From: Burkholderiales bacterium
Lineage (GTDB): Bacteria > Pseudomonadota > Gammaproteobacteria > Burkholderiales > SG8-39
Direction of reading: 5' to 3'
DNA length: 64,000 nt
Assembly (NCBI GenBank): GCA_036394595.1
Contig: DASWEU010000201.1
Coordinates: 395 to 64,394, forward strand
Part shown: piece by piece, positions 1-64,000 of the stretch
Layout of the letters: each line of letters opens with the position of its first letter
Position numbering within the stretch: position 1 is the first letter of the stretch
Program-made: the position numbers and the translations under genes
The notes under the pieces: generated by a model
What the model saw: only the letters and a program-made list of their open reading frames with translations
Told to the model about the DNA's origin: nothing
Databases searched by the model: none

Positions 1-3
1 GAA

Positions 4-591
4 ATGCTCGACGACTGGCTCGAGGAGCTCGCCGAGCTCCGGCTGATCGAGGAGCTGGAAGCCGATGCCACCATCCCGGTCGAAGACAACCGGACCGTGG
101 TCATCAACCAGGAGAATTTCCTGCGCCAGGGCAAGTCCGCGGGCGCCGAGCTGACGCGCACCGGGGCTTATCTCGCGGCCGATCGCGCCAGCAGCCGGCG
201 CGGCGTGCCGAAGGCGCCGCGCGAGACCGAGATCCTGATCGTGGAAGACGATCCGGACCAGCGCGCGCTCGCCGACCTCCGGCTCACCATGGCGGGCTTC
301 AAGGTGCGCGTCGCTTTCTCGGTGCAAAGCTTCCTGCAGAGCATGCTGGATCACGGCGCGCCCGACCTGCTGCTGCTCGATGTGGAGCTGCCCGACGGCG
401 ACGGCTTCGAGCTGCTGGCGAAGATGCGCCGGCATCCGAAATACGCCAGCCTGCCGGTCGTGATGCTCACCGCGAAAAACGATCCGGCCGACATCGGCCG
501 CGGGCTGGTGCTCGGCGCCGACGGCTACGTCACCAAGCCCTACACCAAGAACGTTCTCGCCGACCTTATCCGGCGCGTGCTGAAGCAGTAG
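4..591 (+). CDS. Response regulator with C-terminal receiver (REC) domain; the frame is open to the window edge, so it may be 5'-partial
   Basis: REC hallmarks: ILIVEDDPDQ (acidic pocket), LLLLDVELPDGDGF (phospho-acceptor Asp), VVMLTAK, GADGYVTKP. Codon 1-3 is in frame with no upstream stop in the window. Confidence 0.8.
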   Translation: MLDDWLEELAELRLIEELEADATIPVEDNRTVVINQENFLRQGKSAGAELTRTGAYLAADRASSRRGVPKAPRETEILIVEDDPDQRALADLRLTMAGFKVRVAFSVQSFLQSMLDHGAPDLLLLDVELPDGDGFELLAKMRRHPKYASLPVVMLTAKNDPADIGRGLVLGADGYVTKPYTKNVLADLIRRVLKQ

Positions 592-593
592 CG

Positions 594-2249
594 CTAGGGG
601 ACCACCTCGCGCTGCCGGGGCAGCAGCCCGAGCTCGCAGGCCTTGATCTGCAGCGCGAGATACTTCGAGTAGATGCGGCACTGGGCAAAACTCCCGGCGA
701 TGAACCACAGGCCGGGCTGCGCGGTGCGCGTGAACATGTTGCGCAGCTCCTGTTCCTCGCCGAATCCCCAGATCGGGCCGACGCGGGACGCGATGGCATC
801 GCCGAACAGCTTGCGTACCAGGTGCTCCTGCCCTTTGTAGCCGGTCGCGAGCACGACGAGATCGGTTCCCGGCAAAAGCTTGTCCAACTCGGAGAACTGC
901 GCGAGGCCGATCTTGCCTTCGACGATCAGGTCGGAACAGCCGACGTTGAAGTAGTAGCCGCCGCCGCGGGTGAGGTACTTGAATTGCCAGCCGGTGCCGT
1001 CCTCGCCGAAATCGAGCTTGAACCCCACGCGCTCGAGCGCGTCGAGTAGCTTCTTGTCCGCCTGCTTCGCCTGTTCGGTCAGGAGCTGGTGGCTCTTTCT
1101 TGCAAGGGGAAGCGGCATCGAGGCGGTAATCAGGTCGCAGTCTTCCAGCGGCGGCCCCTCGCTGTACAGCGCGTAGGGAAATTGCGCGCTCGGCTCGATG
1201 TTGACGATCAGGGTCGGGCTGCGCTGCACCAGCGTGACCTTGGCGCCGCTCGAGTGGAGGTCCTGCGCGATGTCGTGGCCGCTGTTGCCGCTGCCGATGA
1301 CGAGGGCGTTTTTCCCCTGCCATTCCTTGCCGTCGCCGTATTGGCTGGAGTGCAGCACCTTGCCGCGGAAGTTCCGCAAGGTCGGGATGTCGGGCAGGCT
1401 GGGAATCCCGCTGGCGCCGGTCGCGAGGACGATGTGCCGCGGATGCAATTGCCGCCGGGTGCCATCCGGCCGCTGCATCACGACGGACCAGCGCCCCGCG
1501 CCGGCGTCGTAGTCCCCGCCCTTGAATTCCGTGCCGGTCCAGTAGTTGAGCTCCATGCTCTCGACATAGGCCTCGAACCAATCGGCCAGCTTGTCCTTGG
1601 GGATGTAGGCGGGCCAATTCGGCGGGAACGGCAGGTAGGGCAGGTGGTTGACGTGCTTCTGGTTGTGGAGGGTCAGCGCCTGGTAGCGCTTGCGCCAGTT
1701 GTCGCCGATGCGCCCCCAGCGATCCACGATCAGCGCGTCGACTTGCAGTTGTTTCAGGTGCGCGGCGATGGAGAGCCCGGCCTGCCCGCCCCCCACCACC
1801 AGCACGAGCGGATCTTTCCCGGCATTCGCGGCGAAGGATTTCCCGCGCTGTTCCTCGAAGCCCTTGATCTCGTCGAGCGCCGTGAGCAGGGTCCACGCCC
1901 GCGGTGGTTTGTTTTCTTCCGCAAGGAGGCGCAGCACCCCGTTGCCGCGGCCTTCTGCCGTCTCGAACTGGAAGATCGCCTCGATCGCCGGGGTGCCGGC
2001 GCGCGTCACGCGGCGCGGCGCGGTCCGCTGCGGGTCCGTCCTGAAGCCAGTCGGATGGATTCGCTCTTCAATTGAAATCAATTCCTTCAGAACATCAGCC
2101 CGGCCGTTGAGCGTCCTGATGCTCCAGGTCAGCGCCAGTACGTCGCGCCAATGGCTGTCGGGATGAAACAGCGTCTCGAGCCGCGCGGCGTCGTGTTCCC
2201 CGAGCGCCTGCTCGAAGCCCGCGAGCCAGCGATTCGCCATCTCGAGCAT
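594..2249 (-). CDS. FAD/NAD(P)-binding flavin-containing monooxygenase (FMO/Baeyer-Villiger-like) with an N-terminal NTF2-like extension
   Basis: Two dinucleotide-binding motifs (VVGGGQAGLS and VIGSGNSGHDIA) and an ATG..G motif (VLATGY). The start MLEMANRW at 2249 forms a TAATG overlap with the upstream gene's stop. The 778-aa track ORF upstream of it is Arg/Pro/Gly-rich read-through. Confidence 0.8.
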   Translation of the reverse strand: MLEMANRWLAGFEQALGEHDAARLETLFHPDSHWRDVLALTWSIRTLNGRADVLKELISIEERIHPTGFRTDPQRTAPRRVTRAGTPAIEAIFQFETAEGRGNGVLRLLAEENKPPRAWTLLTALDEIKGFEEQRGKSFAANAGKDPLVLVVGGGQAGLSIAAHLKQLQVDALIVDRWGRIGDNWRKRYQALTLHNQKHVNHLPYLPFPPNWPAYIPKDKLADWFEAYVESMELNYWTGTEFKGGDYDAGAGRWSVVMQRPDGTRRQLHPRHIVLATGASGIPSLPDIPTLRNFRGKVLHSSQYGDGKEWQGKNALVIGSGNSGHDIAQDLHSSGAKVTLVQRSPTLIVNIEPSAQFPYALYSEGPPLEDCDLITASMPLPLARKSHQLLTEQAKQADKKLLDALERVGFKLDFGEDGTGWQFKYLTRGGGYYFNVGCSDLIVEGKIGLAQFSELDKLLPGTDLVVLATGYKGQEHLVRKLFGDAIASRVGPIWGFGEEQELRNMFTRTAQPGLWFIAGSFAQCRIYSKYLALQIKACELGLLPRQREVVP

Positions 2250-3025
2250 TACGCGCCCGCGAGGCTGGCGTTTACCAGGTCGGTGACCAGCATGTGACCG
2301 GGTGCGTGCGTGATGCACAGCGACGGGCGGGCCTCGAGCACCACCGACTGCGGCGTGATGCCGCAGGCCCAGAACAGCGGCAGCTCGTCCGCGCGCACTT
2401 CGGTGGGGTCGCCCTCCCAGGGGCGGGCGAGATCCGCGATGCCGATGAGATCCGGGCGGCCGATATGCACCGGCGCGCCGTGCACCCTCGGATAGCGGGA
2501 GGTGATCTCGATGGCGCGGATCGCATCCGCGGGCTTGAACGGGCGCATCGACACCACCAATTTGCCGCGGAAGCGGCCGGCGGGCGCGGTGTCGATGCTG
2601 GTGCGGTACATCGGCACGTTCCTGCCTTGCTCGACATAGCGCAGGCGCAGGCCCGCCTCGACCAGCGCCTGCTCGAAGGAAAACGAACAGCCGAGGACGA
2701 AGGCGACCAAGTCCTCGCGCCACAGCGCCCGGATGTCGCCGACTTCCTCCGTCAGCCTGCCGTCGCGGAACACGCGGTAGCGCGGCAGGTCGGTGCGGAT
2801 GTCGAGGTCCGCGCCGAGCGCGGGCAGCCGCGGCTCCCCCGGCGCCGATGCGGCCAGCAGCGGGCAGGGCTTGGGATTGCGCTCGCAGAACTGCGCGAAT
2901 TCCGCCGCATATTCGCGCGGCAGGATGCACAGGTTGCCCTGCACGTGGCCCGGCGCGAGTCCCGCCGTGTGGCCCGGATGCTCGCCGCGGCGGATGGCCC
3001 GGCGCACCTCGCGCGGGTCATTCAC
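2249..3025 (-). CDS. DUF1445 / UPF0317 putative hydro-lyase (D-glutamate cyclase-like family)
   Basis: Full-length family signature: [53 protein letters not shown] start at 3025 overlaps the stop of the upstream ABC ATPase (GTGAATGA). Confidence 0.75.
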
Positions 3026-3659
3026 GCAGCGCGCCGCGGTCGATGACGAGGATGCGGTCCACCATGCGCTCCGAATGCTGCAGGTCGGATTCCGACAGGA
3101 TCACCGACATGCCCTCGGCCTTGAGGCTGCCGACGACGTCCACCAGCCGGTGCGCCAGCGCCGGCGCCACGCCCTCGAACGGCTCGTCGAGCAGCAGCAG
3201 CTTGTCGCCGCACATCAGGGCGCGGCCGATCGCCACCAGCTTCTGCTGGCCGCCCGAGAGCTGCGAGCCCTTGCGCAGGGCGAACTCGCGCAGTTCCGGG
3301 ATCAGGCGATAGACCTTCTCCAGGCGCCGCGCCGCGTCGGGCAGCTTCGCCGCCCAGGCAGGCAGCAGCAGGTTCTCCTCCACCATCAAATCGGGTATCA
3401 GGCGCCGGTCCTCGGGCATGTAGCCGATGCCCATGCGCGTGCGGCGCCAGGTCGGCGTCGCGAGCAGGTCGGCGCCCCGGAAGCTCATCGAGCCGCTGGA
3501 CACCTTGAGGATTCCCATGATGCTCTTCATCAGCGTGGTCTTGCCGGCGCCGTTGCGCCCGATCAGGCCGGCCATGCTGCCGTCGGCGAGCTCGAGCGAA
3601 ATGTCCCTCAGGATCTGCACCGCCTGGATCGAGACGTTGAGGTTGACGAGCTTAAGCAC
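3018..3659 (-). CDS. ABC transporter ATP-binding protein, LivF-like (HAAT family)
   Basis: Walker [10 protein letters not shown], signature LSGGQQK, Walker B LLLLDEP. GTG start (VLKLVNLNV) at 3659 overlaps the LivG-like stop; the track ORF start at 3698 is probably too long. Confidence 0.85.
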
Positions 3660-4431
3660 GCAGCACCCCGCCCACCACGTAGCGCTGCACCTCCGCATCG
3701 GCCAGCGCGACCTGCGGCGCCGCGTCGGCGATGATGCGCCCGTCGTAGAAAGCGAGCACGCGCTCGGCGAAGCGGCTCACCACCTCCATGTCGTGCTCGA
3801 CGAACAGCACCGTGATGCCCTCGGCGCGCACCGCCTGCATGATCATTTCCATGATCGCGAACTTCTCCTCCGCCGACACGCCGCTGGTGGGCTCGTCCAG
3901 CAGCAGGATCTTGGGCCGCGCGACCAGGGTGAGCGCGATGTCGAGGAGCTTGCGCACGCCGCCGGGCAGCACCTGCGCGTTGCGGTCGCGGTATTCGGCC
4001 AGGCCGAAGCGTTCGAGGATGCGCTCGGCGACCTCCTCCGCCGGCAGGTCGTGGCCCGGCACGCGGGCGCGGCCGCGCGAGAAGAAGCCGCCGCGGCCCG
4101 CGTTGCGCAGCACCACGCCGATGCCGATCATCATGTTCTCGAACACGGTGAGCGAGGCGTAGAGCTGCGGGATCTGGAACGAGCGGCAGATGCCGATGCG
4201 CGTGATGTCGCGCGGCGCGAGCGCGGTGATGTCGCGGCCTTCGTAGTGGATGCGGCCGCTGTCGGGCTTGAGGTAGCCCGTGATCATGTTGATGAAGGTG
4301 GTCTTGCCCGCGCCGTTGGTGCCGATGAGCCCGACGATCGAGTCCTTCTCGATGGCGGCGTCCACGTTCGCTGCCGCGGTGACGGCGCCGAAGCTCTTGC
4401 TCAGCTGTTTTGCATGAAGAATCGTGTTCAT
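3652..4431 (-). CDS. ABC transporter ATP-binding protein, LivG-like (HAAT family)
   Basis: MNTILHAKQLSKSFG..., Walker A GTNGAGKTT, Walker B LLLDEPTSG, and a LivG-type C-terminal extension. ATG at 4431 makes an ATGA overlap with the permease stop. The remainder of the 543-aa track ORF is read-through. Confidence 0.85.
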   Translation of the reverse strand: MNTILHAKQLSKSFGAVTAAANVDAAIEKDSIVGLIGTNGAGKTTFINMITGYLKPDSGRIHYEGRDITALAPRDITRIGICRSFQIPQLYASLTVFENMMIGIGVVLRNAGRGGFFSRGRARVPGHDLPAEEVAERILERFGLAEYRDRNAQVLPGGVRKLLDIALTLVARPKILLLDEPTSGVSAEEKFAIMEMIMQAVRAEGITVLFVEHDMEVVSRFAERVLAFYDGRIIADAAPQVALADAEVQRYVVGGVLRA

Positions 4432-5312
4432 CTGAAGCGCCGGCGGAAAAGCGACCACAGGCCGTTCGGCAGGAACACGATCACCGCCAGCAGCGACGAG
4501 CCGAGCACCATCTGCCAGGTGTTGGGCGAGACGTCGAAGGCCACCGTCTGGATGATGCCGAAGATGAGCGCGCCGAGAAACGGCGCGATCACGCTGCCGG
4601 TGCCCGCCAGGATGGTGATGAAGATGAATTCGCCCGAGGTCGTCCAGTAGGCCATCTCCGGGTCGATGTGCCCGACGGTGGCGGCGGCGAGCGCGCCGCC
4701 CAGCCCCGCGAGCGCCGCCGCGATCACGTACTTGACGTGGATCGCATGGCGCGCCGAGGCGCCCATGTACTCGACGCGGATTTCGTTGTCCTTGATCGCC
4801 GGCGCGAGCCGGCCGAGCGGCGTGCCGAGGTAGCGGTGCACCAGAGCCGCGGCGGCGCACGCCGCGATCGCCGCGACCGCCAGCACCGCGTAGCGCACCC
4901 AGCCATCCGCAGGATGGGCGCCGAACAGCGTCGATCGCACGACGTGAAAGCCGTCGCTCGAACCGAGCGCCTCGGTCTTGACCAGCAGCCCGTACAGGAT
5001 CATCGAGAGCGCGAGGCTCAGCAGGCCGAAGAAGATGCTGCGGTAGCGGGCGAGCAGGAATCCCAGCACGAAGGCGACGGCGCCCGCGGCCGCCATGCCG
5101 GCGAGCATCACGCCCGCCAGGTCGCTGAACCCGAACCGGCGCCCGAGCAGGCCGGCGGTGTAGGCGCCGATGCAGTAGTAGAGCGCCTGGCCGAACGACA
5201 CCAGGCCGCAGCGCAGCAGGATCAGCAGGCCGAGCACCACCAGCCCCTTGGCCAGCGCGATGGTCAGCAGGAACAGCAGCCATTGCGGCAGGAACTGCCC
5301 GCCCGCCAGCAA
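4428..5312 (-). CDS. Branched-chain amino acid ABC permease, LivM-like
   Basis: Polytopic hydrophobic protein in an operon between LivH-like and LivG-like genes. The N-terminus may extend upstream (in-frame TTG near 5321). Confidence 0.8.
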   Translation of the reverse strand: MLAGGQFLPQWLLFLLTIALAKGLVVLGLLILLRCGLVSFGQALYYCIGAYTAGLLGRRFGFSDLAGVMLAGMAAAGAVAFVLGFLLARYRSIFFGLLSLALSMILYGLLVKTEALGSSDGFHVVRSTLFGAHPADGWVRYAVLAVAAIAACAAAALVHRYLGTPLGRLAPAIKDNEIRVEYMGASARHAIHVKYVIAAALAGLGGALAAATVGHIDPEMAYWTTSGEFIFITILAGTGSVIAPFLGALIFGIIQTVAFDVSPNTWQMVLGSSLLAVIVFLPNGLWSLFRRRFR

Positions 5313-5356
5313 CGCGAGCAGGATCAGCCCGAGCGTGCGCGGCGTGCGGTCGCGGT

Positions 5357-6160
5357 TCAGATCTTCCTCGCCTCGGCCAGGCTGAACAGGCCGCGCGGCC
5401 TGAAGGCGAGCACCATCGCCATCACCAGGTAGATGACGAACAGCTCGGCCTGCGGCAGGTAATGGATGGTGGCCGAGCGCACCAGGCCGACGATCAACGC
5501 GCCCAGCGCCGCGCCAGGCAGGCTGCCCAGGCCGCCGATCACCACCACCGCGAACGACAGCACGATCACCTCGACGCCCAGCCCCGGCACCACCGACACG
5601 GTCGGCGCGGTGAAGGCGCCGCCGATCGCCGCCAGCAGCGAGCCGAAGGTGAAGGTATAGAGGTACATGCGCTCGACATCGATGCCCATCGCGCGGCTCA
5701 TCTCGGTGTCGTGGATCACCGCCACCAGCAGCTTGCCGGTGCGCGTGTTGCCGAGCAGCCAGGTGAGCCCTGCGCCGCAGGCGACGGCCACGCCCACCAG
5801 GATCAGGTTGTAGTACGGATAGGTGAGATCGAGGAGGTCGAAGCTGCCGAGCAGGCCGTAGGGTTCGGCGATGAAATACGGGTTGACGCCCCAGACCAGC
5901 TTGATGACGTCCTCCAGGATCAGGAACAGGGCGTAGGTGATGAGCAGGATCACCACCTCGTCCTTGGCATACATGAAGCGCAGGATGCCGCGCTCGATCA
6001 GCGGCGCCACCACGACCGACACCAGCAGCGCCGAGCCGAGCAGCACGGCGTAGGACAGCGACGGCGGCATCCCCTTCGCCAGCAGCGCCCCGGTGATCGA
6101 CGCGGCCGCGTAGGCGCCGAGCGCGTAGAAGCTGCCGTGCGTCACGTTGACGATCTTCAT
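5357..6160 (-). CDS. Branched-chain amino acid ABC permease, LivH-like (the N-terminus probably extends to about 6253)
   Basis: Polytopic permease. In-frame upstream codons read LEQLLAVLIDGIIYSAWLFVAAVGLTLIYGV, which looks like the conserved first TM helix of LivH proteins, but there is no ATG/GTG/TTG there (see findings). Confidence 0.8.
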   Translation of the reverse strand: MKIVNVTHGSFYALGAYAAASITGALLAKGMPPSLSYAVLLGSALLVSVVVAPLIERGILRFMYAKDEVVILLITYALFLILEDVIKLVWGVNPYFIAEPYGLLGSFDLLDLTYPYYNLILVGVAVACGAGLTWLLGNTRTGKLLVAVIHDTEMSRAMGIDVERMYLYTFTFGSLLAAIGGAFTAPTVSVVPGLGVEVIVLSFAVVVIGGLGSLPGAALGALIVGLVRSATIHYLPQAELFVIYLVMAMVLAFRPRGLFSLAEARKI

Positions 6161-6254
6161 GACGCCGTAGATCAGCGTCAGTCCGACCGCGGCGACGAAC
6201 AGCCAGGCCGAGTAGATGATGCCGTCGATCAGGACGGCAAGAAGTTGTTCCAGA

Positions 6255-7535
6255 CTATTTCTTGAACCCTCTGGCGATCCAGTCCTCGGCCTTCACGCCA
6301 TCGGGCGGATTGACCATCGTCGCCGGGTAGCGCTTGACGTTGGCGACGGTCATCCTGCCCTTGACCATCCTGCTCACGCCGTACGCGGTCTCGGTGATCG
6401 CCTGGTGGCCGGCGCCGATCGCCATCTCGACCTTGCCCGCCGGGCTCTCGAAGCTCAGGCGCTCGAACGCCGCGATCACCTGGTCGGTAGCCGGGCGCTT
6501 GCCGCCGTTGGCGGCCGCGGCCTTCTCCCACGCCGCCTTGGTGCCGAGGATCGCCTGCGCCATCTGATACGCCGCGTAGTTGGGCGGCACGCCGTAGCGG
6601 TCGGCGAACGTCGACGAGAACCAGCGGTTCAGCTCGCTGTCCGGGGCGTAGGGGCCGTAGGGGCCGCGCGCACCGATCACCACGCCATCGGGAATCTGCC
6701 CGGCAAGCTTGTACATCGCGGTCTCGCCGGTGGTGAGGATCACCGTGCTGCGCTTGAACAGGCCGCGCGGGCCCGCCTGCAGGATGAAGGCCTCGAGGTC
6801 GCCGTCCCAGAAGCTCGAGTGCACCACGTCGGCCTTCGCGCCGAGGATGGTCGAGATCTCGGCGTTGTACTGCCCGGCGAACAGTTTCGGCATCTGCGAG
6901 GTGGCGACGCTCACGCCCGGCACCAGCTGCTTCATCGAGGCCTCGAAGTCGCCCCAGGAGTCCTGGCCCCAGGCGTAGTTCTGGTTGACGCCGGCGATGC
7001 TCTTGATCTTGCCGGCCTTCATTTCCTTCACGTAGAGCGCCGCGCCGACGCTGTCCATGGTCGCGGTCGAGGCGGTGCGGAACACGTACTTGTAGCCCTT
7101 CTCCTCGAAGATGCGCGGCGTGCCGCAGTCGAAGAACACGGTGAGCTTCTTCAGCTCCTCGGCCACCGGCGCGATGGCGAGGCAGTTGCCGCTCGAGACG
7201 TAGCCGATCACCAGGTCGACGTTGTCGCGCTGCGCGAGGTTGCGGAACTCCGTGACCTGGGTGGTGGCGGGGCCCGACTCGTCGAGCAGCTGCATCTGCA
7301 GCGCTGCGCCGCCGAATCCCTTCGCGGCGTAAGGCGCGGGCACCTTGCCGCCGTTCAGCATCTCGAACATGATTTCCGCCGCATTGCGTGCCGGGACGCC
7401 GAACGGGCTGGCGGCCGGCCCGGAGAGGAAAGTGACGATTGCGATCTTGAGCGGCGCTTCCTGGGCGTGCGCAACCGCCGGCATAAAGGTGGCAGCAACG
7501 ACGGCCGCGGCTACGGCATTCTGGATCCCTCGCAT
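6255..7535 (-). CDS. ABC transporter periplasmic substrate-binding protein (Leu/Ile/Val-binding family, type I PBP)
   Basis: Signal peptide MRGIQNAVAAAVVAATFMPAVAHA, AAGGAGGAG RBS just upstream of the ATG at 7535, and first position in the liv-like operon. Confidence 0.85.
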   Translation of the reverse strand: MRGIQNAVAAAVVAATFMPAVAHAQEAPLKIAIVTFLSGPAASPFGVPARNAAEIMFEMLNGGKVPAPYAAKGFGGAALQMQLLDESGPATTQVTEFRNLAQRDNVDLVIGYVSSGNCLAIAPVAEELKKLTVFFDCGTPRIFEEKGYKYVFRTASTATMDSVGAALYVKEMKAGKIKSIAGVNQNYAWGQDSWGDFEASMKQLVPGVSVATSQMPKLFAGQYNAEISTILGAKADVVHSSFWDGDLEAFILQAGPRGLFKRSTVILTTGETAMYKLAGQIPDGVVIGARGPYGPYAPDSELNRWFSSTFADRYGVPPNYAAYQMAQAILGTKAAWEKAAAANGGKRPATDQVIAAFERLSFESPAGKVEMAIGAGHQAITETAYGVSRMVKGRMTVANVKRYPATMVNPPDGVKAEDWIARGFKK

Positions 7536-7641
7536 GGACTCCTCCTTGGTGGGCCGAAGATGGTGCGGCAATACGGCGCCGACGGTCAAGCAAGGCCGGG
7601 CGGCTGCGCCGGGTCCGCTTTTTCTGTTCCAATATCGCCTG

Positions 7642-8598
7642 ATGATCAGGTCGATATTGATGGCGGCGCTGCTGTCGGCGGGCGCGGCGCTCGCGCAGGG
7701 TTATCCGTCCAAGCCGATCCGGCTGATCGTGCCGCTGGTGCCGGGCGGCAACCAGGACATCATGGCGCGCGCGGTGGCCGAGGAAATCTCGAAAACCCTC
7801 GGGCAGCAGGTGGTGGTCGAGAACCGGCCCGGCCAGAGCGCGATCATCGGCACCGTCGCGGTCGCCAAGTCGCCGCCCGACGGCTATACGCTGCTCTCCG
7901 TCTCGACCACTTTTGCGCGCGTTCCCGCGATCGTGAAGAGCGCCGGCTACGACGCCGCCGCGGATTTCGTCGGCGTGAGCCTGATCTGCCGCATTCCGCA
8001 GCTGCTGGTGGTGAACCCGGGCGTGCCGGCGCAATCGGTGCAGCAGCTGGTCGCGCTCGCCAAGGCGCAGCCCGGCGCGCTGAGCTTCGGCACCTCGGGC
8101 AACGGCTCGACCGGCCATGTGGCGGCGGAGCTCTTCATGAAGATGACCGGCACGCGCATGCTGCACGTGCCCTACAAGGGCAACGCCCAGGCGCTGGTGG
8201 ATGTAATCGGCGGGCAAGTGTCGTTGATGTTCGACCAGGTGAGCACTGCGGCCGCGCAGGTGCGCAGCGGCAGGCTGCGCGCGCTTGGCGTTACCACGCT
8301 CGCGCGCTCGCCGCTCTTCCCGGAGCTGCCGACGCTCGACGAGCAGGGGCTCGCCGGCTTCAACGACGTCACCTGGAACGGCTACCTCGCCCCCGCCGGC
8401 ACGCCGCGCGAGGTGCTCGCGCGCCTGCACGCGGAAATCGCCGCCGCAGTGAGCCAGCCGGCGTTCCGCCAGCGCTGGCTCGAGCGCGGCATCGAAACGC
8501 TGGCGAGCGCCTCGCCCGAAGAGTTCAGCGCCTACGTCAGGTCGGAGGCCGAGGCCTTCGCCAGGCTTGCGCGCGAGGCAGGAATCAAGGCGGAATGA
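7642..8598 (+). CDS. Bug-family (TctC-like) tripartite tricarboxylate transporter substrate-binding protein
   Basis: Signal peptide followed by YPSKPIRLIVPLVPGG, ENRPG, PDGYTLL, GSTGH, HVPYKG motifs typical of Bug/TctC proteins. The track ORF start at 7345 is upstream read-through. Confidence 0.9.
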   Translation: MIRSILMAALLSAGAALAQGYPSKPIRLIVPLVPGGNQDIMARAVAEEISKTLGQQVVVENRPGQSAIIGTVAVAKSPPDGYTLLSVSTTFARVPAIVKSAGYDAAADFVGVSLICRIPQLLVVNPGVPAQSVQQLVALAKAQPGALSFGTSGNGSTGHVAAELFMKMTGTRMLHVPYKGNAQALVDVIGGQVSLMFDQVSTAAAQVRSGRLRALGVTTLARSPLFPELPTLDEQGLAGFNDVTWNGYLAPAGTPREVLARLHAEIAAAVSQPAFRQRWLERGIETLASASPEEFSAYVRSEAEAFARLAREAGIKAE

Positions 8599-9452
8599 CG
8601 CCGGAATTCCGCGCGCCGCCGCTCGCCTGCGACGCGCATTTCCACGTGTTCGGACCGCACGATCGCTACCCGCCGCGCGATCCCAATCTTCGCTACCAGC
8701 CGCCGCTCGCGCCGCTGGCGGAGTACCTGAAGCTGGCGCACCGCATCGGCATCGAGCGCTTTGTATTGGTGCAACCCAGCGCCTACCTGCGCGACAACGC
8801 CTGCCTGCTCGACGCGATGAAGGCGATGAAGGACATGGGCGCGAGCTGCCGCGGCATCGTCGATGTCGACGAGGACGCGCCGGAGGCCGAGCTCGCGCGG
8901 CTGGATGCCTTGGGCGTGCGCGGCGTGCGCGTCAACGTCTCTCCCATCCATCCGCCCGAGGCGGGCCTCGCGCGGCGCCTGCTCGCGCGCGTGCGGCGGC
9001 TGGAAGCGCGCTGCGCCGAGATCGGCTGGCATCTCGATTTCCTGCTGCCGGGCTGGTTGACCGCCGAGCTGATGCCGGTGCTGGCGAATTTGCGGGTGAA
9101 CTACACGCTCGCCCACCTGGGCATGTTCCTCGCAAAGGACGGCCCGCAGCAGCCCGGCTTCCTCCAGCTGCTCGATGTCCTGCGGCATGGCTCCGGCCGC
9201 TGCTGGATCAAGCTCACCGGCGCTTACCGCATGTCGCAGGCGCCGGGGTTTGCCGACGTGATGCCGATGGCGCGCGCGATCGTCGCGGCGGCGCCGGGCC
9301 GCGTCGTCTGGGGCAGCGACTACCCGCACCTTTCCTTCGCCGACAAGGTGGGCTCGATCGAGCTCTACAACATGCTCGCAAAGTGGGCGCCAGACGCGGA
9401 CTTGCGGCGCCGCATCCTCGTCGATAACCCCGCGGAACTATTCGGTTTCTAG
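8595..9452 (+). CDS. Amidohydrolase-2 family protein (LigI / 2-pyrone-4,6-dicarboxylate lactonase-like)
   Basis: CDAHFHVFGP metal-binding start and WGSDYPH near the C-terminus. ATGA overlap with the Bug gene stop. It is embedded at the end of a spurious 1078-aa track ORF. Confidence 0.8.
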   Translation: MTPEFRAPPLACDAHFHVFGPHDRYPPRDPNLRYQPPLAPLAEYLKLAHRIGIERFVLVQPSAYLRDNACLLDAMKAMKDMGASCRGIVDVDEDAPEAELARLDALGVRGVRVNVSPIHPPEAGLARRLLARVRRLEARCAEIGWHLDFLLPGWLTAELMPVLANLRVNYTLAHLGMFLAKDGPQQPGFLQLLDVLRHGSGRCWIKLTGAYRMSQAPGFADVMPMARAIVAAAPGRVVWGSDYPHLSFADKVGSIELYNMLAKWAPDADLRRRILVDNPAELFGF

Positions 9453-9589
9453 GGAAATCCGGCAGGACAGCAACAAAGTCGCGCTTCCCCGCGCCAATCT
9501 GCACCAAAAAGGTGGCCCGGTGCACCATGCCGGTGTACGCTTTCCCGACACCGCTTGGGCTGATCCATGCGGCAAAAAGAGGGGTGCAA

Positions 9590-10147
9590 ATGAAAGCTCA
9601 CTTCAGATTGGTCGCTGCGCTGCTGGGTGCGGGCATGTTCCTCGTTTTCGGCGCCGCCTCGGCGCAGGACGCCAAGTGGTATGCCGGCGGCTCCATTGGG
9701 CAATCGAAGTCGGACGGCTTCTGCCGCCAGCAGCTGGCCGGCGGCGCCACCCGCTGCGACAACAACGGCACGGCCTGGCGGGGGATCGGCGGCTATCAGA
9801 TCACTCGCAATTTCGCGGCTGAGATTGGCTACGGCGAGCTCACCACCATGACGTCCAGCCCCCCGCGCGTCGACGTCAAGGCGAGCGCGCTGGAGGCCAC
9901 GGCTGTCGGTACCTATTGGATGTGGCCGGAAATCGGGGTCTACGGCAAGCTCGGCCTGTTCAACCGGTTTGCCCGTACCACCTCGGGCGGCAACAACAGC
10001 CAGAAGGACCAGAACACCAACTGGACCTACGGCGCCGGGTTTCGCTACGACCTGAATCGGGTCGTCGCGTTCCGCGCCGAGTGGCAGCGCTACAACGACG
10101 ACTTCACCACGCAGGTGTACGGCTTCGGCGTTCTCGTGAAGTTCTAG
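9590..10147 (+). CDS. Small outer-membrane beta-barrel protein (OmpA-like TM / OMP_b-brl family)
   Basis: Signal peptide ...GAASAQD, alternating aromatic/hydrophobic strands (YAGGSIGQS, GYQITRNFAAEIGYG), C-terminal ...GVLVKF ending in Phe. Confidence 0.75.
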   Translation: MKAHFRLVAALLGAGMFLVFGAASAQDAKWYAGGSIGQSKSDGFCRQQLAGGATRCDNNGTAWRGIGGYQITRNFAAEIGYGELTTMTSSPPRVDVKASALEATAVGTYWMWPEIGVYGKLGLFNRFARTTSGGNNSQKDQNTNWTYGAGFRYDLNRVVAFRAEWQRYNDDFTTQVYGFGVLVKF

Positions 10148-10160
10148 CCGGGCATCGGCA

Positions 10161-10200
10161 GCGGCGGTCGCGTTTCGCGCGGCCGCCGCTGATCCTTTTT
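10161..10200 (+). terminator. Rho-independent terminator-like hairpin after the OMP gene
   Basis: GCGGCGGTCGCG / CGCGGCCGCCGC stem (one G-U pair) with a short loop, followed by TGATCCTTTTT. Confidence 0.6.
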
Positions 10201-10331
10201 CACCCCGGAGTCGGCGAAAAGGGCGTATAACAGTCCCACGAAGTGCGCCGTCAGATGCCGATCAGCACCCGGCTTCTCCCTCCCGCAGTCCTGCTTCGCG
10301 ATGTCCGCCGTGTGCTCCGAGGAAATACCAA

Positions 10332-10796
10332 ATGATCCGTCTTCAAAGAGGCTTCACGCTTATCGAACTGATGATCGTCGTGGCGATCATCGGCATCCTG
10401 GCCGCGGTCGCGTTGCCGGCGTACCAGGACTACACGGTCCGCGCCAAGATGTCGGAAGTGATTCTCGCCATGAGCGCCTGCCGTACGTCGATCACCGAGA
10501 TCTACCAGACCGGCGGCACCCCGCCGGTCGCCAATGGCTGGGGCTGCGAGCAAGGCGTGACGTCGAAATACGTCAAGGCGATCTCGACGGACACCAATGG
10601 CTCGGTCACGGCAACGGCGCAGAACATCAGCGCCGACGTCAACGACTCGCTGGTGACGCTGTTCCCGCTGAACTCCGCCGGCGCCCCGTCCACCTCGGCG
10701 AGCGACATGGGCAAGGGCATTTCCAGCTGGACTTGCGGCGGCACCGGCACCACGCTGAACAAGAAGTACCTGCCCGGCTCCTGCCGCGGCTCGTAA
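10332..10796 (+). CDS. pilA: Type IVa pilin (PilA/PilE-type major pilin)
   Basis: Class III leader and N-methylation site MIRLQRG/FTLIELMIVVAIIGILAAVALPAYQDY. C-terminal Cys pair (CGGTGTTLNKKYLPGSC) forms the D-region loop. Confidence 0.9.
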   Translation: MIRLQRGFTLIELMIVVAIIGILAAVALPAYQDYTVRAKMSEVILAMSACRTSITEIYQTGGTPPVANGWGCEQGVTSKYVKAISTDTNGSVTATAQNISADVNDSLVTLFPLNSAGAPSTSASDMGKGISSWTCGGTGTTLNKKYLPGSCRGS

Positions 10797-10864
10797 CAGC
10801 AGCTCCGCTTCGCTAGTACGGCAAGACCCCTCCGGCTGCGGCCGGATGGGGTAATCTTGCCGGC

Positions 10865-11494
10865 ATGAACGCGAAAATCATGGGCGCCGGCATTGCCGGC
10901 GCCGTCGTTATCGCGATCGCCGGCTACTTCGCCTTTTCCTCGCACCAGACGGTCCAGCAGCAGACGGCGCTGCGCGGCCTGATCGCCGATTCCACCGGCC
11001 TGCTGCGCGAGGCGCTGTCGAAGGCGCCCACCGCCGAGGGCGCGGCCAGGCTCGACGCCAACCTGCAGGCCATCGGCAACTCCGCCCGCGACCGCGCCTT
11101 TGCCGACGCCACCGAGCACTACATCCTGGGCGCGCGCGAGATCGCGCGCCGGCGCCTCGACGCCAACCGGCTGCTGCGCGAGGCGGCGGAAGCGCGCCAG
11201 GCGCTCGCCGCGCACATGGCGCGGCCCTCGGTGCCGCGCGAGCGCTGGATCCATGCGGCGGGCGAGATGAAGCGGCGCGTGGATGCCGTTCACGCCGACC
11301 TCGGCCGGGTGCTGAAGGCGCTCGACGAGAACCTCGAGTCGATGGGCGACGCCCTCAAGCGCCTCGAGCCGCACGGCGTCAGCGCCTCGCTGATCGACGA
11401 TGAGACCATCGCCGCCGCGCGCAAGCGCGCCCAGGCCGAAGCCGCGACGGCCGCCGTCGACCTGGAAAAAGCCCGCACCCTCGCGCCGCGCTGA
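10865..11494 (+). CDS. Hypothetical N-terminally membrane-anchored helical protein
   Basis: Single N-terminal TM (GAGIAGAVVIAIAGYFAF) followed by an Ala/Arg/Glu-rich helical region. No recognisable domain. Confidence 0.5.
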   Translation: MNAKIMGAGIAGAVVIAIAGYFAFSSHQTVQQQTALRGLIADSTGLLREALSKAPTAEGAARLDANLQAIGNSARDRAFADATEHYILGAREIARRRLDANRLLREAAEARQALAAHMARPSVPRERWIHAAGEMKRRVDAVHADLGRVLKALDENLESMGDALKRLEPHGVSASLIDDETIAAARKRAQAEAATAAVDLEKARTLAPR

Positions 11495-11697
11495 TGGCGC
11501 TGTGGCAGAAGCTGTGGCTCGTCTTCGCGACGATCTGGGTCGTCGTCGCCGCGCTCCAGGTCGGCAGCATCCTCGCGCTGTCTGAAGCGCCGGAAAAGGC
11601 GCTGCTGCCGGCGGTTCTGGGCGTGGCCGTGCCGGCCACCGTCTACCTGCTCGCCTGGCTATGGCACCGCTGGCGCGGCGGCAAGCGAGGCGATTAG
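11494..11697 (+). CDS. Small two-TM membrane protein (hypothetical)
   Basis: TGATG coupling to the upstream ORF and two hydrophobic segments. The 3' end overlaps the convergent transaldolase by about 39 nt. Confidence 0.4.
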
Positions 11698-12582
11698 TTT
11701 TTCGAGCTTGCGCGCATCGGCGTCGAAGCGCCGGATGCCCTCGGCGAGCTTCTCGGTCGCCATGGCGTCCTCGTTGTGCATCCAGCGGAAGGATTTTTCA
11801 TCCAGGGTTATTTTCTGGATGGACTGGTTTTTCGCTTTTTCGACCGAAAGAATTTTTTCAACAGGTCCTGGCGATGAAGATAATTTCTCAAGCAAGTCAG
11901 GAGCGATAGTCAAAAGATCACACCCCGATAAGGCAAGAATCTGGCCGATCTTGCGGAAGCTCGCGCCCATCACCTGCGTCTGGTAGCCGTGCTTCTTGTA
12001 GTAGTTATAGATGCGCACCACCGAGGCGACGCCGGGATCTTCATGAATTTCAATATCAGATACCCCCCTCTGATGCTTGTGCCAATCGTAGATTCTTCCA
12101 ACGAAGGGAGAGATCAGCGTGACGCCGGCATCGGCGCAGGCCACGGCCTGCGCGAAGGAGAAAAGCAGCGTCATGTTGCAGTGGATGCCGTCGCGCTCGA
12201 GCTTGGCGGCGGCGCGGATGCCTTCCCAGGTGCTGGCTAACTTGATCAGCACCCGCTCGCGGCTCACGCCCGCTTTTTCGTACAACGAGATAAAACGGCG
12301 TGCTTTTACGATGGAATTCTCGGTGTCGAAGGAAAGTCGAGCGTCGACTTCCGTCGAAACCCGCCCGTCGATGTGGCGCAGGATCTCCTGACCGAAATTC
12401 ACAAACAGCCGGTCGATGTCCGGATCGATCAGGTGTTTGAATCGCGCGTCTGCCGCCGCCGCCAGCAACAGCGAGGGATTGGTGGTCGCGTCGCGCGGTT
12501 TCCACTTCGCGATCGCCCCGATGTCGCCGCTGTCGGCGACCACCACCGAGTGCTGGCTGAGGCTGGCGAGTTGGGACATCAT
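11659..12582 (-). CDS. tal: Transaldolase
   Basis: Collinear with E. coli TalB: [41 protein letters not shown] (Schiff-base Lys), [18 protein letters not shown]. Start MMSQL at 12582. The upstream part of the 589-aa track ORF is read-through. Confidence 0.9.
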
Positions 12583-12606
12583 TGAGCCAATTATAAGAGG
12601 GGTGAA

Positions 12607-13899
12607 ATGGGGGGAATCAGCACTCGACCGGGCCTGGTGCGCACCAACTATGCCGTGCGCACGGTGGCGTTCGCCTACTGCTTCCTCACCATCGGCGTCT
12701 ACCTGTGGGAGAGGGGCGCCACCCCGGTCGTCTGGGCGATGCTCGCGCTGCAGTTCCTCGCCTACCCGCACCTGCTCTTCTGGCGCGCGCTGCGCTCGGC
12801 CCGCGCCAGCCGCGCCGAGCGCGACAACCTCTACTTCGACTCGGTGCTGATGGGCGCCTGGGCGGCGTTCCTCCACTTCCCGACCTGGATCACGCTCGCG
12901 CTGGTCGGCAGCACCACCATGAACGCCGCCGTAAACCGCGGCGGGCTGGGGATCGCGATCTCGGGCGCCTGCACGCTCGCCGGCTTCGCCATGTGGGGGG
13001 CGGTGGACGGACTGCACCACGAGCCGATGACCAGCGACCGGGTGACGCTGCTGTGCTTTTTCGGCTGCTTGATCTATGGCACCACGGTGTCCTACGTGAA
13101 TTACCGGCGCACCCTCGTCCTGCGCGCGGCGCGCGAGGCCCTCGCCACGAGCGAGGAGCGCTACCGCCTGATCGCCGAGAACGCCGGCGACCTGATCGCG
13201 ATGGTCGACCGGGCAGGGCGCTGGCTCTACACCAGCCCCTCCTGCGAGAAGGTGCTGGACGCCGCGCAGCTTGCCCCCGGGGCGGACGCCCTGGCGCGGG
13301 TGCACCCGGACGACGCTGAGTTCGCCCGCACGGCCATCGCCAAGGCGAGTGGCGGTAAGGCGCGCGAGCTCGCGCTGCGCCTGGTGGACCGCGACGGGCG
13401 CGTGCGCCAGTTCCGCGTTCACGTCCACGCCCTGGACGAAAGCCCCGCGTCAGGGAAAGTCCTGCTGGTCTGGGACGACGTCACCGATTTGCGCGACAGC
13501 GAGGAAAAGTTGCTGCTCGCCGCCCACGCCCTCGAGGGCATGACGGAAGCCATCCTGATCGCCGCCGCCGACGGTACCGTGCTCACGGTCAACCGGGCCT
13601 TCTGCGACATCACGGGCTACACCCGCTCGGACGTCCTCGGCCGGCCCGAGAGGGACATCCGCAACGCCCTGCAGCCGCCCGAGTTCTACGACGAGGTCTA
13701 CGCCGCCGTGCAGCGGGACGGCTACTGGTCGGGGACGACCTGGAGCAAGCGCAAGAACGGCTCGGTCTACCGGGAGTGGCGCAGCGTGCGGGCGGTGCGC
13801 GACGACGCCCGGGCGACCACGCACTATGTCAGTGTGTTCTACGAGGTCGGCGCCCCGAAGTCGTCCAGCCAGGCGAGCGGAAACCCGGTAGGGGCCTGA
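12607..13899 (+). CDS. Membrane sensor protein: multi-TM N-terminal module (MASE2-like) plus two PAS domains, with no recognisable output domain
   Basis: About 5 predicted TM helices in the first 170 aa, then two PAS-like repeats ([20 protein letters not shown]...; [30 protein letters not shown]...). It ends right after PAS2. Confidence 0.7.
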
Positions 13900-13975
13900 A
13901 TCTCAAGCTTTATCTGTCGGTGTTACGGGAGTATATTGCTGCTCCACAACAAGGCACACGACATGGGGCGCACCG

Positions 13976-15817
13976 TTGCAACCGACAGATGTAAAGAAAC
14001 CCGACTACTTCCATAAAGTCGTCGATTGCCAGTGGGCCTGCCCGGCCCATACGCCCGTTCCCGAATACATCCGGATGATCGCCGCAGGCAGGTACGGCGA
14101 CGCCTACATGGTCAACTGGGATTCGAACGTCTTCCCGGGAATTCTCGGCCGCACCTGCGATCGTCCCTGCGAGCCCGCCTGCCGCCGCGGCCGCGTCGAG
14201 GAAGCGCAGCTGGCGAAGCCCGAGCCGGTGGCCATTTGCCGGTTGAAGCGGGTGGCGGCTGATTACAAAGATCCCGCAGAAATTTCCAAGAGAATTTCCC
14301 AGCATAAGAAGACGAAAAGCAACGGCAGGAAAATCGCCTGCGTCGGCGCCGGCCCGGCCTCGCTCACCGTGGCGCGCGACCTCGCGCCGCTCGGCTACGA
14401 GGTCACGGTGTTCGACCAGGACCCGCAGGCCGGCGGCATGATCTGGACGCAGATTCCGCGCTTCCGCCTGCCCGAGGAAGTGATTCACGAGGAGGTGAAC
14501 TACATCCTCGATCTGGGCGTTTCCTTTGTACAGAAAAAGATAACTTCCCTGAAACAAGTGATGGCGGAAGGCTACGACGCGATTTTCGTGGGTTCTGGAG
14601 CTCCAAGAGGAAGAGATTTAAGTATTCCGGGGAGAAAAGAAGGGGCAAAGAACATCCACATCGGCATCGACTGGCTCTCGTCGGTGTCCTTCGGACATAC
14701 GACAAAAATCGGCAAGCGCGTCATCGTGCTCGGCGGCGGCAACACCGCGATGGACTGCTGCCGCACCTCGCGGCGCCTGGGCGGCGACGACGTCAAGGTG
14801 ATCGTGCGCTCGGGCTTCGACGAGATGAAGGCGAGCCCCTGGGAGAAGGAAGACGCCGCCCACGAGGGCATTCCCATCTTGAACTTTCTGGTTCCAAAGA
14901 CTTTTGTTGTTAGAAATCTATCCTTGGTTGGCATGACCTTCGAGAAGGTCAAGGCTGTCTACGACGATAAAGGCCGCCGATCGCTGGTTCCGACGGGCGA
15001 GCCGGACCAGTTCTTCGAGTGCGACGACGTGCTGGTCGCCGTCGGCCAGGAAAACGCCTTCCCGTGGATCGAAAAGGATGCCGGGGTCGATTTCGACAAG
15101 AATGGCCTTCCCGTCCTCGATAAAACGACTTTCCAGTCGTCCGTCAAAAACATCTTCTTCGGCGGCGACTCTGCCTTTGGCCCGAAGAACATCATCTGGG
15201 CGGTCGCCCACGGCCACGACGCCGCCGTTTCCATCGATAAATTAATTAATTCAGAAGATCTGAAAGACCGACCCCCGCCGGGCGTCAGCATGATGTCGCA
15301 GAAGATGGGCATCCACGAGTGGAGCTACGACAACGAGATCGCCAACGACCAGCGCTTCGTGGTGCCCTGGGCGGATATCAAGAAGACGCTGAAGAACGTG
15401 AAGATGGAGGTCGAGCTCGGCTTCGACGTCGCCACCGCCTGGAAGGAAGCGCAGCGCTGCCTCAACTGCGACGTGCAGACGGTGTTCACCGACAAGCTGT
15501 GCATCGAGTGCGACGCCTGCGTCGACATCTGCCCGATGGACTGCATCTCCTTCGTTCCCAACGCCGAAGAAGATGCTCTGAGAAAAAATCTGAATGCTCC
15601 GGCCAGGAACGCGACGCAGGATCTTTACGTGTCCGGCGAATTAAAAACCAAACGCGTGATGGTGAAGGACGAGGATGTCTGCCTGCACTGCGGCCTGTGC
15701 GCCGAGCGCTGCCCGACGGGCGCCTGGGACATGCAGAAGTTCCTGCTCGACATCACCCATGCTGGCCATGGTTGTCGCCCTTCAAATAAAAAATCTATTC
15801 CTAAAAAAGCTGCTTAG
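13976..15817 (+). CDS. GltD-like FAD/NAD(P)H oxidoreductase with N-terminal Fe-S domain and C-terminal 2x[4Fe-4S] ferredoxin domain (KorC-like)
   Basis: CQWACPAHTPVPEYI and CDRPCEPACRR Fe-S motifs, GAGPASL dinucleotide fold, CIECDACVDICP and CLHCGLCAERCP ferredoxin motifs. Apparent TTG start at 13976. Confidence 0.8.
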   Translation: MQPTDVKKPDYFHKVVDCQWACPAHTPVPEYIRMIAAGRYGDAYMVNWDSNVFPGILGRTCDRPCEPACRRGRVEEAQLAKPEPVAICRLKRVAADYKDPAEISKRISQHKKTKSNGRKIACVGAGPASLTVARDLAPLGYEVTVFDQDPQAGGMIWTQIPRFRLPEEVIHEEVNYILDLGVSFVQKKITSLKQVMAEGYDAIFVGSGAPRGRDLSIPGRKEGAKNIHIGIDWLSSVSFGHTTKIGKRVIVLGGGNTAMDCCRTSRRLGGDDVKVIVRSGFDEMKASPWEKEDAAHEGIPILNFLVPKTFVVRNLSLVGMTFEKVKAVYDDKGRRSLVPTGEPDQFFECDDVLVAVGQENAFPWIEKDAGVDFDKNGLPVLDKTTFQSSVKNIFFGGDSAFGPKNIIWAVAHGHDAAVSIDKLINSEDLKDRPPPGVSMMSQKMGIHEWSYDNEIANDQRFVVPWADIKKTLKNVKMEVELGFDVATAWKEAQRCLNCDVQTVFTDKLCIECDACVDICPMDCISFVPNAEEDALRKNLNAPARNATQDLYVSGELKTKRVMVKDEDVCLHCGLCAERCPTGAWDMQKFLLDITHAGHGCRPSNKKSIPKKAA

Positions 15818-15820
15818 AAC

Positions 15821-17662
15821 ATGAAACGAATAGAAGCAATTAACGATTTCGTCGTCAAGTTCGCCAACGTCAACGGCTCGGGCTCGGCATCCGCCAACGA
15901 GCTCTTCGCCAAGAGCTTCCTGCGCATGGGCATCCCGGTGAGCCCGCGCAACATCTTCCCCTCCAACATCCAGGGCCTGCCGACCTGGTACGAGGTCCGG
16001 GTGACGGAGAAGGGCCATCTGGGACGGCGCGGCGGGGTCGACCTGATGGTCGCCATGAACCCGCAGACCTGGGCGCAGGACGTGAAGGAGATCGACCCGG
16101 GCGGCTACCTCTTCTACGACAACACCAAGGCGCTCGCGCCCTCCAAGTTCCGCGACGACATCAACGTCATCGGCATGCCGCTCACGGACATCTGCAACCA
16201 GAACTACACCGACCCGCGCGAGCGCCAGCTGTTCAAGAACATCATCTACGTCGGCGCGCTCGCCGGCCTGATGGGCATCGAGCCCGGGGTGATCGCCGAG
16301 CTGATCGGCGAGCAGTACAAGGGCAAGGAGAAGCTCCTCAAGCCGAACCTGAATGCCTTGCAATTGGGCTTGAATTTTTCACAGACATATTTAAAAGATG
16401 CGGTTGGCCTCAAGGTCAAGCGCGCCTACAACGTCGGCGAGAAGGTGTTTATCGACGGCAACTCGGCGGCGGCGCTGGGCTGCGTCTACGGCGGCGCCAC
16501 GGTGTGCGCCTGGTACCCGATCACGCCGTCGTCCTCGCTCGCCGAGGCCTTCACCTTCTATTGCTCGAAGCTGCGGGTCGACAAGGAGACCGGCAAGAAC
16601 AAGTACGCCATCATCCAGGCCGAGGACGAGCTGGCCTCGATCGGCATCGTCACCGGCGCCGGCTGGAACGGCGCGCGCGCCTTTACCGCCACCGCGGGCC
16701 CCGGCATCTCCCTCATGTCCGAGTTCATCGGCCTCGCCTACTTCGCCGAGATCCCGGTGACCATCATCGACGTGCAGCGCGGCGGGCCCTCGACCGGCAT
16801 GCCGACGCGCACGCAGCAGTCCGACGTCCTCTCCTGCGCCTACGCCTCGCACGGCGACACCAAGCACGTGCTGCTCTTCCCCGAGGACCCGCACGAGTGC
16901 TTCGACTTCGCGGCGCAGTGCCTCGACCTCGCCGACCGGCTGCAGACGCCCGTGTTCATGATGTCCGACCTCGACATCGGCATGAACCAGCGCCTGACGG
17001 CCCCCATGACCTGGGACGACAGCCGGCGCTACGACCGCGGCAAGGTGATGAGCCGCGAGGACCTCGAGGCGGGCAAGGAATTCGGCCGCTACCTCGACGT
17101 CGACGGCGACGGCATCCCGTTCCGCACGCTGCCCGGCACGCACGAGAGCAAGGGCGCCTACTTCACGCGCGGCACCAGCCGCAACGCCTATGCCCAGTAC
17201 TCCGAGGCGGGACCGGATTACGTCTACAACATGCAGCGGCTGCTGAAGAAGTTCGAGACCGCGAAGACCATGGTGCCGAAGCCGGTGCTGACGCCGTCCA
17301 AGGAGCCCGCGCGCTTCGGCTGCATCTACTACGGCTCGACCAGCCCCTCCATGCACGAAGCCCTGGAGGCCCTGGCCGAGAAAGGCATTTTCATCAACGC
17401 CCTGCGGATCCGCGCCTTCCCGTTCCAGGACGAGATCTTCGACTTCGTGCAGTCGCACAGCAAGGTGTTCGTGGTCGAGCAGAACCGCGACGCGCAGATC
17501 AAGCAGCTGCTGGTGAACGACGCCGGCATCAATCCCGCTTCGCTGATCTCCGTCCTGCGCTACGACGGCACGCCGATCACCGCGCGCTTCATCCTGAAAG
17601 AAATCACCGAAATCGTGACGGCGCTGAACGTGCGGCCGATCAAGAAAGACAAGGCCGCATGA
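15821..17662 (+). CDS. korA: 2-oxoglutarate/2-oxoacid:ferredoxin oxidoreductase alpha subunit
   Basis: N-terminus FANVNGSGSASANELF (gamma-like domain) and alpha domain (GGATVCAWYPITPSS, QAEDELAS). Directly followed by the beta subunit with an ATGA overlap. Confidence 0.85.
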   Translation: MKRIEAINDFVVKFANVNGSGSASANELFAKSFLRMGIPVSPRNIFPSNIQGLPTWYEVRVTEKGHLGRRGGVDLMVAMNPQTWAQDVKEIDPGGYLFYDNTKALAPSKFRDDINVIGMPLTDICNQNYTDPRERQLFKNIIYVGALAGLMGIEPGVIAELIGEQYKGKEKLLKPNLNALQLGLNFSQTYLKDAVGLKVKRAYNVGEKVFIDGNSAAALGCVYGGATVCAWYPITPSSSLAEAFTFYCSKLRVDKETGKNKYAIIQAEDELASIGIVTGAGWNGARAFTATAGPGISLMSEFIGLAYFAEIPVTIIDVQRGGPSTGMPTRTQQSDVLSCAYASHGDTKHVLLFPEDPHECFDFAAQCLDLADRLQTPVFMMSDLDIGMNQRLTAPMTWDDSRRYDRGKVMSREDLEAGKEFGRYLDVDGDGIPFRTLPGTHESKGAYFTRGTSRNAYAQYSEAGPDYVYNMQRLLKKFETAKTMVPKPVLTPSKEPARFGCIYYGSTSPSMHEALEALAEKGIFINALRIRAFPFQDEIFDFVQSHSKVFVVEQNRDAQIKQLLVNDAGINPASLISVLRYDGTPITARFILKEITEIVTALNVRPIKKDKAA

Positions 17663-18714
17663 CCTTCGTCCTCAAACCCAAGCTGCACCACCCGACCCTG
17701 CCGAAGAACAAGCTCGGCTTCACGCGCCGCGACTACGAGGGCAAGGTCTCCACGCTCTGCGCCGGCTGCGGTCACGACTCCATCTCCGCGGCGCTGATCC
17801 AGGCCTTCTGGGAGCTCGACACCCAGCCGCACCGCGTCGCCAAGATGTCCGGCATCGGCTGCAGCTCGAAGACGCCCGACTACTTCCTCGGCAACTCGCA
17901 CGGCTTCAACACCGTGCACGGCCGCATGCCCTCGGTGCTGACCGGCGCCAACCTCGCCAACCGCGACCTCATCTACCTGGGCGTCTCCGGCGACGGCGAC
18001 TCCGCATCGATTGGGTTGGGACAATTCGCGCACGTGATGCGCCGCGGCGTGAACATGACCTACATCCTGGAGAACAACGGCGTCTACGGCCTCACCAAGG
18101 GCCAGTTCTCCGCCACCGCCGACAAGGGCTCGAAAGCCAAGAAGGGCGCCACCAACAAGGACGAGGCGATCGATACCGTCAGCCTCGCGCTGCTGATGGG
18201 CGCCACCTTCGTCGCGCGCAGCTTCTCCGGCGACAAGCACCAGCTCGTGCCCCTCGTGAAGGCCGCCATCGCCCACCCCGGCGCCGCCTTCATCGACGTC
18301 ATCAGCCCCTGCGTCGCCTTCAATAACCACGCCGGCAGCACCAAGAGCTACGACTACGTCCGCGAGCACAACGAGGCCGTCAATCGCCTCGACTTCTGGC
18401 CCAGCCGCGACACCATCACCGTCGACTACTCCGCCGGCGGCGTCATCGAAGTCCCCGGCGCCGACGGCAGCATCCTGAAGCTACGCAAGCTCCACGCCGA
18501 CTACGATCCCAGCGACAAGATCAACGCCCAGTCGATGATCTCCAGCGCCGGCGCCAAGGGCGAAGTCCTCACCGGACTCCTCTACCTCTCGTCCGACGCC
18601 GAAGACCTCCACGCCCACCTCAACACCTACGCTGCGCCGTTCAACAGGCTCGGTGAGAAGGACCTTTGTCCAGGGGCGGGAATGCTGGAAAAGATTAACG
18701 CCGGACTTCGATAG
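17659..18714 (+). CDS. korB: 2-oxoglutarate/2-oxoacid:ferredoxin oxidoreductase beta (TPP-binding) subunit
   Basis: CAGCGHDSI Cys motif and TPP-binding GDGDSASIG...NNGVYGLTKGQ. ATG at 17659 inside a longer spurious track ORF. Confidence 0.85.
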   Translation: MTFVLKPKLHHPTLPKNKLGFTRRDYEGKVSTLCAGCGHDSISAALIQAFWELDTQPHRVAKMSGIGCSSKTPDYFLGNSHGFNTVHGRMPSVLTGANLANRDLIYLGVSGDGDSASIGLGQFAHVMRRGVNMTYILENNGVYGLTKGQFSATADKGSKAKKGATNKDEAIDTVSLALLMGATFVARSFSGDKHQLVPLVKAAIAHPGAAFIDVISPCVAFNNHAGSTKSYDYVREHNEAVNRLDFWPSRDTITVDYSAGGVIEVPGADGSILKLRKLHADYDPSDKINAQSMISSAGAKGEVLTGLLYLSSDAEDLHAHLNTYAAPFNRLGEKDLCPGAGMLEKINAGLR

Positions 18715-18748
18715 CTCTAGTACGTCAGCCCCGTAACCTTCGTGTCAG

Positions 18749-19282
18749 TTGCTCCTATTCGAGGAGGGGCGAGATTTGACTCTCAGATTGAAGGAGCCGG
18801 CAAACGTACTCTTTAGGATCAAGCGGGGGTTAGCTGGATACGTTAGTTACCTCGCTGCGTGCGAGATGAACCCTATCTTTACGGAATACCTGCTTTACGA
18901 GCCTATCTTAAGAATACTTGCGGGTAGAGAGTACTTAGTTGAATGCGAGTACGAATGTCCGGGAATTGAACAACCGAAGAAAGGCGACAAGAAGAGAATT
19001 GACTTTGTGGCGAGGAAGGGCGATGTGCACTTTGCACTTGAGGTCAAGTGGGCGAAGGCGAAGCGTGTAATTGTTTCGCGTGATCTAAAGAAATTGCAGG
19101 CGTTTCAGAACGAATTTCCTGAGGCGAAATCATTTTTGTGCATTTTCGGAAGGAAACGTCACATTGAGAACCTCCGTCACCTAGACGAAGATTTTTGGGA
19201 ACGAGGGGAAATGGTAACTGCCGATTTCAAGAAAACGCGCTTTAGCTGCCGGGTATTCCAAATGAGGAGTTGGCTGGACTGA
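18749..19282 (+). CDS. Small PD-(D/E)xK nuclease-fold protein (restriction-endonuclease-like), hypothetical
   Basis: Core motif RIDFVARKGDVHFALEVKWAK (D ... E-x-K) preceded by a helix with conserved Glu (TEYLLYEPIL). The track start is a TTG at 18749. A TTG at 18776 has a better RBS (GAGGAGG at 18761-18767). Confidence 0.6.
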   Translation: MLLFEEGRDLTLRLKEPANVLFRIKRGLAGYVSYLAACEMNPIFTEYLLYEPILRILAGREYLVECEYECPGIEQPKKGDKKRIDFVARKGDVHFALEVKWAKAKRVIVSRDLKKLQAFQNEFPEAKSFLCIFGRKRHIENLRHLDEDFWERGEMVTADFKKTRFSCRVFQMRSWLD

Positions 19283-19492
19283 CCTCGAACGGCAATGCTG
19301 GCGAATATCAAGGCTCGGCTTTGGTACGCTACAGACGCGTTGCTCTCTCCCCCAAGTAGCGATTTAAGCCGCGGGATTAGGACATAGGGATAATTCCGGG
19401 TTGTGCTTCGTTATCCGTCTGCTGGACCGACGCTCCATGTAGGACTAGTCTCCACGCGGGGATTTTGCGTGGACGCCGAATAGTCGAGAGCA

Positions 19493-20494
19493 ATGGGGAT
19501 CTCAGTCATGCCAATCAAACCGCTTCGGGCAAGTGGCCTAACGTTCCATCGGTACCAGCGAGGGGTCAATCAGACCGATGATCAGAAAAAGCTACTAGTT
19601 TCATTGCTTGGTCTGGTCGGCGAGCTTGGCGATGTCCAAACGATATTCAAGCGTCGACTTGAAATTGGCCTTTACCCAAACTTTGATCTCGATATGGCCG
19701 AGGAGATCGGCGACACATTGTGGTATTTGACTAGTCTCGCGTCCCGAGTTGGACTGCGTATGGAGGACATAGCAGCAGAGAATATTTCAAAGGCGGCGCA
19801 ACTTCATTCGTTGGGCGACATCTATCAGTTCGACAAGGGATATGCGAAAGATGAACAACTGCCTCGTCAATTCGATGTTGTGTTCGAAGAAAAGCCACTG
19901 CGCAAAAGCATTCAGGTCAAGATTGTTGTCCGGGGCGTATTTGTTGGAGATGCACTGACCGACAACTCAATAAAGGATGACGGGTACCGGTATCACGACG
20001 CCTTTCACCTCGCATACGCGGCATGCCTGGGGTGGTCACCGGTCACCCGTTCTCTACTTAGGCGCAAGCGAAAAAGCGATCGGAGAATTGACGAAGTAGA
20101 GGACGGCGCTCGAGCTACGACCGTAGAAGAGGCTATTTCGATTTTCCTCTTCAATCAATCTCAAAAACGTAATGAGTATCGAGAGCTAAATGCAATCGAC
20201 ATAAGTTTGCTAAAGACAGTGCGGTCACTATGCGGCACCCTCGAGGTGCGACGTTGCACAGCCAAGCAATGGAGAGCGGCAATCTTTAGTGGATATCAAA
20301 TATTTCGTGCACTTCGAGACAACAAAGGTGGAATCGTTTCCTTGGATCTCAATAGAGCGTCAATAAGCTACTCGCCACTTCGACCGAGAAGCGTCAAGGG
20401 GAGGAATCATGCCGGACGTTCAGGCTCCAGACTGCCTAATCGCATGGCAAGAAGGCGCGCGAAAACTTCAAAAAGGTGGCGGCGAAGTCTTTAA
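19493..20494 (+). CDS. MazG-like all-alpha NTP pyrophosphohydrolase domain protein with an uncharacterised C-terminal half
   Basis: N-terminal LLGLVGELGDV ... EEIGDTLWYLTSLA matches the MazG/dimeric-dUTPase E-x2-E / E-x2-D metal-binding helices. The C-terminal approx. 200 aa (…DDGYRYHDAFHLAYAACLGW…) has no motif I can assign. The basic tail overlaps the next gene by 86 nt. Confidence 0.65.
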   Translation: MGISVMPIKPLRASGLTFHRYQRGVNQTDDQKKLLVSLLGLVGELGDVQTIFKRRLEIGLYPNFDLDMAEEIGDTLWYLTSLASRVGLRMEDIAAENISKAAQLHSLGDIYQFDKGYAKDEQLPRQFDVVFEEKPLRKSIQVKIVVRGVFVGDALTDNSIKDDGYRYHDAFHLAYAACLGWSPVTRSLLRRKRKSDRRIDEVEDGARATTVEEAISIFLFNQSQKRNEYRELNAIDISLLKTVRSLCGTLEVRRCTAKQWRAAIFSGYQIFRALRDNKGGIVSLDLNRASISYSPLRPRSVKGRNHAGRSGSRLPNRMARRRAKTSKRWRRSL

Positions 20495-21107
20495 TTTGAT
20501 AACTACAATTGATGTTCCCACCAGCTATCAATTGGGATGGCTGTCGACGTTTTCGCCTCACGCAGTTGTAGCTGGAAGTGATCGATTATTGGATGTCATT
20601 AACACCGTCTTTCCAGTTCGGCTTTCAAAGAAGAGTGCTTCTAGACCAGTTCTCTACGACTCATATGATCGTCTACATAAGCGTGCAATGAAATTGCCAC
20701 GCAATCGGTCGCGTTGGGGCACTTATTTCTCCCGCCTCACAGCGTACGGAGGCAAAACTAATCAACTGGAGACTGTAATCCAGAAGCTCAAAAAGTGGCC
20801 CCGCTATACGGCAGCCTTGGTATTTCACCTTTCTTGTCCGCTCTTGGACAAGCCGAGAACAAGAGGAGGGCCGTGCTGGCATTACGGTGAATTGATTTGG
20901 CGAAAAGGAGACGTACTAGATCTAGTAGTCGTTTACCGCAATCACGATTTCTTCAACAAAGCGCTCGGCAATTTCATCGCATTAGGACAACTTCTTAATT
21001 TCATCGCATCTGCTAGTGGAAAAAAGTCCGGCAAATTAATCTGCCATTCAGTTCACGCATATTCTCAGCAATCAATCAAACACCTAGTGGCGCTTGCGCA
21101 AATATAG
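20409..21107 (+). CDS. Divergent thymidylate-synthase-fold protein (TS / dNMP hydroxymethylase superfamily), 232 aa
   Basis: Collinear with the E. coli ThyA core:
- NQLETVIQKLKKWP vs IDQITTVLNQLKNDP;
- GGPCWHYGELIW vs LAPCHAFFQFYV (catalytic Cys);
- LDLVVVYRNHDFFNKALGNFIALGQLLNFIA vs [31 protein letters not shown];
- HSVHAYS vs GDTHLYS.
Strong RBS GGGGAGGA 4 nt before the ATG. Confidence 0.65.
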   Translation: MPDVQAPDCLIAWQEGARKLQKGGGEVFNLITTIDVPTSYQLGWLSTFSPHAVVAGSDRLLDVINTVFPVRLSKKSASRPVLYDSYDRLHKRAMKLPRNRSRWGTYFSRLTAYGGKTNQLETVIQKLKKWPRYTAALVFHLSCPLLDKPRTRGGPCWHYGELIWRKGDVLDLVVVYRNHDFFNKALGNFIALGQLLNFIASASGKKSGKLICHSVHAYSQQSIKHLVALAQI

Positions 21108-21116
21108 AGAGTTGAA

Positions 21117-22244
21117 TTGAATCCAGAAGCTGAAAAGACAAAAGCATTCGAGCAATTGGTCATTGAAGTTACCGCCTGTCGAAAATGTCCGCGAATGAAT
21201 TCGAGCGAAAGGATCTTTGGACATTCCTGTGGCGGACTAAACGCCTCGGTGATGTTTATTGGAGAAGCTCCAGGGCGACTTGGTGCTGACAACACGTTGA
21301 TACCCTTCCATGGAGATCAGTCCGGCCATAACTTTGAAAGCTTCCTATTGCAGGTCGGAATAAACAGATATGAAAGCTTTGTAACGAACGCAGTACTGTG
21401 CAATCCGAAGGACGAAAAAGGGAACAATGCCACTCCAACACTTGATGAAGTTCGAAACTGCAGTCCGTTTCTCCATAGACAACTCGATCTAGTCAAGCCC
21501 AAAGTTGTTGTTACCTTGGGCGCAATAGCGCTAAGGGCTGCGGCAAATGTTGAACCACACGGCCTAACTATCGCAAAGCACGTGCGAACGCTGAGGACCT
21601 GGTACGGGGCAAAGCTCATTCCTTTGTATCACCCTGGGCAGCGCGCGATGATGCACAGAAGCTTTTCGAATCAGCTTTCTGACTATCAGTCTGTTTCCGA
21701 AGCTATTCGAAATAGAAGCCCAAAAAAGACGCGCTTGGGCAGATATTCACCAAAGGTTGCTGCAATAGTTGAGTTGATACTTGCGCAGAAGCCAAGGATT
21801 AGCTATTTCGGTCTTCACAAACTCTATTACCTAATAGAACTAGAAGCCCGTAAAAGAATCGGTATGCGACTCACAAATAGCTACATTGTTAGACAGAAGG
21901 ATGGCCCATATTGCGTTGATCTTCACCTAGCAAAATTGAAACTAATGATTCCGAAATTGAACGTCGAGGCGCGCAGTAACAAAATTGCCTTGCGCGTTAC
22001 TGAGGCAAGCGATCTTTTTTTGGAATTGCAACCAAAACAGGCCATGCTAAATGAGGCTGAGAAGGATGTAGTTGTTGCAGTGGTCGCTCGTTATGGAACT
22101 TTGACGGACGCGGAGCTAAAGAGGCGCAGTTATTTGACCAGAGAGATGCGGAATATTCTCCGATCAGAGAAGCAAGCTAGAACAAATATGTTTAATGTCC
22201 CTCTGCTCTTACCAACCAGGGAGGAGCTCGCCCGTGACACCTGA
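21117..22244 (+). CDS. Family-4-type (Fe-S) uracil-DNA glycosylase superfamily domain fused to a C-terminal DUF4065/Panacea (SocA/GepA-like) domain
   Basis: UDG: CRKC...C(NP)...C(SPF) four-Cys pattern, motif A FIGEAPG, motif B LYHPGQRAM. C-terminal half: HKLYYLIELEARKRIGMRLTNSYIVRQKDGPYCVDL resembles the KLxKLLYxxQ...G...GPV pattern of DUF4065. Apparent TTG start. Confidence 0.65.
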   Translation: MNPEAEKTKAFEQLVIEVTACRKCPRMNSSERIFGHSCGGLNASVMFIGEAPGRLGADNTLIPFHGDQSGHNFESFLLQVGINRYESFVTNAVLCNPKDEKGNNATPTLDEVRNCSPFLHRQLDLVKPKVVVTLGAIALRAAANVEPHGLTIAKHVRTLRTWYGAKLIPLYHPGQRAMMHRSFSNQLSDYQSVSEAIRNRSPKKTRLGRYSPKVAAIVELILAQKPRISYFGLHKLYYLIELEARKRIGMRLTNSYIVRQKDGPYCVDLHLAKLKLMIPKLNVEARSNKIALRVTEASDLFLELQPKQAMLNEAEKDVVVAVVARYGTLTDAELKRRSYLTREMRNILRSEKQARTNMFNVPLLLPTREELARDT

Positions 22245-22740
22245 ACAGCAGTCTTTGACCAGCAATGACGAAGTAATTACAGCGCTACGCGATCATGCGT
22301 GGGACTACTTTGAATTGCACGCGGAGCAGCGCCTTAAAGCATTCCATTTCTACATTTTGCTGGAAACGGGTCTCGTCGCAGGTTTGCTTCTTGCGACTCG
22401 TGCCGGTTCACCGGACATTAGGATGATCACAGTCATTGGCTTATTAATGGCTTTCTTCTCAATTATTTTCTGGAAAATAGATTTCCGAACAAAAGGCATG
22501 ATCAAGATTTCGGAGGAGGCACTAAAGCTTTATGAGAAGCGAAAATTTGGAAACCAAAATGATGACGATTTAATTCATTCAACTCCCTTCTTGAATGACC
22601 CCCAAGTTAGAGGGCTTGTTGGCCGCTCTCCATTCGGTACGCTGTCTTACTCCAAATGCTTTGGAGCTGTATTCGCCGTCTTTGCGCTCCTCGGTCTCGT
22701 GATGTCAATCGGTGGAGCTGTAAATTTGCTTTGCCATTGA
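22234..22740 (+). CDS. Three-TM membrane protein (candidate effector/toxin), hypothetical
   Basis: Hydrophobic segments FHFYILLETGLVAGLLLAT, MITVIGLLMAFFSIIFW and FGAVFAVFALLGLVMSIGGAV. The GTG at 22234 is preceded by GGGAGGAG and overlaps the upstream stop by 11 nt. The alternative ATG at 22195 lacks an RBS. Confidence 0.55.
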   Translation: MTPEQQSLTSNDEVITALRDHAWDYFELHAEQRLKAFHFYILLETGLVAGLLLATRAGSPDIRMITVIGLLMAFFSIIFWKIDFRTKGMIKISEEALKLYEKRKFGNQNDDDLIHSTPFLNDPQVRGLVGRSPFGTLSYSKCFGAVFAVFALLGLVMSIGGAVNLLCH

Positions 22741-22763
22741 AACGCGTACGCAGTTAAGTCCTG

Positions 22764-23738
22764 ATGCGGAAGATCAGTATGAAATATTTACTCACCGCTT
22801 TCGCTATGCTCGGATTTGCTGGGGCTGTATTGGCGCAGACGTTCCCCGCCAGACCGGTTACCTTCATTGTTCCGTTCCCGCCGGGCGGCGGAACCGACAT
22901 CTCGGCGCGAACGGTGGCGACGAAACTTAGTGCGAAATGGCCCAATCCGGTGGTGGTGGAGAACCGAGGTGGGGCGGCGGGGATTCTCGGGGCGAATGCG
23001 GTGGCCCAGGCGAAGCCAGACGGGTACACGCTGCTGATCGTCAATGTCGGCATGACGTCGATCAATCCGGCGCTGTACGCGAAGCTGCCGTACGACCATG
23101 AGAAGGCGTTCGTGCCGGTGTCGCTGATCTGCGAGCTGCCGTTCGTGCTGATGGGGAGCCCGAAGTTCGCACCCAGTTCCGTGAAGGAGCTGGTGGCCTA
23201 CGCCAAGGCGAATCCGGACAAGGTGACGTTCGCGAGCTCGGGGCAGGGCGGGTCGCCGCACCTGACCGCCGAGATCTTCATGCTCGCCACGGGAACGAAG
23301 ATGACGCACGTGCCCTACAAGGGCGGCGGGCCGGCGATGACGGACCTGATGGCGGGGCACGTGGATCTCCTCTTCGCTTCTGTCCTTGAAGGCTCGGGGC
23401 ACATCAAGGCGGGCAAGCTCAAGGGCCTGGCCGTGAGCCACAGGAACCGCAATCCGGCGCTGCCGGAGGTGCCGACGCTCGCCGAGCAGGGGGTGAAGAA
23501 CGCCGAATCGGGGTCGTGGATCGCGCTGATGGCACCTGCGGGGACGCCGGCGGCGATCATCGAAAAAGTGAATTCGGATATCAAGGAAGCGGTGTCGGCG
23601 CCCGATGTGCGCGAGAGGCTGATTGCGCAGGGCGCGGTGCCGCAGGTGAGCACGCCGGCGGAGCTGCAGGCGCTGATCGCGAGCGATCTCGCGCGCTACG
23701 GGCGGATCATCCGCGAAAAAGGCCTGAAGGCGGAGTAG
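22764..23738 (+). CDS. Bug-family (TctC-like) substrate-binding protein
   Basis: Signal peptide plus FPARPVTFIVPFPPGGGTD, ENRGGAAG, PDGYTLL, HVPYKGGGP. Alternative ATG at 22779. Confidence 0.9.
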   Translation: MRKISMKYLLTAFAMLGFAGAVLAQTFPARPVTFIVPFPPGGGTDISARTVATKLSAKWPNPVVVENRGGAAGILGANAVAQAKPDGYTLLIVNVGMTSINPALYAKLPYDHEKAFVPVSLICELPFVLMGSPKFAPSSVKELVAYAKANPDKVTFASSGQGGSPHLTAEIFMLATGTKMTHVPYKGGGPAMTDLMAGHVDLLFASVLEGSGHIKAGKLKGLAVSHRNRNPALPEVPTLAEQGVKNAESGSWIALMAPAGTPAAIIEKVNSDIKEAVSAPDVRERLIAQGAVPQVSTPAELQALIASDLARYGRIIREKGLKAE

Positions 23739-23781
23739 GATTCGGCTCCCGATTCAACCAAGACACAACGCGGAGAAGCCC

Positions 23782-24468
23782 ATGATCAAGTTCTATTACA
23801 GCACCGCCCCGAACCCGATGAAGGTGGCCCTATGCCTGGAGGAGATGGGCCTCGCCTACGAGCCGATTCCGGTCGATACGCGCAAGGGCGAGCAGCACAA
23901 GCCCGAGTACCTCGCGGTCAACCCCAACGCCAAGCTGCCTTCCATCGTGGACGGCGACGTGACGATGTTCGACAGCAACGCCATCGTGCTCTACCTCGCC
24001 GAGAAGACCGGCAAGTTCCTGCCGAAGAAACCGGCGGAGCGCGGGCCGATGCTGTCGTGGCTGATGTTCGTCGCCTCCGGCATCGGGCCGTTCACCGGCC
24101 AGTACGTGCACTTCAAGAACTACGCGCCGGAGAAGATCGCCTATTCCGTCAATCGCTACGAATTCGAAGCGCTGCGCCACTGGAACATCGTCGAGGCGCG
24201 CCTGGCGAAACAGAAGTACATGATCGGCGACGCGTACTCCGTGGTGGACATGGCGCTCTGGGGCTGGGCACGGCTGATCCCGAACATCCTTGGCGACCAC
24301 GCCTCGAAGTTCGCCAGCATCAAGCGCCTGGTGGAGGAGATCTCAGCCCGCCCGGCGGCGCAGAAGGCGCTCGCCCTCAAGGACCGCCACGCCTTCAAGA
24401 CCGAGATGGACGAAGAGGCCAAGCGCTCGATGTTCCCGAGCAACTACCGCGCGCAAGCCGCGGGCTAG
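23782..24468 (+). CDS. Glutathione S-transferase (YfcG/Nu-like)
   Basis: Thioredoxin-like N-domain (MIKFYYSTAPNPMKVALCLEE, LAVNPNAKLPSIVD, FDSNAIVLYLAEK) followed by an alpha-helical C-domain. Confidence 0.85.
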   Translation: MIKFYYSTAPNPMKVALCLEEMGLAYEPIPVDTRKGEQHKPEYLAVNPNAKLPSIVDGDVTMFDSNAIVLYLAEKTGKFLPKKPAERGPMLSWLMFVASGIGPFTGQYVHFKNYAPEKIAYSVNRYEFEALRHWNIVEARLAKQKYMIGDAYSVVDMALWGWARLIPNILGDHASKFASIKRLVEEISARPAAQKALALKDRHAFKTEMDEEAKRSMFPSNYRAQAAG

Positions 24469-25407
24469 CTATCCCGAAGCCCTGTTCAGCTGTTTGGCGA
24501 TGAAGCGCTTCGCCATCTCGTGTGCCGCGGTGGTCTGCGGGCCGGGCTCGGCGACCCACTCGTGGACGCTCGCCTTGAAGAGCTCGTACTGGACCTCGCC
24601 GCCGGCGGCGCGGTAGCTCTCGGCGAACTTCTTCTGCTCGGCGGGCAGCACGTTGTCGTCGAGCTCGCCCTGCATGACGAGGAGCGGCTTCAGCACCGCC
24701 TTCTCCTTGCGGTCGAGGATCTCCTGCGGGCTGCCTTCGTGGATCGATTCCCAGGGGTTGAAGAAGGCCTTGCTCGCCTTGACCAGGTTCTCGCTCGGCT
24801 TGCGCACGGCCTGCTCCCAGCGCGTGAAGGGGTTGCTGATCGGCGAGCGCGTGGCGACATAGGCGACGCTGGTGTCGATGCCCGGTTTTGCGAACGGGAT
24901 GGCGTTGTAGCGCTGGTCGTTCGGCCGCATGGCGAGGAGCTCGGCGACATGGCCGCCGCTCGAGCTGCCGTAGAGGCCGAGCGTCGAGGCGTCGCCCTTC
25001 CATTCCGCCGCGCGGGATTTCAGCCAGCGGATGCCGTAGCTCGCGTCCTGCACGCAGGCCGGGTAGGGCGCCTCGCCCGAGAGCGTCATGTCGATGGCCA
25101 CGACGAGGACGCCGCTCGCCGCGATGGCGCGGTCCATTGGCTCCTCGGCGGTCCGGTCCTTGCGCTGCCAGGCGCCGCCGTGCAGGTCGAGGACCACCGG
25201 GAACGGGCCCGCGCCAACCGGTTGATAGATGCGCGCCATGAGCTGGCGCCCCTGGGCGTTCTTGCGGAATGGGACCTCGCTCACCTTGAGGCCGAACTTC
25301 GCGGCCGGGTCGTGGGCGGTCTTGCCGTTCGCGGCGTTCGCGAGGCCGGGCAGGCCGGCGGCTGCGCCGAGGGCGCTTACCGTCTGCAGGAAGCTGCGGC
25401 GTTGCAT
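24469..25407 (-). CDS. Secreted alpha/beta hydrolase (esterase/lipase, fold-3-like) with Tat-type signal
   Basis: MQRRSFLQTVSALGAAAGL signal, oxyanion HGGAW, nucleophile elbow GSSSGG. GGAGAAGGAGG RBS upstream of the ATG at 25407. Confidence 0.8.
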   Translation of the reverse strand: MQRRSFLQTVSALGAAAGLPGLANAANGKTAHDPAAKFGLKVSEVPFRKNAQGRQLMARIYQPVGAGPFPVVLDLHGGAWQRKDRTAEEPMDRAIAASGVLVVAIDMTLSGEAPYPACVQDASYGIRWLKSRAAEWKGDASTLGLYGSSSGGHVAELLAMRPNDQRYNAIPFAKPGIDTSVAYVATRSPISNPFTRWEQAVRKPSENLVKASKAFFNPWESIHEGSPQEILDRKEKAVLKPLLVMQGELDDNVLPAEQKKFAESYRAAGGEVQYELFKASVHEWVAEPGPQTTAAHEMAKRFIAKQLNRASG

Positions 25408-25490
25408 GAGAACCTCCTTCTCCATGGCTTTATACCCGGCAGCCTACCGCTACGGCGAAAGCTTGGCGAGAGGCGATAATCGCAGCGACC

Positions 25491-25853
25491 ATGGCCAAGA
25501 TCCAATGGCTCGCGGAGCCCGAAGAGCATAATTACCCGGCGGCGCTGTCCTATCTTTCACTGGTGTTTGATCGGTTGCAGGCGGAATCTCTCGTCCACGA
25601 GTTGAAGCACGCGGGGATGTCGCAATTCAAGGCCAAGGACATTTTCCGCGCCTCGGGGCTATCGCTGCTCGGCGTCAGCAATTCGCACGTGAAGAAGGAC
25701 CAGAAGAAGATCCGTGACGGCAAGAAGCTCTCGCCGCTGCTGCTGGCGCGCCACAAGGCCTCGGGCCGGGTGATCGTCGCCGACGGCTATCACCGCCTGT
25801 GCGCGGTCTACGGCTACGACGAGGACGCCGTCATCCCCTGCAAGATCGCCTGA
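25491..25853 (+). CDS. Small ParB/sulfiredoxin-fold-like protein, hypothetical
   Basis: C-terminal VIVADGYHRLCAVY resembles the DGxHR motif of ParB N-terminal/Srx-fold domains. No partner genes. Confidence 0.4.
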   Translation: MAKIQWLAEPEEHNYPAALSYLSLVFDRLQAESLVHELKHAGMSQFKAKDIFRASGLSLLGVSNSHVKKDQKKIRDGKKLSPLLLARHKASGRVIVADGYHRLCAVYGYDEDAVIPCKIA

Positions 25854-25921
25854 CGAACGAATTTTCACGGCGGCGGTCCAAGGAGCGAGTGACTTTCGCC
25901 CAACCTGAGAAGGAGAACCCC

Positions 25922-26350
25922 ATGCTGAAGCGACTCGGATGGACGGTCATCGCTGGAGTACTGGTCGCGTTCGTCGCGATGCCGCTCGCGCTGGCGCAGC
26001 CGGCGCCCAGGGACATGTCGCAGAAGGCCGACGACGCGTGGGATTCGCTCAAGTCCTACACGGTGGACAAGAAGAAGGAGGCCGTGGCCACGGGACGCAA
26101 GGTGATGACCGCCGTCGACCGCGACCTCAAGGACCTGGAGGCCTCGGCGGCCAAGGCCGGCGGCGAGGCGAAGGCGGAGATGCGCAAGGACATCAAGGCG
26201 CTGAAGGTGCAGCGCGCCGAGGCGTCGAAGAAGCTGAACGCCATGGGCAAGGCGACCGCGGCCGCGTGGGACAGCACGAAGAACGGCTTCATCGAAGCCG
26301 CCCACGACCTGCACGACGGGGTCGAGAAGGCGGCGGCGAAGCTCAAGTAG
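25922..26350 (+). CDS. Secreted Ala/Lys-rich helical protein (hypothetical)
   Basis: AAGGAGA RBS, signal peptide ...MPLALAQP, and a repetitive KA/EA-rich helical sequence. Confidence 0.55.
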   Translation: MLKRLGWTVIAGVLVAFVAMPLALAQPAPRDMSQKADDAWDSLKSYTVDKKKEAVATGRKVMTAVDRDLKDLEASAAKAGGEAKAEMRKDIKALKVQRAEASKKLNAMGKATAAAWDSTKNGFIEAAHDLHDGVEKAAAKLK

Positions 26351-26352
26351 GC

Positions 26353-27465
26353 ATGGCGAAGAGCATCGAGATCGACCGCGCGAAGCGCCTGCGCGAGGAG
26401 CCGCACAAGGGCCATAACCGCTGGCACCCGGACATCGCGCCGGTGATCGAGGCCGCCGAGGGCGAGGAGGTGACGCTCGAGACGCGCGACGCCAACGACC
26501 TGCAGATCGGGCCGCGCACCACGGCGAAGGACCTGGAGAAGCTCGAGCGCACGGTGGCGCACCCGCTCACCGGCCCGGTGTACGTGAAGGGCGCACAGCC
26601 GGGCGACCTGCTCGAGATCGAATACCTGGACATCCTGCCCGAGCGCTACGGCTGGACGCGCTTCGCGCCGGGCGGCGGCTTCCTGCCGGATCTCTTCGAC
26701 CACCATTTCGTCGTGCACTGGGACATCACGCCCGAGTACGCGACCTCGCCCCAGTTGCCCGGCGTGCGCATCCCGAACGGCGCGTTCATGGGGACAGCGG
26801 GAGTGGCTCCGTCGCGCGAGCAACTCCAGAAATGGTTTTCAAGAGAAAAAGAACTACTTTCACGCGGCGGTCGCGTGTGGCCGCCGGACCCGGCGCACGC
26901 GGTGCCGGCCGGAGGCAAGGTCGCCACGGAGGGCCTGCGCACGATCCCGCCGCGCGAGAACTGCGGCAACGCGGACGTGAAGCAGCTGACGAAAGGCTCG
27001 AAGCTCTTCGTGCCGGTGGCGGTCGACGGCGCGCTCTATTCGGTGGGCGACGGGCACTACGCGCAGGGTGATTCGGAGTGCTGCGGCACGGCGATCGAGA
27101 TGGGGGCGACGGCGGTGGTGCGCTTCAAAGTCCACCGGAGGGTTGCTTTAGAGAAGAACATTGTGTGGCCGCGCTTCTCGCATCCGGGCTTCTTCCAGGA
27201 CCCGAAGCACGCGATGCCGCGCAACTTCATCGCCACCATGGGCATGCCGATCACCGCCGACGGTCGCAACGAGAACTGCGACATCACGCTCGCGGCGAGG
27301 AACGCCGTGATCCACATGATCGACCTGCTGGCGGAGCGCGGCTGGACGCGCGAGCAGGCCTACGTGCTGTGCAGTGTGGCGGTGGACCTGCGCGTGAGCA
27401 ACGTGGTGGACGTGCCGAACGTCACCGTTTCGGCGCTGCTGCCGGAGGGCATCTTCAGCCGGTGA
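26353..27465 (+). CDS. Acetamidase/formamidase family amidohydrolase
   Basis: HNRWHPDI, HPLTGPVYV, NCGNADVK, GDGHYAQGDSE and VVDVPN motifs typical of FmdA/AmdA family enzymes. ATG at 26353 inside a longer track ORF. Confidence 0.85.
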   Translation: MAKSIEIDRAKRLREEPHKGHNRWHPDIAPVIEAAEGEEVTLETRDANDLQIGPRTTAKDLEKLERTVAHPLTGPVYVKGAQPGDLLEIEYLDILPERYGWTRFAPGGGFLPDLFDHHFVVHWDITPEYATSPQLPGVRIPNGAFMGTAGVAPSREQLQKWFSREKELLSRGGRVWPPDPAHAVPAGGKVATEGLRTIPPRENCGNADVKQLTKGSKLFVPVAVDGALYSVGDGHYAQGDSECCGTAIEMGATAVVRFKVHRRVALEKNIVWPRFSHPGFFQDPKHAMPRNFIATMGMPITADGRNENCDITLAARNAVIHMIDLLAERGWTREQAYVLCSVAVDLRVSNVVDVPNVTVSALLPEGIFSR

Positions 27466-27478
27466 CCCGGCGCGCCGC

Positions 27479-27871
27479 TCAGAAGCGGTGCGGGCCCCGG
27501 TGGCGAACTACGCGCACTGGCGGGCGCGCGAAAAAGACCGGGCCGACGACGTACGCGGGATAGTAGGAGTCGGCGTAATCGTAGGCGGGGGCAAGCGGAG
27601 CCCGGCTCGCGGCCATCAGGCGCTGGCGCTGCAGCCACTCCCGCTCGGCGCGCTGCTCGTAGTAGGACGGGCCGCGCTGCGCGGCCGCGCTCTTCAGCGT
27701 GGGATCGGGCTCGTAGGTGGAAAGGTGATCGGCAACCGTACGCGCGCTTTTCGCGGCGGCCGGCGGTGGCGTGTTGGAGTAGGTGACGACGCCCTTGTCG
27801 TCCACCCACCGGTAGGTCTCGGCATGGGCAACCGGGATCAGCGTCAAGGCGAGGGCAAGGAGCCGCCACAT
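27479..27871 (-). CDS. DUF4124 domain-containing secreted protein
   Basis: Signal peptide followed by YRWVDDKGVVTYSNTPPP, the DUF4124 signature. Confidence 0.7.
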   Translation of the reverse strand: MWRLLALALTLIPVAHAETYRWVDDKGVVTYSNTPPPAAAKSARTVADHLSTYEPDPTLKSAAAQRGPSYYEQRAEREWLQRQRLMAASRAPLAPAYDYADSYYPAYVVGPVFFARPPVRVVRHRGPHRF

Positions 27872-27932
27872 GGCGAAGAGTCTAGTCCTCCTTGCTGACG
27901 CCTGTCTTGCGCCCGGGCTAGCTGCCGGCTAG

Positions 27933-28682
27933 CTAGGCCTTCCTCGCCTCGAGCAGCACCTTCATCAGGTCGATCGGCATCGGGAACACGATGGTCGAGG
28001 ATTTGTCGCCGGCAATGGCGGTGAGGGTCTGCAGGTAGCGCAGCTGCATCGCCTCGGGGCGCCCGGAGAGGATTTCGGCGGCCTGCAGCAGCTTCTCGGC
28101 GGCCTGCTGCTCGCCTTCGGCGTGGATCACCTTGGCGCGGCGCTCGCGCTCGGCCTCGGCCTGGCGCGCGATGGCGCGCACCATGGTCTCGTTGAGGTCG
28201 ACGTCCTTGATCTCGACGGTCGAGACCTTGATGCCCCAGGCCTCGGTCTGCGAGTCGAGGATGGCCTGGATGTCGAGGTTGAGCTTCTCGCGGTCGGAGA
28301 GCAGCTGGTCGAGCTCGTGCTTGCCGAGCACCGCGCGCAGCGTGGTCTGGGCCAGCAGGTTGGTGGCGTTGAGGAAGCTGGCCACCTGGATCACCGCCTT
28401 CTGCGGGTCGATGATGCGGAAGTAGATCACCGCGTTCACCTTGACCGAGACGTTATCGCGGGTGATCACGTCCTGCGGCGGCACGTCGAGCACCACGGTG
28501 CGCAGGTCCATGCGCACCATCTGCTGCACCACCGGGATCAGCAGGATCAGGCCCGGCCCCTTGACCGCCCAGAAGCGCCCGAGCTGGAACACCACGCCGC
28601 GCTCGTACTCGCGCAGGATGCGCAGCGACATCGCCAGCAGGATCAGGGCGACGATTGCCGCGCCGAGGCCGAAGTAGGTCAT
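27933..28682 (-). CDS. SPFH/band-7 (stomatin-like) membrane protein
   Basis: N-terminal TM, then [13 protein letters not shown] ... [18 protein letters not shown] ... [16 protein letters not shown] coupling to nfeD. Confidence 0.9.
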
Positions 28683-29989
28683 GGTTTTGCTCCCGTCTTT
28701 GGTGTGACTTGTAGAACCAGGCCGTCGACCGCCGCGACGCCTACCCGCTCGCCCGCCTTCAGGGGCGTCGCGCTTTTCACGCGCCAGGTCTCGCCCTGCA
28801 CGCGCGCCCAGCCCTCGCCGTCGAAGTCCGCCAGCACTTCGCCGACGGCGCCGAGCAGGTGCTCGCGGCCGCTCACCACCGGGCGCTTGCGCGCCCTGAA
28901 GGCGAAGCCGGCGACGCCGATGACGAACAGCGCGCTCGCGCCGGCGATGCCGATGATCAGGGGCAGCGGCACGCCGAAGCCGGGGACGTCGGTGTCGATC
29001 AGCATCACCGAGCCGACGACGAAGGCGATGCCGCCGCCGATGCCGAGCGAGCCGTAGGCCGGCAGGAACACCTCGGCCGCCATGCAGCCGATGCCGAGCA
29101 GGATCAGCGCGAGGCCGGCGTAGCTGAGCGGCAGCAGGTGCAGCCCGTACAGGGCGATGAGCAGCGCGAGCGCGCCCGCCACGCCCGGCGCCACCAGGCC
29201 CGGGTGGGTGAACTCCAGGATCACCGCGTAGATGCCGACCAGCAGCAGCACATAGGCGATGGTCGGGTCGGTGATGACGGCGAGGAAACGCGTGCGCCAG
29301 TCGGCCTCGTACGCGGTGGTCGTGGCGCCGCGCGTCGCGAGAGTGATTTTTTTACCATTCAATTCCAGAACCTTTCCGTCGATGCGCTCCAGGAGCTGCG
29401 GCACGTCGGCGGCGACGAGATCGATGACCTTCTGCTTCAGCGCCTCGTCGGCCGACAGGCTGACCGCCTCGCGCACCGCGCGCTCGGCCCAGTCGGCGTT
29501 CCGCCCGCGCAGCTGCGCGAGGCCGCGGATGTAGGCCGCGGCGTCGTTCACCGCCTTGCTGAGCGGTGCGTTGGCCGGCTCCTTGCTTTTTCCATCTTTT
29601 TCTTTTTCAGGACTGCCCCCCAATGCAATCGGCGTGGCGGCCCCCAGGTTGGTGCCCGGCGCCATCGCCGCGACGTGGCTGGCGTAGAGGATGTAGGTGC
29701 CGGCGCTCGCCGCGCGCGCGCCGCCCGGCGCGACGTAGGCCGCCACCGGCACCGGCGAGGCGAGGATGTCCCTGATGATGGCGCGCATCGAAGTATCGAG
29801 GCCGCCGGGCGTGTCCAGGCGCAGCACCACCAGCGGCGCGCCCGATTTCGCCGCGTGCTCGAGGCCGCGGTGCACGTGGTCGGCGAGCGCCGGCCCGATC
29901 GCGCCCTCGATGGCAATCAGCTCCACCGGCGCCGGAGCGGCAAGGGCCGCGGCGCAAGCCAGCGAGCCCAGAAGCAGCAGCCAGCGCAT
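28679..29989 (-). CDS. NfeD-family membrane-bound serine protease (ClpP-class) with C-terminal OB domain
   Basis: Signal peptide, ClpP-like domain ([20 protein letters not shown]), polytopic middle region, and a C-terminal NfeD OB segment ([16 protein letters not shown]). Confidence 0.85.
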
Positions 29990-30014
29990 CCCGCCAACGT
30001 ATCATGGCGCCACG

Positions 30015-30935
30015 ATGGCCGCGACCTGTCCCTGGTGCCAGGCGCCGCGCGACGCGGGGCCGAGCTGCCCGAAGTGCGGCGCGAACTACGCCAAGGCGGA
30101 GCAGATCAAGGCCAAGGGTCGGGCGCAGGTGGAGAAACCCGCCGCCGCGCCTGCGCCGTTCGCAGCGGCGATCGTCGGCATCGATGACCGGCCGGTCGAG
30201 GATCCCGCGCTCGAGCTCAAGTTCTGCATCGCGGCCATTCCGGCGGCGATGCTGCTCGCGCTGGCGTTCCATTTCCTCACGCCGGGGCTGCAGCGCATCG
30301 TGTTCGGCATGCCGGTGCACGAGCTCGGGCACGCGGTGTCGGCGTGGTTCACCGGGTTCTGGGCGATCCCGACGCTGTGGAAGACGCTCATTCCCGACGA
30401 GCGGGGCTTCCTCGCGCCGATCCTCCTCGCGGGCGCGATCGCGTGGATGATGTTTCGCGCCGGGCGCGCGGGGAAGACCTACCTGGTGGCGATCGGCGTC
30501 GTGCTGCTCGTGCTGCAGGGGCTCGGCACGCTCTGGATCCGCGAGAGCACGGCGATCGCGATCTACACCTTCGGCGGCGACGGCGCGGGAATGGTGCTCG
30601 CCGCGGCGCTGATGGCGAGCTTTTTCTTCGGCAAGCGCTCGCAGCTCTACCAGGGGTCGCTGCGCTGGGGCTTCCTCGCGATCGGCGCGGCGGCGTTCAC
30701 CGACATGTTCGCCACGTGGTGGAAAGCGCTCTACGACCGCGGCGCGATCCCGATCGGCGAGATCGAGGGCGTCGGCCTGTCGGATGCCGCGCGGCTATTG
30801 GGCGAGCACTTCTGGACGCCGGACGCGCTGGTGCGCCGCTACGTCACGGTCGGCGTGCTCTGCCTCGTCGCGCTCGCGGCCGTCTACGCCTGGGGTGTGT
30901 GGCGGGCGCGAAAGGCCGCCCGCGGCGCGACGTAA
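30015..30935 (+). CDS. Zinc-ribbon plus polytopic membrane protein with HExxH motif (putative membrane metalloprotease)
   Basis: N-terminal CPWC...CPKC zinc ribbon. HELGH sits in the first membrane segment region, followed by about 6 hydrophobic helices. Confidence 0.55.
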   Translation: MAATCPWCQAPRDAGPSCPKCGANYAKAEQIKAKGRAQVEKPAAAPAPFAAAIVGIDDRPVEDPALELKFCIAAIPAAMLLALAFHFLTPGLQRIVFGMPVHELGHAVSAWFTGFWAIPTLWKTLIPDERGFLAPILLAGAIAWMMFRAGRAGKTYLVAIGVVLLVLQGLGTLWIRESTAIAIYTFGGDGAGMVLAAALMASFFFGKRSQLYQGSLRWGFLAIGAAAFTDMFATWWKALYDRGAIPIGEIEGVGLSDAARLLGEHFWTPDALVRRYVTVGVLCLVALAAVYAWGVWRARKAARGAT

Positions 30936-30943
30936 CTACGTAA

Positions 30944-31054
30944 CTAGGGCTGCCGCCACGGCTCGCGCTTGCCCGGGCCGGGCATCGGCGCGGGCGTCGG
31001 ATTCTTCTTGGGTTTCTTTTTTTCCTTGTTGCTGCGCTGCTCGCGATTCGCCAT
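30944..31054 (-). CDS. Small Lys/Pro-rich protein (36 aa), hypothetical; not in the ORF track
   Basis: My own translation gives MANREQRSNKEKKKPKKNPTPAPMPGPGKREPWRQP with a GGAGA RBS 5 nt upstream of the ATG at 31054. The only support is ORF plus RBS. Confidence 0.35.
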   Translation of the reverse strand: MANREQRSNKEKKKPKKNPTPAPMPGPGKREPWRQP

Positions 31055-31138
31055 GAGATTCTCCAGGAAGGCTCCATTATCCGCCTGTCAACTCCTTCCT
31101 CGTCAAACAACGTCAAAACCCTCTATAGTCCGCAGACC

Positions 31139-33433
31139 TTGTCCTACTGGGGGGTGGATTTGGCCGAGACCGAGCAGGCGGCATCGAGTTCGTTCGAGAA
31201 GCTTCTCGGGGAAAGCCGCGACCTGGTCACGGAGCGGCTGGCCGCCGCCATGGCCGCCATGCTCGACAAGGCCGACGAGGAGCTGGTCGCACTGATCAGC
31301 GGGACGCAGGAGCGCGCCGCGCAGGAGACCTACCAGGACGCGCGCAAGGCAATCGGCTCTCAGCGCAAGAAGCTGGAAACCGAATTCCAGAAGTTCTACC
31401 TCAAGGAATTCCGCGCCCGCGCCACCCGCGTGAAGGACGCGGCGCAGAGCTTCGCCGAGGTGGAGACCTCCGAGCTCAAGCTGGTCGGCGACCACGACCT
31501 CGAGGAGACGCTCAAGTTCAAGGAGCTGGCCGCCAAGCTGCGCACCTTCTGCGACGAGGAGCTCGGCGCGCTCGACCAGCGCGTCGGCGTGCTGCTCGGC
31601 GACGCCAACCTCGCCTCCGACGGCAACCCGTTCAGCCCGCAGGCCATCTGCGACGCCTTCCAGCAGGCCTGCCACGAGCTCGACGCCAAGGTGCAGGTGC
31701 GCGACATCCTGCGCAAGCTGTTCGACGACCACGTCATCGACGAGGTGCGCTCGATCTACAAGGCGGTGAACGCGCTGCTGGTGAAAAACGCGATCCTGCC
31801 GAGAATCCGCTACGGCGTGTCGAAGGACAAGAGCAAGCGGCGTCCCGCCGGCGGCGCAAAGGCCGGCAAGGGCAAGAAGGACGCCAAGCCAGGCGAGGAG
31901 GAAGAGGAGGACGAGGACGACGAGGCCGACGCTGGGGCGAATATCTTCGCGCTGCTGCAGAAGCTCGCGACCTCGGGCGCGGGCCTGCCGGGACTCGGCG
32001 TGGGCGCCGCGCCGGCGCTGGCGCCCGGTCAGATAGTGCTGCAGGGCGCTGACCTGCTCGGCGCGCTCTCCCGCATCCAGCTGGGCGACGCCAGCGCGAT
32101 CCCCGGCGGGCTGCCCGCCGTCGCTGCCGGCGCCGCCGCGGCCGCCGCGGGCGGGCCGGCGGACACGACCAACGTCCTGCGCGAGCTGAAGACCAGCAGC
32201 TTCGGCGCCGGCATGGGCCAGATGGACGCCATGACGCTCGACATCGTGGCGATGCTGTTCGACCAGCTGTTCGACGACGCGAAGATTCCCATCGGCCTCA
32301 AGGGCCTGGTGGCGCGCCTGCAGATCCCGATGCTGAAGGTGGCGATCGCCGACAAGACTTTCTTCCAGAAGAAGTCGCACCCGGCGCGCCAGGTGCTCAA
32401 CACGCTCGGCGAGATCGCGCTGCGCCTGCCGCCCGACTTCGGCGTCGACAGCCCGCTGTTCATCAAGCTCGAGGCGATCCTGCAGCAGATCCTGGAGGGC
32501 TTCAAGGACGACGTCGCCATCTTCGAGACGACCGAGACGCAGCTGCGCGCCGTCATCGCCGACGAAGAGCAGCGGGTGCAGTCGGAAACGCGCGCCGTCG
32601 CCGAAAGCGCGCAGCAGGCCGAGAACCTCGCGGTGGCGAAGACCGCCGCGGAGGAGGAGATCCGGCCGCGCGTGCAGGGACACAAGCTGCCCGGCCCGGT
32701 GCTCGAGTTCCTGATTCAGCACTGGCTGCGGCTGCTGCTCCTGATCCACGCCAAGTCCGGCACCGAGGGCGCCGAGTGGAAGGACGCGCTCGAGGCGATG
32801 GACGACCTGATCTGGAGCGTGGAGGCGAAAAAGACCCCGGAGGACCGCCGCAAGCTCGCCGCGATGGTGCCGAAGCTCGTCAAGCGCATCACCGCCGGGC
32901 TGCAATCCCTCGGCGCGGAGGAACAGGTGCGCACCGCCTTGTTCGCCGAGCTGATGACCTACCACACCGAGATCCTCCACCCGAAGGAACCCGCCGCCGG
33001 CGCCGCGCCGGCCGCGAAGGGCGCGGAACCGGCGGGCAAGGCGCCGGCCGCCGCGTCGGCGACGCTCGATTTCACCGCGGCGGTGACGGTGAAGAATCCG
33101 TACGGCGGCGGCGAAGTCAAGGTGTCGGCGACGGCGGCGATCGACCCGCCCGAGGACCTCGAGATGGGCGACTGGATCGAGTTCCGCTCGAAGGCAGCCG
33201 AAGCCGTGCCGCAGGCGAAGAAGCTGCTGTTCGTGCCGCCGAAGAAGACGCGCTACATCTTCTCCGACCGCCGGGGGCAGGACATCCTCGAGCTGACGCG
33301 CGGCGAAATCGTGCGGCGCCTGCGCAGCGGCGAAGCCGTGCGGCTCGACGGCGAGCCCGAGGAGCCGCTGTTCGACCGCATCATGAACGGCCTGGTCGGC
33401 AAGCTGAGCGCGCCCGCGACCCCCGCGGCCTGA
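31139..33433 (+). CDS. DUF1631 family protein
   Basis: Approx. 760-aa helical protein with an acidic linker (EEEEEDEDDE). The central LKGLVARLQIPMLKVAIADKTFFQKKSHPARQVLNTLGE block is characteristic of DUF1631. The TTG start is uncertain. Confidence 0.6.
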   Translation: MSYWGVDLAETEQAASSSFEKLLGESRDLVTERLAAAMAAMLDKADEELVALISGTQERAAQETYQDARKAIGSQRKKLETEFQKFYLKEFRARATRVKDAAQSFAEVETSELKLVGDHDLEETLKFKELAAKLRTFCDEELGALDQRVGVLLGDANLASDGNPFSPQAICDAFQQACHELDAKVQVRDILRKLFDDHVIDEVRSIYKAVNALLVKNAILPRIRYGVSKDKSKRRPAGGAKAGKGKKDAKPGEEEEEDEDDEADAGANIFALLQKLATSGAGLPGLGVGAAPALAPGQIVLQGADLLGALSRIQLGDASAIPGGLPAVAAGAAAAAAGGPADTTNVLRELKTSSFGAGMGQMDAMTLDIVAMLFDQLFDDAKIPIGLKGLVARLQIPMLKVAIADKTFFQKKSHPARQVLNTLGEIALRLPPDFGVDSPLFIKLEAILQQILEGFKDDVAIFETTETQLRAVIADEEQRVQSETRAVAESAQQAENLAVAKTAAEEEIRPRVQGHKLPGPVLEFLIQHWLRLLLLIHAKSGTEGAEWKDALEAMDDLIWSVEAKKTPEDRRKLAAMVPKLVKRITAGLQSLGAEEQVRTALFAELMTYHTEILHPKEPAAGAAPAAKGAEPAGKAPAAASATLDFTAAVTVKNPYGGGEVKVSATAAIDPPEDLEMGDWIEFRSKAAEAVPQAKKLLFVPPKKTRYIFSDRRGQDILELTRGEIVRRLRSGEAVRLDGEPEEPLFDRIMNGLVGKLSAPATPAA

Positions 33434-33446
33434 TCAGCGCCGGCGG

Positions 33447-34415
33447 CTAGTCGGCGGTGACGCCGGCGTCCTTCACGACTTTCGCCCACTTCGCGACTTC
33501 GGTGCGGGCAAACGCGGTGAAGAACTCCGAGGTGCCGGGCGCGGCTTCGATGCCCGAGTCGGACAGGCGCTTCACCGTCTCCGGGCTCGAGACGGCCTTC
33601 TGTAAATCGGCATTGATCCGTTCAACCAGCGCCGGCGCCATGCCGCCCGGCCCGCACAGGCCGTACCACACCGTGACTTCGTAGCCCGGCACGCCGGCCT
33701 CGGCGATGGTCGGCACGTCGGGAAACTGCGGCGAGCGCTTCGCGGTCGAGACGCCGAGCGCGCGCGTGCGCCCGGCCTTGAGGTAGGCGACCTGCTCGGG
33801 CAGGTTGGTGATGACGAGCTGGATCTGCCCGGCTACCAGGTCGGCGGAGGAGGCCGCGCCGCCCTTGTACGGCACGTGCACGATGTCAATGCCGGTCATC
33901 GACTTGAACAGCTCGACGCCGAGGTGCGTGGAGGTGCCGACGCCCGAGGAGCCATAGCTGATCCTGCCGGGGTTGGCGCGGGCGTAGGCGATGAACTCGG
34001 CGACCGTATTGGCGGGAACCGCAGGGTGCACCGCCATCACGTTGGGCGTGGTGCCGATCAGGCCGATGTAGGTGACGTCGCGGATCGCGTCGTAGGGGAT
34101 TTTCTTGTAGAGCGCGGGCGCGACGCCGTGCGAGCCGATGTTGCAGAGCACGAAGCTGTAGCCGTCGGGCGCGGACTTGGCAACGCTGTCGCCGGCGATG
34201 GTGCCGCCGGCGCCCGGCTTGTTCTCGACGGTGATCGCCTGGCCCCAGAGTTCGCTCAACTTCGCGGTCGTGATGCGCGCGGTCTGGTCGACGCCGCCGC
34301 CGGGCACGAAGCCGACCAGCAGGCGCGGCGGCTTGGTGGGATACGTGGGATAAGTCTGGGCGAGCGCCGCAGCGGCGTACACCAACGAAAGGGCCAACAG
34401 AGCGAGAACCCGCAT
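33447..34415 (-). CDS. Bug-family (TctC-like) substrate-binding protein
   Basis: Signal peptide, PTKPPRLLVGFVPGGGVD, ENKPGAGG, PDGYSF, HVPYKGG. Confidence 0.9.
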   Translation of the reverse strand: MRVLALLALSLVYAAAALAQTYPTYPTKPPRLLVGFVPGGGVDQTARITTAKLSELWGQAITVENKPGAGGTIAGDSVAKSAPDGYSFVLCNIGSHGVAPALYKKIPYDAIRDVTYIGLIGTTPNVMAVHPAVPANTVAEFIAYARANPGRISYGSSGVGTSTHLGVELFKSMTGIDIVHVPYKGGAASSADLVAGQIQLVITNLPEQVAYLKAGRTRALGVSTAKRSPQFPDVPTIAEAGVPGYEVTVWYGLCGPGGMAPALVERINADLQKAVSSPETVKRLSDSGIEAAPGTSEFFTAFARTEVAKWAKVVKDAGVTAD

Positions 34416-34456
34416 GGCGTCACCTCCCCCGGGCAGTATGCATTAACCTAGGGCTC

Positions 34457-34807
34457 ATGAACGAGCGCCTGCTGTACGAAAACCGCGGCCAGCCGCCGCT
34501 CTCGCGCAGGAGCTTCGCCCGCCGCATGGGGCTGCACGCCGGCGTGGTGCTGCTGATCCTCGCGGCGTCGCTCGCCATCGGCATGGCGGGCTACATGGGC
34601 TTCGAGGACCTCCCCTGGCAGGACGCTTTCGTCAATGCCGCCATGCTGCTCGGCGGCATGGGCCCGGTGAACGCGCTGAAGACGAATGCCGGGAAGATCT
34701 TCGCCGGCTGCTACGCGCTCTACGCCGGGCTGGTGTTCATCGTCTCGACCGGCGTGATCCTCGCGCCGGTCGTACACCGGGTGCTGCACAAGTTCAACTC
34801 GAACTAG
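34457..34807 (+). CDS. Small membrane protein (2-3 TM), hypothetical
   Basis: Hydrophobic helices HAGVVLLILAASLAIGMAGY and FAGCYALYAGLVFIVSTGVILAPV. No assignable domain. Confidence 0.5.
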   Translation: MNERLLYENRGQPPLSRRSFARRMGLHAGVVLLILAASLAIGMAGYMGFEDLPWQDAFVNAAMLLGGMGPVNALKTNAGKIFAGCYALYAGLVFIVSTGVILAPVVHRVLHKFNSN

Positions 34808-35583
34808 CGCAGCTCGAGGTGCCCGCCGCTGACGCGGCCCTGGTATTCGCGGCCGCCGGCCTTGAAGGAAATCTCCTCGCCGTTCATCCGCCCCTGGAGC
34901 GCGAGGGTCTTGCCCCCGGTGTGCAGGGTGCCGGAGAGCATTTGGAAGTCCTGCTTCAGAGTGAGATCGCCCTGCGACAGCTGGTAGCTGCCGGCGACGC
35001 GGGCGGGAATGATCCACAGCAGCGCCGTGCACCAGGACGAGCCGCCGCAGCTCGCTTCGTCCAGCTGGAAGGTTTCGTCGGCCTGCCACTGGTCCATGGT
35101 GAAGGAGTTCGACACCACGCGGGTGCCGGGCTTGAGCTGCAGGAGCTTCGGCCGCAGCTTCAGGTTGATGCTCGGCAGCAGGAACATGGTGATGACGGTG
35201 GCCTTCGACAGGTCGGTCTCGAACAGGTCCGCCTTGGTGAAGCTGACGCGGTTGGCCACGCCCGCCTTCTCGGCGTTCTGCTTCGACAGCGCCACCATGT
35301 CGGGGTTGTATTCGATGCCGGCGGCGCGCGCCCCGCGCTTGGCGGCGGTGATGACGGTGCGCCCGTCGCCCGAGCCGAGGTCCATGACGAAATCGGCCGC
35401 GGTGACCTTGGCCATGTCGAGCATCTTGTCTACCAGCGCCTGCGGCGTCGGCACCCAGACGACGTCCTTGCCTTCCTGCCCGACGGTGGGTTCGTAGGCC
35501 GGCGCTTTCTGCGCCTGGGCGAACGTCAGGGCGCTGAAAGCAGCGAGGAAGAGGGCGAGAGGAGCGCGGAGAAGGGCGAGCAT
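34804..35583 (-). CDS. Secreted class I SAM-dependent methyltransferase
   Basis: Signal peptide MLALLRAPLALFLAAFSALTFAQA and SAM motif I VMDLGSGDGR. ATG at 35583; the track ORF start at 35832 is upstream read-through. Confidence 0.7.
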   Translation of the reverse strand: MLALLRAPLALFLAAFSALTFAQAQKAPAYEPTVGQEGKDVVWVPTPQALVDKMLDMAKVTAADFVMDLGSGDGRTVITAAKRGARAAGIEYNPDMVALSKQNAEKAGVANRVSFTKADLFETDLSKATVITMFLLPSINLKLRPKLLQLKPGTRVVSNSFTMDQWQADETFQLDEASCGGSSWCTALLWIIPARVAGSYQLSQGDLTLKQDFQMLSGTLHTGGKTLALQGRMNGEEISFKAGGREYQGRVSGGHLELR

Positions 35584-35647
35584 CGCGGGGTTCCGTGTAC
35601 GGGTGAAAGGCGGCAATTCTAGCGGCGCCGCTGCGGTAAAGTGAGCC

Positions 35648-37321
35648 ATGTTCGACATTCTGATCAGGGGCGGGTTGGTGGTGGACGGCACCGGCGCGGC
35701 TGCACGCAAGGCGGATGTCGGGGTTTTGAACGGAAAGATTTTTGCCGTTAGTAATGAATTAAAAGAAAAATCCGCACAAATCATCGATGCGTCCGGCTTG
35801 GTGGTGGCGCCCGGCTTCATCGACCCGCACACGCACTACGACGCGCAGATCTGCTGGGACGGGGCGGTGTCGCCCTCGAGCTGGCACGGCGTGACCTCGG
35901 TGGTGATGGGCAATTGCGGCGTCGGCATCGCGCCCTGCCGTCCGGCGGCGCGCGAGATCGCGATGAAGGACCTGGTGAACGTCGAGGCGATCCCGTTCGA
36001 GGTGCTGAACGCGGGGATCACCTGGGACTGGGAGAGCTTCCCGCAGTACATGGATGCGGCGCAGCGCCGCAAGCCATCGCTCAACTTGGCTTTCATGGCG
36101 CCTCTTACGCCTTTTCGCCATTACGTCATGGGCGAGGCGTCGATGGAAAGGGCCGCTTCTGCTTCTGAAGTTTCACAAATAAGTTCTTTATTAGGAGAAG
36201 CGGTGGACGCCGGCGCCTTCGGCTTCTCGAGCACGCTGCTCAACCAGCACATGGGCTACGGCGCGCGCCCGCTTGCCTGCCGCAACGCCAGCCGCGACGA
36301 GATCAAGGCCTACTGCAACGTGCTGCGCGACCGCGGCAAGGGCTCGATCGAGTACGCGATGACGCGCCAGATCGCGGTGCTCGAGACGCCGGAGGTCGAG
36401 CTGCTGGAATTCATGCTGGAGGAGAGCCGCCGGCCGGTGACCTTCATCGCCATGTTCGACCGCGACGACCTGCCGGAAGCGGCGCGCGAGACGATGCAGA
36501 AGGTCAAGCCGCTGATCGCGCGCGGCGCGCGGCCGCAGACTTCGCCCCTGCCGCTGACGCGCGAGCTCGTGATGCGCAGTCCCTTTGCTTTTGCCGCCTT
36601 TCCGTCGTGGAAACGTCTGTTCGAGGACACGTCCAAAGCCGCGCAGGCGTCGGTCTACCGGGATCCTCTTTTCAGGAATTCTTTCCGGAAGGATTTGAAG
36701 AGCCCGCTGACCTTTGCCGACTGGGCGAGGATCACCGTGCATGAAGTAAAAAATCTCTCCTTGAAAAAACACGAAGGAAAAACGGTAGCCGAGCTGGCGG
36801 CGGCGCGGGGCGTGGACGGCGTGGATGCGCTGCTCGACCTGACGCTGGAAGACGATCTCGAGAATGAGTTCACGGTGCAGTCGTGGAACACCCGCATCGA
36901 CAGGATGGCGGAATTATTGGGAGATAAAAGTGTCTTGCTAGGCCTCGGCGATGGCGGCGCGCACCTCGACATGCTGTGCGACTCGGGCTATCCGACCTAT
37001 GTGCTCGGCACCTGGGTGCGGGAGAGGAAGGTGCTGACGCTGGAGGAGGCTGTGCGACGGATGACTTCCGACCCCGCGGATTTCTTCGGCATCAAAGGCA
37101 GGGGGAGAATTGCGCCCGGGCTCGCCGCCGATCTCGTGCTGTTCGATCCTGCGACCGTCGGCATGGCGGCGCGCGCCGAGCGGCTGCACGACCTGCCGGG
37201 CGGCGGCAAGCGCATGGTCAAGCGTTCGAGCGGCATCGAGATGACGCTGGTGAACGGCGCGGTGACCTGGGAAAAAGGCGCCCTGACGGGCGCTGCTGCG
37301 GGACAGGTGCTCCGCTCCTGA
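35648..37321 (+). CDS. N-acyl-D-amino-acid deacylase (D-aminoacylase) family amidohydrolase
   Basis: MFDILIRGGLVVDGTG, APGFIDPHTHYD, and C-terminal ADLVLFDP, typical of the D-aminoacylase family. Confidence 0.8.
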   Translation: MFDILIRGGLVVDGTGAAARKADVGVLNGKIFAVSNELKEKSAQIIDASGLVVAPGFIDPHTHYDAQICWDGAVSPSSWHGVTSVVMGNCGVGIAPCRPAAREIAMKDLVNVEAIPFEVLNAGITWDWESFPQYMDAAQRRKPSLNLAFMAPLTPFRHYVMGEASMERAASASEVSQISSLLGEAVDAGAFGFSSTLLNQHMGYGARPLACRNASRDEIKAYCNVLRDRGKGSIEYAMTRQIAVLETPEVELLEFMLEESRRPVTFIAMFDRDDLPEAARETMQKVKPLIARGARPQTSPLPLTRELVMRSPFAFAAFPSWKRLFEDTSKAAQASVYRDPLFRNSFRKDLKSPLTFADWARITVHEVKNLSLKKHEGKTVAELAAARGVDGVDALLDLTLEDDLENEFTVQSWNTRIDRMAELLGDKSVLLGLGDGGAHLDMLCDSGYPTYVLGTWVRERKVLTLEEAVRRMTSDPADFFGIKGRGRIAPGLAADLVLFDPATVGMAARAERLHDLPGGGKRMVKRSSGIEMTLVNGAVTWEKGALTGAAAGQVLRS

Positions 37322-37338
37322 GCGGAGCGCCGCGCAGG

Positions 37339-38286
37339 CTAGAACCCGTACAGGCGCGCCGGATTGTCGACCAGGATTTTCTTGCGGATCGCCGCGTCGG
37401 GCGCCCACGCCGGCAACAAATTCAGCACCAGGCCGTCGTCGACCTGCCACAGCGGTGACACCTGGGTGGTGCTGCCGTTCACCGAATTCGGATGCGGCCA
37501 GTTGGTCCCCCAGATGCAGCGGTCGACGTTGGCCTTGATCAGCATTTGGGCAAGCGGCGTGAAATGGCCGTAGTTCTGGCGCGGGCCCGCGGTGACCGAA
37601 ATCTTGACGTAGGCCTTGCCCGAACGCACGAGGTCCACCAGATCGGAGAAGCCGGGTTGCCCGACGCCGAGTTCTTCCTTTGCGTTGCCGTAATGATCGA
37701 ACACCAGCGGCACTGGCGAGGCGGCCAGAGCATCCTTCATCGCGGCGATGACCGGCAGCGTCGTATTGAGCTGAATGTGCCAGTTGCGGCTCTTTACGCG
37801 CCCGACGGCGGCGAGAAAACGCTGGCGCGCCACATTGGGATCGTTGATGCCGACGGTGGACAGATTGAGCCGGATACCCTTGAAGCCAAGGCGCATCAGG
37901 TTGTCGATCTCCGCCTCGGTCGTCTTGTCGTCGATGACCGCCACGCCGCGCGCATCCTTGCCGCGCGCCTGCATGCCGTAAATCGTCGCCGAGTTGTCGG
38001 CGCCGTAAACGCTCGGCGTGACGATCACCACGCGCTGCATGTGGATCGCCTTGTGCAGCGCCGACATCTCCTCGGGCAGCGCCATCTCGGGCGTATAGGT
38101 ACGTCCCGCAAACCACGGATATTTCGCGGGATCGCCATGGATGTGCGTGTGGCAGTCGCAAGCGCCGGCGGGCACGTCGAAGTTGACCGGCGTCGTCGGC
38201 TGCGACGCCTTGGCAAAGCCGAAGCGGGTGTGCAGGAGCGCGGCGGCGGCAACTGCGCCGGCCACGAAATCGCGTCGTGTCACCAT
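37339..38286 (-). CDS. Amidohydrolase-2 family protein with Tat-like signal
   Basis: MVTRRDFVAGAVAAAALL signal, CDCHTHIHG metal site, WGTNWPHP near the C-terminus. Paralogous in type to 8595..9452. Confidence 0.8.
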   Translation of the reverse strand: MVTRRDFVAGAVAAAALLHTRFGFAKASQPTTPVNFDVPAGACDCHTHIHGDPAKYPWFAGRTYTPEMALPEEMSALHKAIHMQRVVIVTPSVYGADNSATIYGMQARGKDARGVAVIDDKTTEAEIDNLMRLGFKGIRLNLSTVGINDPNVARQRFLAAVGRVKSRNWHIQLNTTLPVIAAMKDALAASPVPLVFDHYGNAKEELGVGQPGFSDLVDLVRSGKAYVKISVTAGPRQNYGHFTPLAQMLIKANVDRCIWGTNWPHPNSVNGSTTQVSPLWQVDDGLVLNLLPAWAPDAAIRKKILVDNPARLYGF

Positions 38287-38323
38287 GATTTTCTCCGTTG
38301 CTTGAACCTGGGGTTTTTAGAGT

Positions 38324-39283
38324 CTATTTATCGGCCCAGGGCAGCTCCTTCCAGAGCTGCCTGAACTGGGCGTCGCCGGCGCGGATCTCGGCATCGAATT
38401 GCGCCGGCGTGAGATAACGCAGCGGCGCGAACACCTTGGCCGCCTGCGCCTGGAACTCCGGATCGGCCGCCGCCTGCGCCACCGCCTTCACCAGGCGCTC
38501 GAGGATTTCCGCCGGCATGCCTTTCGGCGCCGCCATGCCGCGCAGCGCGACCATCTCGAAGGGAAAGCCCTGCTCGCGGCCGGTGGGCAGGTCGGGCGCG
38601 AGGTTGGAGCGCGCCGGGCCGAACTGGCCGAGGTTGCGCATCGGCGCGCCGCCGCGGATCGACTGCAACGACTCGCCGACGTTCATCGCGGCGACATCGA
38701 TCTGCCGCCCCATGATGGCGGCGCGCACTTCGGAGCTGCCCTTGAACGGCACGTGCGTGAGCTTCACGTCCGCCGCGCGCTCGAACATGAGCATCAGCAG
38801 GTGGTCGTCGGAGCCCACCCCCGTGGTGCCGACGGTCAGCTTGCCGGGATTCGCGCGCGCCCAGGCGGCGAGCTCCTGCAGGGTCTTCACCGGCGTGTCG
38901 ACGTGCACGGCGAAATTGCACGGGTCGTCGATGATGTTGCCGAGCAGCTCGAAGCGCTGCGGGCTGCCGAAGATCGCGGGGCGCTCGATCGGAATCGTCA
39001 TCAGCGGCGGCGTGTTGATGAAGCCGATGGTGTAGCCGTCGGCCGGCGCGTTGGCGAGCGCGCCCATCCCCACCTCGCCGCCGGCGCCCGAGCGGTTCAC
39101 CACCAGGATCTTCGCGCCGCCGCCGAGGACCTTCTCGAGGTACGGCGCGATCGCGCGCCCGACCACGTCGGTGCCGCCGCCGGGCGGGTAGGCGATGATC
39201 ATGGTGATGGGCTTCTCCGGGTAAGCAGCCGCCGCCGACCCGGAAATCAGTACGGCGAACAGGAGTAGTGAACTTAGTCTCAT
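38324..39283 (-). CDS. Bug-family (TctC-like) substrate-binding protein
   Basis: Signal peptide MRLSSLLLFAVLISGSAAA, YPEKPITMIIAYPPGGGTD, PADGYT, HVPFKGS. Confidence 0.9.
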   Translation of the reverse strand: MRLSSLLLFAVLISGSAAAAYPEKPITMIIAYPPGGGTDVVGRAIAPYLEKVLGGGAKILVVNRSGAGGEVGMGALANAPADGYTIGFINTPPLMTIPIERPAIFGSPQRFELLGNIIDDPCNFAVHVDTPVKTLQELAAWARANPGKLTVGTTGVGSDDHLLMLMFERAADVKLTHVPFKGSSEVRAAIMGRQIDVAAMNVGESLQSIRGGAPMRNLGQFGPARSNLAPDLPTGREQGFPFEMVALRGMAAPKGMPAEILERLVKAVAQAAADPEFQAQAAKVFAPLRYLTPAQFDAEIRAGDAQFRQLWKELPWADK

Positions 39284-39354
39284 CGGAGCCCCTCTCACTG
39301 CGGGTAGAGTACTACCGTCAACGGAGGCATGGCTTGAGCGTTGAAGAGAGAGGC

Positions 39355-39777
39355 ATGACCAAGATCCCGTTCATTTCCCTGCTGGCGGTCGCGGTCCTCG
39401 CCGCGGGCTGCGCCTCGTCCGCCAAGCCGGTGCTCTATCCCAACGAGCACTTCAAGCAGGTGGGCGACGCCCAGGCCCAGCACGACATCGAGGACTGCCG
39501 CCAGATGGCGGAGGCGGCGGGCGCCGAGACGCACGACTCCGGCCGCGCGATGCGCCCGGCGGCCGAGGGCGCTGCAGTCGGCGGCGCCGTCGGCGGCGTC
39601 GGCAGCGCCATCCGCGGCCGCAACATCGGCGTCGGCGCGCTGGCCGGTGCGGCGATCGGCGGCACCGCAGGCGTCGTGCACGGCGCTTTTCGCGCCGGCG
39701 ACGTCAGCCCGGTGCACCGCGCCTTCGTGCAGCGCTGCATGCGCGAGCGCGGCTACGACGTGATCGGCTGGAAGTAG
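39355..39777 (+). CDS. Lipoprotein with glycine-zipper region
   Basis: Lipobox LAAGC after the signal peptide. Gly/Ala zipper AVGGAVGGVGSAIRGRNIGVGALAGAAIGGTAGVV. Confidence 0.65.
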   Translation: MTKIPFISLLAVAVLAAGCASSAKPVLYPNEHFKQVGDAQAQHDIEDCRQMAEAAGAETHDSGRAMRPAAEGAAVGGAVGGVGSAIRGRNIGVGALAGAAIGGTAGVVHGAFRAGDVSPVHRAFVQRCMRERGYDVIGWK

Positions 39778-39786
39778 AAGCAGCTC

Positions 39787-40317
39787 CTAGATAGTCGCTT
39801 CGAATTCCTTCATCAGCCGGGCGTGCGTGCTCCAGAACGGCCGTGGCTTCACGCCGTTGAGCTGGTCGGCGAGTATGCCGGTGTGCACGGCCCAGCCGCC
39901 GCCGACGGCGATCTTGATGCCCTGTTCGTCGGGCAGCCGGTGGTGGATGGTGAGCAGCACGTCCTTGCCCTTCGGCGCGAGTTCATAGGTCACCTCCGAT
40001 TCACCGCCTTCCCAGCTCCAGGTGTGCGCCAGCAGGCGCAGCGGCTCGAGGCGCGTGATCTTGCCCTTGGCGCTGTGCTTTCCAGCGCCCATGGCGCCGG
40101 CGGGCGCGGCTTCGTCGGTGAGCGTCTCGTTGTCGAAATGCAGCTCGATCTTGCCGCCCACACGAAGGTCGAACTCGCCCGCGGCGAGCCAGGTGGCGCG
40201 CTTCTTCGATTCGGTGAGGTAGGCCCACACCCGTTCGACGGGCCCGGGCAGCAGGCGCTCGAAGCGGATGGTGGAGGGTTTGATAAGGGTGGCGCGCGGG
40301 TTTTCCTGCGTATTCAT
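39787..40317 (-). CDS. SRPBCC superfamily protein (AHSA1/Aha1-like START fold)
   Basis: ERLLPGPVERVWAYLTE ... and the typical pairing downstream of an ArsR-family gene with an ATGA overlap. Confidence 0.7.
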   Translation of the reverse strand: MNTQENPRATLIKPSTIRFERLLPGPVERVWAYLTESKKRATWLAAGEFDLRVGGKIELHFDNETLTDEAAPAGAMGAGKHSAKGKITRLEPLRLLAHTWSWEGGESEVTYELAPKGKDVLLTIHHRLPDEQGIKIAVGGGWAVHTGILADQLNGVKPRPFWSTHARLMKEFEATI

Positions 40318-40676
40318 GGTTTTCTCCCAGGTTTGGGTTTAGGTGTGGATTTGGCCTTAGCAATTGCATCTTCAGCACGAAGCGCCGCCTCCAGCTTGTC
40401 GAGGCGGGTGGTCCAGGCGGCGCGCTCGCGCTGCAGCCAGGCTGCGGCGTCATCGAGCGGCGCGGGATCGAGCGACAGGAAGTGGTCGCGCCCGGCGACG
40501 CGCCGGCGCACCAGGCCCGCGCGCTCCAGGATGCGGATGTGCTTCGAGACCGAATTGAGCGAGATCGCGAACGGCGCCGCGAGCTCGGTGACGCGCGCAT
40601 CGCCGGCGGCGAGGCGCTTGAGGATGGTGCGCCGGGTGTCGTCGGCGAGGGCGACCAGGGTGTCGTCGAGGTCCAT
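40314..40676 (-). CDS. ArsR/SmtB-family winged-helix transcriptional regulator
   Basis: LADDTRRTILKRLAAGDARVTELAAPFAISLNSVSKHIRILERAGLV helix-turn-helix. Confidence 0.85.
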   Translation of the reverse strand: MDLDDTLVALADDTRRTILKRLAAGDARVTELAAPFAISLNSVSKHIRILERAGLVRRRVAGRDHFLSLDPAPLDDAAAWLQRERAAWTTRLDKLEAALRAEDAIAKAKSTPKPKPGRKP

Positions 40677-40685
40677 GGCCTGAAT

Positions 40686-40705
40686 ATTAACCCATATGGG
40701 TTAAT
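40686..40705. promoter_or_regulatory. Perfect 20-bp palindrome, candidate ArsR-family operator
   Basis: ATTAACCCATATGGGTTAAT lies 10 bp upstream of the arsR-like start codon in an AT-rich spacer. Confidence 0.6.
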
Positions 40706-40725
40706 GAATCAAGCCCCCCCTGGAA

Positions 40726-41328
40726 TCAGCGTCGCCGGCGGCGGGGCAGGGCGGCGTCGAGCAGTACTTCGGCCGCGGCGCGCGCCGAGCGCGCGACGGC
40801 GGGGTCGTTGCGCACCATGTAGGAGGAGAGGGCGCCCTCGCCGAGGAGTTGCAGCTGAGTGGCCAGGCTGCCCGGTTCCCTTACTCCTATCCTGGTCAGA
40901 AGCGCGAGGAACCACTGGCGGCGCTGGTCTTTGAATTGGCGGGCGATGCCGGCGGCGGCGTGCTTCGGGTCGGAGAGCTCGGTCACGGCATTGACGTAGG
41001 GGCAGCCGCGGAAATCCGCGCGCTCGAAGGCGCGCTCGAGGTAGTCGAAGTAGCCCAGCACCTGCTCGCGCGCCGGCGCATCGGAAGGCGCCATGTGGCG
41101 GAAGCGCGACGTCAGGTAGGCGGCGATCAGGTCGTCCTTGGTGCGGTAGTGGTGGTAGAGGGTGCGCTTGCTGACGCCGGCTTCGGCCGCCACGGCGTCC
41201 ACCCCCACGGCGCGAATTCCCTGCCGGTAGAACAGCTTATCGGCGGCGGCGAGGATGCGCCCGGCGTGCGGGGACGCATGAGGGGCAAGACGATTGGAAA
41301 CCGATCGGTCTACTTTCACGTTGACCAT
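40726..41328 (-). CDS. TetR/AcrR-family transcriptional regulator
   Basis: ILAAADKLFYRQGIRAVGVDAVAAEAGVSKRTLYHHYRTKDDLI HTH. Divergent from an MFS transporter gene. Confidence 0.85.
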   Translation of the reverse strand: MVNVKVDRSVSNRLAPHASPHAGRILAAADKLFYRQGIRAVGVDAVAAEAGVSKRTLYHHYRTKDDLIAAYLTSRFRHMAPSDAPAREQVLGYFDYLERAFERADFRGCPYVNAVTELSDPKHAAAGIARQFKDQRRQWFLALLTRIGVREPGSLATQLQLLGEGALSSYMVRNDPAVARSARAAAEVLLDAALPRRRRR

Positions 41329-41352
41329 ACTATACCGATTATGGCAGGATAG

Positions 41353-41370
41353 GTAAACCGACCTGTTTAC
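41353..41370. promoter_or_regulatory. Inverted repeat GTAAAC-N6-GTTTAC, candidate TetR operator in the divergent promoter region
   Basis: Located in the 54-bp spacer between the tetR-like and MFS genes. Confidence 0.5.
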
Positions 41371-41382
41371 TTACGGAGCATC

Positions 41383-42600
41383 ATGGCCCCATCCCGCGGT
41401 TCCCTTTTGCTGCTCATCGTGCTGAGCGGCATCATCATTTCCATCTGCATCGGCCTGCGCCAGAGCCTCGGCATCTTCATGCGGCCGATGCAGGCCGAAC
41501 TCGGCATCGGCGCCGCGACCTTCGGCTTTTCCATCGCGCTCTCCAATATCGTCTGGGGCCTCGCCCAGCCCTTCGCCGGCGCGCTCGCCGACAAGCACGG
41601 CCCGCGCCCGGTGCTCGTCGCCACCGCGCTGATCTTCGCCGGCGGCTTGGTGCTGATGGCCTATCCGAAGCTGTTCCCCGGCGCGCTCGAATTCGCCGGC
41701 TTCCTCACCGGCATCGGCACCGCCGGCGCGGGCTTCGGCGTCCTGATCGGCACCGTCTCGCGCGCCACGCCCGAGGCGAAGCGCAGCCAGACCGTCGGTA
41801 TCGTCGCCGCGGCGGGGTCGCTCGGCACCATGGTGCTCGCGCCGCTCGGCCAGGGCGTGATCAACGGCTTCGGCTGGCAGACGGCGATGTTCATGTTCGC
41901 GGCGTTCGCGGCCTCGATCGCGCTTCTCTCCATCCCGGTGCGCGAGCTGGGCGATGCGCCGGCGAGAAAAGGCCCGCAATCGCTGCGGGGAGCAGTGCAA
42001 CAGGCGATCGGCCACAAGGGCTATCTCTTCATGACGCTCGCGTTTTTCGCCTGCGGCTTCCAGTTGGTCTTCATCACCACGCACCTGCCGCTCTACCTGC
42101 AGCTGTGCGGCGTGGCGCCGGGGGTGGCGGCAAGCGCGTTGGGACTGATCGGCCTCTTCAACGCCATCGGCACCTATTGCTTCGGCCTGCTCGGCGCGCG
42201 CTACAGCCAGAAGCACCTGCTGGCGATGATCTACGGGCTGCGCACGCTATTCATCGTGCTGTTCCTGCTGGTGCCGGTGAGCGCCGCCTCGACGCTGGTG
42301 TTCGCCTCGGCCATGGGCTTCCTGTGGCTGGGCGTGGCGCCGCTGATCAGCGGCATCATCGGCCGCGTGTTCGGCCTGACGCACTTCAACACGCTCTACG
42401 GCATCGTCTTCCTCAGCCACCAGTTCGGCTCCTTCTTCGGCGCCTGGATGGGCGGCTTGGTCTACGACTTCGCCGGCAACTACAACTTCGCCTGGGGCGC
42501 GCTGATCGTCATCGGCGTCACCGCCTTCACGCTGCAGTGGCTGATGGACGAGCGCCCGCCGCGCGAAACCGCCGGCGCGCCTTCGCCGATGCCCGCCTGA
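41383..42600 (+). CDS. MFS transporter
   Basis: Approx. 12 hydrophobic helices and an MFS loop motif (GALADKHGPRP). Confidence 0.85.
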   Translation: MAPSRGSLLLLIVLSGIIISICIGLRQSLGIFMRPMQAELGIGAATFGFSIALSNIVWGLAQPFAGALADKHGPRPVLVATALIFAGGLVLMAYPKLFPGALEFAGFLTGIGTAGAGFGVLIGTVSRATPEAKRSQTVGIVAAAGSLGTMVLAPLGQGVINGFGWQTAMFMFAAFAASIALLSIPVRELGDAPARKGPQSLRGAVQQAIGHKGYLFMTLAFFACGFQLVFITTHLPLYLQLCGVAPGVAASALGLIGLFNAIGTYCFGLLGARYSQKHLLAMIYGLRTLFIVLFLLVPVSAASTLVFASAMGFLWLGVAPLISGIIGRVFGLTHFNTLYGIVFLSHQFGSFFGAWMGGLVYDFAGNYNFAWGALIVIGVTAFTLQWLMDERPPRETAGAPSPMPA

Positions 42601-42601
42601 C

Positions 42602-43279
42602 ATGCCCGTCGCGCTGATCGTCGGAGCCGGCAGCGGCCTCAGTGCATCGCTGGGTCGTCTTTTGAAGAAGGAAGGATTTGATATCGCGGTTGCGTCGCGT
42701 ACAGGCGGAAAATTTTTAAAAGAGAATTTCCTCGAGTTGAAATGCGATGCGACCAATCCAGGACAGGTTGAGGAAGCGTTCAAGGCGGTTGAAGCGAAGT
42801 GGGGTGTTCCTGATCTGGTCATCTTCAACGCGGGGTATCGCACGCGCGGGCCGTTCGCGGAATTGAAGGCGGAAGAGGTCAAGAAAACGCTTGAAAGTTC
42901 AGCGTATGGCGGCTTTCTCGTCGCGCAGGCGGCGGCGAAGCGCATGCTCCAGCGCGGCTCGGGGGCGATTTTCTTCACCGGCGCGTCGGCGAGCGTGAAG
43001 GGCTACGCGCAGTCGGCGCCCTTCGCCATGGCCAAGTTCGCGCTACGCGGCCTGGCGCAGAGCATGGCGCGCGAGTTGCACCCTAAGAACATCCACATCG
43101 CCCACTTCGTCATTGACGGCGGCATTCAGCAGGGCAACGACGCGCGCGCCGCGGACCGCGGTGAGGACGGGATGCTATTGCCCGACGAAATCGCGAAGAG
43201 CTATCTGGCGGTGTATCGCCAGCACCGCAGCGCCTGGAGCTGGGAGCTCGAGCTCAGGCCTTGGGTGGAGAAGTTCTAG
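42602..43279 (+). CDS. Short-chain dehydrogenase/reductase (SDR)
   Basis: VGAGSGLSASL cofactor-binding motif, NAG, and a Y-x3-K pair (YAQSAPFAMAK). Confidence 0.8.
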   Translation: MPVALIVGAGSGLSASLGRLLKKEGFDIAVASRTGGKFLKENFLELKCDATNPGQVEEAFKAVEAKWGVPDLVIFNAGYRTRGPFAELKAEEVKKTLESSAYGGFLVAQAAAKRMLQRGSGAIFFTGASASVKGYAQSAPFAMAKFALRGLAQSMARELHPKNIHIAHFVIDGGIQQGNDARAADRGEDGMLLPDEIAKSYLAVYRQHRSAWSWELELRPWVEKF

Positions 43280-43283
43280 AAAA

Positions 43284-43718
43284 CTAGGTCTTTGCCGGAG
43301 GCGGCGGCAGGTTCTCGGGGTGGCACTCGCTCGCCGGGTCGACGTGGTCCCAGTCCCGCGCGGTCGAGGTCCAGATGTTGCCGGTGATCTTCATGCCTCT
43401 CGAGTCATCCAGCGAGCCGGCACGCACCACGACGAAGCCGGGATTCGGATTGCGCGTGCTGTAGATCGGCGAGCCGCAGGTCTCGCAGAAGTGCCGGCTC
43501 AGCGTGCGGCCGCTCTTGGTGGCCTTGTCGTCGTACTGTCGAGTCTTGCCCTTGGTGATCTTGAAGCTGTCGGTGGGCACGACGGCGTTCACGGTGCCGC
43601 CGCTGCCGGAGGATTTCTGGCAGTTGAGGCAGTGGCAGGCGCGCAGCGCGCTCACCGGTACGGCGAGGGTGTAGCGAATGGCGCCGCACAGGCAGCCGCC
43701 GGAGAGGGGCGTCGCCAC
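43284..43718 (-). CDS. GFA-family (glutathione-dependent formaldehyde-activating / CENP-V-like) zinc protein
   Basis: GGCLCGAIRY ... CHCLNCQKSSG ... HFCETCGSP Cys motifs. GTG start one nt after the upstream stop. Confidence 0.75.
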   Translation of the reverse strand: MATPLSGGCLCGAIRYTLAVPVSALRACHCLNCQKSSGSGGTVNAVVPTDSFKITKGKTRQYDDKATKSGRTLSRHFCETCGSPIYSTRNPNPGFVVVRAGSLDDSRGMKITGNIWTSTARDWDHVDPASECHPENLPPPPAKT

Positions 43719-43719
43719 C

Positions 43720-44013
43720 TCACACGCCTTCGACGATGCGGAAGTCGCGCACCGCGCCGTCGCCCAGCGCGCGCAGCGCTTCCTGGTAGCCCGGGCTGTC
43801 GTGCGAGGCGATGGCCTTGGCAACGCTCTCGTACTCGACGACCACCGTGCGCTGCTTGAGACCCTTTTCGTAGACCTGGGCGGGCATTGGCGCTCGCACC
43901 AGGAACTTGCCGCCGTTCGCCATCACCGCCGGGCCGGCGAGCTTGGCGTAGGCGGCGAGCTTCTCGGGATCTTTTATCGAGTGGTAAGTGACGACGCTGT
44001 AGGCCTTGGGCAT
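43720..44013 (-). CDS. DUF1330 domain protein
   Basis: 97 aa; MPKAYSVVTYHSIKDPEKLAAYAKLAGPAV...YQEA pattern typical of DUF1330. Confidence 0.65.
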   Translation of the reverse strand: MPKAYSVVTYHSIKDPEKLAAYAKLAGPAVMANGGKFLVRAPMPAQVYEKGLKQRTVVVEYESVAKAIASHDSPGYQEALRALGDGAVRDFRIVEGV

Positions 44014-44048
44014 GGCGCGGTTCCCTGGAGTGTTTCGGGAAGTCTAGC

Positions 44049-44522
44049 TCAGGCGGCGATGCGCCGGGCTTCCGAGTAGTGCTTCTTCCAGTAGGGATCG
44101 CCGAGGCGGTCGCTGCGCACCGCTTTGTGATTGGAGGGCGCGTGCACGAATTTGCCGTCGCCGAGGTAGATGCCGACATGCGAATTCTTCTTGCCGTCCT
44201 GGTTGAAGAAAATCAGGTCGCCGCGCTGCAGCTCGGCGAGCTTGATGCGATGCGTGGCAAGCCGCTGGCGCGCGGTGCTGCGCGGCACCGCGATGCCGGC
44301 CTGGCTGTAGCTGTATTGCACCAGGCCGCTGCAATCGAAGGCCTTGGGTCCGGCGCTGCCGAACTTGTACGGATGGCCGACCATTTTCAGCGCCTGGCTC
44401 GCGGCGTCGTCGGCCGCCGGTCGCGCGGCGGAGCGCAGTGCCGTCGGCGCACTGGAGCAGGCGCCGAGCGCGGCCAGCGCCGCAGCGAGCAGGAAGCGTC
44501 TCAGGAAGAGCGCGGTATTCAC
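44049..44522 (-). CDS. NlpC/P60 (C40) peptidoglycan endopeptidase lipoprotein
   Basis: Lipobox LGAC, catalytic FDCSGLVQYSY, and HVGIYLGDGKFVHAP His motif. GTG start at 44522. Confidence 0.8.
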   Translation of the reverse strand: MNTALFLRRFLLAAALAALGACSSAPTALRSAARPAADDAASQALKMVGHPYKFGSAGPKAFDCSGLVQYSYSQAGIAVPRSTARQRLATHRIKLAELQRGDLIFFNQDGKKNSHVGIYLGDGKFVHAPSNHKAVRSDRLGDPYWKKHYSEARRIAA

Positions 44523-44568
44523 GGCACGGGATACTACGCCGGTCCGGCCGGCCGCGCGTTTCGCGCCG

Positions 44569-45672
44569 TCAGTTGAAGCTGATGATCTCCACCCAATTAG
44601 AGCCCTTGCCGGTCGGGTAGCGGCCGACCGGGACCAGCGCGCCGTCCGCGGCGACGCTGTAGGTGGCGAGCATGTCGGATTTCTCGCCCGACACCACCAT
44701 GAAGCGGCCCGACGGATCGATGCGGAAGCCGCGCGGCTGCTTCTCGGTCGGCGTGCTGCCGAGGTAGCTGAGCTTGCCGCTGGCGCCATCGACGCTGAAT
44801 CCGCCGATCGTGCTCGAGGTGCGCTCGGCGGCGTAGAGGAAGCGGCCGTTCGGCGCCAGGTGCAGGTCGGAAGCCCAGATGTCGTTGTCGACGTTGCGCC
44901 CGGGCGAGGGACGCGGTGCGCCGGGTACCAGCTTGCTGTCGGCGGGCAGGGCCGAGATTGAATCTATTTCCTTCAATAAACCTGTTTTTGCATCGAGCGA
45001 CAGCGTCGTCACGGTCGCCGTCAGCTCGTTCAACAGGTAAGCGAACTTGTTGTCGGCCGAGATGATGAGGTGGCGCGGCCCGCTGCCGGCCTTCATCTGT
45101 ACCGTGGCGGGCGTGTTGGCCGCGAGCTTGCCGGTCTTGGCGTCGAAGCGGAACTGGAACACCTGGTCGGTGCCGAGGTGCGGCACGAAGACGTAACGGT
45201 TGCTGCGGTCGGTAACGATGGAGTGGGCGTTGCGCGCGGTGGGAATCACCTGCTTCGGCTCGCCGGCAACGCCTTCCTTGCCGATCGGGTTGACGCTCAC
45301 CAGGTTGCCGCCGTACGAGGCGCCGAGCAGCCAGCGCCCGGTGGTGTCGTGGCGGATGTAGGGAAAGCTCTCGGCGAGCGGGCCGCCGCCGATCAGCTTC
45401 AGCTCGCCGCTCTTGCGGTCGATGCCGTAGGTGAGGGCCGAGTAAGGCTTGGAGCGCACCGCGGCGACCAGGTACTTCCGGTCCGGGCTGACGCTCATCG
45501 GCATCACGACCTTGTCGGCCTTGAAGCGCTCGCCCGCCTTGAGCGAGCCGTCGGTTTGCAGCGTGTACATGCCGATGTCGCCGTCCTCGGCGTTGGAGAC
45601 GTAGACGTAGGTCACGGCCTTTGCGGAAAAAGAAATCATCAGCAGGCTGGCTAAAGCAAGCAGAACCCTCAT
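44569..45672 (-). CDS. 7-bladed beta-propeller lactonase (6-phosphogluconolactonase Pgl/YbhE-like), secreted
   Basis: Signal peptide, then YVYVSNAEDGDI, GPRHLIISADNKFAYLLNELTATV, and repeats typical of the Lactonase family. Confidence 0.75.
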   Translation of the reverse strand: MRVLLALASLLMISFSAKAVTYVYVSNAEDGDIGMYTLQTDGSLKAGERFKADKVVMPMSVSPDRKYLVAAVRSKPYSALTYGIDRKSGELKLIGGGPLAESFPYIRHDTTGRWLLGASYGGNLVSVNPIGKEGVAGEPKQVIPTARNAHSIVTDRSNRYVFVPHLGTDQVFQFRFDAKTGKLAANTPATVQMKAGSGPRHLIISADNKFAYLLNELTATVTTLSLDAKTGLLKEIDSISALPADSKLVPGAPRPSPGRNVDNDIWASDLHLAPNGRFLYAAERTSSTIGGFSVDGASGKLSYLGSTPTEKQPRGFRIDPSGRFMVVSGEKSDMLATYSVAADGALVPVGRYPTGKGSNWVEIISFN

Positions 45673-45796
45673 GTCAGACCCCTCTCCTCGAATTGGGCTC
45701 CAGTATATTGCGCAAACCGCCCGAAGTTCCGAAATAGGGAGGACGCTCGGCACGGTTCTGGCTTAGGATTTCGCGTCAACCCCCGGGGAGGAAGCC

Positions 45797-46918
45797 ATGA
45801 GAGTGCTAGTCGTCGCCGCCGTACTTGCTGCAGCCGGTTTTGGGGCGCAAGCCCAGGCGCCTGCACCGAAAACGATCAAGATGCAGTCGACCTGGCCGGC
45901 GAGCAACACGTTGCAGGAGCACTTCAAGTTCTTCGCCGAGCGCACCGAGAAGCTGACGCAGGGCACCATCAAGATCGAGGCGCTGTCCGCCGGCCAGATC
46001 GTGCCGGCCTTCGAGGTGCTCGACGCCACCAACCGGAAGGTGCTCGACGGCTGGCATGCGATTTCCTACTACTGGGTCGGCAAGAACCCGGCGGCGGCGC
46101 TGTTCGCCGCGCCCCCGGGCGGGCCCTTCGGCATGGACCACATGGATTACCTCGGCTGGCTCTACGTCGGCGGCGGCCTCGAGATGTGGCGCGAGTTCTA
46201 CCAGAACGACCTCAAGCTCAACGTCATCGTCTGGCCGGCGCACCCCTCCAGCCCGCAGGCGCTCGGCTGGTTCAAGAAGCCGCTGCGCAGCGTGGCCGAT
46301 TTCAAGGGCCTCAAGTGCCGGCAGACGGGGCTCAACGCCGAGGTCTACGCCAAGCTCGGCATGAGCGTGGTCAACATGGCCGGCGGCGAGATCGTGCCGG
46401 CGGCGCAGCGCGGCGTGATCGACTGCGCCGAATGGGTCGGCGGCGTCGAGGACCTGCGCCTCGGCCTGCATAGCGTGTTCAAGTACCACTACACGCCGGG
46501 CATGCACGAGAACAACTCCATCGGCGAGCTCGGCTTCAACCTCGACGTGTGGAAGGGCTTCACGCCGGCGCAGCAGGAGGCGGTGAACTCGGCGGTGAAC
46601 GACACCTTCATCATCTGGCTGACGCGCTGGCAGAAGCAGAACGCCGACGCCATCGAGGAGCTGATCAACAAGCATGGCGTGCAGATCCGCCGCACCCCGC
46701 CCGACATCCTGATCGCCACGCTCAAGGCCTGGGACGAGGTGGCGGCCGAGAACTCGGCCAAGAGCGCGACCTTCAAGAAGGTCTACGAGTCGCAGCGCGC
46801 CTACGCGGCGAAGGTGGTGCCGGCCAAGCGCTACATGTTCCCGCCGTACTCTTTCGCCGCCAACTACTACTGGCCGCAGGAGGAGAAGGGCGTCGCGAAA
46901 AAGGCGGCGAAGAAATAG
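45797..46918 (+). CDS. TRAP transporter substrate-binding protein (DctP-type, COG4663-like), orphan
   Basis: Signal peptide plus IKMQSTWPASNTLQEHFKFFAERTEKLTQG. No DctQ/DctM genes adjacent. Confidence 0.8.
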   Translation: MRVLVVAAVLAAAGFGAQAQAPAPKTIKMQSTWPASNTLQEHFKFFAERTEKLTQGTIKIEALSAGQIVPAFEVLDATNRKVLDGWHAISYYWVGKNPAAALFAAPPGGPFGMDHMDYLGWLYVGGGLEMWREFYQNDLKLNVIVWPAHPSSPQALGWFKKPLRSVADFKGLKCRQTGLNAEVYAKLGMSVVNMAGGEIVPAAQRGVIDCAEWVGGVEDLRLGLHSVFKYHYTPGMHENNSIGELGFNLDVWKGFTPAQQEAVNSAVNDTFIIWLTRWQKQNADAIEELINKHGVQIRRTPPDILIATLKAWDEVAAENSAKSATFKKVYESQRAYAAKVVPAKRYMFPPYSFAANYYWPQEEKGVAKKAAKK

Positions 46919-46920
46919 CC

Positions 46921-47205
46921 TTACTTGCGGCCGCGGCGGATGACCTGCGGGCCGCTGCTGCCGGCGACGCGCTCGTAGACGCCGTCGCCGGCCTTCTTGT
47001 ATTTGGTCATGCCGAGCTCTTTGACGCGGCTGTTGGAGGTCGAGTATTTGCCGTGGACGGCGGCCGCGCTGATGACGCGCTCGCAGCGCTTGCCGCAGTC
47101 GGGACAATGCGCGAGGCGGTGCTCGGAAATCTTCTGGTAGACCTCGAAGCGGCCGTGGCAGCGCTTGCACTTGCCGGAGCTCGGCGCGTACTCGTAGATC
47201 GGCAT
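46921..47205 (-). CDS. FmdB-family zinc-ribbon protein (CxxC_CxxC_SSSS)
   Basis: MPIYEY...CKRCHGRFEV...HCPDCGK. ATG at 47205 inside a longer track ORF. Confidence 0.75.
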   Translation of the reverse strand: MPIYEYAPSSGKCKRCHGRFEVYQKISEHRLAHCPDCGKRCERVISAAAVHGKYSTSNSRVKELGMTKYKKAGDGVYERVAGSSGPQVIRRGRK

Positions 47206-47266
47206 GCGCGAATGGTACTCAAGTCGCCGCGCGCACGGCGAAAAGGGTGTATACAGGAGTAGCCCC

Positions 47267-47488
47267 ATGGTTTCCCTCCTGCCGCGCCGCTTCTGCACCA
47301 TCTTCAGCGTGGCGCACAAACAAGATTGCCGCTGGAAATGGCGCAGCTACGCCGCCGACGGCCAGGAAGACACCTGCCCCGAGGAATACGACGCGGTCCT
47401 TGAGTGCGCCGCAGCAGCGCGCGCCCTCGGCTTCGTGCCGCGTTCCTACTGGATCGGGCCGCTGACGCTCAGCCTGCGCACCAAGTAG
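47267..47488 (+). CDS. Hypothetical small protein
   Basis: AGGAG RBS upstream of the ATG at 47267. No recognisable domain. Confidence 0.3.
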   Translation: MVSLLPRRFCTIFSVAHKQDCRWKWRSYAADGQEDTCPEEYDAVLECAAAARALGFVPRSYWIGPLTLSLRTK

Positions 47489-47495
47489 CGGCGGT

Positions 47496-48635
47496 ATGAT
47501 TGGCGGGATGGACGCTCAGGACGCGGTCTCCCTCACCCGGACCCTGCTGCGGTTCGACACCATCAACCCGCCTGGGCGCGAGCGCGACTGCGCGCGCATG
47601 GCGGGCGCGATGTTGCAGGAGCTCGGATTCAAGGTCGATTTTCACGAGTTCGCCGATTCCCGCACCAGCGTCGTCGCGCGCCTGGGTGGAAACGAACGCA
47701 AGGCTCCGCTCTGCCTCACCGGGCACATCGACACGGTAGCGCTCGGCTCGCGCAAGTGGAGCAAGGACCCTTTCAGCGGCGAAACCCACGGCGACAAGCT
47801 CTACGGCCGCGGCGCCTCCGACATGAAGGCCGGGGTGGCATCCATATTGAATGCTTGCCGCTCCTTCAAAAATAAGCTTCATGGAACAGCAGGAATAGTG
47901 GTCGTCCTCACCGCCGCGGAGGAAGGCGGCTGCGTCGGATCGCAGCACCTGGCGAAGCTGCCACGGCTGATGGGCAAGGCCGGCGCCATCGTGGTGGGCG
48001 AGCCGACCAGCAACTTCCCTTACGTCGGCCACAAGGGCTCGCTCAAGTTCCAGGCGCGCTACAAGGGCGTCTCGGCGCACGGCTCGATGCCGCACCTGGG
48101 CGAGAACGCCATCTACAAGGCCGCCAAGGCGGTGTCGAAGCTTGAAAGGTTTTCTTTTTCTTCCATAAAACACCCTGTCATGGGCAAACCGACGCTTAAC
48201 GTCGGAACCATCCACGGCGGCGACGGCATCAACATGGTGCCGGACTGGGCGGGGTTTGGCGTGGATATCAGGACCGTGCCGGGCCAGGATCATGGAAAGT
48301 TGATCTCCCGATTGAAAAAAGTTCTGGGCAAGGGCGCCGCGATGGAAATGGTTTCCGACCTGCTGCCGGTGTGGACCGAACCCGACGCCGAGTGGGTGCA
48401 GCGCGTATTCGAAATCTGCAAGCCGGTGCTGGGCAAGGAGCCCAGGCCGCGCTCGCTCACCTACATGACCGACGCTGCAAACCTGCTCAAGGTCTACAAG
48501 AGCGCGCCGACCGTCGTCGTCGGCCCAGGCGAGGCGCAGATGGCGCACCAGACTGACGAATGGTGCAGCGTCGAGCGCATCCGCGAGTCGGTGTCCATCT
48601 ACGAGGAAATCATCCGCGATTGGTGCCAGTCATGA
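47496..48635 (+). CDS. M20-family metallopeptidase (ArgE/DapE/ACY1-like)
   Basis: LTGHIDTV, GRGASDMKAG, EEGG, and GVSAHGSMPHLGENA motifs. Confidence 0.85.
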   Translation: MIGGMDAQDAVSLTRTLLRFDTINPPGRERDCARMAGAMLQELGFKVDFHEFADSRTSVVARLGGNERKAPLCLTGHIDTVALGSRKWSKDPFSGETHGDKLYGRGASDMKAGVASILNACRSFKNKLHGTAGIVVVLTAAEEGGCVGSQHLAKLPRLMGKAGAIVVGEPTSNFPYVGHKGSLKFQARYKGVSAHGSMPHLGENAIYKAAKAVSKLERFSFSSIKHPVMGKPTLNVGTIHGGDGINMVPDWAGFGVDIRTVPGQDHGKLISRLKKVLGKGAAMEMVSDLLPVWTEPDAEWVQRVFEICKPVLGKEPRPRSLTYMTDAANLLKVYKSAPTVVVGPGEAQMAHQTDEWCSVERIRESVSIYEEIIRDWCQS

Positions 48636-49702
48636 AAAAACTCCTGCTCCTCATGCTCGTGGTTGCCGCAGAAAACGCAGTTGCGCAGCCGGCGATCCCG
48701 TTTGAATCGGTGCCCGACCCGCTCAAGCTGCCCGACAGCATGTACTTCGGCGAGCTGACCGGCGTGGCGGTCAATTCCAAGGGACACGTGTTCGCGCTTT
48801 CGCGCGGCAATACCAGCGGGCCGGCGTACGCGGCGGCGGCCACCCAGCTGCTGGAGTTCGACCGCGACGGCAAGTTCGTCCGCGAAATCGGCAAGAACCT
48901 GTACGCCTGGTCCTACGGCCACACGGTGCGCGTGGACGCCGCCGACAACGTCTGGGTCACCGACAAGGGCTCCGACATGGTGGTCAAGTTCAATCCGCGC
49001 GGGCGGGTGGCGATGGTATTCGGGCGCAAGCAGGAGGCCTCCGACCGCGAGACCGGGCCGCTCGAGCGCCACAAGCCGCCGCTGCCGCCGGAGATCGGGC
49101 GCTTCCGGCAGGTGACCGACGTCACCTGGGATCCGCAGGGCAACGCCTACATCAGCGACGGCTACATCAATTCGCGCGTCGCCAAGGTCGACAAGGACGG
49201 CAACTGGATCAAGTCCTTCGGCGAGCCGGGAGCGCAGGCGGGCCAGCTCAACACGCCGCACAGCATCGCCGCCGACGCGCAGGGCAACATCTACGTCGCC
49301 GACCGCGGCAACCGGCGCATCCAGGTGTTCGACGGCGAGGGCCGCGTGCTGCGTGAAATCCGCATCGACGTGCCGGTGCCGGCGGGCGCGCGCACGGCGA
49401 TCGGCCCGATTCCCGACGTGGCGAAGATCGAGGCGGCCGGCTCGCCGCTCACCATGGCGCCGGGCGCGCCCTGGACCGTGTGCATCACCCCGGGGCCGAA
49501 CCAGGTGCTGTTCACTTCGGACGCCTACCCCGGGCGCGTGTACAAGCTGAGCCTCGAGGGCAAGGTGCTCGGCGTGCTCGGCGAGTCGGGCAAGCAGTTG
49601 AAGCAGTTCGGCTGGATCCACGAGATCGCCTGCCCGACGGAAAACCTGCTGTACGTCGCCGAGCTGCTCAACTGGCGCGTGCAGAAGTTGATCCTGAAAT
49701 AG
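48632..49702 (+). CDS. Secreted NHL-repeat beta-propeller protein
   Basis: Signal peptide. NHL-like repeats (NTPHSIAADAQGNIYVADRGNRRIQVF; VWVTDKGSDMVVKF). ATGA overlap with the M20 gene. Confidence 0.75.
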   Translation: MKKLLLLMLVVAAENAVAQPAIPFESVPDPLKLPDSMYFGELTGVAVNSKGHVFALSRGNTSGPAYAAAATQLLEFDRDGKFVREIGKNLYAWSYGHTVRVDAADNVWVTDKGSDMVVKFNPRGRVAMVFGRKQEASDRETGPLERHKPPLPPEIGRFRQVTDVTWDPQGNAYISDGYINSRVAKVDKDGNWIKSFGEPGAQAGQLNTPHSIAADAQGNIYVADRGNRRIQVFDGEGRVLREIRIDVPVPAGARTAIGPIPDVAKIEAAGSPLTMAPGAPWTVCITPGPNQVLFTSDAYPGRVYKLSLEGKVLGVLGESGKQLKQFGWIHEIACPTENLLYVAELLNWRVQKLILK

Positions 49703-49711
49703 GAGGCATCC

Positions 49712-51349
49712 ATGCGCGTTTTCTCTTTGCTGCTTCTGCTGCTTTTCAGCACCGCGGCGACGGCGCAAGCCGCGCTGACCGGAACGGTGAGCTCGGCCGA
49801 GGAAGGCGCCATGGAAGGCGTTCTCGTCAGCGCGAAAAAGGCCGGCTCGACCATCACCGTCACCGTGGTGAGCGACGCCCAGGGGCGCTACCGCTTCCCG
49901 GCGGCGAAGCTCACGCCGGGCAAGTACTCGCTCTCGGTGCGAGCCGTCGGGTATCAGCTCGCGGGTTCCGCCCAGGTCAATGTGCCGGCGCAGAAGGACC
50001 TCAAGCTCAAGCTCGCCTCCGATCTCGCCTCGCAGCTCTCGAACGGCGAGTGGATGGCGAGCATGCCCGGCAGCGATGCGCAAAAGGGGCAGTTGCTGAA
50101 TTGCGTCGGCTGCCACACGCTCGAGCGCGTGGCGCGCTCGCGCTACGACGCGGACACCTTCACGAAGACCATCCTGCCGCGCATGCAGGGCTACGTGAAC
50201 CAGAGCATCCCGCAGCATCCGCAGCTGCGCAAGGCCGAGCGCCTGATGGAAGAGCGCGGCGATCAGCGCGTGCAGGTCTACCGCTCGACCGCGGAGTACC
50301 TCGCCACCGTCAATCTCGGCGAGTCGCCGGGCTGGAGCTATCCGCTGGCGGCGCTGCCGCGCCCCAGCGGGCGCGCGACGAAGGTGGTGTACACCGAATA
50401 CGGCCTGCCGCGCGAGACCATCTCGCCGCACGACGTCATCGTCGACGCGCAGGGCATCGCCTGGTACTCGAGCTTCGGCGAGCAGAACCTCGGGCGCCTC
50501 GATCCAAAAACCGGAAAAGTGACTGAGTATTCAATCAAAGAAACTAAACCCGGATTTCCAACCGGCCTTCTTGGGCTGCGCAGCGATCGCGACGGCAACC
50601 TGTGGCTCGGCAACATGTACCAGGCGCGCATCCTCAGGTTCGACCGCAAGACGCAGAAATTCACCGCGTGGCAGCTGCCGCCGGAACAGGACATCGACGC
50701 GGCGCAGATCAACATGGTGAGCCCGCAGTACTCGCACGTGGACGGCAAGGTGTGGACGCAGAACAACGGCTTCGCCGGCGTGCACCGCCTCGACCTGAAG
50801 ACCGGCGCGATCGAGACCTGGGAGCCGTTCAAGAGCGCGCCCAAGGGCGAGCCGCACAACATCTACGACGTGATCCCGGACTCGCAGAACAACGCCTGGT
50901 TCACGGACTTCCGCCAGCGCCACATCGGGCGCATCGACGCCAGGACCGGCGAGGTGAAGCTGTTCGAAATGCCGGGCGCGAGCCCGGTGACCGCGCCGCG
51001 CCGCGGCATGATGGACGCGCAGGACCGGCTCTGGTTCGGGCAGTACCGCGGCGACAAGATCGGCATGCTCGACACGAAGACCGGGCAGTTCAAGGAATGG
51101 CGGGTGACGCCGCGCTGGTCGGCGCCCTACGACGTCGTCATCGACAGGAACGAGGAAGCCTGGACCGGCTCGATGGTCACCGACCGGGTGACGCGCCTCG
51201 ACACGCGCACCGGCAGCATGGTCGATTACCTGCTGCCGCGCACCACCAACATCCGGCGCGTGTTCGTCGACAATTCCACCACGCCGGTGACTTTCTGGGT
51301 CGGCAGCAACCACGGCGCTTCGATCGTCAAGCTGGAGCCGCTCGATTGA
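49712..51349 (+). CDS. Secreted protein: carboxypeptidase-regulatory-like domain plus CxxCH haem motif plus Vgb/streptogramin-lyase-like beta-propeller
   Basis: GTVSSAEEGAMEGVLVSAKK...DAQGRYRF (CarboxypepD_reg-like), CVGCH haem-c motif, then repeated propeller blades (AWYSSFGEQNLGRLDPKTGKVTEY, LWLGNMYQARILRFD, AWFTDFRQRHIGRID, LWFGQYRGDKIGMLD). Confidence 0.7.
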   Translation: MRVFSLLLLLLFSTAATAQAALTGTVSSAEEGAMEGVLVSAKKAGSTITVTVVSDAQGRYRFPAAKLTPGKYSLSVRAVGYQLAGSAQVNVPAQKDLKLKLASDLASQLSNGEWMASMPGSDAQKGQLLNCVGCHTLERVARSRYDADTFTKTILPRMQGYVNQSIPQHPQLRKAERLMEERGDQRVQVYRSTAEYLATVNLGESPGWSYPLAALPRPSGRATKVVYTEYGLPRETISPHDVIVDAQGIAWYSSFGEQNLGRLDPKTGKVTEYSIKETKPGFPTGLLGLRSDRDGNLWLGNMYQARILRFDRKTQKFTAWQLPPEQDIDAAQINMVSPQYSHVDGKVWTQNNGFAGVHRLDLKTGAIETWEPFKSAPKGEPHNIYDVIPDSQNNAWFTDFRQRHIGRIDARTGEVKLFEMPGASPVTAPRRGMMDAQDRLWFGQYRGDKIGMLDTKTGQFKEWRVTPRWSAPYDVVIDRNEEAWTGSMVTDRVTRLDTRTGSMVDYLLPRTTNIRRVFVDNSTTPVTFWVGSNHGASIVKLEPLD

Positions 51350-51753
51350 AGAAATTCCTCCTGGCGGGGGTGCTTGCCGCGGCGGCCCCGCTCGCGCAGG
51401 CCCAGGCGCTCGACTATGAGTACTTCAAGGCGCGCGTCGAGCCGATTTTCCTGTCGAAGCGGCCCGGCCACACGCGCTGCGTCGTCTGTCATTCGGAGCG
51501 CAGCAACAATGCCTTCCAGTTGCAAAAGCTCTCCCCCGGAGCGAAGGCCTGGAGCGAGGAGCAGTCGCGCCGCAACTTCGAGATGGCCTCGCGCCTGGTG
51601 GTGCCGGGAAATCCGCAAGCCGGCTTGCTGCTGACCCACCCGCTTGCGCCCGAGGCGGGCGGCAGCGCCTACCACTCGGGCGGCAGGCAATTCGCGTCGA
51701 AGGACGACCCGGCGTGGAAGACGCTGGCGCAGTGGGTGCGAGGCGCGCGCTAG
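51346..51753 (+). CDS. Small secreted CxxCH protein (c-type-cytochrome-like)
   Basis: TTGA start/stop coupling, signal peptide KKFLLAGVLAAAAPLAQA, and a CVVCH motif. Confidence 0.55.
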   Translation: MKKFLLAGVLAAAAPLAQAQALDYEYFKARVEPIFLSKRPGHTRCVVCHSERSNNAFQLQKLSPGAKAWSEEQSRRNFEMASRLVVPGNPQAGLLLTHPLAPEAGGSAYHSGGRQFASKDDPAWKTLAQWVRGAR

Positions 51754-52781
51754 CGAATCACCAGCGTGTTGATGCGCTTGGGCACTTCGCCCACCGGGAC
51801 GGTCGCGACCAGCTTCATCGAGCCGGTATCGATCACCGACACTGACCTTGCCGCGGCATTGGAAACATAGAGCAGCTTGCCGTCGGGCGTGAAGGTGACC
51901 CAGTTGGGCACGGAGCTGGTCGGCTTGCGGCCGGCGCCCTTGACCACCGGGAGCGGCGCCTGGCCGATCAGGCGCAGCTCGGGCAGCGCGTAGGCGAACA
52001 CCGCGTTGGCGGCGATGCTCGTGACCCAGAGGGTCTTGCCGTCGGGCGCCACGCCCAGGCCGTGCGAGAGCGAGTCCATGCGCCGCTCGGCGGCGCCGAA
52101 GCCGTTGTCGGGCAACTGGATGCGGGCCACTTCCTTGCGCGCGGCGAAATCGATCACCGCGAAGCCGTTGAGGTTCGAGAGCTGCGCGAAGATGCGCCGC
52201 GTCGAGCCGTCGGGCCCGGTCTCGAAGGTCATGGGGCGCACGCCTTCGTCGAGCTTGAGCTCCCAGGCAATACCTTCCGTGGCGAGGTCGACGACCGTAA
52301 GGACCTTGGTGCGGATCGATCCCATGACGGCGTACTTGTTGTCGGCAGTGACATAGACATTGTGCAGGCGCCCGTTCACCGGAATCGACCTGGAAACCTT
52401 CAACGCCGCGGTGTCCACGATGTCGAGCGCGCCCGGTTCCTGCGCGATGGCAACGACCACGCGGCCGCCGTCCCTGGTGGTCGCGATGTTGTTGGGATGC
52501 CCGCTGAGCGGGACTTTCGCCAGCACCTTGCCGCTCTTGCGGTCGAAGACGTCGAGCGTGCTGTCGGCTTCGTTGCTGACGTAGACGCGCGCGCCGTCCG
52601 GCGAAAAGTCGATGCCGTGCGCGGCCTCGATGCCCTTGATCTCCTGCACCACCTTCTGCGTGGCCGGGTCGATGACGTGGATGCTGTCGCCGGCGCTGTT
52701 CGTGACGTAGACCAGAGCGGGGCCGGCCCAGGCGGGCAGCGCGACCAGCGCCAGGAGCAGGCATCCCAGAAAAGTCGGCAT
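51750..52781 (-). CDS. Secreted YVTN-family beta-propeller repeat protein
   Basis: GGAGG RBS, signal peptide, and repeats LVYVTNSAGDSIHVID, RVYVSNEADSTLDVFD, LLYVSNAAARSVSVID. The rest of the 717-aa track ORF is read-through. Confidence 0.8.
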   Translation of the reverse strand: MPTFLGCLLLALVALPAWAGPALVYVTNSAGDSIHVIDPATQKVVQEIKGIEAAHGIDFSPDGARVYVSNEADSTLDVFDRKSGKVLAKVPLSGHPNNIATTRDGGRVVVAIAQEPGALDIVDTAALKVSRSIPVNGRLHNVYVTADNKYAVMGSIRTKVLTVVDLATEGIAWELKLDEGVRPMTFETGPDGSTRRIFAQLSNLNGFAVIDFAARKEVARIQLPDNGFGAAERRMDSLSHGLGVAPDGKTLWVTSIAANAVFAYALPELRLIGQAPLPVVKGAGRKPTSSVPNWVTFTPDGKLLYVSNAAARSVSVIDTGSMKLVATVPVGEVPKRINTLVIR

Positions 52782-52883
52782 AGGACCTCCGGTAAGGAAC
52801 TGCAAGTCTAGCTTGACCGGGCCCGACCGAGGGGAATATGGTGTCTGCGCCCTTCTGCATCCGCGGTGACCCGAGGAGAAACC

Positions 52884-54164
52884 ATGGATAAAGTTATCGT
52901 TGCCGGAAACGGGCTGCTCGACCGGCGTACGTTCCTGCGCGGCGGCGCCGCGTTTGCCGCGGCCATCACCGGCTATTCGCTGCCGGCGCGCGCCGAGGCG
53001 CTCAAGGACGAGGCGTGGAGCCTGGAGCCGGGCGGGGTCTCGGCGCCCTACGAGAAGCGCTCGCGCTTCGAGGAGAAAGTCGCGCGCACGCTCAGCAACC
53101 CGAACGGCGAGCCGCGCACCCAGCACGCGCGCACGCCGCACCACCTTCTGCACGGCACCCTGACGCCGAACCCGCTGCACTTCACCATCAACCACGGCGG
53201 CCTGCCGGACATCGACCCGGACCGGCACCGGCTCGCGATCCACGGCCTGGTGAAGCAGCCGCTGGTGTTCGACCTGGACGCGCTCGCGCGCTATCCGATG
53301 GTCTCGAGGATGACGTTCCTGGAATGCGGCGGCAACAGCGCGCCGCTGTTTTCGCCGCAGCCGGTGCAGGCGAGCGCGCAGGCGCTGCACGGACTGGTGT
53401 CGTGCGCGGAGTGGAGCGGCGTGATGCTCTCCACCCTGCTCGAGGAGACCGGCGTCGATCCGAAGGCGAAGTGGCTGATCGCCGAGGGGGCGGACGCCCC
53501 GGCGCTCAGCCGCAGCGTGCCGCTCGGCAAGGCGCTCGACGACGCCATGGTCGCGCTCTACCAGAACGGCGAGCGCCTGATGCCCGGCAACGGCTATCCG
53601 ATGCGGCTGCTGCTGCCCGGCTGGGAAGGCAACATGAACGTCAAGTTCCTGCGCCGGCTGAAGCTCGTCGACCAGCCCGGCATGACCTACTACGAGTCGA
53701 GGACTTACGCGCAGATCCTGCCGGGCGGCAAGTCCTACCAGTTCTATTTCCTGCAGGAAGTGAAGTCGTTCATCACCCATCCTTCGCCGGGCCTGGCGAT
53801 GAAGGGGCCGGGTTTCTACGAAATCTCCGGCGTTGCCTACTCGGGCAACGGCCGCATTTCGCGTGTCATGGTGTCCGCCGACGGCGGCAGGAGCTGGGCG
53901 CAAGCGGCGCTGCAGCAGCCGGTGCTGAGCAAGGCCTTCACGCGCTTTCGCGTTCCCTGGCGCTGGGACGGCGGCCCGGCCGTGCTGCTAAGCCGGGCGT
54001 GGGACGAGGCTGGCAACGCGCAGCCGACGCGCGCCGAATTCGTCGCCAAGCGCGGTGAGACCAAGGGCCCGGTGCCGCCGCTCGCATTTCCGAACCAGCA
54101 CTTCAACGCCATCACCAGCTGGGCGGTCGACGCGAAAGGCGAGGTGCGCCATGTCTACGCCTAG
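52884..54164 (+). CDS. Sulfite dehydrogenase molybdopterin subunit (SorA/SoxC-like)
   Basis: Tat signal LDRRTFLRGGAAFAAA, Mo-ligand Cys context FLECGGNSA, and a sulfite-oxidase dimerisation domain. Confidence 0.85.
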   Translation: MDKVIVAGNGLLDRRTFLRGGAAFAAAITGYSLPARAEALKDEAWSLEPGGVSAPYEKRSRFEEKVARTLSNPNGEPRTQHARTPHHLLHGTLTPNPLHFTINHGGLPDIDPDRHRLAIHGLVKQPLVFDLDALARYPMVSRMTFLECGGNSAPLFSPQPVQASAQALHGLVSCAEWSGVMLSTLLEETGVDPKAKWLIAEGADAPALSRSVPLGKALDDAMVALYQNGERLMPGNGYPMRLLLPGWEGNMNVKFLRRLKLVDQPGMTYYESRTYAQILPGGKSYQFYFLQEVKSFITHPSPGLAMKGPGFYEISGVAYSGNGRISRVMVSADGGRSWAQAALQQPVLSKAFTRFRVPWRWDGGPAVLLSRAWDEAGNAQPTRAEFVAKRGETKGPVPPLAFPNQHFNAITSWAVDAKGEVRHVYA

Positions 54165-54678
54165 GCTCGCGGTGCTGGCGGCGGCGGCGTGGTTTTCGTT
54201 CGCGGCTTGCGCCGAAACCCCGCACCTCGGCCGCGCGCTGAGCGCCGCCGAGCTCGCGGCCTGGGACATCAGCATCCTGCCCGACGGCAACGGGCTGCCG
54301 CCCGGCAGCGGAACGGCGGCGCAGGGCGCCGCGGTCTACGCGCAGAAGTGCGCGTTCTGCCACGGCGACAAGGCCGAGGGCCGGCCGCCCTACACGCGTC
54401 TCATCGGCGGGGCGCCGATCACCAGCATCAGCGCGGCCGAGAAGACGATCGCGAACTTCTATCCTTACGCGACGACGCTGTTCGATTTCATCCGGCGCGC
54501 CATGCCCTGGCAGCAGCCGCGCACGCTCAGCAACGACGAGGTCTATGCTCTGGTCGCGTTCGTGCTCGCCGGCAACAAGCTCATCGGCGAGGGCGAAGCG
54601 ATGAACGCGCAGTCGCTGCCGAAAGTGCGCATGCCGAACCGCGAGGGCTTCATTCCGCGGTTTCCGGAGAAAATGTAA
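54151..54678 (+). CDS. Mono-haem c-type cytochrome subunit (SorB/SoxD-like)
   Basis: Signal peptide, CAFCHG haem motif, distal Met region. Overlaps sorA-like by 14 nt. Confidence 0.8.
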   Translation: MSTPRLAVLAAAAWFSFAACAETPHLGRALSAAELAAWDISILPDGNGLPPGSGTAAQGAAVYAQKCAFCHGDKAEGRPPYTRLIGGAPITSISAAEKTIANFYPYATTLFDFIRRAMPWQQPRTLSNDEVYALVAFVLAGNKLIGEGEAMNAQSLPKVRMPNREGFIPRFPEKM

Positions 54679-54691
54679 ACAGGGAGGCAGC

Positions 54692-55492
54692 ATGAGCAAG
54701 CTCGGAAAAAACTCGGGTCGCCGCTGGTTCCTGAAATCCGTCTCGGCCATCGGCGCGGCAATGCCCGCCGCGGCCGCCTTGGGCGCGGATGCGGATCCGC
54801 ACCACGGTCACGGCGCGCAATTGGCGCAGGCGGCGCGGGTGAAAGGGCAGCCGCAACCGCAGGCCTACGGCTGGCTCACGCCGTCGGAGGCCGCGTTCAT
54901 CGAAGCGGCGGTGGCGCGCCTGATTCCCGCCGACGAGCTGGGACCGGGGGCGAAGGAGGCGGGCGTCTCCTTCTTCATCGACCAGCAGCTCGCGGGCGCT
55001 TACGGCACGATGGCGCGCAATTACCGCCAGGGCCCCTGGCCCGAGGGCACGCCGCAGCAGGGCTACCAGTCGCGCCTGACGCCGCAGGAGGTCTACCGCG
55101 CGGTGATCGCTGAAATCGGGGCTGTTTGCGCTTCCCGTTTCAAGCAGTCTTTTGACGAACTTACCGCCTTGCAACAGGATGAAGTGCTGAAAGAAATAGA
55201 AACGGGAAAGTTCGAGCTGCAGTCCGTCTCGAGTTCCTTCTTCTTCAATCTGCTGCTGGCGAACACCATCGAGGGTTTCTTCGCCGACCCGATCTACGGC
55301 GGCAACCGCGACAAGATCGGCTGGAAGCTGGTCGGCTTCCCCGGCGTGGCGGCGGCCTACGGCGAATACATCGAACGGCACAACGTGCCCTATGTCGCCG
55401 TGCCGGTGTCGATCGCGGACGTGCAGCAGCACGTGGCCGAGCTCGACGAGCACGGCCATCCGAAGCACATTCTGCTGTCGAGCAAAGACTGA
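54692..55492 (+). CDS. Gluconate 2-dehydrogenase subunit-3 family protein (Tat signal-bearing small subunit)
   Basis: GRRWFLKSVSAIGAA Tat motif. Conserved EGFFADPIYGGNRD block of the family. Confidence 0.8.
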   Translation: MSKLGKNSGRRWFLKSVSAIGAAMPAAAALGADADPHHGHGAQLAQAARVKGQPQPQAYGWLTPSEAAFIEAAVARLIPADELGPGAKEAGVSFFIDQQLAGAYGTMARNYRQGPWPEGTPQQGYQSRLTPQEVYRAVIAEIGAVCASRFKQSFDELTALQQDEVLKEIETGKFELQSVSSSFFFNLLLANTIEGFFADPIYGGNRDKIGWKLVGFPGVAAAYGEYIERHNVPYVAVPVSIADVQQHVAELDEHGHPKHILLSSKD

Positions 55493-55502
55493 GGGGGCGA
55501 CG

Positions 55503-57266
55503 ATGGCCACCAAGCTGAAAAGCGTCGACGTGGTGATGGTTGGCGTGGGCGTCACCGGCACCATCCTGGCGAAGGAGCTCGCCGAGTCCGGCCTCAAGGT
55601 GGTCGGCATCGAGCGCGGGCAGATGCGCGACACCCATAGCGATTTCCTGATGCCGAACGTGCACGACGAGCTGAAATACCAGCGCCGGCACGACCTGATG
55701 CAGGATCTGTCGCGCGAGACCATCACCTTCCGCAACCAGAAGGACGAGACCGCGCTGCCGATGCGCTACCTCGGCTCGTTCAAGCCCGGCGAGGGCGTGG
55801 GCGGGGCGGGGGTGCACTGGGGCACGCAGACCTGGCGCTTCCTGCCGTGGGATTTCGAGACGCGCAGCCGCACGCTGGCGCGCTACGGCAAGGGCCAACT
55901 CGCCGAAGACTGCACCAGCCAGGACTGGGGCGTGACCTACGACGAGCTCGAGCCGCATTTCACCAAATTCGAATACCTGTACGGCGTCAGCGGCAAGGCG
56001 GGCAACCTCAACGGCAAGATCATCCCCGGCGGCAACCCGTTCGAAGGCCGGCGCTCGCGCGAATACCCGCTGCCGCCGATGAAGACCACGCATGCGAGCG
56101 CGCTGTTTGCCAAGGGCGCCGAGTCGCTGGGCTACAAGCCGTTCCCCACGCCGATGGCGACGCCGTCGGCGGTGTACACCAATCCCTACGGCGTCACCAT
56201 GAACGCCTGCGTCTACTGCGGCTACTGCGAGGGCTTCGCCTGCGAGATGGCGTCCAAGGGGAGCCCGCAGACCACCGTGCTGCCGGTGCTGATGAAGAAC
56301 AAGAACTTCGAGCTGCGCACGCTCGCCAACGTGATCCGGGTCAATCTCGATTCCGCGAAGAAGCGCGCGGTGAGTGTCACCTACGTCGATTCGCGCGGGC
56401 GCGAGTTCGAGCAGCCGGCGGAATTGGTGCTGCTCACCTCCTATGTCTTCAATAATGTCCGCCTCATGCTGCAATCGGGCATCGGCAAGCCCTACGACCC
56501 GATCGCCAATACCGGCGTCGTCGGGCGCAACTACGCGTACCAGACGCCGAGCAGCGTGACGCTGTTCTTCGACGACAAGCACTTCAACAGCTTCATGGGC
56601 GCGGGCGGCCTCGGCAATTCGGTGGACGAATTCAACGGCGACAACTTCGACCACGCCGGTCTCGGCTTCATCGGCGGCGGCTTCATCCGCTCGGTGTCGA
56701 GCGGCTCGCGGCCGATCGAGGTGCGGCCGGTGCCGGCCGGCACGCCGCGCTGGGGCTCGGCCTGGAAGAAGGCCACCGCGCACTACTTCAATCGCGCCTT
56801 CAACCTCGCGCTGCAGGGCGCCTGCCAGAGCTATCGCGGCAACCACCTGGACCTCGATCCGACCTACCGCGACGCCTACGGCCTGCCGCTGCTGCGCATG
56901 ACTTTCGACCGCCACGAGAACGAGCACAAGATGTCGCTCTTCATCACCAACAAGGCGGCCGAGCTCGGCAAGGCGCTCGGGCCGTCGAAGATGAACGTCA
57001 ACCCGCGCGTCGGCAAATACACCATCGTGCCCTATCAGAGCACCCACAACACCGGCGGCGCGGTAATGGGCAACGACCCGGCGACCAGCGCCGTGAATCG
57101 CTATCTGCAAAGCTGGGACGTGCCCAACGTGTTCGTCGTCGGCGCCAGCGCCTTTCCGCAGAACGGCGGCTACAACCCGACCGACACCGTGGGCGCGCTC
57201 ACCTACTGGGCGCTGGATGCGATCAAGAATCGATATCTGAAACGGCCGGGTCTGATTACCGCATGA
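55503..57266 (+). CDS. GMC-family FAD oxidoreductase (gluconate 2-dehydrogenase alpha-like)
   Basis: VDVVMVGVGVTGTILAKELAESG FAD fold and a C-terminal GMC domain with HNTGGAVMG. Confidence 0.85.
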   Translation: MATKLKSVDVVMVGVGVTGTILAKELAESGLKVVGIERGQMRDTHSDFLMPNVHDELKYQRRHDLMQDLSRETITFRNQKDETALPMRYLGSFKPGEGVGGAGVHWGTQTWRFLPWDFETRSRTLARYGKGQLAEDCTSQDWGVTYDELEPHFTKFEYLYGVSGKAGNLNGKIIPGGNPFEGRRSREYPLPPMKTTHASALFAKGAESLGYKPFPTPMATPSAVYTNPYGVTMNACVYCGYCEGFACEMASKGSPQTTVLPVLMKNKNFELRTLANVIRVNLDSAKKRAVSVTYVDSRGREFEQPAELVLLTSYVFNNVRLMLQSGIGKPYDPIANTGVVGRNYAYQTPSSVTLFFDDKHFNSFMGAGGLGNSVDEFNGDNFDHAGLGFIGGGFIRSVSSGSRPIEVRPVPAGTPRWGSAWKKATAHYFNRAFNLALQGACQSYRGNHLDLDPTYRDAYGLPLLRMTFDRHENEHKMSLFITNKAAELGKALGPSKMNVNPRVGKYTIVPYQSTHNTGGAVMGNDPATSAVNRYLQSWDVPNVFVVGASAFPQNGGYNPTDTVGALTYWALDAIKNRYLKRPGLITA

Positions 57267-58204
57267 GAATTTTGATTTTTGTTCTGGTCTTTTTTTATTC
57301 AGGAATCGGTTTTGGTCAAAGCGTAACCCGCATCATCGTTCCCTTCGCCGCGGGCGGCGTGCAGGACTCCCTCGCGCGCTCGATCAGCGCGGAACTCGGC
57401 ACGCTGCTCGGCCGCACGGTCATCGTCGAGAACCGCACCGGCGCCGGCGGCACCATCGGCAACGCGCTGGTGGCGAAGTCGCCCGCGGACGGCTCGACGC
57501 TGGTCCTCTCCGCGGCGAGCCATACCATCACTGGCCACGTCTACGCCAAGCTGCCTTACCACCCGATCAACGACTTCACCGGCGTCGCGCACCTCGGCAC
57601 GGTGGACTACGTACTGATGATCAATGCGGAATTGCCGGCGAAATCCGTATCTGAACTGATTTCTTTTCTTAAAAAAAATCCGGGTAAATTCAACTACGCC
57701 TCCGCGGGCAACGGCAGCGCGACGCACTTGGCGATGGCGTACTTCTGCACCATGGCGGGAATCGAGATGGTGCATATCCCGTTCAAGGCCACCAACGAAG
57801 CGGTGCAGGAGGTGATGACCGGCCGCGCGCAGGCGGTGATTGCTTCGACCATCGGCGCGCTGCCGTTCCTCAAGGAGCCGCGCTTCCGCATGCTCGGCGT
57901 CAGCGGCGAGAAGCGCTCGCGTTTCGCGCCCGACCTGCCGACCATCGCCGAATCGGGCTTGCCCGGCTACGCCTTCGACTCCTGGATGGCGCTGCTCGGA
58001 CCGGCGGGCATCCCCAAGCCGACGGTCGACGCCATCAACGCGGCGGTCGGCACGCTGCTGAAGGACCCGGTGATTCTCGGCCGCCTCGACCGGCAGGGCG
58101 TCGAGCCGCAGGCCATGAGCCCGGAGGTCCTCAACACGCTGTTGCGCAATGACTACGAGAAGATGGGAAAAGTGGTGAGGGCGGCCGGCGCCCGCATCGA
58201 CTAG
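57263..58204 (+). CDS. Bug-family (TctC-like) substrate-binding protein
   Basis: ATGA overlap with the GMC gene. IIVPFAAGGVQD, ENRTGAGG, ADGSTL, HIPFK. Confidence 0.85.
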   Translation: MRILIFVLVFFYSGIGFGQSVTRIIVPFAAGGVQDSLARSISAELGTLLGRTVIVENRTGAGGTIGNALVAKSPADGSTLVLSAASHTITGHVYAKLPYHPINDFTGVAHLGTVDYVLMINAELPAKSVSELISFLKKNPGKFNYASAGNGSATHLAMAYFCTMAGIEMVHIPFKATNEAVQEVMTGRAQAVIASTIGALPFLKEPRFRMLGVSGEKRSRFAPDLPTIAESGLPGYAFDSWMALLGPAGIPKPTVDAINAAVGTLLKDPVILGRLDRQGVEPQAMSPEVLNTLLRNDYEKMGKVVRAAGARID

Positions 58205-58902
58205 CGTCGCGCGGCGAGCAGCCGGGCAAAGTCATCCAGCTCGTTGCGGTTCAGGTCCGATACCAGCCAGTAGCGCATGCCGTCCTGCGCGAAACCCTCG
58301 ACGTTGAAGCCGTCGCGCTGGAAGCTCGCGCGGCCCGCCGCGCCGCTTTCCGGCCGCACGAATACATCGACGACGTGCTGGCGCCGCTTGTACACCAGCA
58401 CTGCCACCGGCTTGCCGTCGAGGGTGTCGAGGCGCGCGCCGGCCAGTTCGAATCCCTCGTTGGAAAGATCCGCCACCGGCGGCGAGTACGCCAGCCGGGC
58501 GCTCAGCCAGGGCTTCACCGTGTGCTGGTCGGCGGAGGCGACGTCGAAGAGCCGGCCGCTGAGCGTCGAGCGCACGTGGCTGGCGACGACTTCGCCCGCG
58601 AGCGAATCGCCGGCGGCAGGGAACTTGACCAGCGCGCCGAGGGCGAAGGCGACGATCGCCACCGTCGCAAAAGCCCCAGCCAGTCTGAAATTCCGGATGG
58701 CCGGCCGTTCCGGCCGGTAAAGGCCGGCGGGCGCCTGGTGATAATCCGCTTTCTCGCGGATCGCGGCCGACAGCTCGCGCTGGCGCTCGCAGGCGGCGCG
58801 CAGCGCCGGATTCGCGGCCATCTGCGCCTCGAACTCGAGGCTCGCCGCGGCGTCGAGCTCGCCGTCGAGGTAGGCGTGCAGCGTCTTGTCTTCGGTTCTC
58901 AT
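58201..58902 (-). CDS. Anti-sigma factor (single-pass membrane)
   Basis: N-terminal LHAYLDGELD anti-sigma motif, a central TM (AGAFATVAIVAFALGAL), and ATGA coupling to the ECF sigma gene. Confidence 0.8.
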   Translation of the reverse strand: MRTEDKTLHAYLDGELDAAASLEFEAQMAANPALRAACERQRELSAAIREKADYHQAPAGLYRPERPAIRNFRLAGAFATVAIVAFALGALVKFPAAGDSLAGEVVASHVRSTLSGRLFDVASADQHTVKPWLSARLAYSPPVADLSNEGFELAGARLDTLDGKPVAVLVYKRRQHVVDVFVRPESGAAGRASFQRDGFNVEGFAQDGMRYWLVSDLNRNELDDFARLLAARR

Positions 58903-59420
58903 TTGTGCAGGCGCAGCCGGGGCGGGGGAGCGATCGCGCGCAGCGACTCGGCAAGCAGCCGGCGCGCGCGCGCGAGGCGCGACATCACGGTGCCGATCGG
59001 GATGCCGGCGATGCGCGCGATATCCCGGTAGGCGAGGTCCTCCAGCTCGCGCAGCACCAGCACCTCGCGGAAGGGCACCGGCAGCGCGGCGATCGCCGCG
59101 TTGACCTTGCGGCGGTCGAGTTCGCGAGCCGCGAGCGCTTCGGGGCCGGGCGCGTCGGATTCCTGCTCCCGTTCGTCGATGGCGACGAGATCGGCGGGCC
59201 GGTTCGCCTCGAGCCAGCTGAAGCAGGCGTTGCGCACGATGGCCAGCAGCCAGGGGCGCGCCTCGCCGCGCAGGCCGTCGAAAAAGCGCAAGGCGCGCAT
59301 CAGCGCCTCCTGCAGGACATCTTGGGCGTCATGGTCGTTGCGGGTGAGCCAGCGCGCGAGGTTGTACGCCGCATTGAGATGCGGCAATACCTGCTGCTCG
59401 AATCTGGCCCGATCGGTCAC
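58899..59420 (-). CDS. ECF-type RNA polymerase sigma-70 factor
   Basis: Region 2 (DAQDVLQEALMRALRFF, WLLAIVRN) and region 4 (REVLVLRELEDLAYRDIARIAGIPIGTVMSRLARAR). GTGA overlap with the upstream gene. Confidence 0.9.
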   Translation of the reverse strand: MTDRARFEQQVLPHLNAAYNLARWLTRNDHDAQDVLQEALMRALRFFDGLRGEARPWLLAIVRNACFSWLEANRPADLVAIDEREQESDAPGPEALAARELDRRKVNAAIAALPVPFREVLVLRELEDLAYRDIARIAGIPIGTVMSRLARARRLLAESLRAIAPPPRLRLHK

Positions 59421-59764
59421 GCAATCACTTTTATCACACCGGTCATATCCTCATGCCCCTCGCCACAGAACACGTCGCAGTGGTATTCGTACTGCCCTGG
59501 GCGCTGCGGCGTGAAGGCGAGGCGCGCGGGCTTGCCGGGCGGGATGTCGGCCTGCAGCTTGAGCTCGGGCAGGCTGAAGCCCATCTCCACGTCCTCGGCG
59601 GTGAGCACGAGCACCACCGGCTCACCCGCCTTGAGCGTCACTTCGGCGGGCGTGAACTCGAACTTGCGCGCCGAGATCGCGACGATGCGGGGCGCCGGCG
59701 CCTGGGCGAGCGCATCCAGGAACAAGCCGCTCGCCAGCAGGCCCAGCGCCGTCCGGCGCCTCAT
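59417..59764 (-). CDS. Secreted cupredoxin-fold protein with CuA-like C-x3-C-x3-H-x2-M motif
   Basis: Signal peptide MRRRTALGLLASGLFLDALAQA and C-terminal YHCDVFCGEGHEDMTG. ATG at 59764 (ATGA overlap); the track ORF start at 60058 is read-through. Confidence 0.7.
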   Translation of the reverse strand: MRRRTALGLLASGLFLDALAQAPAPRIVAISARKFEFTPAEVTLKAGEPVVLVLTAEDVEMGFSLPELKLQADIPPGKPARLAFTPQRPGQYEYHCDVFCGEGHEDMTGVIKVIA

Positions 59765-60648
59765 GCCTTGACCACCGGGAATTCGGTGAGCTTGTACTCG
59801 ACGGGCTGTGTTTCCGCCTCGACCTGGCGGAAGCCGAGACCGCGGTAGGGCTGCGCCGGATCCCAGGCAATCGGCGCACGCTTGGGCACGGAACCCGCCG
59901 CCGGCAGGGGGAAGATGAGCGACTTCGCCGAGTGGTGCTCGATGTGGCCGGTCTTGAAGTGGTTTTCCTGGTGGATGTGGCCATAGAACACCGTGACGTT
60001 GCGGTGGGGCATCAACAGCTCGATGGCGCGCTCGCCGTCGCGCGTCGCCCAGTCCCATTGCGGGTAGAGCGGGAACAGCGGGCGGTGCGTGAGGACGACG
60101 ATGCGCGCTTCGGCCGGCTGTTTCTTGAGGTCGGCCTCGAGCCAGGCGAGTTGCTCGTCGCCGATTTTCGCCGCCGGGTCGGAGACGTTGTCGAGGGCGA
60201 TGAAGTGGACGCCCTTGTGGTCGAAGGTGTAATGGGTCGGCCCGAAGAACTCCCGGTAGGCCTCGCCGCGATCGAGCGAGGCGTCGTGCTCGCCGGGCAT
60301 GAAGCGAACGGTCTTCACGTTCAATTTCGACACGATGCTTTTGAATTCGCCGAGGCGTTTACGCCGTTCGGCGGGGTCGTCGGTGGTGTGGGTGAGGTCG
60401 CCGGTGAAGACGATGAAGTCGGGCTGCGGGTCGAGGGCGTTCACCGCCGCCACCGCCATGGGCAGCGTCTTCGTCGCCTCCGGATTGGGGGCGCCCTGGA
60501 AGCCCCAATGGGTGTCCGAGAGCTGCACGAAGAAGAATTCGTCGGCCGCGGCGGCATAGCCGCCGGCGCCGCGGGCGAGGCCCGAGGCGAACACCACGCC
60601 GCCGAATCCGGCGATTTTGAGGAAGGTCCTGCGGTTCAGGCCGTGCAT
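59761..60648 (-). CDS. Tat-secreted calcineurin-like metallophosphoesterase
   Basis: NRRTFLKIAGFGG Tat motif. QLSDTHWG, FTGDLTH, GEHD, LTHRP and GHIHQ metallophosphatase motifs. Confidence 0.85.
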   Translation of the reverse strand: MHGLNRRTFLKIAGFGGVVFASGLARGAGGYAAAADEFFFVQLSDTHWGFQGAPNPEATKTLPMAVAAVNALDPQPDFIVFTGDLTHTTDDPAERRKRLGEFKSIVSKLNVKTVRFMPGEHDASLDRGEAYREFFGPTHYTFDHKGVHFIALDNVSDPAAKIGDEQLAWLEADLKKQPAEARIVVLTHRPLFPLYPQWDWATRDGERAIELLMPHRNVTVFYGHIHQENHFKTGHIEHHSAKSLIFPLPAAGSVPKRAPIAWDPAQPYRGLGFRQVEAETQPVEYKLTEFPVVKA

Positions 60649-60746
60649 GGGGCTCTCCGGTGGGGGGACATGCCTTGCAAGACCGCCGCCGGCCGGGTTT
60701 TATTCCCGGAACAGGGTATAGTCCGCAGCTTCATTCCGGAGACGCC

Positions 60747-60923
60747 ATGAAACGCAAGTACGGGGCCGCGCTCAAGCGCGAGACCATCGCCGAAGAGAAC
60801 ATGCGCAAGGCCGCGCAGGCCATGAAGGACAACCGCTTCAATTACGGCACCAAGGCCAAGAAGGGCTCGCCGACCCGCGGCAAGCGCCGCGGCTTGGCTT
60901 TCAAGCCCATCTACGCGCGGTAA
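60747..60923 (+). CDS. Small basic protein (58 aa), hypothetical
   Basis: GGAGA RBS. The stop is immediately followed by the GTG of the next gene. Confidence 0.35.
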   Translation: MKRKYGAALKRETIAEENMRKAAQAMKDNRFNYGTKAKKGSPTRGKRRGLAFKPIYAR

Positions 60924-61598
60924 GTGAGCGGCATCCGGGCGCTCGTCTCGCCCGCCATCCGCGCCGCCTGGCTCGAGCTCGCGCCGCGCTTCGAGCAGGC
61001 AAGGGGGCATCGTCTCGACACCGAGTGGGCCGGCATCGCCGCCATCCGCAAGCGGATCGGGGACGGCGAGGTTTTCGACCTGGTGGTCGGGTCGGAAGCT
61101 TCCATCGACGAGCTGGTTGGAAAGAAAAGACTGTCTGGAAAGAAAAATCTCGCCAGGGCCGAAACCGGCGTCGGTGTGCGCAAAGGCGCGCGCAAGCCCG
61201 ACCTTGCCTCGGTCGACGCTTTGAAGCGCGAACTGCGCGCGGCGAAGAAAGTCGGCTATTCCACCGGCCCGAGCGGCGTCTATCTCGCGCAGCTGTTCAA
61301 GCGCTGGGGCATGGAGGCAGAGCTCGCCCCGAAGCTGCTGCTCGCTCCCTCCGGCGTGATGGTCGGCACCTTCATCGCCAGCGGCGAGGTCGAATTCGGT
61401 TTCCAGCAGAAAAGCGAATTGCTGCAGGTCCCCGGCGTCGAGTATGTCGGCCCGCTGCCGAAGGAAATCGGCCTGATCACGCACTTCACGGCAGGCGTTC
61501 CGACTTCAAGACCGGATAACGCCACGGTGAACGACTGGCTTACTTTCTTTAAGTCAGATCATTCCGTGTTGAAGAAGCACGGGCTAGTGCCCGCCTGA
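60924..61598 (+). CDS. ModA-like type II periplasmic-binding-fold protein lacking a signal peptide
   Basis: Paralogous to 61584..62339: shared blocks GVGVRKGARKPD / GVAVRKGAPKPD, YSTGPSGVY / YSDPSGGGASGIY, and EVEFGFQQKSEL / EADIAIQQIPEL. It starts directly with the mature-like sequence. Confidence 0.6.
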   Translation: MSGIRALVSPAIRAAWLELAPRFEQARGHRLDTEWAGIAAIRKRIGDGEVFDLVVGSEASIDELVGKKRLSGKKNLARAETGVGVRKGARKPDLASVDALKRELRAAKKVGYSTGPSGVYLAQLFKRWGMEAELAPKLLLAPSGVMVGTFIASGEVEFGFQQKSELLQVPGVEYVGPLPKEIGLITHFTAGVPTSRPDNATVNDWLTFFKSDHSVLKKHGLVPA

Positions 61599-62339
61599 CC
61601 CCTCGAAGCCGAGGGCCTTGAGCTTCATCGCTGTCTCGTGCGAGGCGAGGAAGTCCACCAAAGCGCGTGACGCGGCCGCGTCCGTGCTGGAGGCCAGCAC
61701 GCCGGCGGCAAACACGGTGGTGTTCTGAATTTCGGCCGGCAACGGCCCGATGACCTCGGCGCCCTTGACCGACATCAGCTCGGGGATTTGCTGGATGGCG
61801 ATGTCGGCTTCGCCCTTGACGACGAATTCGGCGTTGGGCACGCCCTTGCCGCGCACGGCGCGCGCGTTGACCAGCGGCGCGATGCCGAACTTGTCGAGCA
61901 GCTGGACGAAGTAGATGCCGCTCGCGCCGCCACCCGACGGGTCGGAATAGGCGACGCGGTTCGAGAGCAGCGCCTGCTTGAACGCCTCGACGGTGGAGAT
62001 GTCGGGCTTCGGCGCACCCTTGCGCACCGCCACGCCCATGCCGGACTTCGCGAATTCGCGCCCGGTGCCCGCGAGGCGGCCTTCCTTCGCCAGGCTGTCC
62101 ACGCCCGCGGCGGTGCTGACCAGCACGTCGGCGGTGTCGCCGGCGGAGAGCCGCTTGGCGAGGGCGCCCGAGGTGGCGAGCACCAGATTGAGCTTGTGGC
62201 CGCGCGCCTCGAAGGCGGGCTTCAGGTCGTGCCAGGCCTCGGTCATGGCGATGGTGCTGTAGACGGTCAGTTCCGCCCCGGCAACGGCGGCGGCGTGGAT
62301 TGAAAGCAGTGCAGCAATGGCAAACCTGATCATGTTCAC
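61584..62339 (-). CDS. ModA-like periplasmic substrate-binding protein (molybdate/tungstate-binding-fold family)
   Basis: Signal peptide MNMIRFAIAALLSIHAAAVAGA, then the LTVYSTIAMTEAW... PBP type II fold. Confidence 0.7.
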   Translation of the reverse strand: MNMIRFAIAALLSIHAAAVAGAELTVYSTIAMTEAWHDLKPAFEARGHKLNLVLATSGALAKRLSAGDTADVLVSTAAGVDSLAKEGRLAGTGREFAKSGMGVAVRKGAPKPDISTVEAFKQALLSNRVAYSDPSGGGASGIYFVQLLDKFGIAPLVNARAVRGKGVPNAEFVVKGEADIAIQQIPELMSVKGAEVIGPLPAEIQNTTVFAAGVLASSTDAAASRALVDFLASHETAMKLKALGFEGSGGH

Positions 62340-62503
62340 CTCCTTACGCTAACTGTACACGTTACATTGACTGCAGTACCGGCTCGGCACCGACTTGCAG
62401 CCCGCTAGACTTGGAACGCCAGCCCGGACCCGATACCATTGGAGCGGCGACGACCCCGGCCCCCGCATAGTTCCCGACCGGGTCACCTACTGCAGGAGGA
62501 GGC

Positions 62504-64000
62504 ATGAGAATGCGCAAGATACTTTTATCCGGCGTGGCTGCCATCGGTATTGCAGTCCTGGGTTTGGTTGCACCGGCTTCACTGCAGGCTCAGCAGGCGG
62601 CCGCAGTCGCCATCGACAACGACGACATCGGCGGCGTGGTCGCCGGGCCGAAGGGCCCGGAGGCGGGCGTCTGGGTGATCGCGGAAACGCGCGACCTGCC
62701 GGTGCGCTTCATCCGCATCGTCGTCACCGACGACCAGGGCCGTTACGTCATCCCCGACCTGCCGAAAGCCAATTACGACGTGTGGGTGCGCGGCTATGGC
62801 CTGGTCGATTCGCCCAAAGTGAAGAGCGCGCCTGGCAAGCACCTCAACCTGACGGCGGTGCCGGCGCCGAACGAAGCGGCCGCCGCGCAGTATTACCCAG
62901 CGCTCTACTGGTTCGCGATGATGAAAATCCCCGAGGCCAGCGTTTTCGGCAGCAAGGAAGCGCCGCAGAACGTGAAGCTCACCGACTATCCCAATGGCAT
63001 GAAGAACAACGGCTGCGTCGGCTGCCACCAGCTCGGCCAGCTTTCGACCCGTACGATTCCTGACTACCATCTCAAAGGCCGCACCCATCAGGAAGCCTGG
63101 GTCCGCCGCATCCAGTCCGGTCAGGCGGGCGAGAACATGGTCCTCATTGCCGCGGGCCAGCTTGGCGGCATGCCGTTCAAATACCTCGGCGACTGGACCG
63201 AACGCATCGCCAAGGGTGAGCTGCCGGATACCAAGCCGACGCGGCCGCAAGGCGTCGAGCGCAACATCGTCGTCACGCTGCGCGACTGGCACAACGACAA
63301 GCAGTACCTGCACGACCTGATCGCCAGCGACCGGCGCTATCCGACGGTCAACGGCTACGGGCCGGTCTACGGCCAGTGCGAGCATGCCTGCAATGACATG
63401 CCGATTCTCGATCCGGTGAAGAACGTCGCGACGAATTTTGTCCTGCCGACGACGCCCGATATGCCGCTGGCGCTCGGGCCCGGCAATGCCGGCTCGGTCA
63501 AGATCCTTCAGCCCTCGGCCTATTGGGGCGAAGAAAACATCTGGGACAGCAAGGCCAACAATCACAACTCGATGATCGACCGCAAGGGCCGCGTCTGGCT
63601 CGCGGCGACGGGCCACAAGCCGGATAACCCCGACTTCTGCAAGAAAGGCTCGACGCATCCGTCGGCGGTGGAGTTTCCGCTCAACAGCACCAACCGCCGC
63701 GTGACGATGTACGACCCGAAGACCGGCAAGTACACCGCCTACCAGACCTGCTTCGGCTCGCATCATCTGCAGTTCGGCTACGACGCCAACGAGACGATAT
63801 GGGCGAGCACCGGCGGCGGCGGCGGCAATGTCGGCTGGATCAACACCAAGATGCTCGACGAGACCGGCGACATCCAGAAGTCGCAGGGCTGGACGGCGCT
63901 GGTGCTCGACACCAACGGCAACGGGCAGCGCGATGAGTACACCGAGCCCGGCAAGCCGCAGGAGCCGGGCAAGGACATGCGCATCGGCGCGACGTTCTAC
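62504..64000 (+). CDS. Secreted CarboxypepD_reg-like plus CxxCH protein (paralogue type of 49712..51349), 3'-partial at the window end
   Basis: Not in the ORF track because it has no stop. My own translation runs from the ATG at 62504 (AGGAGGAGG RBS): MRMRKILLSGVAAIGIAVLGLVAPASLQA..., VWVIAETRDLPVRFIRIVVTDDQGRYVIPDLP, CVGCHQLG. It is open to nt 64000, and the 395-aa antisense track ORF is spurious. Confidence 0.75.
   Translation, partial: MRMRKILLSGVAAIGIAVLGLVAPASLQAQQAAAVAIDNDDIGGVVAGPKGPEAGVWVIAETRDLPVRFIRIVVTDDQGRYVIPDLPKANYDVWVRGYGLVDSPKVKSAPGKHLNLTAVPAPNEAAAAQYYPALYWFAMMKIPEASVFGSKEAPQNVKLTDYPNGMKNNGCVGCHQLGQLSTRTIPDYHLKGRTHQEAWVRRIQSGQAGENMVLIAAGQLGGMPFKYLGDWTERIAKGELPDTKPTRPQGVERNIVVTLRDWHNDKQYLHDLIASDRRYPTVNGYGPVYGQCEHACNDMPILDPVKNVATNFVLPTTPDMPLALGPGNAGSVKILQPSAYWGEENIWDSKANNHNSMIDRKGRVWLAATGHKPDNPDFCKKGSTHPSAVEFPLNSTNRRVTMYDPKTGKYTAYQTCFGSHHLQFGYDANETIWASTGGGGGNVGWINTKMLDETGDIQKSQGWTALVLDTNGNGQRDEYTEPGKPQEPGKDMRIGATFY

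Follow-up and report, generated by a model that had tools for sequence, protein, structure and literature searches.

What is the low-GC segment within this stretch of 64 kb (hereafter the window), and do its genes form a single system? The first-pass annotation had proposed an undescribed five-gene conflict cassette centred on pyrimidine nucleotides and uracil in DNA. The abrupt compositional break that it described is real: the island has a GC content of 47.9% versus 65.3% for the whole window, and it is the sole 1-kb stretch below 55% GC in the 64 kb. In sliding 400-nt windows, GC ranges from 0.43 to 0.53 inside the island and from 0.63 to 0.69 outside, so at this window size the 30% lower bound of the annotated range is too low. 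GC3 of the five island genes (0.45 to 0.56) is far below that of the upstream oxidoreductase genes (0.92 to 0.94) and the downstream gene (0.84). The upstream flank encodes the alpha and beta subunits of a 2-oxoacid:acceptor oxidoreductase, the beta gene bordering the island. Downstream, GC returns to the host level as noted before, but the name "Bug" given to the next gene finds no support in NCBIfam (no match at E<=1e-5). Neither an integrase nor a tRNA gene was found, and a scan for flanking repeats yielded a single, non-significant candidate. The island looks to have been acquired horizontally. Its flanking genes are metabolic, and the window does not qualify as a defence island.

As annotated, the five open reading frames, g1 to g5, all lie on one strand (Table 1), and the annotated folds and domains hold for all five. 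The g2 and g3 frames share 86 nt, and the g4-g5 overlap is 10 nt if g5 begins at the GTG downstream of the GGGAGGAG ribosome-binding site, a start that agrees with the 168-aa called product P0390. An alternative g5 start, an ATG at 22195, would give 181 aa. The public annotation of g2 places its start at 19508, giving 328 aa.

Table 1. Positions of the island, its genes and their domains in the window
Feature	Position	Strand	Description
Low-GC island	18715..22763	.	GC 0.479 vs 0.653 for the window; bounded by the oxidoreductase beta gene and the next host gene
g1	18749..19282	+	177 aa; probable PD-(D/E)xK (Hjc-like) nuclease; sub-threshold Hjc matches
g1-g2 spacer	19283..19492	+	210 nt; where the core operon is presumed to have its promoter and 5' region
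g2	19493..20494	+	333 aa; MazG, MazG_C and Arg/Lys-rich tail
g2 MazG domain	about 19544-19807	+	N-terminal; all-alpha NTP pyrophosphatase; MazG E 3.6e-3
g2 MazG_C domain	19820-20377	+	MazG_C E 1.1e-71
g2 C-terminal tail	20378-20491	+	Disordered, Arg/Lys-rich; encoded within the g3 overlap
g3	20409..21107	+	232 aa; short thymidylate-synthase-fold enzyme; TIGR03283 E 1.4e-12
g3 nucleophile Cys156	20874-20876	+	Motif GGPCWH, corresponding to ThyA C146
g4	21117..22244	+	375 aa; family-4-type Fe-S UDG fused to Panacea
g4 uracil-DNA glycosylase (UDG) domain	about 21150-21680	+	Family-4-type Fe-S; UDG E 3.8e-26
g4 Panacea (DUF4065/SocA-like) domain	about 21813-22133	+	SocA_Panacea E 1.2e-6
g5	22234..22740	+	168 aa; 8xMP type, three hydrophobic segments; overlaps the g4 end

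A pattern search of 185,579 species genomes returned 34 related loci, a lower bound, of which 31 are complete and three are cut by contig ends. In all 34, the g2 and g3 genes and the two halves of g4 stand side by side in one constant order. The MazG domain, the thymidylate synthase (TS)-like protein and the UDG domain have intact catalytic motifs. The hosts span Beta-, Alpha- and Gammaproteobacteria, Cyanobacteria, Bacteroidota and Verrucomicrobiota. The co-occurrence of the TS-like and UDG-Panacea genes thus extends well beyond the window, in 34 of 34 loci together with MazG_C, and the conserved unit is the three genes g2-g3-g4 rather than the five of the first-pass annotation. A g5-type gene is absent from all 34 loci and is an accessory of an operon sub-clade; g1 has no homolog in the 34 loci or in plasmids, and is an accessory gene outside the conserved operon.

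A second architecture occurs on 20 plasmids and at one further locus (L043). In it, a different UDG-superfamily protein accompanies distant homologs of the TS-like protein (25 to 30% identity) and of MazG-MazG_C (about 40%); the association with a glycosylase is therefore kept through non-orthologous replacement. The plasmid variant also carries XRE/ImmA, a C1 peptidase and a dCTP-deaminase-like gene, wholly lacks a Panacea domain and sits on conjugative plasmids adjoining partition genes. Homologous DCD-like genes lie beside both architectures (three loci: L038, L046 and L047).

These comparisons bear on whether the island is a chance accretion of five unrelated passenger genes in one low-GC insertion. 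Such a history would account for g1, which has no counterpart beside the operon elsewhere, for the 210 nt separating it from g2, for nucleotide homology to L007, the nearest related locus, that spans only 19535-21934, and for g5-type genes that also follow unrelated genes. It is refuted for g2-g3-g4 by the complete synteny, the overlapping frames and a second architecture built from the same families, and partly refuted for g5, which pairs with the UDG-Panacea gene in four contigs; as an account of the island we regard it as very improbable.

The core operon sits in variable regions. A nuclease, defence or toxin-antitoxin (TA)-type gene adjoins it in about 13 of the 34 loci (raw count), the genes seen being Mrr_cat, SduA_C, HNH_2, DUF4917, HEPN, DCD-like, MBL, PaaA2 and IrrE-HTH. 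Integrases lie near the operon in four loci, TA genes (PaaA2 and HipA, for example) in some, and many neighbours are housekeeping genes. Searches of 50,697 phage genomes and of the IMG/VR viral contigs gave no relatives. In the window, the neighbour g1 is a probable Hjc-like PD-(D/E)xK nuclease, judging from below-threshold matches to Hjc (Pfam E 1.3e-3, NCBIfam E 1.1e-4), matches to PADLOC PD-DExK models at E of about 1e-3 and a D..ExK motif, RIDFVA...ALEVKW, that aligns with the catalytic region of Hjc 1GEF. Other loci carry different nucleases beside the core operon. The spacer between g1 and g2 yielded no consensus promoter and no sigma-70-like site.

The MazG assignment of g2 is confirmed by a strong profile match to MazG_C and a weak one to MazG, together with an AlphaFold2 model (pLDDT 78) whose N-terminal domain matches DCTPP1/RS21-C6, MazG and DR2231 in Foldseek. 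Its motifs GELGD and EEIGD are invariant among 18 homologs, and the domain is nearest to dCTP/dUTP pyrophosphatases. Among the PDB matches listed, all of which are to the N-terminal domain, none covers MazG_C, and the MazG_C sequence has no P-loop; a kinase step is therefore taken solely from the published prediction of MazG-C as a "predicted nucleotide kinase", which DefensePredictor (DeWeirdt, Mahoney and Laub, Science 2026, PMC13092281, Fig. 6F, S12B) credits to Burroughs et al., NAR 2015, the 2015 comparative-genomics paper that it cites for MazG-C-type domains.

PMC13092281 predicts a defensive role for a system of MazG, MazG-C, NMAD and UDG, which in some cases lies in a defence island. 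Like the operon in the window, it has MazG fused to MazG-C plus a UDG-superfamily gene; its legend lists NMAD, and neither a TS-like protein nor Panacea is listed there. NMAD appears elsewhere in the same source as Nmad2 (PF18753), which has no match at E<=1 in any of the five island proteins. PADLOC v2 likewise detected no known defence system among these proteins, in keeping with the "undescribed" label, but the island is not wholly undescribed, because the Pfam MazG_C family exists and related MazG/MazG-C/UDG systems had already been predicted in that source.

For g3, the TS fold with a retained catalytic Cys that had been read from the sequence is borne out. The AlphaFold2 model (pLDDT 84.7) matches the AfhB dCMP 5-hydroxylase, classical TS and MilA at E 1e-9 to 1e-12 in Foldseek, and the structural matches include phage gp42/TS homologs. 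The best sequence match is a short archaeal thymidylate synthase model, and the best structural matches are phage C5-modifying enzymes. The protein shares only ~15% identity with real thymidylate synthases, and its match to Pfam TS (E 1e-3) falls below cut-off. Three motifs are invariant, GGPCWH, YRNHD..GN and HSVHAY, and correspond to ThyA C146, R166, D169, N177, H207 and Y209 in a weak profile alignment (E 0.038) combined with reading by eye. Because the equivalents of Asn177, which selects dUMP, and Asp169 are kept, g3 has neither the N177D change of dCMP enzymes nor the D169N change of flavin hydroxylases. We predict that g3 acts at C5 of a uracil-type deoxynucleotide.

The fusion of a UDG to a DUF4065/Panacea-like domain in g4 also stands. 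The UDG half matches Pfam UDG and Arch_udg (E 9e-28) and resembles the solved family-4 enzymes TM0511, S. tokodaii and T. thermophilus UDG at E of about 1e-18. Every family-4 hallmark is present, with C21, C24, C95, C115, GEAPG, N91 and HPG kept in at least 94% of 36 homologs. The Panacea match scores 29.8 bits against a Pfam cut-off of 25.7, and its motifs are conserved across the same 36 homologs.

A glycosylase of this superfamily, Brig1, is a proven anti-phage effector (Hossain et al., Nature 2024, PMC11078745), and the S. tokodaii enzyme, its closest structural relative, is also among the best g4 matches. Brig1 and other anti-phage glycosylases excise phage-specific modified bases (PMC11078745; bioRxiv 10.1101/2025.10.29.685425), whereas g4 keeps the Fe-S cysteines, GEAPG and HPG of true uracil glycosylases. 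Brig1 works alone, without nucleotide-metabolism partners. Neither of these two texts mentions MazG or thymidylate synthase, and the bioRxiv text, the only one checked for it, does not mention Panacea.

With these activities predicted, the operon might serve nucleotide metabolism or DNA hygiene with no role in conflict, as a back-up set of dUTPase-like enzyme, thymidylate synthase, kinase and UDG that would lower uracil in DNA or supply dTTP under stress. The predicted steps mirror the canonical dCTP to dUTP to dUMP to dTMP to dTDP route plus Ung, down to the DCD-like accessory; the archaeal TS model as best match for g3, a UDG domain nearest to true uracil-excising family-4 enzymes and the many housekeeping neighbours agree with this. 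We nevertheless consider it unlikely. The spread is very sporadic (at least 34 loci in 185,579 species genomes by pattern search), the island is foreign in composition, and g3 is far from real thymidylate synthases with no Pfam-level match. The antitoxin-type fusion, the variable nuclease and membrane add-ons, the integrases and the XRE/ImmA-controlled plasmid variant point instead to a mobile conflict element.

The predicted order of chemistry is that of the T4-type pathway, in which gp56 (dCTPase/dUTPase), gp42 (a TS-homolog dCMP hydroxymethylase) and gp1 (dNMP kinase) act in turn: dNTP to dNMP, a C5 change by a Cys-nucleophile TS-fold enzyme, and re-phosphorylation. A related 5-hydroxy-dCMP pathway belongs with the T4 type (PMC13326640; PDB 9iqu/9iqc). 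The operon differs in being cellular or plasmid-borne rather than viral, in having MazG_C as the kinase candidate in place of a gp1-type P-loop kinase, and in including a DNA glycosylase. The likeness raises the possibility that a modified pyrimidine dNTP is placed in the cell's own or plasmid DNA as an epigenetic or anti-restriction mark, with the glycosylase removing unmodified or misplaced bases. Phage hypermodification follows the same enzyme logic of dNTPase, TS homolog and dNMP kinase (PMC13326640), the g3 fold is closest to phage C5-modifying enzymes, and a plasmid-borne variant could shield plasmid DNA during transfer. However, the operon has no hypermodification enzyme linked to it, such as a transferase or a dedicated DNA polymerase; the phage genomes and viral contigs searched lack it, although phages are the usual home of such pathways; and a glycosylase with all uracil-recognition residues fits poorly with a 5-substituted-uracil genome. 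Self-modification is, in our judgement, improbable.

The Panacea half of g4 and the membrane protein g5 bring in another comparison. The three-transmembrane call for g5 agrees with its three hydrophobic segments and with a match to 8xMP (PF24838; E 3e-6) at 27.5 bits, just below the cut-off of 30. Nineteen g5 homologs were found, and in four of eight contexts examined, the window included, the homolog directly follows a UDG-Panacea gene; these four independent contigs are limited to the closest relatives of the window. Here, we read g5 as a translationally coupled membrane-protein extension of the operon and g1 as an unrelated neighbour. PanA-PanT pairs are Panacea type II TA systems (Kurata et al., PNAS 2022, PMC8832971), and three of nine validated PanT toxins are membrane disruptors (PMC8832971). 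A Panacea/DUF4065 gene followed by a small membrane-protein gene is common to PanA-PanT and g4-g5; unlike PanA, the Panacea of g4 is the C-terminal half of an enzyme within a three-enzyme operon. By analogy, the Panacea domain probably holds a toxic partner in check, which in the window would be g5; the domain is also kept in the 34 loci without g5.

The whole could on this basis be an addiction module, in which toxic nucleotide enzymes, the membrane protein or both are bound and neutralised by the g4 Panacea, stabilising the mobile DNA that carries them, with phage defence secondary. The above-cut-off, conserved Panacea domain, the diversity of toxins that PanA antitoxins neutralise, with membrane disruptors and a nucleotide-cyclase-like toxin among them (PMC8832971), the overlapping and recurrent g4-g5 pair, the distant variant beside partition genes on conjugative plasmids, and PaaA2 and HipA near some loci all fit. 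Yet three intact enzymes maintained across phyla far exceed what a TA pair needs, the plasmid variant has no Panacea domain, and the 34 loci have no g5-like gene. We think it doubtful as the primary function, although TA and defence functions can coexist.

The explanation that we favour, with about an even chance of being right, is that the island is a horizontally acquired copy of a conserved and autonomous three-gene operon. This operon would serve in conflict, most likely against phages, by linking a pyrimidine deoxynucleotide pathway of its own to a DNA glycosylase. The annotated convergence on uracil-type pyrimidines is upheld by the dUMP-selecting Asn of g3, the family-4 UDG hallmarks, the proximity of MazG to dCTP/dUTP pyrophosphatases and the recurring DCD-like gene. 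The specific first-pass model, in which sensing would be followed by base excision, cleavage at abasic sites and abortive infection through the membrane protein, stays a hypothesis. In the proposed scheme, a parallel of the phage T4 hydroxymethyl-dCTP route, the MazG domain would hydrolyse a pyrimidine dNTP (dUTP, dCTP or dTTP class) to the dNMP, and g3 would place a one-carbon or other group on C5 of a uracil-type dNMP. MazG_C, as a predicted nucleotide kinase, would re-phosphorylate the product, which host NDP kinase would return to the dNTP pool. The Fe-S UDG would then act on DNA carrying, or lacking, the corresponding base, leaving abasic sites that could stall replication and become targets of AP endonucleases or of nearby nucleases, g1 among them. 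Either a non-canonical 5-substituted dUTP would be made that is toxic to replicating DNA and tags it for excision, or an inhibitor-proof set of dUTPase, thymidylate synthase, kinase and UDG would restore thymine and excise uracil or 5-hmU. If the latter is true, phages that replace thymine would be restricted.

The validated defence DS-4 (PMC13092281) comprises TS, dNMP kinase, 5-hmdU DNA kinase, TIR and Nmad2, and its TS homolog is essential, so that such a protein can be indispensable to defence. The DS-4 TS is long and classical (361 aa, HHpred probability 100), whereas g3 is short and divergent. Nucleotide-pool defences (dCTP deaminase, dGTPase) would share with the operon a mode of action through deoxynucleotide metabolism; a DCD-like gene accompanies it in three loci. 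Relative to these defences and to DS-4, the operon uses other protein families in another architecture.

The low-G+C island singled out by the first-pass annotation is borne out by composition, with 47.9% G+C against 65.3% for the whole window, and it is the only place in the 64 kb where 1-kb stretches fall below 55%. Third-codon-position G+C is 0.45 to 0.56 for the island genes versus 0.92 to 0.94 for the two upstream genes and 0.84 for the downstream gene. As the upstream flank encodes the alpha and beta subunits of a 2-oxoacid:acceptor oxidoreductase, the gene earlier called korB belongs to a metabolic enzyme and is not a plasmid partition gene. ORF calling fills the island with five plus-strand ORFs, g1 to g5, which encode in order a PD-(D/E)xK-like protein, a MazG domain joined to MazG_C, a thymidylate synthase (TS)-like protein, a uracil-DNA glycosylase (UDG)-Panacea fusion, and an 8xMP-like membrane protein. 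The five folds initially proposed are right, with uneven support: g2, g3, and g4 are backed by profile matches, structural models, or both, while g1 and g5, both scoring below cut-off, are putative assignments. The g2 and g3 genes overlap by 86 nt, and g4 and g5 by 10 nt if g5 starts at a GTG behind a GGGAGGAG ribosome-binding site, a start that agrees with the called product. No integrase was found in or around the island, a repeat scan of its flanks gave no significant repeat, and a promoter and terminator scan, which returned fewer sites than shuffled sequence, was uninformative. An imperfect 37-nt direct repeat (70% identity) pairs the 3' end of the oxidoreductase beta-subunit gene with a copy just after g1. 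An insertion scar, with the repeat as a relic of the C terminus, was considered and rejected, as the local protein alignment score of 23-24 is at chance level (22.3 +/- 3.6 in 300 shuffles).

Coordinates of the island, its genes, and features of related loci
Feature	Locus or contig	Coordinates
Low-G+C island	window	18715-22763
37-nt repeat, first copy	window	18677-18713
37-nt repeat, second copy	window	19290-19326
g1, PD-(D/E)xK-like	window	18749-19282
g2, MazG and MazG_C	window	19493-20494
Disordered tail of g2	window	20378-20494
g3, TS-like	window	20409-21107
g4, UDG-Panacea	window	21117-22244
g5, 8xMP-like	window	22195 or 22234 to 22740
MazG-only gene	L027	8776-9072
MazG-only gene	L028	477-716
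MazG-only gene	L029	4174-4437
MazG-only gene	L030	8823-9080
MazG-only gene	L032	5482-5739
MazG-only gene	L033	5303-5731
Split UDG-Panacea gene	L030	10715-11774 (split at about 10957/10959)
Polaromonas sp. CF318 locus	L014/L005	12625-14134
Second architecture, Sulfitobacter plasmid	L046, NZ_CP136685.1	203003-208759
Second architecture, Rhizobium plasmid	L047, NZ_CP007047.1	
Second architecture, metagenomic contig	L043	
8xMP gene with HTH_31 partner, metagenome contig	L041	1182-5489
8xMP gene with HTH_31 partner, metagenome contig	L042	
8xMP gene beside integrase fragments	L049	

A TS-like profile scanned against one genome per species (185,579 species) recovered 34 loci, a lower bound, from Beta-, Alpha-, and Gammaproteobacteria, a cyanobacterium, Bacteroidota, and a verrucomicrobium. 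In every one of them, the counterparts of g2 and g3 and of the two parts of g4 sit side by side in the same order (three loci are cut by contig ends), whereas neither g1 nor g5 is present in any. This synteny indicates that the functional unit is a three-gene operon and not the five-gene unit first envisaged. The neighborhood comparison that the first-pass annotation had called for places the TS-like and UDG-Panacea genes together with MazG_C throughout. Chance accretion of unrelated genes is refuted for this core and, as an account of the island, deserves very little credence. The core measures about 2.8 kb and is kept from Burkholderiales to Bacteroidota; separate gene calls in Paucimonas, Variovorax, and Polaromonas recover this gene trio, in most cases with overlaps of 4 nt.

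The flanks of the core often hold a nuclease or defense-type gene, of a family that varies by locus (Mrr_cat, SduA_C, HNH_2, DUF4917, HEPN, a metallo-beta-lactamase-fold protein, and a dCTP-deaminase-like protein), and integrases lie near it in four loci. Many other neighbors are plainly housekeeping genes. The most defense-island-like context among the loci seen is that of Polaromonas sp. CF318, where a gene for a Shedu-type SduA_C nuclease comes after the core, then a DTW-domain gene and a HipA/HTH toxin-antitoxin pair. Relatives of g2 and g3 are absent from the viral collections searched, with no tblastn match in 50,697 phage genomes and none in 2.9 million IMG/VR contigs. On these grounds, a phage origin, or an ordinary prophage nucleotide module as the first-pass annotation had put forward as an alternative, was rejected.

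The g2 product matches Pfam MazG_C (PF18722) over profile positions 3-188 of 190 (E = 1e-71; 240.7 bits against a cut-off of 29.7), C-terminal to a four-helix MazG domain in which the acidic motifs GELGD and EEIGD are invariant among 18 homologs. Residues E44, D47, E70, and D74 within these motifs supply both metal-binding motifs (ExxE/D ... EExxD), leaving the active site intact. The window protein scores 18 against the Pfam MazG cut-off of 22, and PF03819 is recorded for many close homologs. Its AlphaFold2 model superposes in Foldseek on DCTPP1/RS21-C6, Bacillus MazG/YpjD, and the dUTPase-like DR2231, with target-normalized TM scores of 0.63-0.74 to DCTPP1, RS21-C6, and several MazG/YpjD structures and about 0.4-0.5 to DR2231. 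The 50 PDB matches listed all fall on the N-terminal domain, none on MazG_C, and no P-loop is visible in MazG_C in the homolog alignment. In PMC13092281, MazG-C is called a predicted nucleotide kinase. A JetC match of g2 in PADLOC-DB v2.0.0 was set aside as spurious.

The g2 protein ends in a disordered tail of 38 residues, rich in Arg/Lys (pLDDT <50) and encoded in the overlap with the start of g3. Tails of this type, with an LP.R[MV]A.R pattern, occur in about half of the aligned homologs, the rest having no tail, and the Paucimonas locus has an identical 86-nt overlap. Given this recurrence, both reading frames appear to be under selection across the stretch. Six more distant loci carry a separate MazG-only gene just upstream of MazG-MazG_C, with 30-42% identity to the N-terminal domain of g2, so the pyrophosphatase domain is duplicated in part of the family.

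The g3 product scores under the cut-offs of the TS models, with 47.6 bits against 174.55 for the short archaeal TS model TIGR03283 (E = 1.4e-12) and 18.8 against 24.3 for PF00303, and a 17-homolog profile retrieved no PDB sequence at E <= 10. Its AlphaFold2 model (pLDDT 84.7; pTM 0.85) has the TS fold. Foldseek returns 396 PDB matches at E <= 1e-3; the 50 listed are TS-fold enzymes throughout (TM 0.52-0.68), and the best among those listed are AfhB (9iqu/9iqc), which is a short phage flavin-dependent dCMP 5-hydroxylase, classical TS, and MilA. Among viral models, gp42/TS homologs match. Modification of the host's own DNA, a reading that the matches to AfhB and gp42/TS homologs would suit, is quite improbable.

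The motifs GGPCWH, YRNHD(x7)N, and HSVHAY of g3 are invariant, as are residues G153-G154-P155-C156-W157, R177, D180, N188, H216, and Y218. A local profile alignment covering residues 118-211 (E = 0.038), with the Cys segment and the His/Tyr pair matched by eye, tentatively places C156, R177, D180, N188, H216, and Y218 on ThyA C146, R166, D169, N177, H207, and Y209; E. coli ThyA aligned locally, not globally, with hhalign. Diagnostic TS-fold positions, including 177 and 169, are summarized in PMC13326640. Judged by sequence, the Asn at the equivalent of 177 points to a uracil rather than a cytosine nucleotide as the putative substrate, and the Asp at the equivalent of 169 argues against the flavin hydroxylase type.

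The UDG domain of g4 can be aligned from end to end with T. maritima TM0511, and uracil glycosylases of known structure from Thermotoga, Sulfolobus, and Thermus match it at E of about 1e-18. The domain clears the Pfam UDG superfamily cut-off (92.3 bits against 24.3) and falls below those of the curated family-4 equivalog models TIGR00758 (89.6 against 125.3) and NF040953 (97 against 250), for which reason we assign it, on sequence grounds, to a divergent family-4-like lineage distinct from UdgX. The active site is intact, as at least 94% of 36 homologs keep motif A (G49-E50-A51-P52-G53, D58, and P63-F64), the predicted [4Fe-4S] ligands C21, C24, C95, and C115, and motif B (H172-P173-G174) with the uracil-recognizing N91. 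In UdgX, a covalent uracil-DNA binder, the His of the KRRIH loop forms the crosslink to DNA. The g4 sequence lacks any KRRIH-like motif, and its match to the UdgX model TIGR03914 reaches 78.3 bits, below the cut-off of 189.95, and spans residues 5-144 only, so this identity was rejected. The C-terminal domain matches Panacea/DUF4065 (PF13274) at 29.8 bits against 25.7, over profile positions 1-107 of 113. In one distant locus (L030), the UDG-Panacea gene is split in two frames, by a frameshift, as a pseudogene, or through an error in MAG assembly.

The gene set is also mobile, in a second architecture. By tblastn, 20 plasmids, conjugative for the most part, carry distant TS-like homologs (25-30% identity). 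Inspection of the complete gene set covered a Sulfitobacter plasmid, a Rhizobium plasmid, and a metagenomic contig, the other plasmids being scored by the TS-like marker. At these three loci, genes for an XRE-HTH protein, an ImmA/IrrE metallopeptidase, and a C1-family papain-like cysteine peptidase precede the TS-like gene in one operon. Beside it lie a MazG-MazG_C gene (about 40% identity to g2), a divergent UDG-superfamily gene from a different lineage than g4, and a dCTP-deaminase-like gene homologous to a Fibrella copy that sits 17 nt after UDG-Panacea. Nothing argues more strongly that the three activities are functionally linked than their staying together despite rearrangement and replacement of the glycosylase.

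The canonical route from dCTP to dTTP, together with uracil excision, is an established pathway. Dcd, a dUTPase analogue, TS, a kinase, and UDG together mirror it, which strengthens the deoxyuridine theme. The same likeness, like the housekeeping neighbors of the core, would suit an accessory nucleotide-hygiene module; we hold this to be unlikely, and as a spare thymidylate/uracil-repair module alone the operon would be a modest curiosity of accessory metabolism.

The island had initially been described as a candidate for an undescribed system. This stands insofar as the PADLOC comparison gave nothing meaningful: no system model of PADLOC-DB v2.0.0 (2023, predating Brig1) matched, and g3, g4, and g5 had no match of any kind. 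It does not stand against DefensePredictor (Science 2026, PMC13092281), the legends of which present a predicted, unvalidated system with MazG, MazG-C, NMAD, and UDG domains; the same source credits a 2015 comparative-genomics study with predicting several such domains as defensive. As far as the legends describe it, that system shares with the window the presence of MazG, MazG-C, and UDG domains in one cluster. It differs in NMAD, which is Nmad2 (PF18753) where the paper states an accession, whereas a Pfam search of the five window proteins (E <= 1) gave no Nmad family. A TS-like protein or a Panacea fusion with MazG/MazG-C/UDG is not mentioned in the literature searched.

PMC13092281 also validated another system with a TS, DS-4, and Brig1 is a UDG-superfamily glycosylase acting as a stand-alone anti-phage effector (PMC11078745). 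MazG and thymidylate are absent from both defense-glycosylase papers (PMC11078745; 10.1101/2025.10.29.685425), and the second, a 2025 preprint, makes no mention of Panacea. The operon sits inside known kinds, namely nucleotide-centered defense and defense glycosylases, and is already partly anticipated by published predictions, whereas the conserved triad, along with the two architectures and the accessory genes around it, has, as far as can be told, not been characterized previously.

Of the earlier interpretation, the uracil/pyrimidine theme and the conflict flavor are retained, and the five-gene unit and the wholly undescribed status are given up. We regard a conflict system as an even proposition. 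Such a system may run a private pyrimidine pathway with the logic of the T4 hm-dCTP route, in which the MazG domain would convert dNTP to dNMP, the TS-fold enzyme would perform C5 chemistry, and MazG_C, if the kinase prediction of PMC13092281 holds, would re-phosphorylate the product. The Fe-S glycosylase would then act on DNA according to the resulting base composition, and the abasic sites would stop replication and be substrates for AP endonucleases or for nucleases encoded next to the operon. In one form, this would be an inhibitor-proof uracil-exclusion pathway against thymine-replacing phages. In another, the product would be a poison base, incorporated and then excised: a non-canonical 5-substituted deoxyuridine triphosphate made by the operon and removed by its own glycosylase. 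On infection, pyrimidine dNTPs would be diverted through MazG, the TS-like enzyme, and MazG_C, replicating (phage) DNA would take up the base, and excision would turn replication into DNA destruction, with the Panacea domain gating the system and, in the sub-clade of the window, the membrane effector. We consider an immune system of this poison-base kind doubtful.

If defensive, the operon would join deoxynucleotide-pool manipulation and DNA-glycosylase attack on base composition, studied apart so far, and would give first functions to MazG_C and to a divergent bacterial TS-fold family. The operon is also relevant to the contest between phages and hosts over DNA modifications that replace thymine or cytosine. 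Were the poison-base reading true, a host-made poison base with a dedicated glycosylase would be a new immune principle, entailing a new MazG_C activity and a new product of a bacterial TS-fold enzyme. As tools, a glycosylase with a novel specificity or an enzyme that produces a novel modified dNTP would be of use. The candidate system is compact, widely conserved, and experimentally tractable, and its natural variants (the membrane protein present or absent, likewise a nuclease, and the plasmid form with XRE/ImmA/C1 peptidase) add to its suitability for genetics and biochemistry.

The putative nuclease g1 scores below cut-off against Hjc-type PD-(D/E)xK models (19.1 against 21.1 and 22 against 70; PDB E of 0.5), with its motif RIDFVA...ALEVKW in register with the catalytic segment of Hjc 1GEF, and it has weak PD-(D/E)xK-type matches in PADLOC-DB v2.0.0 (E of about 1e-3). 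As no homolog was found in the 34 related loci or in plasmids, g1 was rejected as a conserved component. Nucleotide similarity of the window to the closest locus begins only at 19535.

Membrane toxins make up three of the nine validated partners of PanA antitoxins (PMC8832971), and on this analogy the role of the Panacea domain is probably to restrain a toxic partner, which would be g5 in the window and perhaps one of the enzymes elsewhere. As in PanA-PanT, the domain resides in one partner; a g5-type neighbor is found in 4 contigs and is missing from all 34 genome loci, where the Panacea domain is kept. A toxin-antitoxin or addiction module, a reading in line with this analogy, is unlikely.

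With three hydrophobic segments, g5 is probably, judging from profile matches, a member of the small 8xMP family: the 181-aa ORF scores 27.5 bits against a cut-off of 30 for PF24838, and this family is recorded for 17 of 19 g5 homologs, including the window's own 168-aa form. A literature search on 8xMP found nothing relevant. Homologs with 56-72% identity lie directly behind the UDG-Panacea gene in three further contigs, and g5 has the status of an accessory gene carried by the closest relatives of the window. Other partners precede the more distant 8xMP genes. On two metagenome contigs (L041 and L042), the gene stands behind one for a 649-aa HTH_31 protein, with genes for a DUF4357 protein and a Dam-type (MethyltransfD12) methyltransferase upstream of the two, and in L049 another 8xMP gene has split integrase fragments on one side and a Gp49/HTH (HigB/HigA-like) pair on the other. 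In such varied contexts, 8xMP genes look like a mobile terminal module joined to varied upstream partners.

Follow-up and report, generated by a model that had tools for sequence, protein, structure and literature searches.

The ORF 20409-21107 of the window (the whole stretch of 64,000 nucleotides that was analyzed) encodes, as judged from sequence profiles and a structural model, a folded and catalytically equipped member of the thymidylate synthase (TS) superfamily. The initial annotation of this DNA had described a divergent TS-fold protein with retained catalytic residues, a description that is borne out by profile alignments, the predicted fold and family-wide conservation. Beyond that annotation, the gene belongs to a strictly conserved multi-gene system, in which the neighboring UDG carries a Panacea (antitoxin-type) domain and of which a second operon type with a radical-SAM/SPASM enzyme exists. 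The strict pairing with the UDG fusion suggests an uncharacterized, horizontally spreading system that alters pyrimidine nucleotides and probably serves phage defense. Our main reading, to which we assign a probability of about 0.4, is a mobile conflict system rewiring the pyrimidine pool, in which the TS-like enzyme would alter C5 of a uracil nucleotide and the UDG would act on the resulting DNA.

Composition and setting of the cassette

Table 1. Features of the cassette and its surroundings, in positions of the window.
Feature	Position	Strand	Remarks
Low-GC island with cassette	18715..22760	.	~4 kb; GC 42-54% vs. flanks 63-68%
PD-(D/E)xK / Hjc-like small nuclease ORF	18749..19282	+	Left island edge; neighbor outside the conserved cassette
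MazG-MazG_C gene	19493..20494	+	333 aa; all-alpha NTP pyrophosphohydrolase domain ~aa 12-105, MazG_C aa 110-295
TS-like enzyme gene	20409..21107	+	232 aa
Overlap, MazG 3′ end / TS-like 5′ end	20409..20494	+	86 nt
Cys156 codon	20874..20876	+	Predicted catalytic nucleophile, equivalent to ThyA C146, in invariant G-x-P-C motif
R177-N178-H179-D180	20937..20948	+	Aligned with ThyA R166-S167-C168-D169; invariant
Asn188 codon	20970..20972	+	Aligned with ThyA N177, base-specificity residue; invariant
H216-A-Y218	21054..21062	+	Aligned with ThyA H207-L-Y209, deoxyribose 3′-OH contacts
UDG-SocA/Panacea fusion	21117..22244	+	375 aa; family-4-like UDG aa 12-196, SocA/Panacea aa 233-339
8xMP-like membrane protein gene	22195..22740	+	181 aa; overlaps UDG 3′ end by 50 nt

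The low-GC island is bordered by a 2-oxoacid:ferredoxin oxidoreductase gene and a Bug/TctC-type gene, and no flanking direct repeats were found at it. Related cassettes are present in unrelated genomic contexts, and the one in the window is a horizontally acquired insert. Cassette flanks differ from genome to genome: in Paucimonas an integrase and a resolvase adjoin, one locus (L042) has an HTH-IrrE gene directly upstream of the cassette and another (L046) a DCD-like dCTP deaminase directly downstream of the UDG. Most of the sampled flanks are ordinary housekeeping genes and not defense islands. The small nuclease ORF of the window matched Hjc with 1.3e-3 and 1.1e-4, both under the cut-offs, and gave weak PADLOC matches to PD-(D/E)xK; no homolog of it was found in any of the 67 related loci.

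Each of the 67 loci, across phyla, has a full-length UDG-Panacea homolog after the TS-like gene. In type A cassettes, the arrangement seen in the window and in about 50 of the 67 loci, a MazG-MazG_C gene precedes the TS-like gene, and in type B cassettes (about 12 of 67) a radical-SAM/SPASM enzyme is encoded instead of MazG, its gene being located between the TS-like and the UDG-Panacea genes. One database protein fuses a MazG_C fragment to the TS-like domain. The MazG-MazG_C protein of the window matched Pfam MazG_C at 1.1e-71 and MazG at 0.0036, and a PDB profile search as well as Foldseek aligned its N-terminal domain only, with DCTPP1/RS21-C6 and with the dUTPase-like MazG DR2231. MazG_C has been predicted by others to be a kinase; for this domain, the PDB profile search and Foldseek yielded no match to a solved structure and no recognizable kinase fold. 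The UDG-Panacea fusion was recognized by Pfam UDG (3.8e-26), by the NCBIfam type-4 UDG model (8.8e-28) and by SocA_Panacea (1.2e-6; 29.8 bits against a gathering score of 25.7). Its residues C21, C24, C95 and C115, the GEAPG motif and H172-P173 show a conservation of 95% or more among 65 homologs. The initial annotation had noted UDG and MazG as neighbors in place of DHFR or other housekeeping genes, which holds: the two are confirmed as MazG-MazG_C and a family-4-like UDG. Located in a mobile low-GC cassette with no DHFR nearby, the TS-like gene is not a housekeeping ThyA.

The 8xMP-like gene may be an accessory gene of the cassette. Its product matched Pfam 8xMP at 3.1e-6 and 27.5 bits, under the gathering score of 30, and among the 67 loci a homolog downstream of the UDG was present in one only (L066). 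A search of PADLOC-DB v2 left the TS-like, UDG-Panacea and 8xMP proteins unmatched and gave for MazG only a spurious match to JetC (E 0.0038); none of the three core proteins is covered by a PADLOC model.

The TS-like clade is large and unannotated. It comprises ~1,070 clusters at 50% identity from more than ten phyla, including Proteobacteria, Bacteroidota, Cyanobacteria, Nitrospirota, Verrucomicrobiota, Planctomycetota, Firmicutes and Bathyarchaeia, is common in Burkholderiales, and its members are mostly listed as "hypothetical protein" in public databases. tblastn searches with the TS-like and MazG proteins against 50,697 phage records yielded no homolog and thus no direct link to a phage pathway.

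Fold and active site of the TS-like protein

A public gene call with identical sequence (P0001, 203 aa) places the start at residue 30. Since residues 1-29 are conserved among homologs, with W13 invariant, and reach a pLDDT of 97 in the model, the long ORF is the real one despite its 86-nt overlap with the MazG gene. Its ATG at 20409 is preceded by the Shine-Dalgarno sequence GGGGAGGA, a strong ribosome-binding site. On the side of the overlap, MazG residues 306-333 are Arg-rich and disordered in the model (pLDDT < 50), and the C-terminal tail of MazG is missing from most homologs (83-86% query coverage).

The AlphaFold model of the TS-like protein (pLDDT 91.2, pTM 0.90) matched 396 PDB chains at E <= 1e-3 in a Foldseek search. 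The best 50 of these 396 matches all belong to the TS superfamily (TS, dCMP hydroxylase, MilA; probability 1.0, TM 0.55-0.67), the top ones being 9iqu/9iqc, ThyA and MilA with E-values from 5e-12 to 1e-9 (best 4.7e-12) and TM-scores of 0.58-0.67. A search of the predicted viral structures in BFVD, in which viral TS and hydroxymethylase models were matched as well, gave the same picture. A Foldseek comparison with TS-fold structures had been proposed alongside the initial annotation; the alignments are significant and cover the whole length of the protein. With respect to the N-terminal third, described there as unlike ThyA, this holds for the sequence, in which no similarity is found, and not for the fold, since the model follows the TS order of strand, helix A, strand, helices B and C. 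Likewise, the label "miniature" is a relative one only, as the solved flavin-dependent dCMP hydroxylases have 217-234 aa and the archaeal TS profile comprises 201 positions.

On the sequence level, the best profile match is TIGR03283, the archaeal small TS (E 1.4e-12, 47.6 bits, residues 100-218), and this profile was matched by all 38 homologs tested (E 1e-12 to 8.8e-15). The curated cut-off of 174.55 bits is, however, far above the score of the window protein, and the best E-value among the 38 members is comparable to these 47.6 bits, i.e., far under equivalog level. Pfam PF00303 aligned with residues 113-221 only and remained below its cut-off (E 9.6e-4, 18.8 bits vs. a gathering threshold of 24.3). 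A comparison of the clade with a TS/hydroxymethylase profile by hhalign gave a probability of 94.8% and an E-value of 5e-8; a PDB sequence-profile search with the TS-like protein found nothing.

Two profile alignments reproduced the motif pairs listed in the initial annotation, namely PC156W/PC146H, YR177NHD180/QR166SCD169, GN188F/FN177I and H216AY218/H207LY209, and in addition Y106 aligned with ThyA Y94 and Q119 with Q111. No substitution of C156, R177, D180 or N188 occurs among 64 family members, which represent both operon types. Y106 and Q119 are likewise invariant from Proteobacteria to Bathyarchaeia, and H216-A-Y218 is retained by the type A members and by the majority of those of type B. 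It was reported that Asn at the N177 position marks dUMP enzymes and Asp dCMP/CMP enzymes (PMC13326640). Asn188 therefore points to a uracil nucleotide, and not a cytosine one, as the putative substrate.

The determinants of folate chemistry show the opposite pattern to these kept residues. Glu58 is invariant in our reference alignment (A3), whereas the N-terminal half of the clade, which was compared in this region by topology without a significant alignment, contains no invariant acidic residue. ThyA uses Trp80/83 and a C-terminal lid for hydride transfer; the TS-like protein, which has A93 and L96 at the aligned positions of W80 and W83, ends 14 residues past H216-A-Y218 with no C-terminal lid or tail. 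The divergence from ThyA in the folate-binding region, as stated in the initial annotation, is thus confirmed for Glu58, Trp80, Trp83 and the C-terminal tail, all of which are missing. At the Leu143 position the clade has an invariant glycine (G153). Taken together, the lack of Glu58, Trp80/83 and the lid and the glycine at the Leu143 position imply that the protein is probably not a dTMP-forming, folate-reducing synthase.

Three phage enzymes in the reference alignment (L071-L073), which we take to be hydroxymethylases from their genera and a glucosyltransferase neighbor and not from functional annotation, have Asp at the Leu143 position and keep Glu58. Of the features of dUMP hydroxymethylases, the clade of the window has the Asn at the N177 position and lacks both the acidic residue at the L143 position and Glu58. 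A dCMP/CMP hydroxymethylase of the T4 gp42 or MilA type was considered as well and is ruled against by the Asn at the N177 position and the Gly at the L143 position. The initial suggestion of a dUMP/dCMP hydroxymethylase-like modifier or an enzyme with a different substrate accordingly stands in part: a hydroxymethylase-like or otherwise altered chemistry is the best class, and dCMP/CMP is disfavored by the invariant Asn188. It was also observed that the glycine at the Leu143 position fits neither known product class, and that an enzyme without folate determinants could just as well use flavin or catalyze a reverse reaction independent of folate.

Distant cousins of the TS-like protein are encoded on plasmids, where they are accompanied by MazG-MazG_C and by a 5-hmdU DNA kinase (E 1e-114), with XRE and ImmA/IrrE regulators in front; in one of them (L068) a dCTP-deaminase-like gene adjoins. 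The 5-hmdU kinase neighborhood is seen for these cousins only, and since they share only 25-31% identity and no longer have D180 and H216/Y218, their context may not carry over to the clade.

Proposed mechanism and alternative readings

TS-fold enzymes are textbook folate enzymes, and the use of flavin instead of folate was shown only recently, for a phage branch of the fold. Having lost the folate-activating residues and retained the thiol machinery, the clade may act on uracil nucleotides by a different chemistry or in the reverse direction. According to our main reading, the DCTPP1/dUTPase-like MazG domain would convert pyrimidine dNTPs to the dNMP substrate (dUMP), assisted in some relatives by the dCTP-deaminase-like enzyme. 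The TS-like enzyme would bind this uracil-type deoxynucleoside monophosphate, with Asn188 reading the base, H216/Y218 holding the 3′-OH and R177, probably with R150 and R109, binding the phosphate. Cys156 would then attack C6 and the C5 substituent would be changed, 5-hydroxymethyl-dUMP, 5-hydroxy-dUMP or another C5 derivative being the more likely product. In this way dUMP would be drawn from dTMP synthesis into a non-canonical nucleotide, which MazG_C may return to the triphosphate pool. The UDG domain could act on replicating DNA and cut out the aberrant base (or uracil), and the resulting abasic sites would halt a fast-replicating invader. Elsewhere, the Panacea domain is a toxin-neutralizing module; here it might keep the system silent until infection. 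The phage hmU pathway employs the same enzyme types (PMC8989533). The radical-SAM enzyme of type B cassettes is not accounted for by the proposed mechanism.

MazG, TS and UDG are also exactly the classical set of enzyme classes for keeping uracil out of DNA. In such a cassette, MazG would serve as dUTPase, a genuine TS, which might use an unusual C1 donor as the archaeal small TS does, would convert dUMP to dTMP, and the UDG would remove uracil, either as backup housekeeping or as defense against uracil-DNA phages that inhibit host Dut, ThyA and Ung. This is in line with TIGR03283 as the best sequence model, with the resemblance of the MazG domain to the dUTP-hydrolyzing DR2231 and with N188 and D180, which are Asn and Asp as in true TS. 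We nevertheless regard it as unlikely, given scores far under the TIGR03283 and Pfam cut-offs, the missing Glu58, Trp80/83 and C-terminal lid and the Gly in place of Leu143; moreover, it leaves the Panacea domain, MazG_C, the radical-SAM variant and the dCTP-deaminase neighbors unaccounted for.

The loss of all recognizable folate determinants, with nucleotide-binding and Cys machinery kept, might instead indicate an eraser of phage thymidine modifications. Here, MazG would cleave 5-hmdUTP or another 5-modified dNTP, attack of the Cys at C6 would strip the C5 group without folate (e.g., 5-hmdUMP to dUMP and formaldehyde) and the UDG would excise hmU or its derivatives, resulting in an immunity that acts on three levels against phages with hypermodified DNA derived from hmU. 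DCTPP1, the closest relative of the MazG domain, was solved with 5-methyl-dCMP/dCTP, the clade is common in Burkholderiales, and the excision of modified phage bases by UDG-fold glycosylases is a proven defense (PMC11078745). Even so, the dCTP-deaminase-like partner and the putative kinase domain would have no role. We know of no TS-fold enzyme that runs a reverse reaction removing a C5 group. E. coli phages (the BASEL collection and other common coliphages) were used to screen the TS system validated in the DefensePredictor paper (PMC13092281). The majority of such phages are not known to carry hmU. An eraser of this kind is likewise improbable.

Among the structural matches, the best are the dCMP hydroxylase of phage HY126 and its FAD complex (9iqu, 9iqc; E 5e-12 and 2e-11), enzymes of similar size (217-234 aa), and together with the absent folate determinants this could be taken to indicate a flavin-dependent pyrimidine C5 hydroxylase of the AfhB/RB69 gp48 type, which would form a 5-hydroxy nucleotide from O2 and reduced flavin with no folate. 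The Foldseek margin is small, though, with TM-scores of 0.63-0.64 compared to 0.55-0.63 for ThyA chains and 0.66-0.67 for MilA, and the diagnostic D169N, N177D and acidic L143 (PMC13326640) are all missing, the window protein having D180, N188 and G153 instead. This makes such a hydroxylase quite improbable.

It is very unlikely that the cassette marks its own DNA in the manner of restriction-modification, with a modified uracil labeling host or plasmid DNA and the UDG-Panacea protein attacking DNA with no mark or a different one. The plasmid cousins do co-occur with the DNA-level 5-hmdU kinase on conjugative plasmids, and base-excising restriction enzymes exist (PMC10273834), but marking at the level of the nucleotide pool has no sequence specificity and a DNA-level transferase is absent from type A and B cassettes. 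Least credible of all is a non-catalytic sensor or decoy that binds a phage nucleotide or a phage TS/UDG inhibitor and thereby releases or activates its partners, because, although the Panacea domain suggests regulation via protein-protein contacts and nucleotide-sensing defense systems are known, the invariance of Cys, R177, D180, N188, Y106 and Q119 from Proteobacteria to Bathyarchaeia is typical of an enzyme; the "nucleotide sensor" of the initial annotation is hence unlikely in pure form, the whole catalytic set being invariant across phyla.

The reading as a pyrimidine-pool-rewiring conflict system can be extended, tentatively and with considerable doubt, to a new folate-free branch of the TS superfamily that forms, together with UDG-Panacea, a widespread "make-and-excise" or "erase-and-excise" immune module in bacteria and some archaea, in which C5 of uracil nucleotides would be rewritten during infection and invader DNA destroyed by base excision. 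If true, this would be the prokaryotic counterpart of uracilation-based antiviral restriction in mammals and would join nucleotide chemistry, DNA repair enzymes and toxin-antitoxin control in one three-gene cassette. Should the system be antiviral, it would add pool rewiring followed by base excision to nucleotide-based immunity and give a function to MazG_C and to the UDG-fused Panacea, both of them orphan domains. Owing to its strict UDG-Panacea pairing, the system is delimited as a compact set of two or three genes that is amenable to experiments and in which MazG-MazG_C and radical-SAM enzymes are interchangeable partners. Enzymes with new modifying activities on nucleotides and glycosylases of new specificity are, in addition, useful tools for base editing and DNA chemistry.

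Comparison with known systems

With ThyA (PF00303, EC 2.1.1.45), the TS-like protein shares the fold, the order of secondary structures, the P-C Cys and equivalents of R166, D169, N177, Y94, Q111, H207 and Y209. It differs from ThyA by an identity of only 13-18%, by the replacement of S167/C168 with N178/H179 in the clade and by the location of its gene beside MazG and UDG in a mobile cassette rather than beside folA. The archaeal small TS (TIGR03283, thy_syn_methano) is of similarly small size, whereas the clade is mostly bacterial and found in another operon context, and the alignment is limited to residues 100-218.

Flavin-dependent dCMP 5-hydroxylases (AfhB of phage HY126, 9iqu/9iqc; RB69 gp48; DLP3 gp80) resemble the protein in their compact TS fold of 217-234 aa and in having abandoned folate chemistry (PMC13326640). 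In contrast to the clade, for which tblastn gave no phage homolog, they are phage-encoded, use dCMP and carry D169N, N177D and L143E. NMP hydroxymethylases (T4 gp42, the SPO1-type dUMP hydroxymethylase and MilA) have in common with it the TS fold and a Cys-mediated C5 chemistry, and of the PDB matches listed, MilA has the highest TM-scores (0.66-0.67). In phage pathways such hydroxymethylases work beside dNTP pyrophosphatases, deaminases and kinases, which are the types of enzymes found around the clade (PMC8989533). The difference is that an acidic residue at the Leu143 position is reported for them (PMC13326640), which the clade lacks, as it lacks Glu58.

Among cellular, non-phage operons, the systems in the DefensePredictor paper use the same vocabulary of TS, MazG, MazG-C and UDG and are antiviral by proposal or proof (PMC13092281). 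There, a defense system of TS, dNMP kinase, 5-hmdU kinase, Nmad2 and TIR was validated; its TS is canonical with 361 aa, and UDG, MazG and a Panacea domain are absent from the system as described. A MazG/MazG-C/NMAD/UDG system is highlighted in the same text as unvalidated, and this one, compared by its description only, includes an NMAD domain matched by no protein of the window.

In the Panacea paper (PMC8832971), toxin-antitoxin (TA) pairs are recognized by a Panacea-domain gene within 100 nt of a conserved partner in several species. The UDG-Panacea gene begins 9 nt past the TS-like stop codon, its SocA_Panacea match is above threshold and the adjacency was found in 67 of 67 loci, so that the cassette resembles PanA modules in both the Panacea domain and the TA-like arrangement; a UDG or glycosylase is not mentioned in the searched text of that paper (PMC8832971). 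Known antiviral glycosylases are described as single proteins with no TS-fold partner. What the cassette shares with the Brig1-type enzymes is the use of a UDG-superfamily glycosylase, whose action against phage DNA is an established principle (PMC11078745).

Gene content of the low-GC island

The G+C content is 42-54 % across roughly 4 kb (about 18715-22760), compared with 63-70 % in the rest of the window, and the five ORFs within this low-GC island all lie on the same strand (see table). The island is flanked by ordinary genes, namely those for a 2-oxoacid:ferredoxin oxidoreductase and a Bug/TctC-type binding protein. The trio of the MazG-MazG_C gene, the gene of the divergent thymidylate synthase (TS) relative (TS-like gene) and the UDG-Panacea gene, called the cassette here, is thus part of a sharp low-GC insert and was horizontally acquired. 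No direct repeats were found around the island, and no promoter or terminator signals above shuffled expectation were found. A protein identical to the MazG protein is present in the database (P0270, from a Burkholderiales MAG).

Features of the low-GC island (positions in the window)
Feature	Position	Strand	Support
PD-(D/E)xK/Hjc-like small protein, 177 aa	18749-19282	+	weak matches only; left island edge
MazG-MazG_C protein	19493-20494	+	Pfam MazG_C, E 1.1e-71
MazG_C domain, aa 110-295	19820-20377	+	Pfam, structure model
TS-like ORF, 232 codons	20409-21107	+	ORF call
Family-4-like UDG fused to SocA/Panacea domain	21117-22244	+	UDG 3.8e-26; Panacea 29.8 bits, gathering score of 25.7 exceeded
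8xMP-like membrane protein	22195-22740	+	Pfam 27.5 bits, under threshold of 30

The PD-(D/E)xK ORF was ruled out as a member of the system, being missing from all 67 related loci; it may be island cargo in its own right. The 8xMP-like gene overlaps the 3′ end of the UDG-Panacea gene by 50 nt. A homologue directly follows the UDG gene in L066 (2703-3209), a Terriglobia MAG, and in no other of the 67 loci, and the protein may be an optional membrane effector; a literature search on 8xMP found nothing relevant.

The TS-like gene and its start at the ATG at 20409 are real. This codon is preceded by the Shine-Dalgarno sequence GGGGAGGA, and residues 1-29 of the protein are conserved in homologues, with W13 invariant, and modelled as a strand plus helix A at a pLDDT of 97. 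The 86-nt overlap between the 3′ end of the MazG gene and the 5′ end of the TS-like gene (20409-20494) is genuine, since these residues are conserved and confidently modelled; the part of MazG that lies in the overlap (residues 306-333) is a tail rich in Arg, disordered (pLDDT < 50) and absent from most homologues. An overlap of just 4 nt between the two genes is seen in many relatives. In the public record of the identical TS-like protein (P0001, 203 aa) the gene is called from residue 30, a truncated start ruled out by the conservation and structure of residues 1-29. A chance ORF resulting from high GC was likewise ruled out by the low-GC island, the Shine-Dalgarno sequence and the hundreds of homologues.

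A divergent member of the thymidylate synthase superfamily

The initial annotation had described the TS-like ORF as a divergent TS-fold protein, which is borne out by matches to TIGR03283 and in hhalign and Foldseek. The Pfam family Thymidylat_synt is matched under its threshold (E 9.6e-4), the NCBIfam family TIGR03283 (archaeal small TS) at E 1.4e-12 and by all 38 aligned homologues, and PHROGs TS families at 2e-6. Comparison by hhalign with a profile of E. coli ThyA and ten phage TS homologues (11 TS/hydroxymethylase sequences) gave a probability of 94.8 % and an E-value of 5e-8 over residues 91-221; with E. coli ThyA as the only target, the probability was a non-significant 0.2 %. No TS was recovered from the PDB by sequence, whether the query was the single protein or the family profile; only the fold comparison succeeded. 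For this comparison an AlphaFold2 model built from 38 homologues was available (pLDDT 91.2, pTM 0.90). Foldseek against the PDB returned 396 chains at E <= 1e-3, the best 50 of which all belong to the TS superfamily. The top match is the flavin-dependent dCMP hydroxylase of phage HY126 (9iqu/9iqc; E 5e-12, TM 0.63-0.64), followed by ThyA of several species and the CMP hydroxymethylase MilA (TM 0.66-0.67); models of viral TS and hydroxymethylases match as well. While the sequence signal for TS membership is weak yet consistent, the predicted structure settles it, and the TS-like protein is a new variant, as yet without annotation, in a superfamily that is already known.

Profile alignments with E. 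coli ThyA place Y106, Q119, C156, R177, N178, H179, D180, N188, H216 and Y218 opposite ThyA Y94, Q111, C146, R166, S167, C168, D169, N177, H207 and Y209, respectively, and both alignments recover exactly the motif blocks given in the initial annotation. Among 64 members from more than 10 phyla, at least 95 % conservation was found for W13, V63, F68, P69, W103, G104, Y106, F107, R109, N118, Q119, G153, P155, C156, Y176, R177, N178, H179, D180, G187, N188 and S214. This includes the catalytic Cys. An Asn at the N177 position determines specificity for uracil and not cytosine nucleotides (PMC13326640).

The homologues of the TS-like protein, referred to as the clade, are numerous. A word-indexed search found 309 relatives, mostly of 232-240 aa and with full-length coverage, most of them labelled 'hypothetical protein' or unnamed, and when 1.84 billion cluster representatives were searched exhaustively with a profile, 1,069 passed E <= 1e-3 and 663 passed E <= 1e-10. 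The 62 loci obtained in a one-genome-per-species scan are distributed over Beta-, Alpha- and Gammaproteobacteria, Bacteroidota, Cyanobacteria, Nitrospirota, Verrucomicrobiota, Planctomycetota, Firmicutes, Sumerlaeota and a Bathyarchaeia archaeon. A recent phage origin was dropped because neither the TS-like nor the MazG protein had a tblastn match in 50,697 phage records.

Conservation of the cassette and its partner proteins

ORFs were called in 67 loci and searched with the island proteins of the window. A full-length UDG-Panacea homologue with both domains is found downstream of the TS-like gene in all 67 loci, and MazG-MazG_C directly upstream in about 50 of them (type A, as in the window); in two loci MazG-MazG_C lies downstream on the opposite strand. 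About 12 loci without MazG (L053-L064, e.g., L055:6959-9877 and L062:6956-9884; about 30 % identity) form type B, in which the order is TS-like gene, a radical-SAM/SPASM enzyme of about 350 aa and UDG-Panacea. Their hosts include Planctomycetota, Verrucomicrobiota, Firmicutes, Desulfobacterota and Bathyarchaeia, among others. The radical-SAM enzyme carries a CxxxCxxC motif and shows full-length matches to the SPASM-type maturases PqqE, the mycofactocin maturase and NirJ2 and weaker ones to MoaA and BlsE, all below cut-offs. UDG-Panacea is thus an obligate partner, with MazG and the radical-SAM enzyme as alternative partners, and the earlier observation that a UDG and a MazG adjoin the TS-like gene is upheld by the Pfam matches in the island. 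The cassette is conserved, widespread and only partly anticipated in the literature.

Several loci depart from this layout in detail. Two tandem MazG N-terminal domains are encoded in L002, L025, L027, L028, L039 and L040 (genes for about 385-410 aa), and the MazG-MazG_C protein of a Sulfitobacter plasmid (386 aa) has the same extended architecture. In a Chitinophagaceae MAG (L065:6125-8802) all three cassette genes are in fragments, which looks like a decaying pseudogene copy or sequencing errors in the MAG. The database protein P0252 (298 aa) consists of an N-terminal MazG_C fragment (Pfam E 3e-6) followed by a TS-like domain, and either occurs naturally as a fusion or reflects a frameshift artefact.

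In the UDG, C21, C24, C95 and C115 are at least 95 % conserved, as are GEAPG, PF-x-G-D-x-x-G-x-N-F, T-N-x-x-L-C-N-P and H172-P173. We take the four Cys to correspond to those that form the 4Fe-4S site in family-4 UDGs (compare Thermus thermophilus UDGA). Judged by these motifs, the UDG domain is most probably an active glycosylase. TS, MazG and Panacea go unmentioned in a preprint on diverse antiviral glycosylases, and the available part of the Panacea paper (PMC8832971) mentions no UDG or glycosylase.

By sequence profile and structure, the MazG domain matches the DCTPP1/RS21-C6/YpjD group, its structural matches including mouse dCTPase with 5-methyl-dCMP and the dUTP-hydrolysing DR2231. The MazG_C domain, probably defined by Burroughs et al. 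in NAR in 2015, was modelled with a pLDDT above 90 over most of residues 170-300, and no solved relative was found among PDB structures. Its invariant residues, many of them charged, include D157, N158, D163, R166, H168, D169, H172, K192-R193-K194, D200, E203-D204, R207 and E212-E213. MazG_C is thus an orphan catalytic-looking domain; in the DefensePredictor paper it is described as 'a predicted nucleotide kinase' (PMC13092281).

In addition to the clade, tblastn against plasmids revealed 20 distant cousins with 25-31 % identity, for example on the Sulfitobacter plasmid L068, the Streptomyces plasmid L069 and the Allocoleopsis plasmid L070; 11 of the 20 are on conjugative plasmids. In their operons the TS-like gene and MazG-MazG_C are accompanied by an XRE regulator, an ImmA/IrrE protease and a 5-hmdU DNA kinase (PF18723, E about 1e-114). 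Some operons also encode an acyl carrier protein or a papain-like peptidase, and L068 has in addition a short UDG and a dCTP-deaminase-like gene. Because the equivalents of D180 and H216/Y218 are lost in the cousins, this context carries over only loosely. Within type A itself, two Bacteroidota cassettes have such accessory genes: a dCTP-deaminase-like gene (L046:8794-9636) directly follows UDG-Panacea in Fibrella, and a gene for an HTH-IrrE/ImmA fusion regulator (L042:4975-6078) directly precedes MazG in Flaviaesturariibacter.

Candidate chemistry and comparison with known systems

Glu58 is invariant in all 11 reference sequences, and the N-terminal half of the clade (64 members) contains no invariant acidic residue; by helix topology in the model, position 65 or 66 would be its counterpart and is variable or Thr. 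Trp80 and Trp83 are replaced by A93 and L96 in the hhalign alignment. The C-terminal segment of ThyA closes over folate. The TS-like protein ends 14 residues past H216-A-Y218, so this segment is absent. The initial annotation had described the N-terminal third as unlike ThyA, which holds for the folate region; the TS topology is nevertheless kept in the model. At the Leu143 position, where methyl-forming TS are reported to have Leu and hydroxymethylases an acidic residue (PMC13326640), the clade has an invariant Gly. The three most divergent phage homologues (L071-L073), which we regard as hydroxymethylases on the basis of genus and gene neighbourhood, have Asp there. Given this pattern of kept and missing residues, the clade cannot be placed in any of the four branches that are defined by function.

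We tentatively favour, at a probability of about 0.4, a conflict system that rewires the pyrimidine pool, in which the TS-like enzyme would act on C5 of a uracil dNMP, the UDG would excise and Panacea would restrain. The substrate would be dUMP or a close uracil dNMP, which MazG would provide and, in some relatives, a deaminase as well. Cys156 would attack C6, and the outcome at C5 would be other than reductive methylation, since the folate-handling residues are gone. The product would deplete the dTMP precursor and, once re-phosphorylated, go into replicating DNA, where the UDG would remove the product base or uracil and the abasic sites would stop replication. Before infection, the Panacea domain would hold the system back.

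The same loss of folate-handling residues speaks against a true TS in a uracil-exclusion cassette, which appears rather unlikely. To the same degree we doubt that the enzyme erases 5-modified dUMP of phages without using folate. The absence of the folate determinants and the resemblance of the MazG domain to DCTPP1 argue for an eraser or a non-folate cofactor. The partners, a dCTP deaminase and a putative kinase, argue for 'make' rather than 'erase'. A flavin hydroxylase, to which the top structural match belongs, seems quite unlikely; the signature of flavin-dependent 5-hydroxy-dCMP synthases (D169N, N177D, L143E) is absent from the clade. Improbable is a self-marking modification system, which, like the favoured model and every other rival, does not account for the radical-SAM variant. 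A non-catalytic sensor is highly improbable next to a conservation pattern that points to an enzyme and not to a decayed relic or mere binding module. The initial annotation, which had considered a hydroxymethylase-like modifier, a nucleotide sensor or an enzyme for a different pyrimidine, was partly right in its interpretation, and its underlying observation stands.

The location of the cassette varies among genomes. In Paucimonas it is adjoined by an integrase and a resolvase, and some type B loci adjoin a PLD-helicase, a Schlafen/AlbA_2 protein or DUF488. Housekeeping neighbours are commoner than such genes, and as ten sampled neighbours were mostly housekeeping, typical defence-island residence was ruled out. 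PADLOC, which has no model for the cassette, gave no match for the core genes. Overall, a role in biological conflict (defence or addiction) is likely, and the cassette is a good experimental lead, its chemistry and biological role being proposed here as hypotheses.

Related systems have been described. In the DefensePredictor study, an operon of canonical TS, dNMP kinase, 5-hmdU kinase, Nmad2 and TIR was validated as antiviral, and a MazG/MazG-C/NMAD/UDG system was highlighted, unvalidated (PMC13092281). None of the window proteins matched the Nmad families, so identity of the cassette with the latter system is unproven. The enzyme classes in the network of cassette and plasmid cousins (dCTP/dCMP deaminase, dNTP pyrophosphatase, TS homologue, kinase and 5-hmdU DNA kinase) are those of the phage pathway in which 5-hmdU and its hypermodified derivatives take the place of thymidine (PMC8989533).

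Follow-up and report, generated by a model that had tools for sequence, protein, structure and literature searches.

A UDG::Panacea fusion is the invariant third gene of a mobile three-gene cassette, a candidate anti-phage or conflict system acting on one pyrimidine

Introduction

A gene on the forward strand of the 64,000-nucleotide stretch of Burkholderiales DNA analyzed here (the window) encodes a 375-aa protein in which a UDG domain is followed by a Panacea domain (gene D, 21117..22244), and its 3' end overlaps the start of a gene for a small membrane protein (gene E, 22234..22740). The locus raises the question of which partner, if any, the Panacea domain of D serves. The original prediction suggested that E might be a membrane toxin neutralized by the Panacea domain of D. 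The reading that we favor, to which we assign a probability of roughly 0.58, is that D forms, with genes B and C, a mobile three-gene cassette in which it is the invariant third member, and that this cassette is a candidate anti-phage or conflict system acting on one pyrimidine.

The UDG half of gene D

Gene D starts at a TTG codon at position 21117, which is required for the inclusion of a CxxC motif and with which the N termini of D homologues concur. Publicly available gene calls for D, at 349 aa, begin at Met27 and have lost this motif; annotations starting at Met27 drop the CxxC of the Fe-S cluster and need to be corrected. Residues 1 to 196 (21117..21704, forward strand) make up a family-4-type UDG domain, with four Fe-S cysteines, the motifs GEAPG, PFHGD, and HPG, and residue N91. 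The match to the UDG family PF03167 (92.3 bits, residues 40 to 184) exceeded the Pfam gathering cut-off of 24.3, and an alignment of 26 homologues showed C21, C24, C95, and C115 to be unchanged and GEAPG (residues 49 to 53) and HPG (172 to 174, motif B) to be invariant, bearing out the original prediction of a family-4 UDG signature in the N-terminal half. The four cysteines are the predicted ligands of a 4Fe-4S cluster. They align, together with the motifs, with those of the family-4 UDG TM0511 of Thermotoga maritima (PDB 1vk2, E = 2e-28), and in comparison with both TM0511 and UDGA of Thermus thermophilus the correspondence covers the four cluster cysteines, GEAPG, PF, the N of NxxxC, and HP(S/G). 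Unlike these enzymes, however, D has a 4-residue insertion after CNP, HPG in place of HPS, the family-specific signature GRLGAD/PFHGD(K/Q)(S/A)GHNFE, and a 180-residue C-terminal extension, and it misses the NCBIfam cut-offs of both TIGR00758 (89.6 versus 125.3) and NF040953 (97 versus 250). On sequence grounds, D belongs to a divergent family-4-type UDG subfamily and is not an equivalog.

The Panacea half and the reality of the fusion

The original prediction also described the C-terminal half of D as DUF4065-like and proposed an HMM search as a check; this search matched SocA_Panacea (PF13274) at 29.8 bits against a cut-off of 25.7 (E = 1.2e-6), with residues 233 to 339 covering positions 1 to 107 of the 113-position profile, and a fold model agreed with the assignment. 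The domain spans residues ~229 to 339 (21801..22133, forward strand) and is followed by a conserved helical tail to residue ~365. PF13274 is also precomputed on many D homologues. The segment RQKDGPY (259 to 265) is likewise invariant across the 26 homologues, and within it G263-P264-Y265 occupies the position of the GPV signature, with Y rather than V as the third residue. In PanA antitoxins, which act via direct binding, the GPV motif is critical to neutralization (PMC8832971). The fold of the C-terminal half was modeled with confidence (pLDDT 90, pTM 0.86), and among the structures in BFVD it most closely resembles small phage proteins (E = 2e-5 and 5e-3, probability 1.0, TM 0.66 to 0.68 on the target), one of which is named "Antitoxin SocA-like Panacea domain-containing protein." A Foldseek search of the PDB, where no solved Panacea structure was found, gave only weak winged-helix-like and DarTG-complex matches at E ≥ 0.15.

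To survey for other UDG-DUF4065 fusions had been a further proposed check, and a large family extending over at least eight bacterial phyla was found. The search with D gave 2,176 matches at E < 1e-5; the best 120 of these are nearly all 349 to 401 aa in length, and many of the 120 bear both Pfam domains. The fusion is therefore genuine, and a frameshift or assembly artifact is ruled out by the thousands of full-length fusions; no split UDG and Panacea genes were found among D relatives. Matches of ~190 aa that resemble stand-alone Panacea proteins are 5'-truncated calls, as all start at an internal M..HRSFANQLADYQF of the UDG domain and so still carry the UDG tail HRSFANQLADYQF. A single-sequence search with the D Panacea subfamily retrieved fusion proteins alone and no canonical PanA.

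Genes B and C are the conserved partners of gene D

To place D among its neighbors, 80 species genomes, each with a D locus, were surveyed, and the set of loci examined, which also takes in the window's own contigs, numbers 92 in all. The phyla covered are Proteobacteria, Bacteroidota, Verrucomicrobiota, Nitrospirota, Cyanobacteria, Acidobacteriota, Chloroflexota, and Planctomycetota. Across the 92 loci, D was present in 92, C in 91, and B in 85, and contigs from Paucimonas, Collimonas, Alphaproteobacteria, Variovorax, and metagenomes show the three genes in collinear order. From the stop codon of C to the start of D the median distance is -4 nt, with 75 of 79 genome loci lying within -60 to +40 nt, and between B and C the median is +3 nt. 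B and C are thus the conserved partners of D, translationally coupled upstream of it. Clustering of the open reading frames within 3 kb at the 80 genome loci revealed no fourth conserved gene, the best recurrence being 5/80, and family scans of 141 immediate neighbors found no family with more than three members.

Gene B (19493..20494, forward strand), the first conserved gene of the cassette, encodes a MazG-type NTP pyrophosphohydrolase with a MazG_C domain (PF18722, E = 1e-71). Its match to PF03819 is weak, that to the MazG-like PHROG 229 reaches 2e-29, and its N terminus is weakly DCTPP1-like. Gene C (20409..21107, forward strand), the second gene and the invariant neighbor of D, encodes a 232-aa protein for which nearly all matches of the family profile in the PDB are thymidylate synthases. 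Both it and B miss the curated cut-offs of the canonical families in their respective TS-like and MazG assignments; for C the scores were 47.6 versus 174.55 for TIGR03283 (E = 1.4e-12) and 18.8 versus 24.3 for PF00303, with a match to the PHROG thymidylate synthase at 2e-6. Residues PC156, R177, D180, N188, and HAY of C align with Cys146, R166, D169, N177, and H207/Y209 of thymidylate synthases, and P155-C156, R177, D180, and N188, as well as H179 and G187, are invariant within the C family. Judged by these alignments, C has a thymidylate synthase fold and keeps the catalytic residues, and it is not an orthologue of thymidylate synthase.

Variants of the cassette were also found. At one locus (L091) a dCTP-deaminase-like gene stands in place of B with C and D retained, four Chloroflexota/Planctomycetota loci have a radical-SAM gene between C and D, and a further locus (L092) combines a radical-SAM gene with D and has no detectable C. 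A different protein, with four TM segments, is tightly coupled after D at loci L032 and L048.

Genes E and A are local accessories

Gene E encodes a 168-aa protein and begins with a GTG codon at 22234, so that it overlaps D, whose TGA stop codon lies at 22242-22244, by 11 nt; its predicted ribosome-binding site, GGGAGGAG (22219..22226, forward strand), lies inside the 3' end of D. The start fits the N termini of 18 homologues in an alignment, and homologues of E form 19 clusters. Hydropathy identified three TM segments (residues 36 to 54, 64 to 82, and 145 to 163), and the structure model consists of three long helices. What the original prediction had said of E itself, namely, the 11-nt overlap, the GTG start behind GGGAGGAG, and the three TM segments, was confirmed by the coordinates, the hydropathy profile, and the model. 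In Pfam, E shows only a borderline match to 8xMP (PF24838; 27.8 bits versus a cut-off of 30), with homologues P0137, P0138, and P0139 scoring 30.8, 29.4, and 26.0 bits, respectively, and a literature search for "8xMP" or "octameric membrane protein" in this sense gave no result. The identification of E as a SLATT protein or another known effector was considered and rejected, as Pfam offered just this match and searches of PDB sequences and with Foldseek were uninformative.

The partnership between E and D was not borne out as a general one: E is absent from all 80 other genome loci, in at least eight phyla, and B and C are conserved there instead. No unannotated remnants of E or A were found at other loci by tblastn, and no link between E and other membrane open reading frames downstream of D emerged in four rounds of jackhmmer. 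E follows D only on metagenomic contigs of the window's nearest subclade, where the E homologues P0122, P0124, and P0132 directly follow the D homologues P0002, P0004, and P0042 on shared contigs (57 to 74% D identity). Homologues of E with no Panacea gene nearby were found at four loci (L093 to L096); at L093, the E homologue lies a few kilobases from a MazG_C gene that adjoins a gene for a 5-hmdU DNA kinase (HMUDK_hel). Gene A, at the other end of the island (18749..19282, forward strand), encodes a 177-aa (or 168-aa) protein of PD-(D/E)xK/Hjc-like nuclease fold, as indicated by weak Hjc matches (Pfam, 1.3e-3; NCBIfam, 1.1e-4) and weak PADLOC PD-(D/E)xK matches. It occurs on the window's own near-identical contigs and at 0/80 other genome loci, and among the 92 loci both A and E are confined to the window's own contigs. 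A is thus a lineage-specific accessory and E a subclade-specific one; they have joined the operon in the window lineage and may be optional effectors or accessories, and locally E may act as an added effector.

These distributions bear on the proposal in which D is a sensor-antitoxin that restrains E, and E would be freed to depolarize the membrane in abortive infection once the UDG domain detects a DNA base. The 11-nt overlap with its strong predicted ribosome-binding site, the placement of E homologues directly after D in the nearest subclade, the unrelated 4-TM protein coupled to D at two loci, and the neutralization of membrane-depolarizing toxins by PanA antitoxins (PMC8832971) are consistent with it. 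However, E is missing at 80/80 loci with no remnant, even at one where D is 73% identical (L013), and the Panacea residues, including GPY, are invariant whether E is present or not. The E homologues that lack a Panacea neighbor are hard to square with a constitutive toxin dependent on its antitoxin, a membrane open reading frame lies close downstream of D in only ~5 of the 80 loci, a share estimated to be no higher than that of membrane proteins in bacterial genomes generally, and E resembles no solved structure or known pore-former detectable by PDB sequence or Foldseek searches. We consider this proposal quite improbable.

The cassette is mobile and has variable surroundings

In the window, the cassette and both accessories lie on a low-G+C island (18715..22763) with a G+C content of 47.8%, compared to 66.6% in the rest of the window, with a TPP-dependent oxidoreductase gene on one side and a TctC-family gene on the other. 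Neither a tRNA nor an integrase was found at its borders, nor were flanking or direct repeats, and a promoter and terminator scan of the island gave results at or below chance. The G+C content of the cassette was lower than that of its flanks at 67 of the 67 loci measured, with a median difference of 11.7 points. Neighboring genes vary across loci and include DarTG, Shedu, Mrr, HNH, type I RM, MzaA, integrases, and a resolvase, with Nmad2 as one neighbor; the defense genes among them are scattered, and plain housekeeping genes adjoin the cassette too. Among 185,579 species genomes, only 154 relatives were found, and these are scattered over phyla. Taken on composition and distribution, the cassette is mobile and horizontally transferred. 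It was not found in the phage or plasmid collections searched, where matches to the UDG half alone were present in both, and PADLOC v2 has no model that matched B, C, or D beyond noise and none for E.

dUTPase, thymidylate synthase, and UDG are the enzyme classes of the canonical uracil-exclusion pathway. All three classes in the cassette fit this pathway, with B as a dUTPase-like MazG, and the UDG half of D has its nearest matches among bona fide family-4 UDGs, both of which would suit a mobile "uracil sanitation" module that serves in repair and has no role in conflict. However, such a module would have to account for the presence of merely 154 phyletically scattered relatives in 185,579 species genomes, for a G+C content below that of the host at every locus measured, and for scores of B, C, and D that all lie under the curated cut-offs of the housekeeping families. 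Repair also offers no role for the fused Panacea domain, and defense genes occur in the neighborhood. A role purely in repair is therefore, in our assessment, very unlikely.

Discussion

Among the closest described systems is a MazG/MazG-C/NMAD/UDG system predicted to be defensive, and as yet unvalidated, by DefensePredictor (Science 2026, PMC13092281, Fig. 6F/S12B). As far as that system is presented in the accessible part of the paper, it places a MazG plus MazG-C gene in the same operon as a UDG gene, as here, and sometimes lies in defense islands. The middle domain is given there as NMAD, an HHpred-like annotation, whereas gene C is TS-like and had no match to the Pfam Nmad families at E ≤ 1. 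No link between Panacea and the MazG/UDG system appears in that part of the text and supplements. It is probable, from what is presented, that the cassette and the DefensePredictor system are the same. A literature search combining MazG, thymidylate synthase, UDG, and defense returned this paper alone.

Of the known toxin-antitoxin systems, the type II PanA-PanT pairs (Kurata et al. 2022, PMC8832971) share with D a Panacea C-terminal half, as judged from Pfam, fold, and the GPx signature, as well as translational coupling to neighbors, and their HTH-PanA and PAD1-PanA layouts are mirrored by D, with an N-terminal nucleic-acid-binding domain preceding Panacea. Unlike them, D has an Fe-S DNA glycosylase as its N-terminal domain; the paper reports HTH and PAD1 extensions only, and it and its supplements contain no mention of uracil or glycosylase. 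The conserved unit here is also not a pair but three enzymes, in which the candidate "toxin" would be a TS-fold or MazG enzyme, and the D Panacea subfamily found only fusions and no canonical PanA in a single-sequence search. Two UDG-superfamily glycosylases encoded on mobile A/T-rich loci, the UDG-fold enzyme Brig1 (PMC11078745) and Brig2, which acts against thymidine-hypermodified phages (10.1101/2025.10.29.685425), are proven defense enzymes whose protection comes from the excision of modified pyrimidines in phage DNA. Brig1 and Brig2 each protect when expressed alone, whereas D carries a fused Panacea domain and is firmly tied to two nucleotide enzymes. D is also of the classical 4Fe-4S family-4 type, and Brig1 was not among the PDB matches, by chain name, of the D-family profile search.

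A different comparison is offered by the thymidine hypermodification clusters of phages, in which a TS-like dUMP hydroxymethylase is combined with a kinase, a glycosylase-fold protein, and, in some cases, a radical-SAM protein (Lee et al. 2018, PMC5889632). If the cassette were a cellular pathway for DNA modification of this kind, MazG would give dUMP or clear dTTP, C would make 5-hydroxymethyl-dUMP or a similar nucleotide, MazG_C would act as a kinase, and the UDG-fold domain would flip the modified base to process rather than destroy it. The enzyme classes have counterparts in the phage pathway, namely, its dUMP hydroxymethyltransferase, kinase, glycosylase-fold "pyrophosphorylase," and radical-SAM proteins (PMC5889632); MazG-C has been described as a predicted nucleotide kinase in the accessible part of the DefensePredictor paper (PMC13092281), a cassette variant with radical SAM exists, and the MazG_C gene near the E homologue at L093 lies beside an HMUDK_hel gene. 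However, the hypermodification clusters are phage borne and use P-loop 5-HMUDK kinases and glycosylase-like enzymes with a helix-hairpin-helix rather than a UDG fold (PMC5889632), while the cassette is bacterial and chromosomal and was absent from the phage collection searched. Within 3 kb at the 80 loci, no restriction or reader gene is conserved through which self-modification would serve a purpose, the catalytic residues of an excising family-4 UDG are all retained in D, and the literature searched places the Panacea domain only in toxin-antitoxin or defense settings. A modification pathway thus seems improbable to us.

The reading of the cassette as a conflict system on one pyrimidine, in which a defense role is probable from the sequence evidence, would have the pyrimidine hit at three levels: the triphosphate pool, the monophosphate, and the base in DNA. 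B and C would alter the pyrimidine dNTP pool, making or destroying a C5-modified or uracil nucleotide, with C predicted to attack C6 of a (deoxy)uridylate-like nucleotide. The glycosylase of D could then excise the matching base and leave abasic sites in replicating phage DNA, as Brig1 and Brig2 do, and its Panacea domain may directly bind and restrain a partner protein, as in PanA antitoxins. This partner would most likely be a cassette enzyme, and C rather than E, the one ground for choosing C being that it is invariantly adjacent to D. A variation that we hold to be possible but unlikely is an abortive-infection device resembling a toxin-antitoxin system, in which the TS-fold protein C, with MazG/MazG-C or the substituting radical-SAM or dCTP-deaminase enzymes, would be a toxin that corrupts the pyrimidine pool, and the Panacea antitoxin would be gated by the fused Fe-S glycosylase. 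On meeting uracil or C5-modified phage DNA, or a phage glycosylase inhibitor, the glycosylase would cause the enzyme to be released; the membrane protein and the nuclease would have been added as further effectors in the window lineage.

Panacea is an antitoxin domain already paired with dozens of unrelated toxins, and DNA glycosylases have been recognized as anti-phage enzymes only recently. D unites the two in one protein that is strictly linked, in many phyla, to two enzymes of nucleotide metabolism. If the cassette is defensive, D would hold the first Panacea domain wired to an enzyme that reads a DNA base, and the three genes would provide a compact model of how defense links base excision with the chemistry of the nucleotide pool. 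In that case a function would also follow for the MazG_C domain and for a large group of "thymidylate synthase family proteins" annotated by similarity alone.

Gene content of the island

A 4-kb island (about 18715-22763) with a G+C content of 47.8%, versus 66.6% for the window background, contains five co-directional ORFs on the + strand, designated A to E. A (18749-19282) weakly resembles a PD-(D/E)xK/Hjc-like nuclease fold, B (19493-20494) encodes MazG plus MazG_C (PF18722, E 1e-71), C (20409-21107) is thymidylate-synthase-like (TS-like), D (21117-22244) encodes the 375-aa UDG::Panacea fusion singled out in the original prediction, and E (22234-22740) encodes a membrane protein. The B-C overlap is 86 nt long both here and in L001 (Paucimonas); in most other loci the two genes share 4 nt or abut. 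No integrase, tRNA, or flanking repeats were found at the island borders in the window. A TctC-family gene starts 23 nt past the E stop codon, at the G+C jump (22741-22764), and its RBS, and probably its promoter, therefore lies within the acquired island. Further downstream, where the G+C content drops locally to about 60%, a 120-aa ORF (25491-25853) has no significant family match and carries a DGYHR motif reminiscent of ParB/sulfiredoxin-fold proteins.

D is a genuine fusion of UDG and Panacea domains

Searched against Pfam, D scored 92.3 bits for UDG and 29.8 bits for SocA_Panacea, each above its gathering score, confirming by HMM the DUF4065 domain proposed for its C-terminal half. The family-4 UDG signature recognized earlier (C21-x2-C24, C95, C115, GEAPG, and HPG) is present and, like RQKDGPY, invariant in 26 homologues, and in alignments it coincides with the motifs and cluster cysteines of family-4 UDGs of known structure (1vk2, E 2e-28; 1ui0). 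D is thus classed from its motifs as a divergent family-4 UDG that falls below the curated equivalog cut-offs, and it appears to keep everything that such an enzyme needs. The C-terminal 180 residues have a confidently predicted fold (pLDDT 90, pTM 0.86), whose top structural matches are phage proteins of 127 to 150 aa, one of them named a Panacea-domain protein; a search against solved structures yielded nothing suitable for comparison. An invariant GPY occupies the position of the GPV motif, the Panacea signature critical for neutralisation (PMC8832971). D belongs to the Panacea domain family, of which it shows three features.

A survey for other UDG-DUF4065 fusions, covering 5.8 billion proteins, identified 2176 hits at E<1e-5. 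Nearly all of the best 120, from Polaromonas, Paucimonas, Collimonas, Chloroflexota, and Alphaproteobacteria, were 349 to 401 aa, with both domains found in many. Using the Panacea half alone in an exhaustive HMMER search, 105 relatives were found, and those with sequences examined were fusion proteins. Relatives of approximately 190 aa begin at an internal Met, in a sequence ('M..HRSFANQLADYQF') that forms the UDG-domain tail, and are therefore truncated gene calls, not separate genes. An artefactual fusion with two separate genes in close relatives, which would have refuted the original prediction, was thus rejected. The TTG start at 21117 agrees with homologue N termini. Public 349-aa calls of D (P0001) begin at Met27 and so lack the Fe-S CxxC (C21, C24) encoded within 21117-21197. 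In a single metagenomic protein (P0150, 261 aa), which may have arisen by natural deletion or by chimeric assembly, a MazG N-terminal domain is joined straight to a D-family Panacea half, with no TS-like or UDG part.

B, C, and D form a mobile three-gene cassette

The neighborhoods of distant D homologues share one order: MazG/MazG_C, a protein of approximately 235 aa, and UDG-Panacea. In a survey of one genome per species across 185,579 species, 154 relatives were identified, and the best 80 loci were analyzed; these span Proteobacteria, Bacteroidota, Verrucomicrobiota, Nitrospirota, Cyanobacteria, Acidobacteriota, Chloroflexota, and Planctomycetota. When the five window proteins were used as queries against all ORFs of 92 loci, B was present in 85, C in 91, and D in all 92, collinear in nearly all, with B missing or substituted in some; A and E were confined to four contigs representing the window's own locus. 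The median distance from the C stop to the D start is -4 nt, with 75 of 79 loci lying within -60 to +40 nt, and the median B-to-C spacing is +3 nt. No fourth recurring gene was found within 3 kb of the cassette, the best recurrence being 5 of 80 loci. A search with C (955 homologues) gave the same picture and added two genomes with B-C-D, 4-nt overlaps, and no membrane gene. Given this order and spacing, and the lack of another recurring gene, selection acts on a three-gene cassette whose invariant core is C-D.

The cassette is mobile: its G+C content is lower than that of its flanks in all 67 loci compared (median difference, 11.7 points), and its neighbors vary, including integrases, a resolvase, DarTG, Shedu, Mrr, HNH, type I and II restriction genes, MzaA, and PADLOC candidates, as well as ordinary housekeeping genes. 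It was not found in 50,697 phage and 72,556 plasmid records.

Several variants were observed. In L091, a dCTP-deaminase-like gene (PF22769; 2518-3231) replaces MazG immediately before the TS-like gene, and another, with a C-terminal TM segment, lies 8 nt after D in L071 (8073-8912). In five Chloroflexota/Planctomycetota loci (L084, L085, L088, L089, and L092), all lacking a MazG gene, a radical-SAM gene (PF04055, weak SPASM; ~345 to 360 aa; at about 5900-7000 in each) lies directly upstream of D; in four of them it separates C from D, and C was not detected in L092. In two alphaproteobacterial loci (L032, 8113-8823; L048, 8096-8815), D is tightly followed (-3 and +10 nt) by a gene for an approximately 4-TM protein of 237 to 240 aa, with no Pfam match and unrelated in sequence to E, and the MazG/MazG_C gene is convergent on the other strand.

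The membrane gene E is not part of the conserved unit

The details first described for E, a GTG start (22234) preceded by GGGAGGAG, an 11-nt overlap with D, and a 3-TM product, were all borne out; the start agrees with 18 homologues, and the protein has three hydrophobic segments and three long predicted helices. Its small family of 19 clusters borders on Pfam 8xMP (27.8 bits for E versus a cut-off of 30; one homologue at 30.8). In one homologue (P0138, 286 aa), the 8xMP-like membrane part is preceded by a fused BP74_N domain (PF23621, E 2e-42).

The original prediction proposed that D could be a sensor-antitoxin and E its membrane toxin. Three E homologues share short contigs with D homologues of 57 to 74% identity (one pair confirmed directly, with a 44-nt gap), and E has thus been retained beside D in the window's nearest subclade. 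Against a pairing of general reach, E is absent from all 80 genome loci, a relative of 73% identity (L013) shows no trace of it, and E homologues occur without a Panacea gene. In L094-L096 the E homologue follows a 476-aa unknown protein. In L093 (1-6501) it is 50% identical and stands alone, divergent from its neighbors, a few kilobases from a different nucleotide island, which lacks UDG-Panacea and holds a 5-hmdU DNA kinase helical domain gene, MazG+MazG_C, a 268-aa unknown, Peptidase_C1, and an M78 peptidase plus HTH. Genes downstream of D are heterogeneous, a membrane ORF following closely in roughly 5 of 80 loci, which we judge not to exceed the usual membrane-protein share of bacterial genomes, an estimated baseline. 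As the Panacea residues are invariant across the loci compared, with or without E, their conserved job is not the neutralisation of E, and the D-E pair lacks the conservation that defines PanAT pairs. A toxin-antitoxin pair of D and E is improbable; in the window's lineage E may still be an added effector, at a similarly low probability.

Predicted activities and function of the cassette

Invariant residues of C (P155-C156, R177, D180, and N188) and a HAY motif align with Cys146, Arg166, Asp169, Asn177, and His207/Tyr209 in enzymes of the E. coli type, indicating that the thymidylate-synthase catalytic set is kept, although C falls short of every curated cut-off for thymidylate synthases. In B, the metal-binding helices of MazG are present and the N terminus weakly resembles the dCTP pyrophosphatase DCTPP1; its MazG_C domain has been described as a predicted nucleotide kinase (PMC13092281). 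From these residues and domains, B, C, and D are all predicted to act on pyrimidine deoxynucleotides or pyrimidines in DNA, as are the substitutes for B, and we infer the same of the radical-SAM gene.

These enzyme classes would also suit a mobile uracil-sanitation repair module, which is very unlikely given the rarity, patchiness, low G+C, subthreshold family scores, and Panacea fusion. A cellular DNA-hypermodification pathway has a parallel in the phage thymidine pathway, with its TS-like dUMP hydroxymethylase, kinase, glycosylase-fold protein, and sometimes radical SAM (PMC5889632). However, the glycosylase-like proteins of phages differ in fold, no conserved reader or restriction partner lies near the cassette, and the Panacea domain would have no obvious role, making this reading unlikely.

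The cassette is probably a mobile conflict system, given its enzyme classes, low G+C, and variable neighbors, the listing of a MazG/MazG-C/NMAD/UDG operon among predicted, nonvalidated defence systems by DefensePredictor (PMC13092281), and the precedents of UDG-fold glycosylases proven in defence against modified-base phages, Brig1 (PMC11078745) and Brig2, the latter acting against thymidine-hypermodified Pseudomonas phages (10.1101/2025.10.29.685425). It probably corresponds to, or is closely related to, that system flagged by machine learning; in the literature searched, no description of its Panacea component, strict three-gene structure, or variants was found. D would act in the manner of PanA proteins that carry a nucleic-acid-binding domain at the N terminus, but its extension is a glycosylase, whereas HTH and PAD1 are the only extensions reported for PanA, in a paper that, supplements included, does not mention uracil or glycosylases (PMC8832971). 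As a conflict system, the cassette would target a single pyrimidine as triphosphate, as monophosphate, and in DNA, with a chemistry that may either make or destroy a modified nucleotide. The Panacea domain may capture and restrain an enzyme of the cassette, in the way that PanA antitoxins bind their toxins (PMC8832971), the partner most likely being the translationally coupled C. A less likely possibility is a toxin-antitoxin-like abortive-infection device, in which the thymidylate-synthase-fold enzyme would serve as toxin and a Panacea domain under glycosylase control as antitoxin.
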